A DNA stretch of 64,000 nt from Octopus vulgaris (taxonomy: Eukaryota), in the NCBI GenBank assembly GCA_951406725.2, contig OX597817.1:175150001-175214000 (forward strand), read 5' to 3'. The translations under genes and the position numbers were made by a program. The notes beneath the pieces were generated by a model that saw only the letters and a program-made list of their open reading frames with translations, searched no databases and was not told where the DNA came from. Shown in pieces: positions 1 through 64,000 of the stretch; positions within the stretch are counted from its first letter, which is position 1, and each line of letters opens with the position of its first letter.

Positions 1-179
1 GTATATAATTGTTTATTAAGCAAGCAAATGTGAATTGCCACGGTGTACATTTTGAATGCAATTTCAAATAATTTTGTTCACTTAAACAAGTTGTGTGAGA
101 CGTTGAACATCCTTGAAAGTCAAGAACTGCTGTCAACTGTAACCACTTTTCCAGAATGTAACTCTTCAAAATTGTTTAA

Positions 180-404
180 CCCTTTTGTTACCATATTACT
201 GTCAAAATATACTGTCTTTGCTGAAGTTAATTTTGAAAATAATACAATAACAGAATTTTGTAAAATTACTTTGTCATTATTATGCTGATGTTTGCAACAT
301 AAACTGACATGAAAATTTAATGGAAAGTTTTTAATTTATCACATCAAAAGCATTAAGTTTTTATCAGGCAAAGTGCGGTCCCTGGCAGGTTGGTAACAAA
401 AGGG
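180..404. mobile_element. piggyBac-type MITE
   Basis: TIRs CCCTTTTGTTACC (180) / GGTAACAAAAGGG (ends 404), flanked by TTAA and TTAC. CCC termini with a TTAA target are typical of piggyBac. Confidence 0.65.
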
Positions 405-944
405 TTACCAAGAGAAAAGTTTATATCTAATTTTCATTTTCTATCTTGTATATTGAAGTAGATGCATATTCATTCACATATAGACTCATTGGAATAAAAA
501 AAATTAATTGTCTTGATTTAAGAAAAAAGCATCCCCCCCCCCAAAAAAAAAACCCAACAAAACCTCCAAAAGTGGGGTGAATGAGATCATTAGCTAGATA
601 TCTTAGTTGATTATTATTTTGTAGTAAGTTACTGATACCAATTGATTGGTATTGTACATGGAGCATTTTGGAGAAATCATAGATAGAAGCCTAAACATGC
701 TATCTAATAAAATATTGTGGATGGCCTTTGATTGGGTATAGTACTTTTTCTTTTTTAATTGCTTGCTCTGCATTCTAGGTCACCATTCATTAGCATGTAA
801 TTTTGTTCCTCTTCAGTAGTGACTGATGTAATTCCATGCAGTTAGCAGACGATCTCTTGCTGACATCAAAGCAATGCTTTTTTGTTTTATATTTTTTTTT
901 ATCACAAAATCAAAAGTTTCATGTTGATCTTCATTACGATTATT

Positions 945-1073
945 ATGATGATCATCATCATTATGATCTTTATGATCAGCATGATTATTGACTATTATCA
1001 GCATCACCATCACATCGTCGTCATCATCATCATGACCATTACCATCATTGTCAACATTGCTGTCATCATCATC

Positions 1074-1105
<32 letters not shown>

Positions 1106-1120
1106 CATCGTCATCTTATC
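945..1120. repeat. (CAT/ATC)n degenerate trinucleotide microsatellite
   Basis: Runs of catcatcat; explains the poly-Ile/His ORFs. Confidence 0.9.
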
Positions 1121-1710
1121 ATCAATGCCACAAATCCACCTAAATTTCAATGCACAAAGTTATATTTTTCTATATTTTTGTCCTGTTATTCTTAGTAGTT
1201 ATTCACCTTAGTTTATCAAAAATTTCTCTCGGAAAAGTAAAAAATAGCATTTGCTTTCCCCAGCAAACTAAGTAGTGTTTGCTTATTTTATATGTATTTC
1301 TAAAAGAGAAGTGTCCATGTACATGTGTGTGTGTACGTATGCATACAATCACATATGTATGTGTCCTCAATCAAGTTGTACTGTATATCATGCTGCATGA
1401 AGGCTTTTGTAGACTCATGCATTGAAAGGCAGTCATTTGTAACCTCTAGTAATTTCTCTTTTTTTTTTAACTGTTTCAGAGTTTCTGTTGATCTAAGTGT
1501 CATTAGTTTATGCCCTTGAGTAAACCATTTTTGCACCTTGTGATCTTGCTAAGTGGCATGGGAATATTTTTTGAATTATAGAAAAGAGCACACAGTATGA
1601 TATAGAATTCCATTTTATATAATATTAAGTGCTACAGGGGATATGAAAATTCCTGAAAAAAGTGGATAGAGATTCTAACTGTTTGTTTTAGACAACTTGT
1701 AAGATCCTCC

Positions 1711-1715
<5 letters not shown>

Positions 1716-1782
<67 letters not shown>

Positions 1783-1801
1783 ATATATATATGTATGTAT
1801 G

Positions 1802-1861
<60 letters not shown>

Positions 1862-1936
1862 GTATATATATGTATATATATATGTATATATATGTATATA
1901 TATATGTATATATATGTATATATATATATATGTATG

Positions 1937-1996
<60 letters not shown>

Positions 1997-2007
1997 CATA
2001 TATATAC
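1716..2007. repeat. (CT)n + (TA)n/(TATG) compound microsatellite
   Basis: Directly visible. Confidence 0.95.
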
Positions 2008-3740
2008 ATACTTTGATACTTTGATAGGTTTCGGCCATTATTGGCCCAGGCCATGTCTAACTTAATAGCACTACCTGGTGAAGTCTTTCAAGTCAGAATT
2101 TGGGCACTATGGCCCACTCAAGTAGAGAGTTATTGTTTACAGAGACATATCCGGGTGTAGGGGGTTTATCCAGGATTTCTTGAAGGAATCTGTCCAAAGA
2201 CTTCTTGAACCCTATAGGGTCAGTTTCTATTTTAATGTGTTTTGGTGTAATGTTAAAGAGAGCGGGGCCAATTGAGGTGAAATAATTGTGCCATATTGTT
2301 GTTATGAGATGAGAGTGCGATTTTTGTTTTGGGCGGATGGCACGGGGCCCAAGCCTTGGATGTACCTTAAAGGTGATGCCAACATCATTTGGGCAATGCT
2401 GATGGAATATTTTCCACATCATGCAGATGATGTAGCGCTCACAACGACGTTGGAGAGAATAAAGTTTTAGCTTTTCTAGTCGACCCCAATAGTTGAGGCC
2501 TGTCATGCCATCTATCTTTCTTGTGATTGCCCTTTGAGGTGCTTCAACTTTTATGATACTTTGTATTGTGTGGGAAGACCACAGTGGACAACAGTATTCA
2601 AGGTGGGGTCGGGCAAAAGTGGAAAAGAGAAGGATAATGGTGTGGATATCTCTCAACTGGAAAGTTCTGAGAATCCAGGAACACATTCTGCGGACCATGT
2701 CAACTTTGGTGTTTATATGAGTGGCCCAGCTTATGTTGTTGTCCACAATTACTCCCAAGTCTCTGATGTTGTTGGACGCCGCGAGAGTTTCACCTGCCCA
2801 TTGGATAACAGCCAGTAGATCTGACTGAAGGCATGTCCGGTCACTCGCCTCATTTATGACCTTCTGTAGCTTGGAATCATCTGCAAAAATTTTTATGTTG
2901 CTGTGCTTGATGATGTCATTGATGTCATTAATGTAGATGATGAAAAGAAGTGGGCCCAGCACAGTGCCTTGCGGAACGCCACTACTGACTTTGGCTGGGC
3001 TTGATTTTACCCCTTCAACTACAACATGTTGAGATCTGTCTGTCAGGAAACACTTGATCCATTTCAGTAACTTTCCAGAGACACCAATGTTGGATAGTTT
3101 TTTCAATAGGATCTTGTGATCGACCCTGTCGAAGGCCTTACTGAAATCAAGGTAGATGACATTGGTGTTGGAGCCCTCTCCCAAAGCTCTCAAAATGTCA
3201 TCAAAGTGATGCAGGAGCTGCGTTAGGCAGTCCCTTCCATTACGGAACCCATGTTGGTTAGAGATCAGCCGTCTGTTGCTTTCCAGAAATTGGGTTATTC
3301 GAGATCTCACCACCCTCTCAAATACCTTGATGATATGAGAGGTGAGTGAGATCGGACGGTAGTTCACTGCAAGGGACTTGTTTCCCTTTTTGAAAACTGG
3401 GACAACAGACTGGGACAGAAGGTTTTTGGAATATAGCCAGCATCCAGTGAGTTTCTCCACAGATTAGCAAGGGGAGATGCGAGTTGGTGTCGACATATCT
3501 TCAGGACACAAGCAGGGAACCTATCGGGGCCTACTGCTGAATTGTGTTTTATTTCGTTTATCGCCGCTAAGACATCAGGGGCACTAAACATTATGTCCGA
3601 TATAGTGTGTTGGGGGTTGACATCACTGATACAGCCCAGATCGGCCATATCAGGATTGCTGAAAACAGAGCAGTATTGTTTCTGCAGTATCTCGGCCATG
3701 GATTTGGCATTATCTTGGCAAAGGAAAGACAGAAGTTGGA
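2008..3740 (-). mobile_element. 5'-truncated CR1-clade LINE, ORF2 reverse transcriptase (frameshift near 3420, apparent internal deletion near 2795)
   Basis: ORF 2093..3460 has NYRPISLTS, QHGFR, YLDFSKAFDRVDH, SSGVPQGTVLGPLLFIIYIND and FADD, plus a CR1-like C-terminus (RPHLEYC, LYSLQRR). The upstream frame 3364..3798 continues it (GPDRFP..LK). Short 3'UTR with a GGCCA-ATAA-TGGCC hairpin and an (AAAGTATC)n 8-mer tail. Confidence 0.92.
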
Positions 3741-3951
3741 ATATATATATATATATATTTACATATGTATACATATATATATATTCATATGTATGCATGT
3801 ATGTGTCTATATCTATCTATCTATATCTATATATATATATATATATTCATGTATATTCATGTATATATATATATATATATATATACTTACACATACACAC
3901 ATGAGTATTTGTGTGTGTGTGTGTGTATGTATATGTGTGTGTGTGTGTGTG

Positions 3952-3987
<36 letters not shown>
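3741..3987. repeat. (TA)n/(TG)n compound microsatellite
   Basis: Directly visible. Confidence 0.95.
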
Positions 3988-4560
3988 CTGGTTGCAGTGA
4001 ATAAACTGTCGTCTAAATTATAAAAAATAACACTGACATCTCATTTTAACAAATATATTTACCAAAATTGCATAAAAGGAGCAAATTTATTCAATAAAAT
4101 CGCCATTGGCTTCAACCACCGCCTCCAGACGAAATTAGAATCTCTTGCAACTCTCCTGGACAGTCTCCTTGTTTAAGTTGGTGAAGTTAGTGAATGCTGA
4201 GATAATCCTTGCGTTCAGTTCATCTTTGGTATTCAAGGAGTTTTGTTGGTCTCTCACTCAACTGTGCCCTACACATAATAATCAAAGGGGTTGCAGTTTA
4301 GGGAGTTAGATGGCCAGATGTTAGGGGTGATGTGGTCACATAAATTGTCTGATGACTATGATTGGGTTCTTCTGCTTGTGTGGCATGGTGCAGAGTCTTG
4401 TTGCCAGACATAGGGTCTCCCAGCAGCCACTCTCTTGACCCAGGGCAACACTACCTCCCCCGGGCACTTGATGTAGGCCGTGTGGGAAGATGAATGTAGG
4501 TGATCACTCCAAACACCATGATGTTGACTCTCGATACATGTCCTACATGAGTAGCCCCCA
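3988..4560 (-). mobile_element. Tc1/mariner-superfamily transposase relic
   Basis: Minus-strand RPYVWQQDSAPCHTSRRTQS (QQD.AP.H motif), then a decayed WP.NS...NP.DY motif around 4275-4320. Same family as 60790-61495. Confidence 0.75.
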
Positions 4561-5071
4561 TAATCTTTTTCAGAGCCCCAATAACTGATGGAAACAAGGG
4601 GAGAAGTTATTCTCAGGTTGTGGACCTGGCCAGAATGTTTGCAACAGATACCCAAGAGCCAAAAATCTAGGTGATGGATTATTAGGTCCAGACCCAATAA
4701 CAAGAATAATGGGCCTGCCAGTAGACTTCCTCACAATTTCTATCTGCCAAATGTTACTCATAAATTGTGAGTTGATGTCAGGCTATGATAAAAGACATTT
4801 TCTGATAGTTATATAATTGGAGTAGACCTATATCACTTGTATAGATCTGTTTGTGTCTGTGGTTTATAGAGTTTGAGTAGATTAAGTTTTCCTTTAGTTA
4901 GGATTTTAGTGCCAGAACAGCTGGTACTTACTTCTGGCAGCTAAATCAATTGAGATATTTAGAATTAAGTATATAGCTAAAATATACTGTGAAGTACATC
5001 AACTAATGAATTGGTAGTCCAATACTTTATCTACTTGGTGTTTTCACTTCTATATCATATACCATTGATAT

Positions 5072-5387
5072 CATTCGTTTTCGTCACCCTTTTCAAACCT
5101 AGCCAGGCTCATGGGCCCGGTTTCCCGGTTTCTGTGGCGTATGTGTTCCTCCCCAGCTGGACAGGATGCCAGTTCATCGCAGCGTTATTCAAGAAACAGG
5201 AAGAGAGAGTGAGGGCAAGTTATGGTGAAAGAGTACAACAGGGGTTGCCACTACCCCCTGCTGGAGCCTCGTGGAGCTTTTATGTGTTTTCACTCAATAA
5301 ACATACACAATGCCCGGTCTGGAAATCGAGACTACGATCCACTGACCATGAGTTTGCTGCCCTAACCACTGGGCCATTGCGCTGCCA
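5072..5387 (-). mobile_element. tRNA-derived SINE with V-SINE-like central domain
   Basis: Minus strand starts GTGGCAGCGCAATGGCCCAGTGGTTAGGGCAG (A-box-like). The internal CTGCGATGAACTGGCATCCTGTCCAG resembles the V-domain as I recall it. Confidence 0.65.
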
Positions 5388-6718
5388 CACCATTGATATC
5401 ATAGAGTAGTTAATTTTTTTTTATTTCAATTTTTTAGTTTAGCTCATCATTAATCTTTAGCTGGTTCACAAGTTTCTAAAACCTGTAAAAAGACTGCATG
5501 AATATAGAATTCAGGTTTACTGGGAAGGCCAATTATTCTCATGCATCTTTGTTTCTAAACAAGCTCTTGGGGTTTCATCCCTTTTTTAAAAGCAAATAAT
5601 ACAATTACCACCAGCAAATGAAATTGGTTTGCCTGTAATATTTGGATGATGAAATTCTTGTTTGATTCCCAGTGCCTTGAATTTTGTGTAAGTTGCTCAC
5701 AATGCCATGCGCATGGCACTCTGTTACTATCACCTTCCTCTTTAACTTCTCATTTCAAAATAAGAAGTACATATGCAGAAAATATTTATTACCTAATGAA
5801 CACTCATTGCAACTAATTAAAACCAAAGTCAAAAATCTCCACTAGACTGTATTTCTTATTTCATGTGCTTTTTTAAAATGTTTCTCTTAAGATTTTTCTA
5901 TTTCAGTATCATTTAAAAAAATTTTTTGCAGCAATTAGAAGTTTGCACAATTAAGGTTGATGGATGTCTGTCAATCTGTCAATTAAATTTCATGTGGTAT
6001 CTGGTTTGGGTCCAATTTGAGGTGCCTTTAATGAGCAATGCCCCAAGTTGGTGACTTCAAAACAGAAGCCTTATCTTGTCTGTGAATCAATTTTTTGTAG
6101 GGTTTTTTTTTTCCTTATGTTTATGATTTTGGTCCCACACTCAAAAACTTATCTTTTATTTGACTAAAATTAAACTTAAGGAGCACTACCAGTCAGTAGT
6201 GTCAAATATCTTTTTCTGTATATCAGTACATACACACATTTGTGGTGCTTAACAAACCTGCATGAATATAATATATTTATGTATGTAGAAGCACCACAAG
6301 TGTATGTGTGTACATACGTACACACGTGCACACACACAAACACACACACATGTATATAGTATCTTATATAAAACTCCTGGTTCTCTGTAGATTTATTAAT
6401 TTATGAACATATGATGTAACCATTTGAGTTAGTTTGAGACCTGAAATAAGCTACTAAGAGGTGGAGGGTTAAGAATTGATGCATTGGTGCTAGTTCATGA
6501 CTGATTTGTCTTCACTTTCTTAAGTGTTTTACAAGAACTGCTAGCTAGTCCTAGCACTAAATGGTTGACTATCTCACTACCTCTACCTTTAGTCATCAAC
6601 AAATTACACAAGATTTATAGAAACATGCTACGTGATCCTAAAGTGTAATAAGTTATTTACCATATGTCTTGTATGAAATAACTTTTGTATTCAATTCTGT
6701 TTTAATTCTGTCTTATAG

Positions 6719-6817
6719 GCAAGAGCCATAGCACGGAAATGCTTAAATATTTCATGGAGAACTTTAAAATAAATTGGATTCAGTTTCGTCCAAATCAATT
6801 TGTGGTCTGGACATGTG
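6719..6817 (+). other. Candidate upstream exon (5'UTR or coding) of the tau-like gene
   Basis: Good pyrimidine tract and TAG acceptor at 6718. 99 nt, open in phase 1, with ATG at 6739 (MLKYFMENFKINWIQFRPNQFVVWTC). Joins in frame to exon 21794, but the donor GTTGGC is weak. Confidence 0.25.
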
Positions 6818-7024
6818 GTTGGCCGCATGCATGTTTCTATGTACTTGTATTAACTATTTGCAACTTAGCTTTGCATTGCTCAAAAGTTCATAGGCATAAA
6901 GCATTTTTTGTGAAACTGAGTAATGCTGATATAAGTCAAATGCAATTAATAAGAAAACTTAACCTCCATCACATATGTTCAGTACTCTTTCCTTTATTTT
7001 ATACATCTGTGCATGTGTGTGTAG

Positions 7025-7285
7025 GGTGAAGATGCTTGGTTTAGTGGTTAGTGTGTTGTGTCCTTGAGCAAGGCACTTTATTTCACATCGCTCCAGTTTA
7101 CTCAGCTGGCAAAAATGTGTCATATCTCTCTTTCAAAGGGACAGCCTTGTCATCATCTGTGTATTTCTAAACTTCCCTGAGATTTATTCATGTTTGTGGA
7201 GTGCTCAGCCACTTGCATATTAATTTCATGAGCAAGCTGTTCTGTTGATTGGATCAACTGGAACCCTCATCATTATGACCAACAA
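7025..7285 (+). mobile_element. Degenerate tRNA-derived SINE
   Basis: TGGTTTAGTGGTTAG head and GTGTCCTTGAGCAAGGCACTTTATTTCACAT core; related copy on - near 43915-44212. Confidence 0.6.
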
Positions 7286-7297
7286 ATTTGCATATTA

Positions 7298-8092
<795 letters not shown>

Positions 8093-8159
8093 TCAGTCTA
8101 TTTGTCTGCATTTATACATAAGATATTTTCTTGTAATAAAAGGCAAGTAGACAATTAAG

Positions 8160-8510
8160 ATCATCATCATCATCATCATCATCGTGTAATGTCCGTTCTC
8201 CATGCTAGCATGGGTTGGACGGTTCGACTGGGGATCTGGGAAGCCAGAAGGCTGCACCAGGCTCCGGTCTTATCTGGCAATGTTTCTACAGCTGGATGCC
8301 CTTCCTAACGCCAACCACTCCGTGAGTGTAGTGGGTGCTTTTTACGTGCCACCTGCACTGGTGCCAGGCGAGGCTGGCATCGGCCACGGTCAGATTGGTG
8401 CATTTTACGTGCCACCTGCATGGAAGCCAGTCAAGGCGGCACTGGCTTCGGCCACGATTCGGATGGTGCTTTTTACGTGGCACCGACACGGAAGCCAGTC
8501 GAGGCGGCGC
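8160..8510 (-). mobile_element. SINE/retroposon family C with (GAT)n tail and an internal ~62-bp triplicated unit
   Basis: (CAT)n followed by CCATGCTAGCATGGG...CAGCTGGATGCCCTTCCTAACGCCAACC; GGTGC(T/A)TTTTACGTG occurs three times. Other copies near 32680-32975, 33860-34070, 34430-34660, 38920-39100 and 44960-45095. Confidence 0.75.
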
Positions 8511-9306
8511 TATATATATATATATATTAATTGCTTGTGAATGCTGTTTGATGAGAAATATTTTAGATTTTGATGAGAGCAGTTTTCTTCATTTTTATTC
8601 TTTGAATACAACACAAAACTATAATTTCTGTGGTTGATTTGATGTTCAGATTCATATATTGGTATTATTTCTTACTTTTATATGCATTGAATTATGTAAT
8701 CTATGGCTTGATGTAGCAACACGATACATATTTGTGTACATATCTGTATGTGTGTACACACATATATATATATACACACACACACACGTATGTATATATG
8801 CACACACATATACATATATACATGCATTCATACATATGCAGGCACACGCATAAAGTACTATCATTATCTAAAACTCATTATGAGAACTTTTACTGCTGTC
8901 ACTGAGAAAATTCACTTATGTGTAAATTAGTGTGATATAATGTATATAGATATGTATATACAGTGAAAATTGCCTATAATACATGTTCAAATATCAAATA
9001 TGATGTGTTATTATTATCACTACCATGATTGATATCTCCTTATCATCATTCACAACTTCATTTTTCCTGTTTTTATTTCATGTATACTGTATAAACCATT
9101 CCTCATTTAAGTAGATTCAGTTACTTGTAGACACTGTTACAGAATACTTATAATCACTGACTTAGGAAGTATATATATAATCAACTGCACATTGAGCATT
9201 TGTGGTCGATAATGTTTACAACACTTCTACTGCTTTTAATTTGTAATTATATAAAGAAATTAATATATATGTATATATATATATATATATATATTTATTT
9301 ATATAT

Positions 9307-9351
<45 letters not shown>

Positions 9352-10014
9352 AAAGAACATTAATACTCATGAGAGATCTTAATGTTAATGGCTGCATGCT
9401 AAAGCCGTATAGGCAAATTAATTAGATATATTTAAAAACATTATATATAATATGGGCGCTTCTTTTAAATGACACCAGCTTTGCTGAACATAGGAGTTAA
9501 AACACTCCGAAGCCACAAAAATTAACACTATACTTACACGGGCATGATTGGAAAAAAATTTTTAAGTGAATTAGGGAATTGCCTCTTACCTCTGCAAAAA
9601 TGCAAGAAGGAATGCCAGTTAACTTTATAACATGATTTTGAATTTCACACCAAAAGACATGCTCAATTCTCTTTAGCCAAGTCCACCATAAAACAAACAC
9701 TTAATTATCACTACAGCCAATGCCTGAGTTAATATATATATATCAAACAGTCAGAACGAGTGGTCAGTACCGCATTTGGTGGATAAATATTCTTTATTTT
9801 GTGCATTAACAATGCTACCAATATTTTCACGTGTAAAAAATTTTTAGTACCCATTCAAAATGGACATGATTACCAATATCCTATATTAAAATGCTTGAAC
9901 AATTGTGAAATTGTTTTAGACATGAAACCATTGGTAGCATTATTCTCCAAATAAAGTATACATACATACATATGTGTGTTTGTATGTGTGTACATATAGA
10001 TATGTGTGTGTGTG

Positions 10015-10219
10015 TGTGACAATTATTCGGTTGCCATAATAAAACTCCGAGTTTCGGATGTTGGGACAGAAATCTGCTCTGGCATCTTGTCCCTTATCAA
10101 GACAAAACAAAAATTCTATTAAAATGTTTTGTCTTAATAACTGATGAGATGACAGAGCAGATTTCCGCCCCAACATCCGAAACTCGGAGTTTTATTATGG
10201 CAACCAAATAATTGTCACA
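10015..10219. mobile_element. Foldback element (~95-bp arms), probably a Penelope-like terminal repeat
   Basis: TGTGACAATTATTCGGTTGCCATAATAAAACTCCGAGTTTCGGATGTTGGG... is reverse-complemented up to 10219; the right arm contains a hammerhead motif. Confidence 0.8.
10135..10197 (+). ncRNA. Minimal type I hammerhead ribozyme motif, canonical core
   Basis: UAAUAA-CUGAUGA-GAUG[22 nt]CAUC-C-GAAA-CUCGGAG-UU-UUAUUA: stem I 6 bp, stem II 4 bp, stem III ACUC/GAGU, cleavage triplet GUU. Confidence 0.75.
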
Positions 10220-10343
10220 TTATTTTACAGACAAATTCCTCTGTTTACATAATAATGAGGTCTCATTCATTCTTTTGTTGTCATACTATTTCTATCAATA
10301 TATATATATTTATACACACACACGCACACACTTGCATACATAT

Positions 10344-10863
10344 AAACTTAAACTTAGATAAACTTAGATGTGTTTCGACCAAAGATTGGCCCAGGCCATG
10401 TCTAACTTAATAGCACCACCTGATAGGATTATTTGAATCCTGTTTAAGTCAAGTTTTGTTTATGGTCCATTCAAGTAGTGAGTTTTTGTTGGGTGAGTTG
10501 TATCCAATTATGGGTGGCTTATCTGGTATTCTTCAAAGGAATCTATCCAGACTCCGTTTAAAGTTGATGGGATCCTGTTCCTCTTTGATCTCTTTCAGGA
10601 CAATGTTAAATAGGGCAGGGCCTGTTGAGGAAAAGAAATTATGTTGTAAAGTATATGTATGCTGTGATCTTGAATTGGGCAGGGGACGTATAGCCCGTGG
10701 TCCCAGTCTTGGATGAACCTTGAAGCTTATGTTCAGGTCGTTTGGGCAAAGTTGGTGGTATATTCTCCACATCGTACAAATGATGTACCGCTCACGGCGA
10801 CGCTGGAGAGAGTAGAGTTTCAAGGCTTTAAGGCGATCCCAATAATCGAGAGCAGCCATGCCA
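10344..10863 (-). mobile_element. CR1 LINE 3' fragment, diverged subfamily with (ATCTAAGTTT)n tail
   Basis: ORF 10533..10877 (LKLYSLQRRRERY...HPRLGPRA) is homologous to the C-terminus of 2093..3460; shares the GTGCTATTAAGTTAGACATGGCCTGGGCCAAT 3' motif. Confidence 0.88.
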
Positions 10864-10958
10864 AAGGAAGTATTCACTTATTTTCAATTACAAATGGTTA
10901 CACTGAAAGTGTAACTGAAATATGTGTGTGTGTATATATATATATATATGTATGTATA

Positions 10959-11044
<86 letters not shown>

Positions 11045-11046
11045 CT

Positions 11047-12722
<1,676 letters not shown>

Positions 12723-12862
12723 CATATATATATATACATACATATATATATATATACATATATATATATACATACATATATATATATCATATATCATTAT
12801 CGTCATCATCATTATCATTGTTTTGACACACACACACACACACACATCTGCTTATATCTCTC

Positions 12863-12920
<58 letters not shown>

Positions 12921-12936
12921 TAAGTGTATATATATG

Positions 12937-12969
<33 letters not shown>

Positions 12970-13565
12970 TAGCCACCTATTCTTTTCATTATGCATATAT
13001 AACTATATCATCTTGTTTTTAATGAGGCTGCTTGTGCCTGTGTGTGTGTTTAAATTGTAACCATAAACTTTCAGTTGTCGAATATATTTATAAGAAAATC
13101 CCAGTCACCTGAACATAGTTAATAGGCCACAGAAATGCAATTATTACTCTCAGAATGTATGCACCATTAATGAAAAGGTTCCTGGAGAGTTGTCACATCA
13201 AATAGTAACACAAATGATATTGTTTATTGAGCACGATGGTAAACTAATTCAGGAGCCCTCTTCTTCACCTTAATTATACATACTGAATATTGCAAAGAAG
13301 AATAGATCCAAGATATGCTGCACATTTATGATTCTTGAATTATTGTAATAAACCTGATACCCCCAAGTAGAAACATTTATATAAACCTTTTATGTACATG
13401 CAAGTAAATGCTTTTGGGCGGGGGGGGGGGTCTTTGCAACATGACAATGTTATTGATCTTGAAAATTCATACTAAATTATTAATTTAATGCACATAATCA
13501 ATTTCTTCTACCTTCACTGGTGAAGGCATCTTCTAAAAATGTGACAATGTGAGACCCCAATTATA

Positions 13566-13609
<44 letters not shown>

Positions 13610-14641
13610 TATATATTTAATATCCTTTCCATTTTATTTTTAATTTTCATTCATTATCTTCTGTTTTCTCTAATAATACTACATTACGTTAATTAATTTA
13701 CTAATACAATTACAGAGACATCATTATGTTAAATTAGTAAATATGTGGAGAGAAACTACATATGTAAATATATTATTATAGAAATAGACACAGAAAATTC
13801 CTATTAAATATAAATTTCTTTCAGATCGGCTTTTAAATTTTTTCTGGTTTGTGTTTTTCCTTTCAACATTGAATGTGCACTTCAGAGGAAAATAAGTAAT
13901 TTAGAGTGACCTCCCTTAATTTATAAATATAGTCTGCAGCTGAAAGTTTGAAGCTGTAATTGGCACGTAAATATACATATGTAAAGATGCCAAAAGAATT
14001 AGATTGATTCATTTATACCCATATATGCACACAAACATGTGTGTAAGTATATTCAAACATACATACACACAAATATTAAATACAAGCATGAAACGATTCA
14101 GACAAATGTACACAAATATGAACTTGTATGCATAGATGTTTGGATACATGTGCAAAACCAAACATCAAGAAAGTATAAACAGAAATATCTCAAATGGTGG
14201 AAATACTTGACTCATAATTGAAACAGAACAAGAGAAAGGTATATATTTCCATTTCTGTTTTAACAATCTACAAGAAAAGGCAGATTAAGAAGAATTACCT
14301 GAAGAGCCATCAAAAGAAGAAACTATTAGTTGTGATGTTAAGTAATGAAGATTCCACACATATTTTTATACCAATAAATATATGCTTTGTACAAATGTGT
14401 TTTTATATAAATATATGTTTATATCTGTATATGTGAACATGCATTCTGACTGAGTGGCATTTATATTGAATATAAGTGCACAGATATATACTTATGCTTT
14501 TTAACGCTCACAGTATAAATAAACTTGCATACATTTGAACAAATTCATATATAGGTAGACATGAATCTTTTCAAATGAATATATATACATATTTGCATTA
14601 TACACACACACACACACGCACATCTACATATATACATTATA

Positions 14642-14876
14642 TACCGGAGTAAGCACATAAATATGAAACAAGGTGGAAAAAAGAGTACTCAAATACCAGA
14701 GGTAGAGTAATATGCTTTATTTAAAAGCAGCAGAAATATAACAAAAGCTGTTACTCGGAGCTTCACATTCCCGTTTGTCGGACAGTTTTAACTGTTAAAA
14801 CTGTCCGACGAATGGGAACCTGAAACTCTGAGTAACAGCTTTTGTTATATTTCTACTGCTTTTAAATAAAGTATAT
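14642..14876. mobile_element. Foldback element (palindrome 14710-14876 centred on 14793) with a one-sided extension, probably Penelope-like
   Basis: ATATGCTTTATTTAAAAGCAG...GACAGTTTTAAC-T-GTTAAAACTGTC...CTGCTTTTAAATAAAGTATAT. Confidence 0.8.
14801..14838 (+). ncRNA. Hammerhead-like motif, U4C core variant, decayed stem II
   Basis: CUGU-CCGACGA-AUGGGAACCU-GAAA-CUCUGAG-UA-ACAG. The consensus of the two arms gives stem II ACG-GGAA-CGU. Confidence 0.55.
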
Positions 14877-15617
14877 ACATTATATATTCACATACACACT
14901 CATATACACATACACATACATGGGTGCATGTCAGTTTATGTGTAACATTGTACAAAAAAGATGTATGTTATTTGGCTTGTTACACCTGTAGGCACTCTTG
15001 TATGTTCATAGCTTTAAATATATTCCTATTCAGTATGTATCCATATATGGCTACATCAAAATGCATGTTCACAAATGCAGATATACAAATATGTTAATAT
15101 GCATAATGTTTAGACACAAGTACTTATGTGTATGAGTATGTGTAACCTATTTCACTCCTCAGGGATGCATTATGTTATCTTCAAATACATTAATGGCCAA
15201 GATTCTGTTCCTAACCATGAACGTCATCTTACTACTCTCAAGCTTAGCTCTATCTTCTCTTATTTTCCTGTCACTTCCCTTTCTGCCTTCTGTCTTCTGT
15301 CTTCCTTCAAACTTTGTACTTTTTCTTTTCTCCTTTTTCCCTTTCTTTCTTATTTCCCTTTGAAACTACTTCAACTCCGACATCAATTTTTTTAACACAG
15401 TTTCAAGAAGATCATGTGTGTGTATCTGTGTGTGTGTGTGTGTGTAGGTTTTGTGCTGCAAACAATAAAATAGAATGCTAAACATGAGCATACATATATA
15501 TTTTATTAATTGATAAGTGCCAATGCATGAAATTCTTGGCACTTGATTCATTCTGTAATTTCTGCCAATTATCATTATCAATAATAATAATGATAACAAT
15601 AATAATTATTTTCTACT

Positions 15618-15840
15618 CTAAGCACAAGGCCCGAAATTTTTGGGAAGGGCGCCAGTTGATGAGATTGACCCCAGTGTGTAACTGGTACTTAATTTATTGA
15701 CCCCGAAAGGATGAAAGGCAAAGTCGACCTTAGTGGAATTTGAACTCAAGCACGTAAAGACAGACAAAATACTGCTAAGCATTTTGCCCCGCGTGCTAAC
15801 ATATCTGCCAGCTTTCCACCTAATAATGATGATGATGATG

Positions 15841-15875
<35 letters not shown>

Positions 15876-16335
15876 TAGGCGAGCTGGCAGAATTGTTGGC
15901 ACGCTAGACAAAATGCTTAGTGTATTTTGCCTGTCACTACATTCTGAGTTCAAATTCCGTTGAGGTTGACTTTGCACTTCATCCTTTCATGGTTGATAAA
16001 TTAAGTACCAGTTGCGCATTGGGGTTGATCTAATCGACTGCCCCTCCCCCCTTCACCCCAAAATTTCAGGCCTTGTGTCTATAGTACAAAGGATTATTAT
16101 TATTATTATCAACATTATTTAAGGCAGTGAGCTGGCAGAATCGTTTGCATGCCAGGCAAAATACTTAGTGGCATTCCGTCCATCTTCTTCTGAGTTCAAA
16201 TTCTGTTGCAGCCGACTTTGCCGTTCGTCCTTTCAGGGTTGATAAAATATGTACCAGTTGAGTACTTGGGTTGATGTAATCAACTTAGTCCCTCCCCAAA
16301 AATTTCAGGCCTTGTGCATTCAGCAGAAAGGATTA
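15618..16335. mobile_element. Cluster of three SINE family B copies (- 15618-15820; + 15878-16095; + 16122-16335)
   Basis: GGCGAGCTGGCAGAA head, GAGTTCAAATTC B-box, TTTGCCTTTCATCCTTTCGGGGTC(G/A)ATAAATTAAGTACCAG core and (ATT)n tail. More copies near 16430, 26460, 37218, 38520, 40385, 41895 and 53905-54570. Confidence 0.85.
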
Positions 16336-16672
16336 TTATTAGTATTATCATCTTCATCATCATCATTATTATAATCAGCAGAAGCCACACAGTAACTTAG
16401 TTAAGATAATACTTTCTACTATAGGCCCAATGCTCAACTGGTATTTATTTCATTAACCTTGAAAAGAGGAAAGGCAAACTCAACCTTGGTAGAATTAGAA
16501 CTCAGAACGTAAATCGGAAGAACTGCTGCTAAGCATTTTCTCTGGCTTCTTAATGATTCTGCCAACTCATCATCTTTAAATCATTTATAATAATAAAATA
16601 TACAGCCATATATTGAGTTCTACGCTAACCTGTTTGTTTTACCAATCCAATATTTGTGTGTTTGCATATATA

Positions 16673-16908
16673 CAGGGTTGGCAAAAAGTCACCTGACAGT
16701 AAATCAAAATTCCATAAATACTTAATATTCAATTTTATTTATTCATTCCAATTATGAATGTTTAATAATTGAATGCTGTGAGTTAAAAATCACTGTTTTT
16801 TTTTCAACATTTGTCTATTTATTAGCGAAGTCTCATGTAAGATAATTTTTTGTTTTAATCTTGGAATTAAATGGTTTTGATTTATTGTCAGGTGACTTTT
16901 GGCTATCC

Positions 16909-16911
<3 letters not shown>
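16673..16911. mobile_element. Tc1/mariner-type MITE
   Basis: ~40-bp TIRs TA|CAGGGTTGGCAAAAAGTCACCTGACAGTAAATCAAAA and TTTTGATTTATTGTCAGGTGACTTTTGGCTATCCCTG. Confidence 0.8.
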
Positions 16912-16990
<79 letters not shown>

Positions 16991-17478
16991 TGGACATAGA
17001 TATTGCTGAGTGATTAGGTTTACTTTGCAACCATGAAGCCTTTGGTCCAATTTCCACCACATGGCATCTAGGGTAGGTGTCTTTACTATAGCCTTCCATG
17101 GACCCAGGCCTAACTGTGGGTAGACAGAAACCATGCAGATGCTCATTAGATGGGCTGTACATGTAATTACAGCTCCAGCCTTGTTAGACTGTGTCTTGCT
17201 GGTACTGTTTGAGAATTGCATTAAGTGTACACATGTCTATGAGGTACTCGGTCACTTTTCACACTAATTCAGTGTTTCAGTGAGTAGGTTGTTCAGTTGA
17301 TCAAACTACTAAACTCTCATTAGTGAAAATCAATGAGGGCGCTTACCACATATAGATGTGTGCATATGTATGTGAGTCTGTACATATATGTAAACACAAC
17401 ACATACATATATCTACAAACATGTACACACATTCATATACACAAACATGCATACTCACTCAAATACACACATAATGTT

Positions 17479-17529
<51 letters not shown>

Positions 17530-19282
17530 CTCTTTACTCTTTTACTATGTGTGTATACAATTTAATTTGTGAATTGCAAAATTTAGAGTTTTATTTTTGC
17601 TTTACATCTTCTTCTGAGAAATTGAGACAATTTTAAAACAGACTTTTGTTCCAATACTAATGTTCAGTGGGCTGCAAAGAGGTATGAAAGAAAAAACATT
17701 GCTGGGAGAGAGGCTAATAAGTAGCTGAAAGTAGGTGGGTTTTAAAGAATATTATTAAGAGAAAATGTAGTTAGAAGGAAACTTATGGATGATAAACAAC
17801 AAGGAGTTGTTGATGAGAGGAAGTTAATTTAAAGCTGAAAGTTAAACTTAATTTCACCTACCTTTGACATGCAGCTCTTCGTTAACATTGGTAATGTTTA
17901 TATTTTCTCCATAACAATACTTTTCTCTTCAAACCACACCTACTTTCAACTCATTAATAGCATTCTTCCATTCTTAGTATTTAAGCATTTCATTACCGTA
18001 TTCCTGTTAAAATTACACTGTGATTGTTTCAATTAATACACACACACACATCCTTAAAAATGAATTGATCAGATAAAAGAAGTGAAGTGAGAGAATATTC
18101 TATTCCTCTACAGCTGTTTCATAATCATATTACTTATATAATTGACATTACATCACCTTTCACATGTATGTACACCAATATATATAAATGCACCATACTC
18201 TTGGCTGAGAGCTTAGATTCTTTGAATCTTTATTCTTGCTATATATCTTTATCTGTCTGTCTGTCTGTCTGTCTGTCTGTGTGTATGTATGTATGTATGT
18301 ATGTATGTATGTATGTATGTATGTATGTATGTATGTATGTATTTGTATGTGCAATAATCAGCAAAGGCAAAACCAGAGCAGATTAATTTAATTACTTTAT
18401 TTTGTTATTTAGGTTTCAGTAATTCAGTTGTAACTTAGAGGTGGCTGTTGCACAATGTTTTGTGTAAAGTAATCTCTGTATTATATCTTCCAACAAGAAA
18501 ATAATTAAATTCAATTGTTCTTTTTTGAAGCTGAAATGCTGGGATGAATTTACATGACACACTGTGAAATAACCATCTCCAATGTATTATTAAAACTGAT
18601 ATAAACAGTGAAGTAATTAAATTAAACTTGCTCTTTTTTTATTTATTTAAAAATTGTACTTTACTCTATGGTCATTGCAGCCTGTACAAATGCACCTTGC
18701 TAATATGCATATATATGCTCAAAAGCATTCTTGTAAGCATATGTGTTGGAGTGTAAAACAATACTTTGAATTCTAAATAAACCTATAAACATATGCTGTG
18801 TCTTCTTAAAGCATATTTATAACTAAAATATATATATATATGTGTGTGTGTGTGCATGTATGTATGTGTATATATATATATACATATATATATATATTTA
18901 TATATATACATACATATACATATATATATTATATATACACACACACATACATATATACATTTAAAAAAGATAGAATGTCGTACTTCGTTTGACATCTATT
19001 TTTGTACTTGATTTGTTGTAATTATTTATCTTTTTCATGCAGCACATTATAAACATTGTAAATTCGCACTGTCCAAAATTACACCTGTACCTTGTATTTA
19101 CTTCAATTCAAATTTGCTTGCTACCTGTAACAGGAAAAAAAAAAATTCTTAGTAATTCTCAAACTTCTTACCATTGTTTTTGATGTGAGAATGAATAATT
19201 TTTCTTTTAGGTAATTAACATGAATGAGAAGGGTTTTGCTTGTTTATTTTATTTGGCTTTGGCATTTGCATATGTGTGTGGT

Positions 19283-19328
<46 letters not shown>

Positions 19329-21793
19329 TACACATGTTTGTGCCCGCACATACAACGCATATTTGTCCTTCACAGATACACAAGTATATACATATGTGTA
19401 AACATTTACATTCACATATGCACTATTCTACACACAGACACAAATGTACATGATTTCACATGCATAATCCATTTACACAAAGTGAACTGAAATTAGATTG
19501 ATATTAAGAGTTAGTTTTAAGTTTACAGGAAAAAATATTTTAAAGTCTCACTCATTTTTGGTTCATAAGAAACCAATATTATTATTATTATTATTTTTAT
19601 TATCATCATCATCCTCATCATTCACATGTTCTTTTGAATAAAGAGAGAAAAAAATAATTTAAAAAGTTAGGTTTACAATATAAATGCTGTGTAACCCTAG
19701 TCTGTTGCAGTTGTATCCTGTGAAGGTGAGTTTGGTATCTACCTTCATTTATTTAACCTTCTCCCCCAATTTTAAAATTATTTGAGATCCTTTTTTTTTT
19801 CATTTAGAACCTATGTCCTTGTGACACATAATTGATTTTTTTTTTGTACTGTATACATATTTTTAGAATTTGCTTTAAATTAATCCTCCTTTTGTGAGAA
19901 ACTTTGAGACTGAATTTTATCAGAGCATATTTTCATTTCAGTTTAATCTGATAGTACAACAGTGCAAGTGAGGGTTTATGATTTGTACATAATCTTTTAA
20001 AAATAGCTTTCTTGGCAATGTCACAAGGACCTGGGTCTTTTCCAAATGTTTAGCACGAAGAAGGAAAGACTTACAGCTTACCAAATAACAAGTGATCATG
20101 ATTAAAAAGAAAAACGATATTAAGTTATTTTTTTTATGGTCATTTTTAATGGAGGTGTTTGTTATAATTGATTTTGCTACTGCTGCTGTTGGTCCTCAAA
20201 ATGCAAACATAGATATAGGCAGGCAAATATATGCATGTGCATATATATAAGCATTTATGTTTGTGTGTATGTATGTATAATGTATATATGCATATGTGTG
20301 TGTACATATTTGTGTGTGTGTGTGTATTGAGAGAAAGAGAAGGAAAGAGATTAAAGAAGGATAAATGGTGAAAGTGATTTTGGCAGAATTTGAACTGAAA
20401 ATGCTGTTTCACAAATTATTTTAGTCCAGTGTTTAATTATTTCTACTATAGGCTATCATTTTTATTAAAAATTAACACCTATCACATTTCATTAATCTCG
20501 TTATGAACGTGAAAAATTTACTCATTGATGTGGGTTCTCAAAGCTAAGCTATTATCTCATGAATGTTAGTAGAATAAAGTTAGCACAGTATACTTGTCAG
20601 AGTAATTAGATTCCAAGGTTAATACTGTTAATGGGAACTCTTTCACTATAATTACCTTTTGTTTGCCATTTTAGAGAAACTTTATTTTAATCATAGAAAA
20701 TAAAATCATTTGTTGTAAAATTTAGATAATCCCCTTCTTTTAAGAATGAATTTTATACATAACATATTTAGGCATAGAATGTTTCCAACTGTTATTTATA
20801 TAAATGCTTATTTTTTCTTTTTTTTTTTCTCAAAATGTTTTAGAGTTCTATTGTGAAACCTGTTAATCTTCAGTAGCTCTCATTAATGTTACCAATGCTA
20901 TGTTAAGTGTTTTAAAATTAGCTGATCAAGTTTTGATTGGGTCACTCAGTTAGGACTAAAAGTGCTTTGCCATGACCCTTGTAAAATTGTACCTTTCTGC
21001 TGAGGTTCTCACACTTTTATTTAGAACAATTTAATGTAGAAGTGGTTTCTTCAAGTTATATAGTAATAAAAAGAAGAAAGAAAGAAAAATTAGTAAACAA
21101 AACAATACAAATCTCTACAAATCCGTAGTGAACAAACACATAAAAATCATTGTGAATTGTATTAAACTGATTACTCTCAATGTAACAGATAAAAGAGGTT
21201 CATCTTATTCTAAGCATCCAATTTAAGGGACATCACAGCAGCAATAGTTATCAACAAGGTGAATGAATGGGTAAACATGGTAATACTGCATGTAGTTTAA
21301 GCATGAAACTAAAAGAAAAGAAAAAGAAAAACTGCAAACACATCTTACACTTTTATAATTAAATCCTTGTTTTGTAGCTGGGCGGCATGGATCAGATTTG
21401 TGGCAATCCCTCCCATTTTGCTATTTATCCAAGTCTGTAGCCAGACAGGCTTCTGTTGCTTTCATTGTGTCTTATCGCTTTCTTCCTGTGATTTGATTTC
21501 TTTGTTTGTATTTTTGTTGGTTATGATTCCTCTTGTTAATTGTCATTGACAAATATATATATTATATTTATATTAATTTCTTTTTGCTGTGTTATAGATT
21601 TCAATGATTAAAAAACAGCCTAAATTATTTTTAGATTTTTTTTTTTAACTGCTGGTGCATGCAGCAATATAAATATTTTAAAATGATATTGATAAAGTGT
21701 TATTGATGAAATTGATGAAGCTGATTGTGAATGTTAGTTGAATGATTCCACATTCTTTGACATATGTTTGATTGATATTGGTTTTTATTTTAG

Positions 21794-21834
21794 ATCAATT
21801 GTATGATCAGATGGAGTATGATGAAAATGAAAGG
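21794..21834 (+). CDS. tau/MAP2/MAP4-like gene, exon A: (D)QLYDQMEYDENER; the ATG at 21811 could be the start
   Basis: ttttattttag acceptor and AGG|gtatgt donor. 41 nt, ends in phase 0, matching the next exon. Confidence 0.6.
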
Positions 21835-22392
21835 GTATGTATTAATAAAGCACTTTACTAATTTTCCTTCATTTAGAAAGAACTGAGTCTCTCCTTAAGT
21901 TTGTTGGTTATATTGTTCCTTGCTTTGCACTTTCAAATTCTCCAAACAATAGTTTACTCCAATTTTTGTGAACAATACATATATTTATTGAAACCATTTT
22001 TGTGCCTTGGTGTGTAATTAATACTAAATATCTTTAAGACGCTGAGATGGAAAGAATGGATCAATGTTTGTGGAGATTATTACTTTGTAGTATTTTGGCT
22101 CTGAGATCAAATTCTACTTGATCGGATTTGCCATATACCCTTGTATCTTCCTTTTACCTTTTACTTGTTTCATTCATTGGACTGGCCATGCTGGGGCACC
22201 ATATTGAAGGAATTAGTCAAACAAATCAATCCAGCACTTATTTTCTAAATCTGAGACTTATTTCATTAGTCCCTTTTGTCTAAATGCTAAGCTCTAGGGA
22301 CATAAGCAAATCAATACAAATTGTCAAGAACTGGAAGAAGGAAAGTCACAAAGACATACATAGACATGCACATGTGTGCACGCATGCACACA

Positions 22393-22424
<32 letters not shown>

Positions 22425-24264
22425 TTTTAGACTTCTGCATAGTTTCCATCTGCTAACTTTACTCATAAGGCATTGGTTGACTCAGGGCTTTAGTTGAAGA
22501 TATTTGCCCAAAACACTACATGGTGGGCTTGAACCCGAAAATATGTGGTTGCAATCAAGTTTCTTAACCACAGCCATGCCTTCTCCTACGTTGCTTCAAT
22601 ATCACATCAGTACATGATATGGACTTTATTCAATTGACTATGTTTCTCCACTACAAAAATAGAACTTGTAAGGGCTGAGTAAGGAACAAATACCACATGA
22701 CATTCAGCATTATTTATTTTATGATATTTATATCAAAAAGTATTATTATTTATGTTTATAACATGATTTATTCTGTAAAAGTAATGTGTGATTTACTCAC
22801 AAAAGCAGAGGAGGTTTTAAGGTCAAAGTAAACGTTTTAGTCATTAGTTGAAGACTCAGACTATTTGATCAAATGTTACACTCATATATGTGACCCAAAT
22901 GAGGTTATTAGCTAAATCTTAATATAAAGTAATAAAACCTGGCAGTAGTTTGTGTTCATTAGCTTTTTTTTTTAATATGAAAAAGGCATTAGTATATCTT
23001 TTTATATATAATTTCAATTATTATTTAATATCAACTATAATTATATGTGAAGCTTGAATAGGTCACTTAATATACTGGAAAGTTAATTATTGTATAAATA
23101 CTTAAATATACTCCTAATAGGATTGTTTAGTTTTTCAATGTAATTTTCTTTTTAATTAAGACTTAAACTAAAAAAAGGTTGTGAAATAAGTTCAATACTT
23201 TGGTACATCTAGTATATTACATAATTAATTCAGAAATTACCAAAATTGCTATGGATTGCAAAACATCGTAAAATTGTATTTAAAAATGCAAAAATTGACC
23301 TGCTTCATATTTTTGTTTTAAATCGGTGAATTAGATAGAATTAGTTCTCGATACTCAAGGTTTTAAGTTTTTGTATATTAGGTCAGTATCTAATTCACAT
23401 ACTTAAACAAAGAACCTTGTTTAAATTCAGCATTAGAATTTTCTTTCTCATAAGGCATGTAAACTTGTTCCATTTTGTTAAATTTACAGTGCAGCTAACC
23501 TCACATTATAGCACTTTGCTTTAGTCCATTTTCTTATAATTAGATATTATTGTATTTTTAAATAAAACATTTTAACTTTGTAACTTAAGTCCACCACAGA
23601 GAACAATAATGTCTAGTTATTTATGGCTTCATCCTTATTGATTTAGCTACTTTAACAGGTTTAAGAATGATTTTAATCTCAAAGAAATTAAATTGGTTAT
23701 GAAATAAGTAGTGAGAAATAAATTTAGATTTCAATCCTGACGGCTTTGAAACTGGCGTTTAATAAAGTAATTAATCTTTCTATCAAGATACTTTAATTCA
23801 GATTTCTAGATTAAAGTAAAATGATACAAGGCAATCCTTTCGTCAAACTGAATCCATAATAACCATTTCATTTCACCTCATGACACAGACACCTGTGGAA
23901 AAGAAATGAACAGTATGCAACCTCAGTGCTTTTATTTATTTATTTATTTATTTTATTTATTTTTTTTTGATTATCATAAAACTATGATCTCATACAGAAG
24001 TCATTGACTAGAGACAACAGAATCTTTTCAGAATGTGGGGGAAAACATTTAATCTTACGTTTTGTGTATCTTAATAAATCTTCTGAAGTTAATTTCTTTC
24101 TTCTTCTTTATTATTAAGATTTGGTCTGAGCACAAATTTTAGCTTGTAACCACTTTATGAATTACAAAAATGAAAGAAAACAAGCTTTTTAACTGTAAAC
24201 CATTCCTGAAAATCTTTGTTGATTAATTTTTTTTTTAATATGAAGCATCTTATTTATTTTATAG

Positions 24265-24451
24265 CTCTCACCACTGTCACCAAATGCTAGAAAGAGATAT
24301 GGGATCAATGCTAGAAATGAAACTTATCGCCCAGGAGGAGGGAATGTTCGGATTTTCAGTGAAAAGATGGATTTCAAAAACGTTTCGTCAAGAATTGACT
24401 CACGCAGTAAATCCCCTCGGAAATCCCCTCCTTCATCAACTCAGAGTCCGG
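24265..24451 (+). CDS. tau-like exon B: LSPLSPNARKRYGINARNETYRPGGGNVRIFSEKMDFKNVSSRIDSRSKSPRKSPPSSTQSP
   Basis: ttttatag acceptor and G|gtaagc donor. 187 nt, phase 0-1; PGGG motif and SP-rich segment. Confidence 0.88.
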
Positions 24452-24782
24452 GTAAGCAAACTTGACTTAATCAATTGCAGGTTAGATGTATTTCACAAAA
24501 TGCCACCTGTTCAAAGTAGCCTAATTGTCTTTTCATTTATTGTTATTGTTTGTTATTTAAAAAAAAATATAAGTGCTTTTACAATTTTAGTCTTAGCAAT
24601 GTTAAAGCAAGACAAAAAGAAAATAGACATAATTTTTTATCACCTGAAGTAGAGAGGATAAGTTATTGAAGACTGGTGATGAAAGGACTTTGGCAAACAC
24701 AACTGATTGAATGATTAACTGAGTGATTAGTCAATCAACCAATTAGTTAGTTAGTTAAATAACTAACCAAATGAATTTTTGT

Positions 24783-24927
24783 GTCATTCTCTTTTAGTGT
24801 CGCATTATCTAACACACCCACTGGTAAAGTTTCCACTCATTTACTTTATTATTTTTCCTAAAATTTTCGTTGCATCTTGCAACCTTTTCAATAGATGTTG
24901 ACTAATAAGGCACTAAAAGAGAATGAC
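24783..24927. mobile_element. Short inverted-repeat-bounded element carrying a hammerhead motif
   Basis: 17-bp IR GTCATTCTCTTTTAGTG / CACTAAAAGAGAATGAC enclosing the motif at 24858-24894. Confidence 0.6.
24858..24894 (-). ncRNA. Minimal hammerhead motif, U3-A8 variant
   Basis: Minus strand CUA-UUGAAAA-G-GUUGCA-AGA-UGCAAC-GAAA-AU-UU-UAG: 6-bp stem II, palindromic stem III AAUU, 3-bp stem I. Confidence 0.6.
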
Positions 24928-25155
24928 TCTCCCCAGACACAACAAAATACGCTTCAACACATGAACTCACATAAAGAATCTTGCAATCCAAATCCAAAAA
25001 ACGAAGTAACCAAATGATGAATAATAAAACATTGAAATTGAATCAGTGCATGTTTATATCATTAGAATAATGACCCTCCCAAAACACTACAAATATACAA
25101 TTGTAATTTTGTTTTACTTAAATGTTAGTTTGCTCCTCAAATTTTGTAGTCTTGA

Positions 25156-25373
25156 CCCTTTAGTATTCAGGCTTTTTTGTCAAATGCGTTGCTTATTTAT
25201 TTGCATTATTGTGAATCAATGATGCATTATCTTGTAGCTTCAATATTTCAATGATGTGTTTGTATATTTTTCATGACATTGTTGGGTAGGTGTGAGAAGT
25301 TGGATCTAGTCAGTTTTAACATAAAACAGATAGAATATTTGGACCAGATGTGGCCAGATTAAATGCTATAGGG
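25156..25373. mobile_element. piggyBac-type MITE, same family as 46866-47056
   Basis: CCCTTTAGTATT...AATGCTATAGGG termini in a degenerate TTAA context. The internal sequence (TTATCTTGTAGCTT, ATGACA.TGT.GGGTAG.TGTGAG) is shared with 46866-47056. Confidence 0.65.
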
Positions 25374-25587
25374 CTAATTCTTTATTACATCAGTATCTCC
25401 TCTTTTACAAGAAGTTTGAATGAATAGTTAAGAAAAAATTCTTAAAAGATATTGAATTTGTAATTTTGAAATCTTGTTAATTTGTGCACTATTATTGATA
25501 AATATGTTGGTAATACTTAATTAATGTTTTGTTTACTTTTTCTTTCATTTATGTGCGATGTGCTATTTTCTTTATGTTTTTACGTAG

Positions 25588-25697
25588 CACGGCAAATAGC
25601 AGGAGCAGAACATTCCTCACCGTCACCAAGCTCTCGAAATGTTCGTTCTAAAATTGGATCTTTGGACAATGCTAGGCATACACCTGGTGGGGGAAAT
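25588..25697 (+). CDS. tau-like exon C: (A)RQIAGAEHSSPSPSSRNVRSKIGSLDNARHTPGGGN (repeat 1)
   Basis: ttttacgtag acceptor and AAT|gtaagt donor. 110 nt, phase 1-0; SKIGSLDN..H.PGGG is the tau/MAP tubulin-binding repeat. Confidence 0.95.
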
Positions 25698-26740
25698 GTA
25701 AGTCCTTTAATAAATGTTTTGTACTGTCTTTCTCCGTGCACTGAGATGAATGCATGAGTGTATGTGTACAAAAAACAGGAAGAAAATATAACCCACATGG
25801 TCTCCATTCTGCTTTCTTTTTTATATTCCTCTCTTATACCCTTCATTTCTTCTCTGTTTCTCTCTTCATCTAGTATTAGATGATAATTATCTGTGATGAA
25901 AAGAGGCTTAATTTGAATTCTATGATGTTTTCCTCTCATTAACTACCACCTTGTTTTTGGCAGTATAGTTGGTGTTAATATAAATCTCTGGCGCATGTAT
26001 TTATTTACCCTTCTTGAAAGCTTATCTCTCATGAAGTGGCACTCTTACAGCTTTCTTGACCTGAACTAAAGGAATGCAGTTCAAATATGCTCGTGGCACA
26101 TTCTAACCTGTGAGCGAGCCATTCACTGTATTTTGCCATGGAGAAAATTTCACACTGTAGACAAATGGTGTAAACACCTAAATCAGCTCACAGTGCCACC
26201 TACCCAGACTGTAAGATGCAAGCATTTTGGAGTGGTTATCTCCTCTTCAGTCACAGAAACCAGAGAAGAATAATTTATTTTCCCTATGAACACAAAATGC
26301 TACCAATGAGAGAGTTTAATCTAAAGGTCTGTCTAATACAGATTTATCTCCTCATCAACTAATCCACTTGTAGCTCACATTTAATTTCTGATAAAATAAC
26401 AAATAAGTTGGCTTGACAAATTTCTTTCTTTTTCATCTTATTTGCATAGGCACAGTGCCATGCATTTGGTGGAGGGAACTGTGAATTATATCAATCGTAG
26501 TCCTTGACCAATATTTTAGCTTATTGACCCTATAAAGATGTCATGATTCTGTATGGATGTCAGGTAAAGTCCGCAATAGTGAGATTTGAACTTAGGACGA
26601 GGAGAGCTGCTTTAACATATTGTGAAACATTTTGTGTATTGCTCTACCAATTCTGCCAACGCCTCACCCTTTACAATCAATATTAATAATGTTAATGGCT
26701 GTTTTATATGACACATACCAGTACATGAATCATTATTTTA

Positions 26741-27136
26741 GTGGCTGTGTGGTAAGTAGCTTGCTAACCAACCACATGGTTCTAGGTTCAGCTCCACAGC
26801 GTGGCATCTTGGGCAAGTGTCTTCTGCTATAGCCCCGGGCCGACCAGTGAGTGGATTTGGTAGATGGAAACTGAAAGAAGCCTGTCGTATATATGTATAT
26901 ATATATAAGTGTGTGTGTATATGTTTGTGTGTGTGTGTGTTTGTCCCCCTAGCATTGCTTGACAACCGATGCTGGTGTGTTTACGTCCCCATAACTTAGC
27001 GGTTTGGCAAAAGAGACCGATAGAATAAGTACTGGGCTTACAAAGAATAAGTCCCGGGGTCGATTTGCTCGACTAAAGGCGGTGCTCCAGCATGGCCGCA
27101 GTCAAATGACTGAAACAAGTAAAAGAGTAAAAGAGT
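26741..27136 (+). mobile_element. tRNA-derived SINE family A (~400 bp), (AAAAGAGT)n tail
   Basis: TGGCTGTGTGGTAAG A-box-like and GGTTCAG B-box-like motifs, internal (TA)/(TG) tract. Near-identical copies at 28662-29066 (-) and 30059-30462 (+). Confidence 0.9.
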
Positions 27137-27775
27137 GTATATAATATTATATATAATACTGATGTGTATAATGTTTATAATGTGTATATAAGCATGGAAT
27201 GGTTCTACCTATAATATTTTGTCTATGAGAAACTTCTCAAAGGAATTGTGTGTTAAAGACACAGGGCATCATTTAGAATGCCAGTGGATTACCAGACATG
27301 GTTGGTGTTTCAACTTGATTTGATTTCCTCACTGAGCTCAACCAAATATACTTGTTTCGGTAGAGAAATCAGTCAGGAATGCATCGACTGATTGGTGCAA
27401 AAGCAGGCCAGGCTGGAATCAAATTATATGCAGCATCAGATTAGAATACCAAATACCAGGGTGTATAATATTTATGTGTATACAAATGTGGAATGGCACT
27501 GGGCTATCATATCCTGAAGCCATCACCACTCTTGTGACCCTCCTCCTTCTTCCCCTCCTTGCTCCTGCATCCCTCCGCCTCCCCCTCCTCCTCCTATAAT
27601 TTTCATTTTTATATGTTGCGTTACATAGTTGGGTTTTTGTAAAGCATCTTTTATGAAAGATGCTGAATATGAAAGTATTATTATTATTTTTATTATTATT
27701 ATTATTTTTGATTTCTTGATTTCTTACCTTTTGGTTTGGTTGATGATCTGCATTGATTTTGTTTTGTATTGGAAG

Positions 27776-27835
27776 TCAAAGACATCAGGGAAGACTGGCA
27801 GATCTAAGGATAGTCCAAGGAAGAAAAAATCAAAG
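27776..27835 (+). CDS. Candidate 60-nt cassette exon SKTSGKTGRSKDSPRKKKSK
   Basis: T-rich tract with an AAG acceptor and AAG|gttgga donor. Phase 0-0, purine-rich, K/S/SP composition like the host protein; both splice sites are weak. Confidence 0.45.
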
Positions 27836-28661
27836 GTTGGAATTCACACTTGTATTATGCAGCCATTCCGACTACCAAAGCTCTCCAAAACATTATTCCT
27901 TGGCACACTCTGATGTTCACTTCAGATCAATAACAATTACAGCTTAACACTTACCCATAGATATATTCCAATATTAATACTACAGTTTGAGTATAACATC
28001 AGCTTTCACTATCCCTATCCTAGCTCATTGCTACAGAGTTGGCTAATTTGTAATTACTTTCTAAACAAGCTCTGTTCCCCCATGCTTAAGCTTTGGTACA
28101 TCACATCAGCTATATGCATGACATTCCTTCTTGGTTACATCTGTTTTTAATGTTTCCTGAATGTTGAAATCGTTTTAGCTACATCGTATATTTTAATAAA
28201 TTTCAAATTATTTCATTTGGTATACATACATGCATACGTACATACGTGCAGACATATACGCACACACATGTACTTATTTGTATGAATGCTTGCATGTATT
28301 TTTATAAACTTTTGGATCATTCTAACTGTTGTACCACATTTTTCATTATTGTCATCTTTTTGGTATAATCTCCAGTCTTTTTCTGGTATGAATGTAGATA
28401 TTCATGAACTTGACAGACATGCAGCTGCAATTGATGACTGCAATTGTATGCCTGTCAGTGTTGTATGCCAGTCAGTATTGTGTTTGTATACATACAGTTA
28501 ACCACATTTGAGAAAGATACCGTTTCATTCACTATCATCTGATCTTGACATAAAAAAGGTTGGCAACAATAATTGTTTCAGATCTTAATTCAGATTACTA
28601 AGCACTTACCTGAAACCATATCGCTTGTGTTTACATCACATGTCTTTATTACATATAGATT

Positions 28662-29066
28662 ACTCTTTTACTCTTTTACTGGTTTCCATCATTTGACTGT
28701 GGACATGCTGGAGCACCGCCTTTAGTCGAGTAAATTGACCCCAGGCCTTATTCTTTGTAAGCCTAGTACTTATTCTATCGGTCTCTTTTGCTGAACCGCT
28801 AAGTTACGGGGATGCAAACACACCAGCATCGGTTGTCAAGCGATGTTGGGGGAAGGGACAAACAGACACACATACATATATATATATATATATACATATA
28901 TACGACTGGCTTCTTTCAGTTTCTCTCTACCAAATGCACTCACAAGGCTTTGGTCGGCCTGAGGCAATAATAGAAGACACTTGCCCAAGGTGCCACGCAG
29001 TGGGACTGAACCTGGAACTATGTGGTTGGTAAGCAAGCTACTTACCACACAGCCACTCCTGTGCCT
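28662..29066 (-). mobile_element. SINE family A
   Basis: Reverse complement of 26741-27136. Confidence 0.9.
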
Positions 29067-30058
29067 ATGTAGCCTATTAGGTAGCAAAATATATACATCA
29101 TACTGTAATTGCTACATTACTCTATTCTTGTATACGCTATAGCTGTTTAACACCTCTGGTTTCAGATCAGTGTAAAGCATGGCATATATGTGGAATACAA
29201 GTTTGCCTCTATACATTCAGTTGTTTATCCCACTATCAAAGGTTTGCTCAAGCAGAACTAGCTGGGTTTATTCAACAACATCAAATGTTTTATCCTTTTG
29301 ACATAGTATAGATGGAAGGAGATTCGACTGTTAATTGTTCTGAGGGACCAAATACTGGTACCGTTCTTTGCTTGGGATTTCTTAAACATCACCTACCACT
29401 TGAAGGGGTTATTGTACCCACAAACATCTTTATTTTATCTACTTCTGTTGATATTGCTAAATTCTCAGAATCTGGAATCAACAAAATAATAAAAATCCTA
29501 GAAGCACTTTTTATTGATAACACCAAATCCACAGATTCCTTTTTATTGGCTCACTGTGTGGATTTGTGCTGCTACACAACCCTCATATCAATCTGCAATG
29601 TCAAGTAATGTATAAGGTTTTCAACAAAAAAACAAAAACAAAAAACTCCCTTCCTTACATCTTCTGTCAGGTAAAATACTAAATACCTTTTATTGGGAAG
29701 CAGCAGATGTCCTTAGATGGCAAAACATCTCTTGAGTTGCTAAGCCTTGTGGCATGCAACAGCAACACCTTTAGAAGTTTTAATTTCCCAAATGCACCAT
29801 CACAAAGAATAGTATTCTTACCAGTCTTTCTTAGCATGTAACTACACAACTGGAATGCCAGTTCTGTCAATGACATTTAAGAAATTCAGGGCAGGTTTAG
29901 TTAATCAAGCTAACAAGTTTTTTTTTATCAACTCATTTGGATTGATAGTTTGTTAATATCTCACTGAGTTATGTGTTTTAATGCTATAATGTTTGTGTAA
30001 TCTTCATATTGTTGTAGAAGGCTGGTTTACAATTACTATGATAATCATTTATATATAT

Positions 30059-30462
30059 AGGTGCAGGAGTGGCTGTGTGGTAAGTAGCTTGTTTACCAAC
30101 CACATGGTTCCGGGTTCAGTCCCACTGCATGGCACCTTGGGCAAGTGACTTCTACTATAGCCTTGGGCCGACCAAAGCCTTGTGAGTGGATTTGGTAGAC
30201 GGAAACTGAAAGAAGCCCGTCGTATATATGTATATATATATATATATGCATGTGTATGTTTGTGTGTCTGTGTTTGTCCCCCTAGCATTGCTTGACAACC
30301 GATGCTGGTGTGTTTATGTCCCCGTTACTTAGCTGTTCGGCAAAAGAGACCAATAGAATAAGTACTGGGCTTACAAAAGAATAAGTCCCGGGGTCGAGTT
30401 GCTTGATTAAAGGTGGTGCTCCAGCATGGCTGCAGTCAAATGACTGAAACAAGTAAAAGAGT
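30059..30462 (+). mobile_element. SINE family A
   Basis: Full-length copy from AGGTGCAGGAGTGGCTGTGTGG to the AAAAGAGT tail. Confidence 0.9.
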
Positions 30463-30899
30463 ATATATATATACATACACACACTCATACATTGCTGTAA
30501 CCATGATGTTCTGGTGAGCTGGTGAGCCAGCATTCTTTATTTACATTGATTTGTGAATATGAAATTGTATGGTATAATGCCGAACATGCATATTAATGCA
30601 AACATGTAAGCATAATTTCTTCCACACTGAAATTATTACTACATGAAGAAGGCTATGAAACGTCTGTAACCCTAAGTATGCCATTGGTTAAATAAATATA
30701 TTAACCTTCAATACCTTTTGACATTTATGGTTTGTATCCTACACATAAAATTATTTCATCAATTGGATCTTGTGGATTTCAGTTGCTTGGACATTTTCTG
30801 TATTGGATTACATTACTATGTGAACTGTTTGCCGAGTTTCTGTAAGAGGAGCTTTCTGTGATAGCCAAAGAATTCTCTGAATCCATATCTTATTCTACA

Positions 30900-30941
<42 letters not shown>

Positions 30942-30958
30942 AAAAGATTTGTATGCTA

Positions 30959-31377
30959 CTTTCTTAAAATTGATTACATTTTAATTTTCCTTTTACATGT
31001 TTCAGTTTTTGAAAAACCATATCAAAAATATGTACTAAAATGGAATATGTAAAGAGAAAAGAACTATTAAAAAAATTTAATTAAAATTAAAATTAAGATT
31101 AACTGTGACTACAAATTACTACTATCAGGTAGTAGTAATTTGCATCCACAGTCAGTTGAACTTGTCATGCTACCAGATACAAAGGGTATTATCATGCGTT
31201 CTTGCAGGAAAAAGGAAATTAAACTATGAATGTTAATCTTAATTTTAATTTTAATTCAGTTTTTTTAATAATTCTTTTCTCTTTACATATTCCGTTTTTA
31301 GTACATATTTTTGATAAGGTTTTTCAAAAGCCGAAACATGTAAAAGGAAAATTGAAATGTACCCAATTTTAAGAAAG
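30959..31377. mobile_element. Foldback element (arms 30959-31103 / 31232-31377), probably Penelope-like
   Basis: ~145-bp inverted arms; the spacer contains the small hairpin CAAATTACTACT...GGTAGTAATTTG-like sequence at ~31112-31142. Confidence 0.8.
31308..31345 (+). ncRNA. Minimal hammerhead motif, U3-A8 variant
   Basis: UUU-UUGAUAA-GGUUUUU-C-AAAAGCC-GAAA-CAUG-UA-AAA: palindromic stem III ACAUGU, triplet GUA, weak stem I. Confidence 0.55.
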
Positions 31378-31731
31378 CACCATTTTCATTCTTGTTTTCC
31401 ATATATATATATGTATATATATGCAAAGTCTTAGAGCAGTAGTTGCATGATCTGAAAGTATAATCTGTTTAGTTTGATTGTAATATTGTAATGTCTAGCT
31501 AACTGAGATTAAAATGCATCGGTTATTTAAATGCAACTGATTGGTGCAAATGAAATATATTTTTGTGTATGTGACTGTATGTACACATGAGAGGATAGGC
31601 ATTTTAAATGTCTGTATATTTGATATTGTTTAAAAAGAAATGGTGTAGCTCAAGATTTTACTGTGGAGACTGAAAATTATGGTCCTCTCTCTGCTTTCTA
31701 AGTCTCTCACTCTTTTGATATAGTATGTATG

Positions 31732-31763
<32 letters not shown>

Positions 31764-32541
31764 TATATACACACTTATACACACATACATACATGCGTGT
31801 TTGTGTGTGTGTATGTGTATACAAATTATATTTTTTATTATATTTGAAGTTGATAGTCTTCTTTTGAGTTTTGCTCCAGCCTAGGCTGTTCGTGGTTTTT
31901 ACTAATAATATCTAATTTGTCTTTAGTGTTTGTGAATACTTTAGAACTCATCAATTTTGAAATAAACTGCTTGTATTGTCTGATTTATTTGTGTTTATAG
32001 TGGAAATTTTAATTATGCTTTAGGTGAATTCATAAATATTTTTTCATTATGAGAAGTAAACGTCTAAATAGTCATTTTTTAATAACAGTTATGTGGACTT
32101 TTACTATAGATTTGGTGATGACATCTTAAACATTTCACTGTTTTTAAATTCAAATTGGTTTTGAATTTTCTTTTTGTATGCATTAGAGCCTGGTAGAATA
32201 TGGCGTTCTTACTATTTTCCTCTCTTTGTAAAAATATGAATTCTAAGTTTTTTACTAGCAATTCTCTTAGACATGTATTGTTTACATTTATTTAGCTACT
32301 CTTTCTCGAATGATAAATATTATCAAAATGATAATATGAATATTCAAGACTCGCATTCCCAAAGTGATTTGGTAGAATGGATATGAAGTTTATCTTAAAA
32401 TCATGAGGTATCAGGGGCAATTCCACTATGCTACACCTTGGTGAAATCATGAGATCAATCCAACATTTGTGAGTGAAATTATCAATGACTCATCAGAGGG
32501 ACTGTACCTGTAATTCAAAAGTCCAGCCTTGTCATCTAAGG

Positions 32542-33187
32542 CTGTGATTCTTAACTGGGGTCTATATGGTCCCTGAGGGGCCATATAAGATTTTTGGTGG
32601 TCGATGTAACAAAATAGTAAATTGGGAATCCACAATAGTATTTTAAGGGCCCCTGAAAAAGTTTTTCTTTAGATGTATGTCATCATCATCATCATTGTTT
32701 AATATCCGTTTTCCATGCTGGCATGGGTTGGATGGTTCAACCGGGGTCTAGAAAGCAAGGAGGCTGCACCAGGCTCCAGTCTGATCTGGCAATGTTCCTA
32801 CAGCTGGTTGCCCTTCCTAATGTCAACCACACCGTGAGTGTAGTGGATGTTTTTTATGTGACACCGGCACAGGGGCCAGAGGAGGCTGGCAAATGGCCAC
32901 AATCGCTTGGTGCTTTTATGTGTCACCAACACGGATGCCAGTCAGGCGGCGCTGGCATCTCCCACTTTCGGACGGTGTATTGGTATATATTGCTAGAAAC
33001 AGCAAGGTTTCTTTCCCTAAAATTTCACATAGCTAACCTACACATGTTAATGTGAGAAAAACAAAATCGGAATTTTGAAAGAAGTTTCTATAAAACTAGT
33101 TTTTAAACATCGAAAGGCTATGGGGGTCCTTTAGAATAAAATAGTAACCAAAGGAGTCCATTGGTAAAAAATGGTTGAGAAGCCCTG
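32542..33187. mobile_element. hAT (Charlie/MER5-like) MITE with nested family C retroposon (~32680-32975)
   Basis: Right TIR GGTTGAGAAGCCCTG, degenerate left TIR CTGTGATTCTTAACT, 8-bp TSD ATCTAAGG / ATCTAAGC. Confidence 0.75.
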
Positions 33188-35399
33188 ATCTAAGCCAACC
33201 CAAAGGTTCTGAATTCAATTCCCAATAAAGGTGGCATTTAAATAATAGCAGGTGAACACCTAGGAGTCACTTCATAGGTGAGCTTGGCTCTTTTCTTAGC
33301 ATATCAGAAAGGAATGGGCTGGGCCACTTGTTTGAGAGTTCTTCTTTTGAAGATTTCTCCTGCTGTCTGTCCCCTCCATAAGTGAGTTTCCACTTTCACT
33401 TTCTGCTGTCTTCAGCTGATAATGTGTGAGAATTACATTAAGATTATGACTACCTGATGTATAAACTGCTATTTAAAACTTTAAGTCAATAAGGTAATCT
33501 AGTTGATTGACCAAATGGAATGCATATTGGTGACACTCAAGTTCTGTGGTTGTGTAGAAATGGCTCCAATTCTGATGGTAGCAAGAACGATAGAAACTGG
33601 AGGCAGCGCTGGTGCTAGGATATTCTGTACCCTAGGTCAGTTCTTCAATGCATGCCCCTTCTCAAAGCTCAAAAGTGTATTCTTTCTACTGTAGCCATTT
33701 ATTCTGCACCACTTTCAACAACTTTATCACTATAGATTCCTCCAGTTGTCATTCTGTTTACTTGACACCTTAGGCAAGTGTCCCCTACTACAACCTCAGG
33801 CTGACCTAGGCCTTGTGAATGGATTTGGTAGGCTGAGAGTGAAAGATGCCTGTTAAATATCATCATCTTCATCGTGTGACGTCTGTTTTACCTGATGGCA
33901 TGGGTGGGACAGTTTGACAGGAACTAATAAGTCAGAAGACTGCTCCAAGCTTTGCCTTCCTTTTTTTGGCATCGTTTCTTTTGTTGGATGCTTTTATATT
34001 GCCCCAGCAGCAGTGAGGTCACAGAGTGCAGTGTATTGGGTGCTTTTTATGTAGCACCAACAGCAATGAAGTCATCAAATGACTTGCCAGACAAGACCCC
34101 CCCCCCTCAACAGGGAGGGGTGAAGTAGTAGTATTGAAGGACAGACAGATGTCTTGCGTTAGAAGAGAGACATGGCTACTTCAGGTGTAGAGAAAGATGG
34201 TGACAATGTGACGGAGAGGGGGTAGGGGCTGGACGTGTAAGTTACAGGGTGGTGTATATAGGTGATGTGGACCAGGGATTGGAGAGGGTAGGTAGGTGGG
34301 GGAGTTCACAAGATTTCAAAAGGAGAGTGAGAGCTAGAGGGTGTGGTGGGGAAAAGGAAGAGATTGAACAGGTGCATGTGTGTGTGTGTGTGTGTGTTTT
34401 ACTATCTCCATGCCTTGACTTTGTGTGTGTAGTTGTAAACGAATGTCACCATCATGCAAAGATGGGGTCTTTTGTTTCCAGTCTTCCATGAAAGCATGTT
34501 TGGCCATTGGGAGATATTACCTTACTTGGAAACAGGTGAGGGTTGACAACAGGATAGGCATCTGATCTTTAAAAAATCTGCCTTAACAAATTCCATCCCA
34601 TGCGAGAATGGAAACGTGCATGTTGAAATGATGATGATGATGGTGATGACGACGATGACGATGATAATTATTGAGTAAATGTGTTAACTGATAAAATTTG
34701 GAATTTGTTAAGCGAAATCATTCGACCGCCTCAAGGACGGCCATCATCTGTTCCGAGAGTGACCTCCCCTGCTCCCTTTCCTACTGAGGTTTTTGTGATT
34801 TCAGTTGCATGAAGAAATTTTGTTTAGGTGTTCAGAATTTGGGCAGTGTTCCTAGATTTTAAGATCTTAAACAACCATCAAGTTGTTCTAATGTGTAATG
34901 CTAGCCCTGACTAACCAGTGCAAAATTCCTAAATATTAAAAAATGATACTGCCCATCATACGTTAAGTATTGATCAATTTTAGGTTTCTGTGAATAAATT
35001 CAGACCAGGCGTGAGCAGCCGTTTTCATCATCGGGTGGGATATACGACAAAAAAAAAAATTCAAGATAACTTTTCATTTAGGTGTCCCAAGTAGAAAGTC
35101 CGTGACGTATTTCGATCATCTTTCAAGTATTTGATTTATGTGTAATCTAAACAAATGTAGTTAGAACTAAAGAGTTGTTTCCCTTGTTGTAGTTTTTATT
35201 TTCTTTCCTTTTCTTTTTTTCTGAGGTTTCATTTTAGATTTGTATTATTTTTTTATTGTATCATTGTAGCTTAAAGACTTATGGCATATTTTTCTCTTCT
35301 TCTCTCATTAAATCACTGTTCTTAATGTTTATATAACTGTATATATACTCATAGTTCTCTGCTTGATATACTCTATTTATATAACACAAGCAAAACGCC

Positions 35400-35747
35400 C
35401 CCCCCCCATCCAATGGATGGTGCTGGGTTGTCAAACATTTAAACTTCTCCGACCGTCCCATAGGCCTCCTCTTTGAGAAACACTGATTTAACCTAAATTT
35501 GAGACACCAGCAAAAGAAGAAATAAAGATAGACTTTATTTCAAGCTGATGTACTTGCGCGTACAGATGCATGTTCCCACGGCTTTATCAATCGCATTCTC
35601 ACCTGGAATCGATTTTTGTAATTTTTTCAAGACTTATAAACGCCATGATACCATCGGTATTTACATATCAAATTTGAGCGCAATCGGATGGAGGATGCCC
35701 AACATCCTAGAAGACACACACAGACAGAACGGATTTTATATAATAGA
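35400..35747 (-). mobile_element. Non-autonomous Helitron-like fragment (5' end)
   Basis: Minus strand begins A|TCTATTATATAAAATCCGTTCTGTCTGTGTGTG, a typical TC start followed by a CTGT tract. The region is CpG-rich relative to its flanks. No 3' CTAG end was located and the left boundary is approximate. Confidence 0.5.
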
Positions 35748-36819
35748 TTAGGAGCAAATAATATTCTTTACCAGCAATTGAGCAATTGATTGCTCTTTTT
35801 TTCAACATTGTTTGTGTGTGCAAAAATAGATATCTTTATTCAGTAGCTGGTTAAAAGAATATATGAAGTTTGTAGAGGATATTCAGTTTGTTTTAAGGAA
35901 TAATGACTTCTAAATTAATTACACTTGTTTGGTTTAAATTGTCAGCATATTTAAAAATATTTGGAGGTGTCTTTTGTTTTGCTACATAATTACTTCAACT
36001 TTGCTGTGAGTCTTGTTTAACCCTGAGTCAACCCCAATTGAGCTGACCTATAATCAAAGACATTCTAGTCATGACCACCACATCTTTTATTCTTTTTTTT
36101 TTTTTTACAAACAGTGAATAACATTATCCTATGTGTCCTTTCTTCACTTAAAATTGTTGGGTGTTATTTGAAGGAAATTGGGCTACTATTTCTAGCAATT
36201 GAAGTAACTATATAGAGGCTTTTTCATTGATGTTTATAAGAATTTATATTCCTTATAGACTGTTATAGAGAGGTAATAAAAAGGGAGATAATGTTGCAAG
36301 CCTTCCCTAATAATCAATGGATACACAACTGAATGTTTTAGATAAGCCATAGCGTCAACAGAGCATGTAATTAGTTTCTGGTCGCTTACCCCAATATGTT
36401 GCTGGTATTTGATGATCTTAATGGGATAAAGATTGGGAGCAATGTTTCTTCTAAATTTTTTTCTATGGGTGTCCACAGAAATTTACCAGTGAGCAAACTC
36501 AATCTTTCTTTGCAAAATATGTCTACAATAATCACCACTTGAATTTGTTCTGTTAAAAAGAAAATTCAATTTCCTCCTGCAAACTTTGAGTGTACACATT
36601 TTTTTTTTGTGTGTGTGCAAGTTATAAAATGTGTGAAGGTGCACAAATGCACAGTTTATAGATGCCCTGACTGAAATACGGAATACATTCATCATGTGAT
36701 GTATGCATAGGTATCTCAAGATACTTGACTACTTGAAAAGAAATGAGTGAATTGATGTATGAGATAATTCATATGAAATAGTAATATAGTTTATTTTCCT
36801 TTTTGCTTTTGACTTCTAG

Positions 36820-36901
36820 GTCAAAATCATCAACAAGAAGGAGAAATACGATGCAGTACAAAGTAGGGTTGGTTCAAAGGATAACATCACTCACAGACCA
36901 G
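36820..36901 (+). CDS. tau-like exon D: VKIINKKEKYDAVQSRVGSKDNITHRP(G) (repeat 2)
   Basis: cttttgacttctag acceptor and CAG|gtatga donor. 82 nt, phase 0-1. Confidence 0.95.
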
Positions 36902-37854
36902 GTATGATATATATATGTACATACTTAATGATGTATATATACATACACTTATATTATTATTATCATTATTTCATATACATGCAGCAGATTAAATTGTTGG
37001 AAAAGAAGAATTCCTAACATCAGGTTACAACAAGTAACCTTAGATGCCAAAAACCTTCCTAAGTGTCCTAGCTGTCCCTAATAACACTATTTTCTGGAGC
37101 TGCACTAAACTAGGTTTTGTGTCTATTTTCTCTATCCATTTGTACAAATCTTTAAGGATAGTTCCTAATGCACCTATACAGGTGCAATGTTATCATCATC
37201 ATCGTTATTATTTTTAAGGTGGTAAGGTGGCAGAATCATTAGCATGCCTGGCAAAATGCTTAGCAGCATTTTGTCTGTCTTTATATTCTGAGTTCAAATT
37301 CTATCAATGTCAGTTTTGACTTCCATCCTTTCAAGGGTAATAAAACAAGTACCAGTTATGCACTGAGGTCAATGTAATTGACTTACCTCTCCCACAAGTT
37401 CCAGGCCTTAATCATATATACTTATGCATGTATAAAAACATGGTACAGAAATCTGATTTCTTAATTGAGATATTAAATATACAGTTCACATATAAAACTT
37501 CCTAGACATATTAAGAATAAATATGCAAATATTAACACATAAAGCATGATGGGCTACAATTGTAGCCATCAAGCACAGGTCGACTAGCCACGATTATAGC
37601 CCAGATTGATGCATTTAACTTATGGGCGTTTGTTAGGGTCTAATGTCACTCAAACGCTCTGACACCCCACCAGAATGCAAGAGGGCTGATAGTTCAACTA
37701 ATGACTTTTCAGATGATGTAAAACTTGTCACCATTATATACTAAGAAAATATTTAAACTATTTTTGTTATGTGTGTATGGTAGTCTCATTTTCATTAAAT
37801 GTGCTCAGCAGTCCATGCTATGTGAGTGCAAATCCCAGCACTTTATCAGTTGAC

Positions 37855-38510
37855 ACATATAAGCACCAATCAGCAAACAACTTGTTTGCTGAAATTATAA
37901 ATAAAGCCTGTGCCTTTGTGTCGGCTCAGAATTCCAGCAACTTCTGGCTGATGAGATGCAACATGTCTAAACGATAGTGTCTCAGAATGCTGTGTAGCAA
38001 TGAGCCAAGTGAGTTGAATACGTTGTTGTCATAAAATGAATGAGTTATTCTTCTATGGCATACACTACAGCGACCAGCATATTTTACATCTGAACTTGCC
38101 TTCATTTATTAACAATGAATATGCAAACATTTATTTTAGATTTTGCTGTGCATGATGTAAATAACAATTTTTTCATAGTTGGCAGATATAATTCATTTGC
38201 TGAAAGTATAAACAAAGCCACCAGCTTGGTTTGAGCTCAAAGGTCCGGGTACTTCTAGCTGGAAAGACACAGAATGTCACATCACTAGTGTCCCAGAATC
38301 CTGTGTGGAAACAAGCCAAGTGTGTTTTGACATTCATCATAAAAGAGAGAAGTTATTCTCCTATGATGGTGACCAGCATATTTTGTGTCTGAAACCTGCT
38401 GAAATATATTAAGAATAAATGCACAAATATTAATCCCAGATCTCACCATACATGGTGCAAATAATGATTTTGTTTATCATCTAGCAGATATAAGCACCAA
38501 TCAGCTAACA
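37855..38510 (+). repeat. Diverged ~310-bp tandem duplication
   Basis: Paired blocks TGCTGAAA.TATAAA.AAAGCC, CAGAAT.CTGTGT..AGCCAAGTG, AGTTATTCT.CTATG and GACCAGCATATTTT; ATATAAGCACCAATCAGC at both ends. Confidence 0.7.
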
Positions 38511-39242
38511 ACAAAAATTATGCTTAGTGACATTTTGTTGAGCTCTTCTGAGTTCAAATCCTGCCAAGGTTATATTACCCTTTCATCCATTTGGGACTGA
38601 ACAGATAAAGTTGACTGGGGTCAATGTAACCAACTTGATCCCTCCCCTCAAAATTGATGGCCTAAAACCCTGCAATGGACTAGCATCCCATTAAAGAGGG
38701 GCTGTTGTGATCAAAATCACTTATAGGCTATAGAAATCAGGGATAAAAAAAAAAAAATGTATAACAAATATTTATTTATTGTAACTTTAATTTCTTAATC
38801 TTTTGAACTACTGCTCCTCTTTAGAGCAGTTTTTCCTCCATCTCTACTTTATGTAGAAATTTTATGGAACATTTTTAAAAAATAGAAATTGGCAACCAAA
38901 ATGTTTTTCTAAATATATGTCTCTGTCATGCAAGTAGTGTCCTTCATTTCCATTTTACTGTGAAACATATCTGGCCAATGGGAAATATTGCCTTGTTTAG
39001 AAGCAAGTGAGGATTGGTGACAGGAAAGACATCTGGCCACAGAAAATCTGCCTTAACAAAATTCCATCTGGCCCTTGGAAAAGTGGATGTTAAAATGATG
39101 ATTTTTTGAAAGACGTAAAATTAGTTAACTGATATCAAGAAATGTATTTTCTTTTTTTTTTATATTTTGTACTAATTTTATAAAATTCTTTTATATTGTG
39201 CTAACTTTATTCAATTCTTTATCATATGTATTTAAATTACAG

Positions 39243-39355
39243 GTGGTGGAAATATAAGAATTGAAAACAAACGATTGTCTTATCTGGAAAGTGCTAAACC
39301 AAAGGTGGGCTCCTTGGATAAAGTTGACCATAAACCTGGTGGTGGAGATAAAAAG
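39243..39355 (+). CDS. tau-like exon E: (G)GGNIRIENKRLSYLESAKPKVGSLDKVDHKPGGGDKK (repeat 3)
   Basis: ttacag acceptor and AAG|gttagc donor. 113 nt, phase 1-0. Confidence 0.95.
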
Positions 39356-40814
39356 GTTAGCTTTACACTACATTTGCATTACAGTTTTTTTTTATTTCTT
39401 TGTATTCTCCATCAATACAGATATTTCTATTTCAGCTATTTAACTATGGCCTGTTGTCATTATGAACTGCATTAACGTTCTGGTGAAAACTAAAATTAAA
39501 TTATATATTACATCAAAACTCTAGCTTTGATTTCAGATTTAGGCAGCCGTAAACAAGCAAAAAATATTAGTTATCATTATAGATTTTTTAATTTCATTTA
39601 GAAAATGGTATTGGCACTATGAAGTAAGGTTCTATAATTGAAAAAAAAAAAAAAAAAAAAAAAAAAAGGAGCTGGTTTGTTTTCCAAAAGACAGCACTGA
39701 ATTGTTGACTGTAATTCCTATTTTACAGCAGGTAATTATTAACTAATTGTTCTGAGCATTATAATTTACTAATTAATTTGTTAATAATTTGATTTAGAAG
39801 CTGTGTCATTTAGTTGGCTCCACATTCCTTCTTTTAGTTAATCAGAACTTTCAGCATTAAAATAATCATCAGTTAAGCATTATTTTTAAATATAATCTTT
39901 TTTAATTTTTTTATTGCTTAAAATATCTTTTGTATTGCTATTTTTATCGTTATGCTTCTTTCTTTAATTATGTCATAGAAGTTTCTAAGTGCTTAAGATA
40001 ATTTTAACATATTTTAGAATATGTTTCTCTTGTTTATTCAGAATTTCCCGGGTGTTGAGAGTTTTATAACAAGATACTCCATTTCATAATAAGTCCTCCA
40101 TTTGTTATATATTTATCTATTAGGGGACTAATTTTCTCTTGGATATCTAAATTAGTTTTAGGCTTGTACTCAATAGCTTCATAGCCAGTTATCCAGATCA
40201 GTTGCAACCAAGCTTGATGCTACTCAACTTATCAATTCTATTTCACTCCTATAATTTCAGAAAGTCAACTTTTACCCTTATATTTCTTACATTTTTGTCA
40301 TTGTTAGTCAGATCATTACCATTTTATATTCTGTTTCACAATTAGCACTGCAGTTAAATCTTTAACACATGCCAGTGTGGACTGGTAGGGTCATTAGAAT
40401 CTTGGACAAAAGCCATACATTTGTAATTCTTCTTGCTCATTACATTCTGAATTCAAACCCTGCTTTGGTCAGTTTTGCTTTCATCCTTTTGGGATTAATG
40501 AAATAAATTACCAATCAAGTATTAGGGTTGAGTTAATTGGCCACTAAATTTCTGGCTTTTGCCCATGTTAGAAACAATATTTGTTGTCATGGATTAGAGG
40601 AGATCACCAAATTTCAATGATACTTCTGAGGTTGAGATAATCTTTTATCCATGTAGGTTTCATTAGGTCTTTTGAAGATGGAAAATTAAAACCCCCTTCA
40701 AAAAACAGTATGAGGCATTTTGGCACAGACATTTTAGTGCCACTTATTTGATGTCACTGATTTGGTACTGACTTGTTTGGCATCAGATGTTTTAATGTTT
40801 CCCTCACTGTCTTT

Positions 40815-40879
<65 letters not shown>

Positions 40880-40880
<1 letters not shown>

Positions 40881-41214
40881 GCAGCGTGGAAGGTGTTTAT
40901 AAGCCATTTAAGAAACACACAAAAGCCGTTCGATTCACTTCAACATTTAAGTTTAATTTGTCAAAATATTTTCGTCGCTAAAATCCTGACAAAATTCCGT
41001 GCTGCATCTCACGAGATGCAGCACGGATTTTTGTCAGTGAACAGGTCGCGGATTTTAGCGACGAAAATATTTTGACAAATTAAACTTAAATGTTGAAGTG
41101 AATCGAACGGCTTTTGTGTGTTTCTTAAATGGCTTATAAACACCTTCCACGCTGCAATTGTTTTCGTTTCAGCACACGATCTCAGATCAAATTACTTGCT
41201 ATGCGAGTACACCT

Positions 41215-41217
<3 letters not shown>
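40880..41217. mobile_element. Young foldback element (palindrome 40880-41156 plus one-sided extension) inside (TA)n, probably Penelope-like
   Basis: Over 100 bp of perfectly complementary outer arms; the left arm lacks the 13 nt that carry the ribozyme core. Confidence 0.85.
41030..41079 (+). ncRNA. Minimal hammerhead motif, G3-C8 variant
   Basis: UUUGUCA-GUGAACA-G-GUCGC-GGAUUUUA-GCGAC-GAAA-AUAU-UU-UGACAAA: 7-bp stem I, 5-bp stem II, palindromic stem III AAUAUU. Confidence 0.72.
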
Positions 41218-41269
<52 letters not shown>

Positions 41270-42397
41270 CATATTTCTGTGTGTTTGCTCCAACAACAAA
41301 AAAGTACTGTTGCCAAAACAGGCCATTTACCTGCTCAGATGTGCTAAATCATCTGCGTCCAGGCTGTTGTGTCAAGTCATCTTATTGTAGTGACAGGAAA
41401 AGTATCCAACTGTAAAACAATGTCTTAATAAAATGTAACAATCTTAACCCAAGCTATGTTTGAAAAATGGATGTAAAATGAGAACAGATGAATGATGTGT
41501 ATGTGAGAGACAGAGAGAGAGCAGTGGAGTGGGAAAGAGAAAGAAAGAGGTAGATAGATAAATAGATGGAGAGAGGGGTGTGAAGCTTTTGTTCAAAAAT
41601 ATTTTTTTGTGTTGCTGCTATTGTTGCTTTGGAAATTGGCAAAATTGCTTGAGGATGCTTTTATTCATACAACTAAGAATTCTGTCTTAGTTTTCTCAAG
41701 GAATCCATTTGGTTATACTGACATTGTTGATATTTATTCTAAAAGTTGTATTTTAAGACAAAAATTGATACATATATTCTAAACATTATTGCTCATGGTG
41801 TAATGGTTGACTTAAAGGCAGCTTTGGTTTGTGTTGTTAATTTTAATTCATATAGATGCCTATATACGCATTAGTGTGTGCATATACAAATATAGCCGGG
41901 CGAAATGCGTAGCCGTATTTCGTCTGCCATTACGTTCTGAGTTCAAATTCCGCCGAGGTCGACTTTGCCTTTCTTCCTTTCGGGGTCGATAAATTAAGTA
42001 CCAGTTACGCACTTTTTATTTAATTTCTCTTAGTTAACATATATCCTTTTTGACATTTCCAGTGCTTAGAAGTTCAATCATAAGGGATTATATATGTTTT
42101 GTCTACTTGAATGGAATCAACATAAATTTGAAGTTTTATAAAGTTATCTTACATTGTATGTTTATTTCTTAAGTTGATTGAGTTTCAAATAATGATGTCT
42201 GACAAAGTGAATGGACAATAAGAGTTTTATTTCATTTAATTGCAATGTGTTACATATATTGTATATATTATATATCTATATATGTGGTATGGTATGGAAT
42301 AAAAAAAAAAAGCCCATTCATTTACTGAAATGGTTGTAACATCTCTTTGAATTTCTTTTTTTCCTCATTTAAATTATCATCATCATCATCATTATCA

Positions 42398-42465
<68 letters not shown>

Positions 42466-42568
42466 CATACATTCCTATATACATACATACATGTATGTAT
42501 ATATATACACATATATATAAGTGTGTGTGTGTATCATCATCATCATCATTTAACGTCCGCTTTCCATG

Positions 42569-42602
<34 letters not shown>

Positions 42603-42805
42603 TAATTGTTTGGACTTTGGGTGTATGTCTAATAGTATGCCGGTTAAAGCACATTCACCATTTGGGCTACCTGATGTCATTCACAGTTATGTTATAATTT
42701 TCACTGGATCTCCATCAGGAATTCTGCTGTGTTTGTTTGGTTATAGTTCATGAGGGAATACATATATAATTTTATATATATATATATATTGTATTTCGGG
42801 TTTGT

Positions 42806-43120
42806 CTTTTTTTTTTGTCAAATAAACACATGCACAATATGTTTGTTTTTCACTCATTTATTACTGTTCTTATTTGAACTCGTGTCCATTGCCTGGAAAT
42901 CTTTTGTCATACCTCTGTGACCTCTTCAGCAACACTTTCTGTCTGCCTAGTGGACTAAGCAGAGCAGGAGTACACACGAGGACAGAAAGTGTTGCTGAAG
43001 AAGTCACAGATATGTGACGAAAAATTTCCAGACAATGGACACGAGTTCAAATAAGAACCGTAATAAACAAGTGAAAAACGAATATATAGTGTGTGTGTTT
43101 ATTTGGCAAAAGAAAGAAAG
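42806..43120. mobile_element. Foldback element (arms ~42806-42943 / 42981-43120), probably Penelope-like
   Basis: For example TTCTTATTTGAACTCGTGTCCATTG pairs with CAATGGACACGAGTTCAAATAAGAA. Confidence 0.8.
42990..43034 (+). ncRNA. Minimal hammerhead motif, canonical core
   Basis: UGUUG-CUGAAGA-A-GUCACA-GAUA-UGUGAC-GAAA-AAUU-UC-CAGACA: 6-bp stem II, palindromic stem III AAAUUU, triplet UUC. Confidence 0.75.
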
Positions 43121-43442
43121 AATGTCAACACACGGTTTCACATCAGGAATCTTGCAACACAAATTCTTAAACGTATATATGTGTATGTGTGTAAATAAAT
43201 TATATGTATATATCTATATCATTGTAATCATTATAATTCAGAATACCTGAGGCATATCTAAGGTAACCTAGAGTAATTTATTTACAAGTCTGAACTGTGG
43301 GGGTTGCAGAGGATGAGAGAACCTCTTATTGTTCTCTTAGGTGACCAGAAAAATATTTGGAGATTTGAGTGCTTTCACATCATCAGCAATCTACAGCTAA
43401 AGCTTTCAAATGAATAAGTGTAGATATATCAGTATTATACAC

Positions 43443-43473
<31 letters not shown>

Positions 43474-43525
43474 GGAGAGTATTGTAGTTCACTTGAAGTA
43501 TTGTATATTGTTTGTAAAAAAATAA

Positions 43526-43799
43526 TGTGTCTTGAATGACACAGCAATGTACTATAATATCAAAAATGAACTATAATAACTGTTATAATTTAATCATCCA
43601 CAGTCTGATATGATATTTCGGAATATAAAAATTCCTTCTTCAGATATCCCTAGGAATTGATTGAATCACGGTATGCCTGAAGAAGGAATTTTTATATTCC
43701 AGAATATTATATCATATCAAACTATGGATGATTAAATTATAACAGTTATTACAGTCCATTGTTGTTATTATAGTGTATTGTTGTGCCAGTGAAGACACA
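43526..43799. mobile_element. Foldback element (arms 43526-43643 / 43677-43799), probably Penelope-like
   Basis: AATAACTGTTATAATTTAATCATCCA pairs with TGGATGATTAAATTATAACAGTTATT; CTGAAGAAGGAATTTTTATATTCC occurs on both strands. Confidence 0.8.
43607..43648 (-). ncRNA. Minimal hammerhead motif, canonical core
   Basis: Minus strand GAUAU-CUGAAGA-A-GGAAU-UUUUAU-AUUCC-GAAA-UA-UC-AUAUC: 5-bp stems I and II, palindromic stem III AUAU, triplet AUC. Confidence 0.75.
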
Positions 43800-43834
<35 letters not shown>

Positions 43835-44414
43835 TACATACATATATGTCCAATCCATGCAAGCTGGAACATAGATATTAAATGATGATGATGAGGATAT
43901 GTATATAATAATGGACCCTCCCATCATTAGACGATGTATAAGGGTCTGACAATTTCTTACTGAAACAACCACACATGGGGATTTGTTTATAGTGATCAAA
44001 TGATTGCGTACACATAAGGTCACTCCCTTCATCAAATTGACATTACCTGTACAGGTGCAATGAGTGTCACATGTCAGATGACAAAATGATCACAGAGCAA
44101 TGTGAAATGAAGTGCTTTGCTCTAAAACACAACGCAATACTCAATCTAGGAATCGAATCCACGATCTCACAATTGTGAGTGCAACACCTTAACCACTAAG
44201 CCATTCGCCTTCACATGTATGTATGTGTGCGCGTGTGTGTGTGCGTGTAGATGTGTGTGTGTGTATATATATATATACACACACATACACAAATATATAT
44301 ACACACACACACACACAAATATATATACACACACACACACACACAAATATATATACACACACACACACACACAAATATATATATATATATATATATACAC
44401 ACAGAAATAAATAA

Positions 44415-44518
<104 letters not shown>

Positions 44519-45374
44519 TTCACAGTTAGCTTTGACAGACTTCAGCCATGTCCCTGCTGTATTCTTGGGATATTCTGTTGTTTGTAATATTGTGTTTCAG
44601 CTGATGGTTACGATTTTTTTTGTTTTTTTGTCATGAAGTCATGTTCTCATTCTTCTATTACAAAATGTGTAAGAAACAGCTGTAATTAACTGACAATTAA
44701 CCATCGTCTGTTATTGTTCATTTGTTTATAATATACCAAGAGGATTTATGACTTATTGGACACCCTAAAATATACCAACAACATACCATTCAATGTAACA
44801 CTTACTCTAGGCCAGCCGCTTAATGCTAGATACTCATAAGATTGGGTTTTCTCTTTGTACACAACCAGAATATCCTACTTTCTAACCACAGGCTGGAACC
44901 ACAGGTTTATCCAGCCCTATCTGGTGCATATCTTTTCAAGAACCTGATTCTATCTGAATCCTTCACCTTCCATGCTGGAATGGGTGGAACGGTTTGACAA
45001 GAGCTGGCCAGGCCTGCAACAGACTTCTGTAACTGTTTTGGCTGGATTTTTACAGCTGGATGCCCTTTCTAACACCAACCACCCTGCAGAGTGGATACAC
45101 ACACACACATATATATATATGATATTTATATATATATATATATATATATATGTGCGTGTCAGCATCTGCACTGCTAAATGTAGAAGTCAAAAATACTTCT
45201 GTGCCACGGAATAGTCACAAAATTAATACATGCATGATAGCAAAAAATTCCAGTGAACAATAAAATTGTCTTACCGTTGCTAGGTCAGCAAAAGTAATGC
45301 TGGTTAGTTTGATGTCACAATTTCAAATTTAGCACCAAATGGCACCTGATTCTTGTCAGCCAAACCTGCCTCCC

Positions 45375-45420
<46 letters not shown>

Positions 45421-45461
45421 TATTTATGGATATCATTGTTTTATTTTATTACGTTGACCAG

Positions 45462-45551
45462 ATCTTAGATGATAAACTGGAATGGACTGTTCAACCTAAA
45501 GTGGGTTCGAAGATCAATATTACCCACAAACCTGGTGGTGGAGATAAAAAG
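45462..45551 (+). CDS. tau-like exon F: ILDDKLEWTVQPKVGSKINITHKPGGGDKK (repeat 4)
   Basis: gttgaccag acceptor and AAG|gtaaga donor. 90 nt, phase 0-0. Confidence 0.95.
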
Positions 45552-46233
45552 GTAAGATTCAGTTGATTTACTCTGTTGCATCTCTTTTATTTTGGCGCTA
45601 TTCTTGATAAATAATTCCTTGCTTTCACAATACTATTAATCCTAAATTGCTTCAGTTTCGTATGTTACATATACTGAAAAAATGGAAACATACATCTAGC
45701 GCTGCTGAGAATATGATTCAAAATTTAATAAAATATACTGAATTTATTAGAATCTTAAGGTTGTGATTGAAGTTATACAAATATAATAATAGTAATTTTT
45801 CTTTTATCTTTTATTATTTTCTATTATTTACTTGTTTCAGTCATTATACTGTGGCTATGTTGAGACACCATCTTGAAGAGTTTGGTCAAACAAATCAACT
45901 CTATCTTTTATTTCTAAGTCTAATTACTTATTTTATCTGTCTTTTTTGCCGAACTGTTAAGTTATGAGAATATAGTCAAACCTATAGTAGTTGTGGAGCA
46001 GTAGTGGGAAACAAACACAAAGACACACATACATATGTATGTATATACAAACACACACACACACACACACACAAACAAGCATTGGGCTTCTGCACATTTT
46101 CCATGTATTAAATTCACCTACAAAGCATTGGAAGACACACTCACCCAAAGTGCCACATAGTTGGAATGAATCTAAAACCAAGCAAGGTTGTTAACCTTAC
46201 AGCCATGTGTGTTGTTTTCTTTTCTTACTTTTA

Positions 46234-46856
46234 GGTACAGGCATGGCTATGTGGTAAGACGGTTGCTTCCCAACTACATGGTTCCAGGTTCATCCCACTG
46301 CTTGGCACCTTAGGCTAATATCTGCCACTATAGCTTCGGCTGACCAAAGCCTTGCGAGTGGATTTGGTAGACAGAAACTGAAAGAAGGCGGAAACATTAG
46401 AACGCTGGGCGAAATGCTTAGTGGTATTTCATCTGTCTTTACGTTCTGAGTTCAAATTCCGCTGAGGTCGACTTTGCCTTTCATCCTTTAGGGGTCGATA
46501 AATTAAGTACCAGTTACGCACTGGGGTCGATGTAATCAACTTAATCTGTTTGTCTGTCCTTGTTTGTCCCCTCTATGTTTAGCCCCTTGTGGGCAATAAA
46601 GAAATAAGAAACTGAAAGAAGCTCATTGTATCTATTATTTGTGTGTGTTTGTCCCCTACTGCTGTTTGTTGACTAGTGCTGGTGTGTTTATGTCCCTGTA
46701 ACTTAGCAGTTCAGCAAAAGAGTCTGATGGAATAAATACCAGGCTTTAAAAAAGAAATTATAAGTACTAGGGTTGATCCATTTGACTAAATATTCTTCAA
46801 GGCAATGCCCCAGCATGGTCACCACTGAATGACTGAAATGAGTAAAAGATAAAAGA
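46234..46856 (+). mobile_element. SINE family A interrupted by a family B-headed SINE (46388-46606)
   Basis: 15-bp TSD AGAAACTGAAAGAAG at 46373-46387 and 46607-46621. Confidence 0.88.
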
Positions 46857-46865
46857 TTCTTTTAA

Positions 46866-47056
46866 CTCTTTAGCATTCAGATAATTCTGTTAAACGTAAA
46901 GCTTATTCATTCACATTATTTTTTAATTATCTTGTAGCTTGAAGACTTTGACGATGTAGTAGTTTATTTTTAGAATGACACTGTAGGGTAGATGTGAGGG
47001 GCCAATCTGGCCAGTCTGAACACAAAGCAAGTAGACTGGTCTAAATGCTAAAGAGT
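46866..47056. mobile_element. piggyBac-type MITE
   Basis: TTAA|CTCTTTAGCATT ... AATGCTAAAAGAG|TTAA. Confidence 0.7.
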
Positions 47057-47645
47057 TAAATGAGTGGAAATGTTGAGAGCTTTTATGCCAAACATTATAT
47101 TGCTAATAATAATGATTGTTTTCTTTAACACCAGCAGCTACAAATTGGGGCTTTTCTAATATATTTTGCAGTGTTTCGCTATTAGCAGTGTGGTTTTTTT
47201 TTTTTTTTTTTAATTTTGACTTCAACAAAAGCAACAATACTAAAAATGTATGATTGGATTAATTAATCTTTGTTTTAATTCAGGACAAAAATTCAAGATT
47301 AATTTGCTTATATAATTCACATTTTATTCGGAAAGAAATTTGTTTGTGATTAGATATTTTTTTTCTTTTTACAATTAGTTAAATTTTAACTAATATCGTA
47401 TAAGCAAATATTTTTGTCATAAAACTTAGATTTTGCACTAATTATGTTGCCCCATAAAAATTTGTAGATAGTTTAATAAAATAACATCTTGTCTGAATTA
47501 TATATTTTATTTTCTCAAATTCAAACCATTTAGTGATGCTCAGTAAACTCAAAGAAAGGAAAAAAAAAAAAAAAACAGTTATTTTTTTTTTCTTACTTGC
47601 ATCTTCATAATTAGGCATATTCTGTAATTTACCTCCCTAATTCAG

Positions 47646-47735
47646 GTATTGGATGAGAAAGTAGAGTGGAATGTTCAGCCAAAAGTTGGCTCCAAGGATA
47701 ATATTACTCACAAACCAGGTGGTGGGGATAAGAAG
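47646..47735 (+). CDS. tau-like exon G: VLDEKVEWNVQPKVGSKDNITHKPGGGDKK (repeat 5)
   Basis: ctaattcag acceptor and AAG|gtgagt donor. 90 nt, phase 0-0. Confidence 0.95.
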
Positions 47736-48719
47736 GTGAGTAGGTTAGAACCAGCTTGACTTTGAACTTCCATTTGTTTCTCAAGAGTCAGCATACCTTT
47801 TTTGGACTGCAAAAAATGTTCCAAATGTGTATATGTATGTAATTATGCATTTATGTATGTACATATATGTATGTGTGTGCATGTGTGTGTAACTGCAAAA
47901 GAAAACACCTCAATCTGTCAAGAGTTACCACTAGCTTTGTAACTGCTTGTTTGATATTTCTCTGGACAATTGCTTTGGATTCAACCACAATTGATCCGAT
48001 ATCATTGTAGCTTGTCTTGTTGCAAATGCATATGCAAACAGAACTAATTGTTTTGTTTTAAATGAAAAGAAAATGAAACAAACCCTACATTTTGTGAAAA
48101 GGCAAGTAGTAAGTAATCTTAAAGATATTAAAAGAGTCATTAATATTTGCTACTGGCTTTATATTCTGAGGTGAATGGAATGGTTAATGAATTCACTAAA
48201 TGGTTCCTACTTACATGGAGTAATATAGTTTTTTTCTTCTATAAAATAGGAAACTAATTTTCTTTTTATTTGTGTATAAAATTCTGGCATGTGATTTTGT
48301 TTTTGATCTTGAATTAATGTTGTTTTTGTTGTGTTGGTGCAATGATAATCTTTTTTTCCTATGGTTTTCTGCATTATGCAGTTTTACTGTAATTTACCTG
48401 GAGTAGAAACAGAAACTCTGGGAAACATTTTATATCAGATATACTACTGATATATACTTCACAAATTGCACCTGGTGTTGTTTTTAACTTGTTTTCAAAG
48501 TAGGTGGACATAAAAAGTATCGATGAATTAAACACATTGAACAGATTCTGTACATATTGAAGTGCCTCCCAATGAATAATGAAGAAATCGGTGCATTGTA
48601 TTACATGAACCGATTTCTTCAGAAATTTTCATTATTCAAATATCAAAACATTTTCATTTCACTTCTTGCGACATCTTCAATGAGTTAAGCATATTCTTTA
48701 ATTTACCTCCCTAACTCAG

Positions 48720-48809
48720 GTAATGGATGAGAAAGTAGAGTGGATTGCTCAGCCAAAAGTTGGCTCCAAGGATAATATTACTCACAAACCAGGTGGTGGG
48801 GATAAGAAG
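48720..48809 (+). CDS. tau-like exon H: VMDEKVEWIAQPKVGSKDNITHKPGGGDKK (repeat 6)
   Basis: ctaactcag acceptor and AAG|gtgagt donor. 90 nt; differs from exon G at 3 nt. Confidence 0.93.
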
Positions 48810-51800
48810 GTGAGTAGGTTAGAACCAGCTTGACTTTGAACTTCCATCTGTTTCTCAAGAGTCAGCATACCTTTTTTGGACTGCAAAAATTTCCCAAATG
48901 CATCTCTTCTGATAAATGTATTTGTATTATATATACATATTTATTTATTTATAAATATATGTAATCACAAAATAAAATACATTGATTTATCAAGTGTCAG
49001 CATGAAAGTTTTGCAACTCTGCTTATTTGATATTTCTTTGGACAGTTGCTTTGGTTCTGGCCCAATGATTTAATATCATTGTGGGTTGCAATGGTGCAGT
49101 TGCATATACATTTAGAACAGATAAAACAAAATGGTAAAAAAAAACATGCCCTGCATTTTGAATAACAAATAAGTAATAAGTGGTCTTGAAGACTTTTGCA
49201 TTTTCGTCAGTAAATCTTCATAAGTTCAAGGAAACATTAGCATTTTCGATTGGGTTTTACATTCTGAAGTGAATCAAATTAATGAATTCACGAAGAGTTC
49301 AAAGCCAAAATGGTACATACTTACTTGTAATGATATAAATATTTCTTCTGTAAAATGTGAAATTATTTTCTTAATATTCCTTATATTTGATTGCAAAATA
49401 TTATGTTGCATGCAATTTTGAATTAATGTTGTATTTGTTGATTGTGTTAGTGCAATGATGCCTTTTCTTTTTTTTTTGTGTGTGTGTGTCTGTGATTTTC
49501 TGTGTAATGCAAGTTTTATTGTAATTTACCTGCATTAGTAACAGAAACTCTTGTAATCATGTCAAATATAGTATTAATGTAATCTTTGTGAATTGTACCT
49601 AGAGTGTTAGAGTGTTGTTTTTTTTTATATATATGTCATTTATTCTAGAATAGTTGGACAAAGTAAAAAAGATGTGTGAAATAAGACAATTAACAGATTC
49701 TGTCGTGCACTGAAGTATTATCAAAGATAACACATGCATTTATTCACTATATTTTATTATTAGATTTTCAGAACATGTTCATCACCCTTTCTGTAATCTT
49801 TTCAATAATCTATGTTGCGACTAATTCCAACAACAAAGAAATCAGTGTGTGTGTTACTTTGTCAGCATTCCAATGTGCTGTGGAATCTATTCATTGTTTA
49901 CTTTGTTTCAACATATAGAGCCGTAGAAATACATCCAAATGAATGCAATATTTATATTCATGTTGCTGTTGTTTGACTATCTTTAGCTACTTTTATAGCT
50001 ATAAATATGCTCTCTTTACTCTCATTTGAGTTCTAAGCCGTCTGTTAGGCAGTATTTTATATTGAAATATCCTAAAGCTGCTATATCTTGTTTGCGTTGG
50101 ATTGCAAAACTGTCAGATGCCTGTTCCAGTTCTTTGTGTTCTGACAGAAATGCTTGCAACAACACTGGTGCCAAGCTGTATCAGCCCAATTTGGCAACTT
50201 TTCCCTCGGATAAACATCAAAGGTATAGAGTGGTGGGGAGGATACAGTACATACATGTACCAAGGTATGGTAACTGTTGACTGATGGTAGTCCTCTGAGT
50301 GCACTTACATTTAAGATTTTAGCACAGTCCATAGATATCAATTATTCTAGTGTTATAATTTTATATTTCATAGTTGATCTACTGTTAAGGTCTTATATCT
50401 ACTTTTTGATATGTTGTCATGTAAATTTTTTTTAATTTTAATTTTAGTTCTGTTGATGCTAACTTTTTTATATTTCTTATATTTAGTACCTTATTAAAAT
50501 TCATAGAATTCAAAATTTATTTTTGACAAAATCAGATATCCATTAAATCTATATTATACCAAATTTAGAAACATTTGAAGAATTACTATCATTTACTACT
50601 AAAATATATATAATTTTAGCATAATTCGGTATAATTGTCCTTGATATTTATTTTTATAATTCTTAATTGATTTTATGTTACACTGTGAATTTGGAGAAAT
50701 AGTTTACATATAATTTTTACTTAACTCTTAAGGTCCTACAGTGCTTTCGCTATATAAATATCCTGTGAGAAGTTAGAAGTTTTGATGAAATACAGCCAGC
50801 CCAATATAATAGTCATAAAAATATAACTATTGCATGAATTTGAATGGCATATGATTATAGGATATGATGATTGTTAGTGTATATTGTAAACGTGATTTTT
50901 ACTTGTTGTCATGCCTTTTCACTTGCCCAGGTAGGATGAATATGGGTAGCTGATTAAACATAGGTGTTTTTTCACATATATTTACAAGATATTTCCTTAG
51001 TATCGATTTCCAGTCTCAGAGCTGAATTTGTGAGTCAGTTGTCTCTGTGACTTGGAAACTGCACAAATCCCTCTCTGATACCTTCATCTCTTCCATTGAT
51101 GGACTGACAGTGGCGTTGCCCTGTTGACTTGCATAAATTGTGGTCTCATCATTCATTCTGATAGATGTTTATTCAGGAAAAACCAAAGTTAAAGAAAATA
51201 CTTGATGTTCTAAATTCAAAGATTTTGAAGGACCAACATTACACCTGCAATGACTAATTCTGAGATCACTTACTCCTACTCAGAATCAGTAAATCCCAAT
51301 ATCACTTAGATTAATGGTGTGTAGAGATGACTCTGAAATATCACTGATTATCTCCTCCGAATCCAAGCTTTCTTTCTCTAAATCCTTAATGAATAATAAT
51401 AAATAAGTCATTATTGAATAATATCACCTAATTCTAAGTCACTGACTGAGGTATTAATTGCCATAATGTTTTGTCAGACATTCACTCTGTTTACTGCAAA
51501 AAATAATAATAAATAAATAAATGTCTGTAGTGCAAACTGGAAGATTTTTAATAAGATATTTCTAAAATCTGGTGATATGTCCAAGAAGGTAACTAGAAGG
51601 GAGTACGGAGACAGGACAATTGACCGGGATGGGCAAGTTTGCAAGCATGTGAAGGGAGATCAAAAGATGGAGATAAGCATGGAGTGGAAGTAGTGAATGG
51701 TGCACAGGGGTATAAGAATTGATGGTAAACATTCATTGGGGAAGCAATAAAAATGATGAACTGATGTCAGTTGATGTAACTGAGAGGAAAGGAGAGGGTG

Positions 51801-52320
51801 AGTGGCAGTATAGAAATGGTTTGTGGTAACGTTCTGGTTTCATTACTTACTGCATCAGAATAATACAGAAGAAAGGAGAGTGATGCAAGGATCAAGTGCT
51901 AAAGAGATGAGGGATTGGGCTAAAGATTGCATTTGTAGGGATAAAAAAGGGGTGGGCAATGGTAAAAAAAAATTTTGTAAAATATGGGTGGGGGACTAGA
52001 AAGATACATTGCATATATGCTAGTCTTTTCTTTTAATTGCTTTGTAAACTCTATGGTTACCTATGATGCTTAATCAAAATTTATATTGTGCCTTCATGAA
52101 AATATTGCTAAAATTAGTTTGAAATTGATGTTGAAACCTACAGTATCTCTTGAACAAATGAAAAACGTATTTAAACACAGCACTTGCTGTAAGTTGGAAA
52201 GAGATCTTGTGAAAAATGTAAAGCTTTGAGAAAGATATTTAAAAATTCCATAAAATCAATGAAATTCAGAATTCAACTTAACTGTTTTCTCCTATCACTG
52301 TCATATATGTAACTGGCAAA

Positions 52321-52356
<36 letters not shown>

Positions 52357-52507
52357 TATACACCAATATTTTTCTGTATATAAAAATGGCAATCATAGGT
52401 AAACAACTATCACTTAGAGTTAAGATTCAGAATTAGAAATAAAAATTTCGATGCTGTCCGTTTATAAAATAAAGTGTATATATGTATGTGTGCATATATA
52501 TATATCT

Positions 52508-52860
52508 GTATGTATGTATGTATGTATGTATGTATGTATGTATGTATGTATGTATGTATGTATGTATGTATGTATGTATGTATGTATGTATGTATGTATG
52601 TATGTATGTATGTATGTAGGTAGGTAGGTAGGTAGGTAGGTATGTATGTATGTATGTATGTATGTATGTATGTAGGTAGGTAGGTAGGTAGGGTATGTAT
52701 GTATGTATGTATGTATGTATGTATGTATGTATGTATGTATGTATGTATACATACATACATACATAAATACATACATACATACATACATACATACATACAT
52801 ACATACATACATACATACATACATACATACATACATACATACATACATACATACATACAT
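52508..52860. repeat. (TATG)n/(TAGG)n followed by inverted (CATA)n tetranucleotide array
   Basis: Orientation switches near 52748. Confidence 0.95.
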
Positions 52861-53673
52861 GTATGTATGTGTATATATGTGTGTGTGTGTGCATACATGT
52901 ATATCTATGTGTGTATTTATGTATTTATAGATATATATTTATATTCCTAAATGTATGTATGTTCATGTGTGTATCACATGATATGTGATCAACCAGATTA
53001 TCAGCTGTTATTATACATCACTAGTCACAATACACTTTGCATCGTTCTAGCTTTCGAATGATGCCATCTCACTGAGTAGGCAAGCAGGCTATGTATATAT
53101 ATATATATATTTATATATCCATGCACACATACAAACACTCATATCATGTATATATGTCTTACAATCTTGTTTTAGAAGTTTTTTAAACTGAATTTCCCTC
53201 TAAAACTATATACTTCAAAACGAAAATATATAAGAAATGGAATCCCAAAACTATTAATTCCTATATGATGTTACACCTATAATTGATATGCACTCTTTTC
53301 TATCTTCTCTATTTACTAATATTGGTTCTTGCAGAAAACCTATTATTTATTTGTTCTTGCGGTGCTGTTGATGTTGTATTGCACTTCTATTGACTGTTTT
53401 TCTTTCACATCTCTAATCTTATTCTTCTTTTGGGAAACTGGCCTTTCTACTTTCCTTCTTTTTAAAATTTTCTTTTAATTAACTGTAAATTTCGTACCAA
53501 TTATAATCTTATTAACTTACAGAAAACTCATAAAAGCTTAAATATTTTTGCTTTCTTCTTTTTTTTCTTCCACCTGGAATTTAATTTCATTTCATTGTCT
53601 TTTATTCCAAAATATCGTTTGATGATCTCTGAAAATTATTAACTTTTCATTTAACTTGTTGTAAATAACATAG

Positions 53674-53763
53674 ATTGAAGACCAGAAATTAGAATGGAAA
53701 GCTGGATCCAAAGTAGGATCTAAAGACAACCTGAAACATGTACCTGGCGGTGGAGAAATTAAG
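53674..53763 (+). CDS. tau-like exon I: IEDQKLEWKAGSKVGSKDNLKHVPGGGEIK (repeat 7)
   Basis: aacatag acceptor and AAG|gtaagc donor. 90 nt, phase 0-0. Confidence 0.95.
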
Positions 53764-53904
53764 GTAAGCAAAATTCCCTGAAATAATGGAAGAGTCTAAA
53801 AATGATTTTTTTTATTAGTATTCATTTGTTTAATCATCTTTGTTTCAGTTATGACATCAATGTTATGTGTATTGTTGTTGTTGTTGTTATTATTGTTATT
53901 ATTA

Positions 53905-54297
53905 AGGCAGCAAGCTGGCAGAATTGTTAGAACATCAGGTTAAATGTTTAGTAGCATTTTGTCTGTCTATATGTTCTGAATTCAAATTCACCCAAAGTTG
54001 ACTTTGCCTTCCATCCTTTCAGGAGCAATTAAATATGTACCAGTTTAGTACTGGTGTTGATATAATCCACAACTATCCCCTCCCACCCACCAAAAAAAAA
54101 AAAATTTCAGGCCTTGTTCTAATTGTAGAAACAATTAATTGAAGGCAGTGAGCTGGCAGAATCATCACTGCCCCACACAAATTGGTTAGCAGCCCTTCTT
54201 TTGGTTCTATATTCCTAGTTCAAATTCCACTAAGGGTCAATGTAATTGACTAATTCCCTCTCACAATATTTCAGGCCTTGTGCCTGTTATGGAAAAG

Positions 54298-54354
<57 letters not shown>

Positions 54355-54570
54355 GTTATTGTTATTATTATTATTATTATTAATTAACATACTGGCTAAA
54401 TCATTAGAACATTGCAGAAAATGCTTAGCAGTATTTATTCTGGTCTTTTACATTCTGAGTTCAGTACACACCGATGTCAACTGTGCCTTTCATCCTTTCA
54501 AGGTTGATAAAATATTCTATATCAGTCAAGTATTGGGGGTGGGTGGGTCTGTGATAATGATTGACTAAAA
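53905..54570 (+). mobile_element. Three tandem SINE family B copies separated by (TTA)n
   Basis: Repeated GGCAG..AGCTGGCAGAA heads and TTTGCCTT.CATCCTTTC cores. Confidence 0.8.
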
Positions 54571-56115
54571 CTACTATTATTATCATTATTATTTTGATAC
54601 TTTAGGATATCTATGTTTTGTACTAATGGTGTTTATTTTCTTCATAGTTATAAGCTATTGCTATTTTTCATTTTTTTTTTTTGTTGGAGGTGGGATGGCA
54701 GATAATTTATTTACAGAGAAATTCCAGACCATATCAATTTTTGCTTTTTATTCAATAGCCCAAGAAAATAAAAGAATCAGACCCGCTCGAGTCGTTTAAA
54801 CATACAAATTTAATTTATCTCATATTTTATTGCTACTAATTCCTGTTTTGATGTATTGCTTGTAATTCACGTTTTACAGATTTGATTTGTTATAGCTAAC
54901 TAAAATTAACAAATAATCTATTTTTGAAAAGCCAAATAAATGAATTTAGTAAAATGTATTTATTCACAAAAAGAACTTCTTTCCTCACAAAGATTCCATT
55001 TAGACAGTTTCTGTTTCCTTTCCCATTTTCTTTTTAATGCTCAAGTGTCTGCTGTTCTATGCTGGCATTCCTTAATAGTGCTACATTTTTATTTTAATCT
55101 ATTAGAATCAATAGATTGGGCACGTTTTCTAAAATGTCTATCTTCTTTTTAAGTTTTTAACAGCACTCAATTAGATTTCTGTTCCCAATTTTATTTTGAA
55201 TTGGCGGAATCTTTGTATTAGCATGAGGTGTGTGGTATCTTTATATTAATTTTTAAATAGCTTCACTTGCTGTTTATACTTCAGCTCATGGAAATGGTGT
55301 TGTTTTATATTTTGTTGTAAGTTAGATATGTCTATTTTGAAATTTTCCTCTCCTGGGTTGTGTTTATTATGGGATTTCTAATTTAGTTCATTTGATGCCT
55401 TTCTTCATTTCCCCCTTTTTTTTTGTTTAAATTAAATATATAGTACAATTTGCCTAATATGAAATTTCTTCCAATATTTTTTTTAATAATTTTTCCTTTA
55501 TATTACTAAGAACAGTTAAGTTTATAAAATGAGTTCTGTAACTCTTTCAAGAAATTTTACTATTTTACATTAGTAATACAACACATAACTGGAGTTTACT
55601 TTGGTTTCATTAAAAGAAAGGAGAAACAAGTTGTCATTTATTGTTCTTTGTTAATCTTTGAGAATGATTTATGAATTTGTTTATTCTTCAGAATAATTTG
55701 TTATTCTTTAGAGTGACTGTAGACCCATTAGAACTGTCCCCCAACACCTATTTTGTATTTCTATTCAGTTTCATGTTTTGAAATGGAACTAGGAAAATAT
55801 CCTCTTGTCTCTCAAATTATTTTATAGTTGGTTGGTAGCCACAATGAAACTATTCTGGTAGGAATTTTCTTTGAGGAATTTCATATTATTTTCATTTCAA
55901 TAAATGTCCATTGTTACTTTGGTTATCTTGACAAATCGAACATGTACTCACAAGTGAAAACTACTTAAGGATCAAATATTATTATATAATGTACTAAAAC
56001 TGCTGAGTTCTATTTCCAGTGAAAATAAGTCTATTTATTTATTGATTTTTATACTGAGGAAACATCCTTTGAAGCTGTCAGTTATCTGTTAATAAAAACT
56101 GTTGGTTCTCTACAG

Positions 56116-56241
56116 ATTCCATCGCAAAACGTTCTTGGAAAGGAAGTTGACTCAAACGTTGGTTGTATTAGTGACGAAGACCACCAAGCTGTTGGTGGTA
56201 TTGCATCATCTCCTCCTCCTCCTTCTTCTTCACTACCACAG
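56116..56241 (+). CDS. tau-like exon J: IPSQNVLGKEVDSNVGCISDEDHQAVGGIASSPPPPSSSLPQ (degenerate repeat plus Pro/Ser tail)
   Basis: ttctctacag acceptor and CAG|gtaaca donor. 126 nt, phase 0-0; aligns loosely to the repeat (S.VG....H...GG). Read-through stays open to TGA at 56386-56388. Confidence 0.7.
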
Positions 56242-56570
56242 GTAACATTGGCTTTGGTCTGGCTGCCCTCCTCCTCCTCCTCCATTTCAATAAAAAAAGT
56301 GAAAATTAGTGTAATGGCTATTGATTCACCTCTTAGTGAAATTAATTGCTACTCCACTTGGAACCTTTTCACAGATTATGAAAACTGACCCCGATTTTAA
56401 AAAAAATCAAGGAATTTTACACTCCGTATTTATTAGCTTTTGATATGCATGGCTTCCTTTAGTTTTATATATTTGTAAACACCTGGCAAAAATACAAAGA
56501 AACACATTTGCTGTTTCTTTTTTTTTTTCCAATTGATTTACACTATTGCTTTGTTTTACACACACACATG

Positions 56571-56633
<63 letters not shown>

Positions 56634-56899
56634 GCATCACTTTAGTTTAAAGACAAAATTACACAGCGGATTAAATGTTAATTAATTTCATTTATTTAAT
56701 TACTTATGCCTCAAACTATATATGAATAAAGAGAGAATTCTTTTTACTTTTTTCAAAGATATAAGTCTAAATATGAAACTTTAAAATTAGCTTAAGGAAA
56801 TTTTTACAATATCATGCCACAGAGATGAATATCACTTAATTTAAGAACATTTAAAACATCTACAATTACTTGTTTTTCAACAAAATGGAATACGTGTAT

Positions 56900-57800
56900 T
56901 AAAGACTAAGAAGAATAAAATCAAATGGCATTAAAACAAGATTCGTGCTTGGAATTTCTGAACACTGAATCCTATCTATAAAGCATTGAATCTATGTGCT
57001 TGTTAATTTGATTACCTAGATTTATTTTCCATTTTTCGACTCTATAATCGTACAGTTCACTCAATTTCCTGGATCTCAGCCTACTTCTACAAGTTTTCTC
57101 TCTGATATAATTCTGAGGATTGTGCTAATCACTATGACACTTAGATTTTCTTGCTGTTGATGAATGCATTGACTATTTCTGTGGCATGCTGGGGATTGCT
57201 GTGATGCTGAAAAGTTCACAACTGGTCCAAATGACTTTAAATATATGGACAGATAGTCTTTGTCAAGCTCCCCATATAGGCTGTACTGTCCATAATGCTC
57301 TTGATCTGATGTGTAGGACCAACATGTTTCCTAGACATTCAAACATTACCACCACCATTCTTAGTTGTCAAATTCTTGCACTTTGGGTGAAATTCTTCTC
57401 CTGTATGTCATTCATTGACACGTATCTCAGCTGAACAAATTTAAATCCAACTGATCTGTTCATAAGATTTTTGACCAGCCCGTTGACATCTAATTCTCAT
57501 TTTCCTGAATGAACTGAATGTGGGCATATAAGTTTTCCAGAGAAATGTGTAGATTTTTAAATGCTCATCTACTACAATACCATACTACTTTAGTAAACTT
57601 TTGATGACTGAGATGCCAGTCTTAATGCACTATTTCTGTCAAATGCCACTGAATGTGTTAGCCCATCCTTTTAGTAGTCATACAGCTGTCCTGACCTTGG
57701 GCAGCCGGAGTGGCCATCAATGTCATCGAAGATATCCACAGCATTACAAGTGACTGAGTGCCACTTTCAGCAGCTACAGCTTAAAATGTTCATTCCAGCC
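56900..57800 (-). mobile_element. Possible highly decayed Tc1-like transposase relic
   Basis: Minus-strand AQSSELISE near 57100-57127 loosely resembles WP.QSPDLNPIE, preceded by a QQ motif; boundaries are approximate. Confidence 0.3.
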
Positions 57801-60789
57801 TCTACAGTTGGACAATCTCTGATGACAATCGTTTTCATTTACCCATCACAACAGATTTTCAGATGATATAAACAAATGACCATTAATAGTTTAGGTGCAA
57901 TATTGAATATTAAGATTAAAATACTTAACATAATTAGCTTACACTTAAGACTAAGCTAAGTGATGCCATTGCATATACATATACACAAACATGCACACAC
58001 ACACAAACAAGTGTAACTATATATATATATATATACACACACACACTTGCATAGACACACAAACACACACACATTCACACGCACACACACAAACACACAT
58101 ACATGTATAAACATTTATGTGTATATATATATTTGTATATCTATACATGCATATATGTAATTTGTCATCCATATAAAATACTGTTGCTTCCGTATGCGTA
58201 TGTATGAATGATTGTGTGCGTGCATGCAGGCGTGCGTGCAACATGTGCTTTTTCCACTGCTGATGTATAATTTCTCACTATTTTGTCATTTATGTTTTTT
58301 TTTTTATTATTTGATCTTAAAGAAAGGGAGATGAATTTTAAAATCTTTTTCAAGTTGAATTTTCTTTTGGGGAAATATTTTTATTGGTGTCTGTAATAAA
58401 ATATTCTGTTATGAATCAGGGGCCGGAAAAAGAGGGAATTTATCGATAAAGTTCATTTACCCATTGTATCCTGAAACTTAAACCTTCAGCCTTCTAGCTT
58501 GCTTTGCTTTGTAGCTTATTCATTTTCACCTTTGTATTTCATTGGTAGAATTAAATGTTGTCATTGCCATTATTAACCTCTTTGGATGTTAATAATTATT
58601 AACATCTTTGGATTAGAGATTAGCTCTCCATTGAATCAAGCTTGGTTTTGATTCCCAGTTTGGAACCATTTCACCCTTTCTGTAAAAAGCCTCAAATTAA
58701 CATCATTGCTATAGACATCTTAAAATATATTTTTCTCCTTTGCCGACACAAATTTAAATGAGTGAGTCTGGGCAGAACAGGATGCTTAATGTAGAAACAA
58801 AAAATTATGAATAAGGACCAGATAAAATGCTTATTAAAGGGATTAAAGAGGCAGTGGTTATATTGTGTCAGTATATATTTGTTGTGTGAGTTCACAACCA
58901 AATTTCTATATCCAGTTACAACTATTTTAGTTGACCGATACACAATTTCTTTGGAAGAGTCAACAAAGTTTCAAATGCTACTTCTGTTTCAGACACCTTA
59001 CCTGTCTCTCACAAAATATATATATGAAAGACCCTGACATTGTTACTGTACATGAGGTCTACTCATACTAGGTATCACAATCTTCTGATCTTAGAAAAAC
59101 TTCCTTTTGTTGAATAACAATAGGTTCATTACAGAAAAAAAGACAAATATAAAATCACTGTTTTTTTTTTCTTCAAAATAAGAAATGGTTGTTATCATAT
59201 TTTGCTTTTTCTCTTTTTAAACCATAGAATCAAGGATTTAAAATTGTATATTAGCTCTTGTTTTCATCAGAGGGTGGTGAAAAAACAATATCTCTGTGAA
59301 ATCCTTGGTTATTCTTTATGTGTCACCTGAAATGTAAATTAACAGCTCACAGATGCATTCATAAAAGAAAGAAACCATATAACTACCCATTGTGATATTT
59401 CTTTGTCTGCAATAAGTTCCATAACAAAACTCAGAACTTTTCATATGGAAGAGAAATCATACCATTATGTCATTATGTATCAATGGTATTTCATCCTCTT
59501 GTGGAACTTCCATAACTCACAAATGTATGCTTGCCAGAGAGAAACTAAAAAACTGTGATGACTTTCATAAATCATATTTGACAAAAGCACCTTGACTACT
59601 CATTGAATATGCTGAGGAGTATGAATGTATTGTGTAAAGTCTGTGGTAAATGTTGTTTGATTACCTTAACTTGACACATTGTTTCATACAGTGGAGAGCT
59701 CGTAACTCTGAGAATTGCAGCAAATCATTCTTATAAAAGAAAAAGAAAAGAAAAAAAAGAAAACAACCCTACAAGTGCGTGTTTATGCTCTTGATTGACT
59801 GTATAAATGTCAAACTTGATTCTATAAAAAATAATTTCCATATAAAATAAGACATTTTGAAAATGGAACAGTTTTATTAAGAAAGCATTTGAACATGTGA
59901 TTGTGAGAATATGGTTAATGTAATTCTGTATAGATATGGCACAAGTTTACGTACATGAGGCAATACATGTGCAACTGTATGTATAATATATGGAAGTGCA
60001 TCTATATGTGTAAATGTTATAATATGTGCATGTAGCAGTATGTGTGTGTGTTTTCATAATATAATGTATACTCTGAAGAGTGTTTGCATTTATGTGTAAG
60101 TTTTTTTTTTATTGGGTTTTAATGATTTTGCTGCTGCTGTTGCCATGTTGTTCTGCTGCTGTTATTGTGTTTTATATCATAAGCCTTATACATGTTTTCC
60201 CATGCTGGCATTAGCTTTGTATGGATTGTCATGGCCTGTGTCCTCTTGCACACACAGCTATGGAATATATCAGCTGATTTTGGTATTGTATGTCATATAG
60301 TGTAAGGGTGCATTTCATCATGCCACCTGCAATAAAGAGGTGATCCAGTGTAAGGTAGATTAAAGTTCCCTCTATATTGTTAGTGCTTGTTTGGAGTAAC
60401 CACCTTTTTTTTTTAAGGCAGGTAGCCTGTGATGTGTGTCCAAGAGGGCAGCCATGTCTGTTTAAGAGAAGTCATGAACTTAGAACTCTGTGAGCAATAT
60501 GACTTGTGTCTCTGTTATATGTTCCATTTTGGGGTGTATTTTCTACAGCTGGATATCCTTATCATATGCTGCTCACTGATTTTATAATATGAATACAGAG
60601 AGTTTTTTTGCTAAATTTGACAATTTATATAAAAGGAATAGAAATCGCAGTATCCCATCCAAAAATAAAAGTATTTTAAAAATCAAAAAGTATCAACTAG
60701 ATTTGGGGGATAATAGTTTATTCAAAGCAGCCACCCTCAGCTTCCACCACCACCACCACCACCACCATCACCTCAACTCTGGAACTTAG

Positions 60790-61492
60790 TGCATGCATTC
60801 CTCATGTATCCCTGGGAAGATCTTCAAACACCTCCTTGATCTTGGCCCCAACTTGGCCTTGGTGTTGCAGGCAGTGATTGGTGTCTTTCTCAACCGCACC
60901 TCGCTCATAATAATACATAGGATTACAACTGGGAGAATTAGGAGGCCAGAAATTAGGGCTGGTGAAGTCACAGAAATTCTCTGACAGCCATTTCTTACTC
61001 TTTCCAGAAGTATGGCAAAAATCTTGCTGCCACACATATGGCCTTTCAGCAACAACCCTCTCCAGCCAGGATTTGACTACAGTCTCCAGTAACTTCACAT
61101 AATTGTCTGAATTGAAACTAAGGCCCTGTTCAATGATGTGGTGATAAAAATCCCAACATGCAGACATAGTCAGAACATCTGTTGTGTCTCTTCCTGCTGG
61201 CCATGGTTTCATAGTATCTGTGTAGCAGTAGTCCATGTCATGTCTCACTGCCTTTACAATGTTTCCAGGTCATGGAACAACAGTCATATTATTGTCGTTT
61301 TGATGCCCAATGTAAGCCATCATGGTACAAGTAACTCTTTTCTAATATTCAAATAGTTTCCAGTCCTAACTTTTTCTCAACTACAACTTTAATCTTTATG
61401 CTCTCCAATGCCTTTTACTCTTCACCATTACATCAAACTGTTGCTGAAAAAGGAAGGCATCACAAAATCTTCAAACCTAGCCCAAACACCCT

Positions 61493-61495
<3 letters not shown>
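60790..61495 (-). mobile_element. Tc1/mariner-superfamily transposase relic
   Basis: ORF 60802..61248 contains RPYVWQQD..HTS..KWLSENF.DF.SPNFWPPNSPSCNPM.YY; a TIR-like end CACCCTG lies near 61488-61494. Confidence 0.8.
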
Positions 61496-61524
<29 letters not shown>

Positions 61525-62539
61525 ATGCAGTCATCTTTAACTAATATAGTATAAGATATGTTTTTACATAAGGCAAAGAGTATCCCTAATTTCTTTTTAC
61601 TTTGTCAGTGAAACCAATTGCAGCTTATAATATAAAGTAATATAAATATATAAATATGAATATGTATTTTAGTGGTCACAAATGTAATTCAAATTTGTTT
61701 ACAAGATGTACTGGCTTCTATATGACTTGTGTGTAAAGTAGCATGGCTATTGCTTCACAGTAAATACATTTATCATTCTGTTCAACAAATATCTTGGAAA
61801 GTTTTTGGTTTGCTGAATGCATGGAGCTCCTACCAAAGCCTACTGCAACTTAGAGTTATAATTAATAACAAAAAGGAACAGCTAAAAGTTAATAGCAGTG
61901 AAATTTTAAAGCAGTTTGTTAATTACTTTTGTATTAATGTATTGAAGACATTTGCAGTATATATATATATTTAAAAAAACCATTGAATTTTGTATTTCTT
62001 TTCCTAATTGGGCAACTAATCAGAATCTTTGTTGATTACTTCAGGACATTGGGGACATGTAAAATCTGGCAAGTGACATAACTTTCAGCTAATCCACTTA
62101 CTTCCAACATAGTTGCAGATATGATCTGCAGGTTCTTAGTTAAGGAAATATTTCCAGATGATGGCTTATTCGTCTAAATAAAGCTAATTTAATGTGTGTG
62201 AGTCACTTTTCAGTCACTGGTCTCATATATCAGTGACGATGGATTTTATCTTAGCATGCAGCTGTCAATGGTTTCATGCTGTTGATGAGGCTCAAGGAGG
62301 CAGAAATTTGCATCATGCATTATCACTACTGCTGTTGGTTCATTTTCACCTGCTACTGATATTTGATACAGTACATCTCTAATAGATATTATTTTCTGAT
62401 GAAGATAACAACTTAATTTGGCTTTTCAAGATGTCTTTGCACAAATTGAGATATATATATATATATGTATATTTGTATATATATATGTATTTATCTATAC
62501 GTGTATATCTACATACATATTTTTCTGTGTTTATATCCA

Positions 62540-64000
62540 TCCATCCACCCATCTTTTCTACCTACTATTCCTGGTAGAGTTGTTTGGGTAGAGTCCTCAA
62601 TTGCCTCTTCCATAGGGTCTTATCAGAAGCAACATTATCATACTTTCTGGATGGTTCCCAAGCGTGACCAGCTGAGATTATGTATATCATCCAGCCGTCT
62701 CATTCTTGGTCTATCCCTATGACTCCTGCCAACAAGCAGGAGTCATAGGGATTCTTGCAATTCTTTCCTGAAGCATTCTAATCACATTTGTAGTGCCTGA
62801 GCTGGGTCCTCTCAATGCAGAGAAATTGTAGCTTGACCTGGAGAGACCCCCTAATCTTCTGATTGCGCACCCTGTTGAGTAATATTTCTCCAGAGATCCT
62901 TTGAGGGAACCCTATTTTGGCTGCTTTTATTTGTGATCATATTCTTTCAGTGATTGCCGAACGTTGATGACCATAGATGAAGATAGGCATTGAAACTAAG
63001 CTGAAGATAGCAAGTTAGACCTTTTACCAACCTCCCTCCTCTGAGAATCATATGCTAGAGCTGGTTGCAGTTTTAGCAGCCAATTCAACCTCCTGCCTTC
63101 GATCACTCTTGAATATAGCCCTGAGATACACTTCTCCACTTGTCTCAGTGATGGTCCACTAACATCACTGGGAATATTTTTTTTTTTGAGAGATTTAATG
63201 TTTAAATCTTTGCAACACTAATTTTCATCCCTGCTCTGCAGCACTCAACAACAAACCCATTCAGTACATGCTGAGTATCACCTTCTGATGAGCCAAGTAA
63301 CACTATGTCATCAGCTGACTAATCCTATACCCACATGTCAATCCAGTTCACAAAAATTGTTAAAGAGACTGGTGACACTATGCACCCCTGCTGAAGTCCA
63401 ACTTCCATGTTGAGAGCTTTTGAATCAGTACTAACTATTTACCTGAAAACATACATCTGGGCATTTGCGTAACGACTTCACGGCAATCAGAAGTTGTCCA
63501 TTAATTCCAAACTCCTGTAGAACCCTCCACAGCATGTCCCATAGTCCATTGTCATATGGTTTTTCAAAGTCTACAAAGGAAGGGCACACCTCTTGGCAAT
63601 ATTCCTATGATTTCTTGAAGACTTGCTTTAGAGCGAATATCTGGTTAGTTGTGCTGCTTCCAGGACAGAAGTCACATTGTTCTTCCGATAGCATGGGCTG
63701 GGCAACTTCCCTACATCCCTTTCCTAGATACCTGATGTACACTTTACGAGTGAGGCTCAGAAAGGAAATTCATTTATAATTAGCAACTCTCTCTTTTCAC
63801 CCTGTTAAAAAATTGGGATTATAACTCCAGTTTGCTGTTGCTTTGCTGTTTACCAGTGATCCAAGTCAGCTGGCATACATAAGTCAGCCAGAGAATATGT
63901 TCTCTATATAAAGTTTTTAACATGAGTCCGAATTTCATCCTCCCCTGTGGCCTTGCCACATTTAAGCACTTCTCTCACCTTTATGACTAGTCATTGTTCC
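62540..64000 (-). mobile_element. Decayed RTE-like LINE reverse transcriptase
   Basis: Minus-strand remnants FVDFEKPYD (~63550-63577), GLQQGCIVSP (~63370-63400) and ADD (~63307-63315); a (GGAT)n tail near 62537-62547; multiple stops. Confidence 0.65.

What the first reader, a model, noticed from the sequence alone, without database searches (positions are those of the whole stretch)
36820..39355. 82-nt and 113-nt exons mirror human MAPT exons 11 and 12, yet the 82-nt exon reads like tau exon 10
Seen: an 82-nt exon ending in phase 1 inside PG|GG, then a 113-nt exon ending PGGGDKK. Recalled: MAPT exons 11 and 12 are 82 and 113 nt with the same boundaries (exon 12 ends PGGGNKK). The peptide VKIINKK....VQSRVGSKDNITH is closer to human R2 (VQIINKK...VQSKCGSKDNIKH, exon 10) than to R3. 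Inference: the intron positions are bilaterian-ancestral and vertebrate exons 10 and 11 descend from one exon like this. VKIINK is one residue away from the amyloid-nucleating PHF6* hexapeptide VQIINK.
Basis: partly seen in the sequence, partly recalled or inferred. Interest (0 to 1): 0.7.

Follow-up and report, generated by a model that had tools for sequence, protein, structure and literature searches.

The report
Octopus tau-family gene, vertebrate-like exons
This is the octopus's tau/MAP2/MAP4-family gene: two spliced exons have the same sizes and splice points as the vertebrate exons for repeats 3 and 4, and the first likely stands for the single ancestral repeat from which vertebrate repeats 2 and 3 both arose, though the shared introns could also have been gained twice.

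Summary
Observation confirmed. Exons 36820-36901 (82 nt, phase 0→1) and 39243-39355 (113 nt, 1→0) are real and spliced in 4 of 4 runs laid. Vertebrate MAP4 has 93/82/113-nt repeat exons; MAPT has matching amino-acid boundaries. The gene is the only PF00418 locus found in this genome and encodes NCBI model P0003 (Octopus vulgaris).

'Reads like exon 10' is mostly an effect of comparing with amniote tau, whose R3 has drifted (17 vs 11 of 27 identities). Across vertebrate tau, MAP2, MAP4 and cyclostomes the repeat is nearly equidistant (13.2 vs 12.6), and trees reject neither placement. That fits one ancestral repeat giving both R2 and R3.

Intron ancestry is open (~55%): PG|GG introns recur in non-orthologous arthropod repeats, while beetle ORFs lack one after the matching repeat and starfish, bivalve and brachiopod isoforms point to another boundary. 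IINK looks convergent; no amyloid evidence.

Also found: 90-nt cassette exons give 5, 6 and probably 7 repeats, as in other lophotrochozoans (the scan noted such cassettes before in an annelid and a tunicate), and a 13.9-kb acidic exon lies upstream. Known family, modest new evolutionary detail.

The parts
21794..21834 (+). 41-nt coding exon, phase 1→0; follows either the first exon or the giant acidic exon upstream of the window
   Evidence: matches P0003 aa 450-463; phases
24265..24451 (+). 187-nt exon, phase 0→1, Ser/Pro/basic region with a degenerate repeat (YRPGGG); no Pfam hit
25588..25697 (+). 110-nt exon, phase 1→0, repeat 1 (KIGS...PGGGN); position of MAPT exon 9
   Evidence: PF00418 43.1 bits; loose end joins it to 36820 in run X2
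36820..36901 (+). 82-nt exon, phase 0→1, 31-aa-class repeat 'Ra'; position and boundaries of MAPT exon 11 / MAP4 exon 16
   Evidence: (42.6 bits)
36902..39242 (+). 2341-nt GT-AG intron, phase 1, inside PG|GG in CCAG|GT codon context
   Evidence: skipped in 4 of 4 runs; codon context
39243..39355 (+). 113-nt exon, phase 1→0, 32-aa R4-class repeat; position of MAPT exon 12 / MAP4 exon 17
   Evidence: best human match R4, 26.9 bits; groups with bivalve 32-aa repeats 96/90 and weakly with vertebrate R4 84/50
45462..45551 (+). 90-nt phase 0-0 repeat exon C1
   Evidence: joined to 39355 in 4 of 4 runs; PF00418 48.6 bits
47646..47735 (+). 90-nt phase 0-0 cassette repeat exon C2, absent from NCBI model P0003
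   Evidence: C1→C2 joint in X8, X12, X14; skipped (C1→D) in X2
48720..48809 (+). 90-nt phase 0-0 cassette repeat exon C3, tandem copy of C2 (87/90 nt), absent from P0003
   Evidence: C3-specific 5' part in 89-nt contigs of X12 and X14; its upstream partner is not shown
53674..53763 (+). 90-nt phase 0-0 repeat exon D, last full repeat
   Evidence: loose ends at 45551 and 47735 read into it; PF00418 53.9 bits
56116..56241 (+). 126-nt phase 0-0 exon between D and the pseudo-repeat exon (which lies beyond the window at 74418-74489)
   Evidence: matches P0003 aa 688-729

Best explanation
The two exons are spliced parts of the octopus tau/MAP2/MAP4-family gene; the 82-nt exon encodes a 31-aa repeat that likely stands for the single ancestral repeat from which vertebrate R2 and R3 both came, and it has the position and boundaries of exon 11. 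Shown: repeat order R1, Ra (82 nt), a 32-aa R4-class repeat (113 nt), one to three 90-nt repeats, D, then the pseudo-repeat; splicing gives 5 and 6 repeats, probably also 7. Inferred function, from the family: the KxGS/PGGG repeats bind along microtubules and stabilise them; cassette exons tune the repeat number; a phase-symmetric 13.9-kb acidic exon would add a long spacer arm. Inferred history: a three-repeat core with introns at GGGx|V, PG|GG and GGGxxK|I (about 55% likely ancestral). Vertebrate exon 10 would be a later in-frame duplicate with the 5' part of Ra and an exon-9-type end. The likeness to human exon 10 then reflects drift of amniote R3 plus convergence at IINK.
For: Splicing. 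Family. Vertebrate sizes. Equidistance: group-balanced mean identity 13.21 (R2) vs 12.57 (R3), and 11 of 21 invertebrate Ra repeats lie nearer R2. R2 is closer in 9, tied in 2 and R3 closer in 3 of 14 named vertebrate proteins, with a gap above 3 only in the amniote. AU tests reject no placement (p 0.20-0.58). Mosaic: Ra shares column 10 (aromatic, 17 of 21) and column 14 (Q, 12 of 21) with R2, but column 26 (K/R, 19 of 21) with R3. A Ra-like repeat is followed by a 32-aa repeat in coleoids, Patiria, Lytechinus, Tubulanus and vertebrates. Parallel gain explains about 8%, up to 20%, of shared intron positions genome-wide (PMC2151770 abstract).
Against: PG|GG phase-1 introns occur in non-orthologous repeats of arthropod-like loci: L059/L060 (R1 and a 30-aa repeat), L064, and probably L061, a GC-AG case whose relatives L045/L065/L066 lack it. 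After the second repeat, starfish, Mercenaria, Mya and Lingula isoforms break at GGxxK|, and beetle genomic ORFs run through both sites (P0311-P0313). The 32-aa length is not fixed: teleost tau R4 is 30 aa and the gastropod equivalent 30-31 aa. Trees rest on 27-28 columns. Microtubule binding was not tested.
Confidence: 0.62

Rival explanations
1. Parallel gain: the PG|GG intron arose separately in vertebrates and cephalopods. Pro-Gly codons give CCAG|GT, which can act as both donor and acceptor, so a repeat-length stretch between two such sites could be turned into an intron in frame. The 82/113 match is then convergence on a hotspot.
For: Three clear and one probable PG|GG introns in non-orthologous repeats, plus one a codon later in L040. 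Boundary at GGxxK| after the second repeat in starfish, bivalves and Lingula, and no intron at either site in beetles. My rough count of events is about equal for the two histories.
Against: It needs two sites (GGGx|V and PG|GG) gained in the same order around the same repeat classes. The R1 exon also shares phase 1→0 with MAP4 exon 13 (my sum of the exon sizes). The genome-wide base rate is low.
Confidence: 0.4
2. One reading: the repeat is specifically the R2/exon-10 counterpart and carries an inherited PHF6*-like amyloid motif.
For: 19.5 vs 6.4 bits against human R2 vs R3. R2 is closer in 9 of 14 vertebrates. Ra falls on the R2 side of the ML tree. Q→A at the differing position kept or raised aggregation of VQIINK (PMC9055513 abstract and passages).
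Against: The profile classifier that of 21 Ra repeats R2-like also of 18 fungal control repeats R2-like, because the R2 profile is more diffuse. The exon is not a 93-nt 0-0 cassette. IINK is in 2 of 21 invertebrate Ra repeats and 3 of 316 unique vertebrate R2/R3 repeats, all three non-teleost tau R2. K or R at position 2 is the general invertebrate state (20 of 21).
Confidence: 0.1
3. The bilaterian ancestor had both a 93-nt and an 82-nt exon; molluscs lost the 93-nt one, so the octopus exon is a plain exon-11 orthologue.
For: Boundaries and the basic H-x-P residue are R3-type. Clavelina has 31-aa cassettes, one right after R1.
Against: None of the 17 lophotrochozoan proteins parsed shows an R2-type repeat (non-basic H-x-P, Cys core) between R1 and Ra. 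The sequence shows no R3 preference. Tunicate arrays may be independent expansions, and their boundary could be GGGx|V or GGGxVK|I.
Confidence: 0.12

Closest known systems
Vertebrate MAP4 (exons 15/16/17 = 93/82/113 bp, PMC4815063 supplement 2)
   Same: 82- and 113-nt repeat exons in the same order; R3 often has NKK and GSK[DA]N like the octopus repeat; its large projection exon is also phase-symmetric (my sum of the exon sizes).
   Different: The octopus lacks the 93-nt exon and the Cys of KCGS, and adds 90-nt repeat exons after the R4-class exon.
Vertebrate tau (MAPT exons 9-13) and MAP2
   Same: Same amino-acid boundaries at exons 9/11/12; R4 is the best human match of the 113-nt exon; repeat number is set by cassette splicing.
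   Different: No exon 10, no YKPV in the repeat, no Cys, no SLAKQGL tail; the cassettes are 30 aa with GGGxxK|I ends. Invertebrate MAPs are an outgroup to all three paralogues (PMC4815063 section read, PMC8985376 passages).
NCBI model P0003 'titin-like' [Octopus vulgaris]; Argonauta P0001; the O. bimaculoides gene noted in PMC8985376
   Same: The window and its flanks encode P0003 letter for letter; same repeat order.
   Different: P0003 omits exons C2 and C3, the first coding exon and most of the giant exon.
Lophotrochozoan tau-like proteins (Haliotis, Gigantopelta, Littorina, Mercenaria, Mya, Lingula)
   Same: RefSeq isoforms differ by 30-aa repeat cassettes bounded at GGGxxK|I.
   Different: Bivalves and Lingula go from Ra straight to the 30-aa repeats; gastropods have a 30-31-aa repeat where the octopus has 32 aa.

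Membership tests
tau/MAP2/MAP4 family (PF00418) | tandem tubulin-binding repeats above the Pfam cut-off | tested here: met
   7 of 8 exon peptides pass 27 bits; all 7 genome matches lie in this gene
tau/MAP2/MAP4 family (PF00418) | KxGS core and PGGG end in each repeat | tested here: met
   K[IV]GS in six repeats, RVGS in Ra; PGGG in all seven
tau/MAP2/MAP4 family (PF00418) | acidic projection region, basic Ser/Pro-rich region, C-terminal repeats, then a pseudo-repeat | tested here: met
   giant ORF 25.6% D+E; basic region and final exon
tau/MAP2/MAP4 family (PF00418) | binds and stabilises microtubules; natively unfolded | not testable with these tools
   inferred from family membership only
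MAPT (tau) orthologue in the strict sense | Cys in the R2/R3 core and the SLAKQGL tail | tested here: not met
   Ra has RVGS; P0003 ends NTGINKS
MAPT exon 10 / R2 counterpart | 93-nt phase 0-0 cassette exon | tested here: not met
   82 nt, phase 0→1; joined to the 113-nt exon in 4 of 4 runs
MAPT exon 10 / R2 counterpart | groups with R2 to the exclusion of R3 | tested here: inconclusive
   AU p 0.32 for coleoid Ra+R2, 0.20 for +R3, 0.55 for R2+R3
MAPT exon 11 / R3 counterpart | 82 nt, phase 0→1, ends H[KR]P|G, followed by a 113-nt R4-class exon | tested here: met
MAPT exon 11 / R3 counterpart | intron positions inherited rather than gained in parallel | tested here: inconclusive
   hotspot evidence and differing boundaries in four lineages; no genomic exon map for gastropods, nemerteans or amphioxus was available
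PHF6* amyloid motif | VQIINK sequence conserved by descent | tested here: not met
   K for Q at position 2; IINK in 2 of 21 invertebrate and 3 of 316 vertebrate repeats
PHF6* amyloid motif | nucleates filaments | not testable with these tools
   needs ThT and EM assays

The most novel reading that the evidence does not exclude
The octopus gene preserves the bilaterian three-repeat core (R1 | Ra | R4-class | pseudo-repeat). Tau exon 10, the 3R/4R switch, is a chimera made by unequal crossing-over between the Ra and R1 exons, and the same process at the next boundary made the 90-nt invertebrate cassettes. Repeat-number switching and big/small projection isoforms thus evolved twice, and one octopus gene covers the isoform range that vertebrates spread over tau, MAP2 and MAP4.
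Probability: 0.33. Interest if true: 0.62.

Novelty: new member of a known kind. Interest (0 to 1): 0.38.

Why it matters
If the introns are inherited, the octopus shows the pre-vertebrate layout and gives a concrete origin for tau exon 10, whose inclusion sets the 3R/4R ratio. It would also place the filament-forming YKPV stretch of R3 as a late tetrapod change: shark tau, MAP4 and cyclostome R3 lack it, and YKPV was reported to favour filaments (PMC5049617 abstract). If the introns were gained twice, the family is a clean case of a codon-made intron hotspot. Either way, the gene model needs correcting and a cysteine-free 5-7-repeat MAP is available for comparison.

Tried and rejected
Profile log-likelihood classification as R2-like: rejected as biased, since 18 of 18 fungal control repeats also scored R2-like. 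My early guess that the repeat is plainly R3-like: rejected, as only column 26 favours R3. Repeat trees: too few columns to decide. Search for short genomic ORFs of the Ra exon: no candidate. BLASTP of exon 56116-56241 against the 113-nt exon to test a decayed repeat: no alignment. No run was on record as RNA; the runs laid are guessed RNA and are contigs, so isoform levels and tissues cannot be read. Junctions beyond 49600 were seen only as loose ends. No raw reads were laid on the giant exon. None of the 67 metagenome loci was recognised as a mollusc or deuterostome Ra exon with flanks. Paper searches for MAPT nucleotide exon sizes found none. Searches listed no paper that, by title or abstract start, compares invertebrate and vertebrate intron positions in this family. 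Goedert 1996 and Heidary & Fortini 2001 were not read and may bear on this, as may Sündermann supplement MOESM2 (too large to read). No structure or complex prediction was run.

Full report
1. Observation. The exon at 36820-36901 is 82 nt, phase 0→1, ending HRP plus one G. The exon at 39243-39355 is 113 nt, phase 1→0, ending PGGGDKK. Contigs from 4 of 4 runs laid skip the 2341-nt GT..AG intron, and one loose end joins 36820 to the exon at 25588-25697. The tool only guesses that these runs are RNA. MAP4 exons 15/16/17 are 93/82/113 bp (PMC4815063, supplement 2). Human MAPT exons 10/11/12 are 31/27/38 aa with the same ends (PMC9755724 supplement, parts 1, 3 and 4 of 4 read). I saw no nucleotide sizes for MAPT itself; its phase 1 is recalled. 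Against human tau the 27-mer scores R2 19.5, R4 16.1, R1 7.3 and R3 6.4 bits.

2. The gene. Seven of eight exon peptides pass PF00418, and all 7 genome matches lie here (counts are lower bounds). The window and flanks encode P0003, named Octopus vulgaris 'titin-like'. The order is: first coding exon at G000:C4:175115368; a 13,899-nt acidic exon, phase 1-1, at 175134844-175148742; then 41, 187, 110 (R1), 82 (Ra), 113, 90 (C1), 90 (C2), 90 (C3), 90 (D) and 126 nt; and a last exon with the pseudo-repeat beyond the window.

3. Splicing of repeat number. The 113-nt exon joins C1 in 4 of 4 runs. C1 joins C2 in three runs and D in one. C2 or C3 (identical 3' ends) joins D in three. C3-specific pieces occur in two. 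So 5- and 6-repeat forms are shown and 7 is likely. RefSeq isoforms of Lingula, Haliotis, Gigantopelta, Littorina, Mercenaria and Mya differ by 30-aa units bounded at GGGxxK|I, so this is not special to the octopus. High repeat numbers in molluscs are published (PMC8985376, passages).

4. Does it read like exon 10? In 14 named vertebrate proteins with both repeats, R2 is closer in 9, tied in 2 and R3 closer in 3. The gap is 6 of 27 for amniote tau and at most 3 elsewhere; shark tau ties 16/16. With five vertebrate groups weighted equally, mean identity is 13.21 to R2 and 12.57 to R3, and 11 of 21 invertebrate Ra repeats lie nearer R2. A profile classifier called 18 of 21 R2-like, but also 18 of 18 fungal controls, so I set it aside. 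Tau/MAP2/MAP4 labels for unnamed proteins are my motif-based assignments. By column, Ra sides with R2 at positions 10 and 14 and with R3 at 26. In a 38-row, 27-column tree the coleoid repeat groups with other mollusc Ra (80/90), R3 forms a group (97/74), and AU tests reject none of the four groupings run (p 0.20-0.58). Sündermann 2016 separated MTBD 1+4 from 2+3 with modest support (section 3, parts 1-3 and 5 of 8 read). The simplest reading is one ancestral 31-aa repeat, co-orthologous to R2 and R3.

5. How exon 10 could arise (inference). A plain copy of an 82-nt exon would shift the frame. Crossing-over between the R1 and Ra repeats gives a 93-nt 0-0 exon with Ra's acceptor and R1's donor. 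This fits R2's ancestral 5' columns and its non-basic H-x-P (V/S/T; invertebrate R1 has T or S in 21 of 23). Against it, vertebrate R1 has Q there in 166 of 177. Support is one column.

6. Are the introns ancestral? For: three consecutive positions and phases match. A Ra-like repeat is followed by a 32-aa repeat in coleoids, Patiria, Lytechinus, Tubulanus and vertebrates. The 113-nt repeat groups with bivalve 32-aa repeats (96/90) and weakly with R4 (84/50). Parallel gain accounts for about 8%, up to 20%, of shared positions (PMC2151770, abstract). Against: among 67 metagenome loci, phase-1 introns at H-x-P|G occur after R1 and after a 30-aa repeat in L059/L060, after a 30-aa repeat in L064, and probably in L061 (GC donor), whose relatives L045/L065/L066 have none there. 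L040 has one a codon later. These loci look arthropod-like by their R1 motif, except L040 (my reading). After the second repeat, starfish, Mercenaria, Mya and Lingula isoforms break at GGxxK|; these are protein-level inferences. Beetle genomic ORFs cross both sites. The fly protein in the PMC9755724 supplement shows no line break there either, though its authors did not analyse fly exons. The 113-nt size is not fixed in either lineage. I put ancestry at about 55%.

7. The hexapeptide. IINK occurs in 2 of 21 invertebrate Ra repeats (Octopus, Argonauta) and in 3 of 316 unique vertebrate repeats, all non-teleost tau R2. K or R at position 2 is the invertebrate norm (20 of 21). The match is therefore best read as convergence. 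Q→A at that position kept aggregation (PMC9055513, abstract and passages), so aggregation is not excluded; an added lysine and the charged residues that follow argue against it (inference). YKPV, reported to favour filaments (PMC5049617, abstract), is absent.

8. How it likely works. From established knowledge of the family, not tested here: an unfolded protein whose KxGS/PGGG repeats bind along microtubules, with KxGS serines as likely kinase switches. Cassette exons would tune binding, and inclusion of the giant exon would set spacing between microtubules. Two unnamed coleoid-like proteins join the first exon directly to the small exon (P0002, P0009), which shows a short form in relatives. 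Skipping or inclusion of the giant exon in this species was not tested.

9. Verdict. A real, expressed member of a known family, already in databases under a misleading name. The exon match is genuine and I found no paper on it in the searches listed under Tried and rejected. Its two striking claims weaken on testing: R2-likeness is not specific, and intron ancestry is about even. Interest 0.38.

Noticed in passing
G000:C4:175134844-175148742 (upstream of the window; loci L009, L008): A 13,899-nt phase 1-1 exon (a multiple of 3). Its main open frame of about 3,400 codons is 25.6% D+E with 99 KP[VE]E[AV] motifs; the frame breaks within the repeat tract (assembly error or real, not tested). It would give a protein of over 4,600 aa; P0003 covers only its last 449 codons.
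   Followed up: partly
G000:C4:175115368 onward (locus L011): A first coding exon ending in phase 1, matching the N-terminus of short coleoid-like proteins P0002/P0009 and missing from P0003.
   Followed up: partly
window 47600-48044 and 48672-49118: C2 and C3 are a tandem duplication: 97% over 205 nt around the exon but 81% over 453 nt. Argonauta has its own near-identical pair, which suggests gene conversion or independent duplication.
   Followed up: partly
window 24265-24451: A degenerate repeat (YRPGGG) about 70 aa before R1, conserved in molluscs and starfish; by eye it resembles the second repeat of arthropod tau.
   Followed up: no
window 56116-56241: By eye the start of this exon looks like a decayed repeat; BLASTP against the 113-nt exon found no alignment.
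   Followed up: partly
window 40880-41156, 42802-43122, 43515-43810: Three long inverted repeats in the intron before C1 (107-nt arms 100%, 142-nt 86%, 102-nt 84% complementary), probably MITE-like; they could form double-stranded RNA.
   Followed up: no
L061:665-745; L059/L060; L064; L040: Phase-1 introns at or next to H-x-P|G in unrelated repeats, one with a GC donor and absent from close relatives: a possible codon-made intron hotspot.
   Followed up: partly
P0145 (Scyliorhinus tau), P0179, P0202, P0232 (cyclostomes): Shark and cyclostome R3 lack the KPV stretch seen in amphibian and amniote tau, so it appears to be a tetrapod change.
   Followed up: partly
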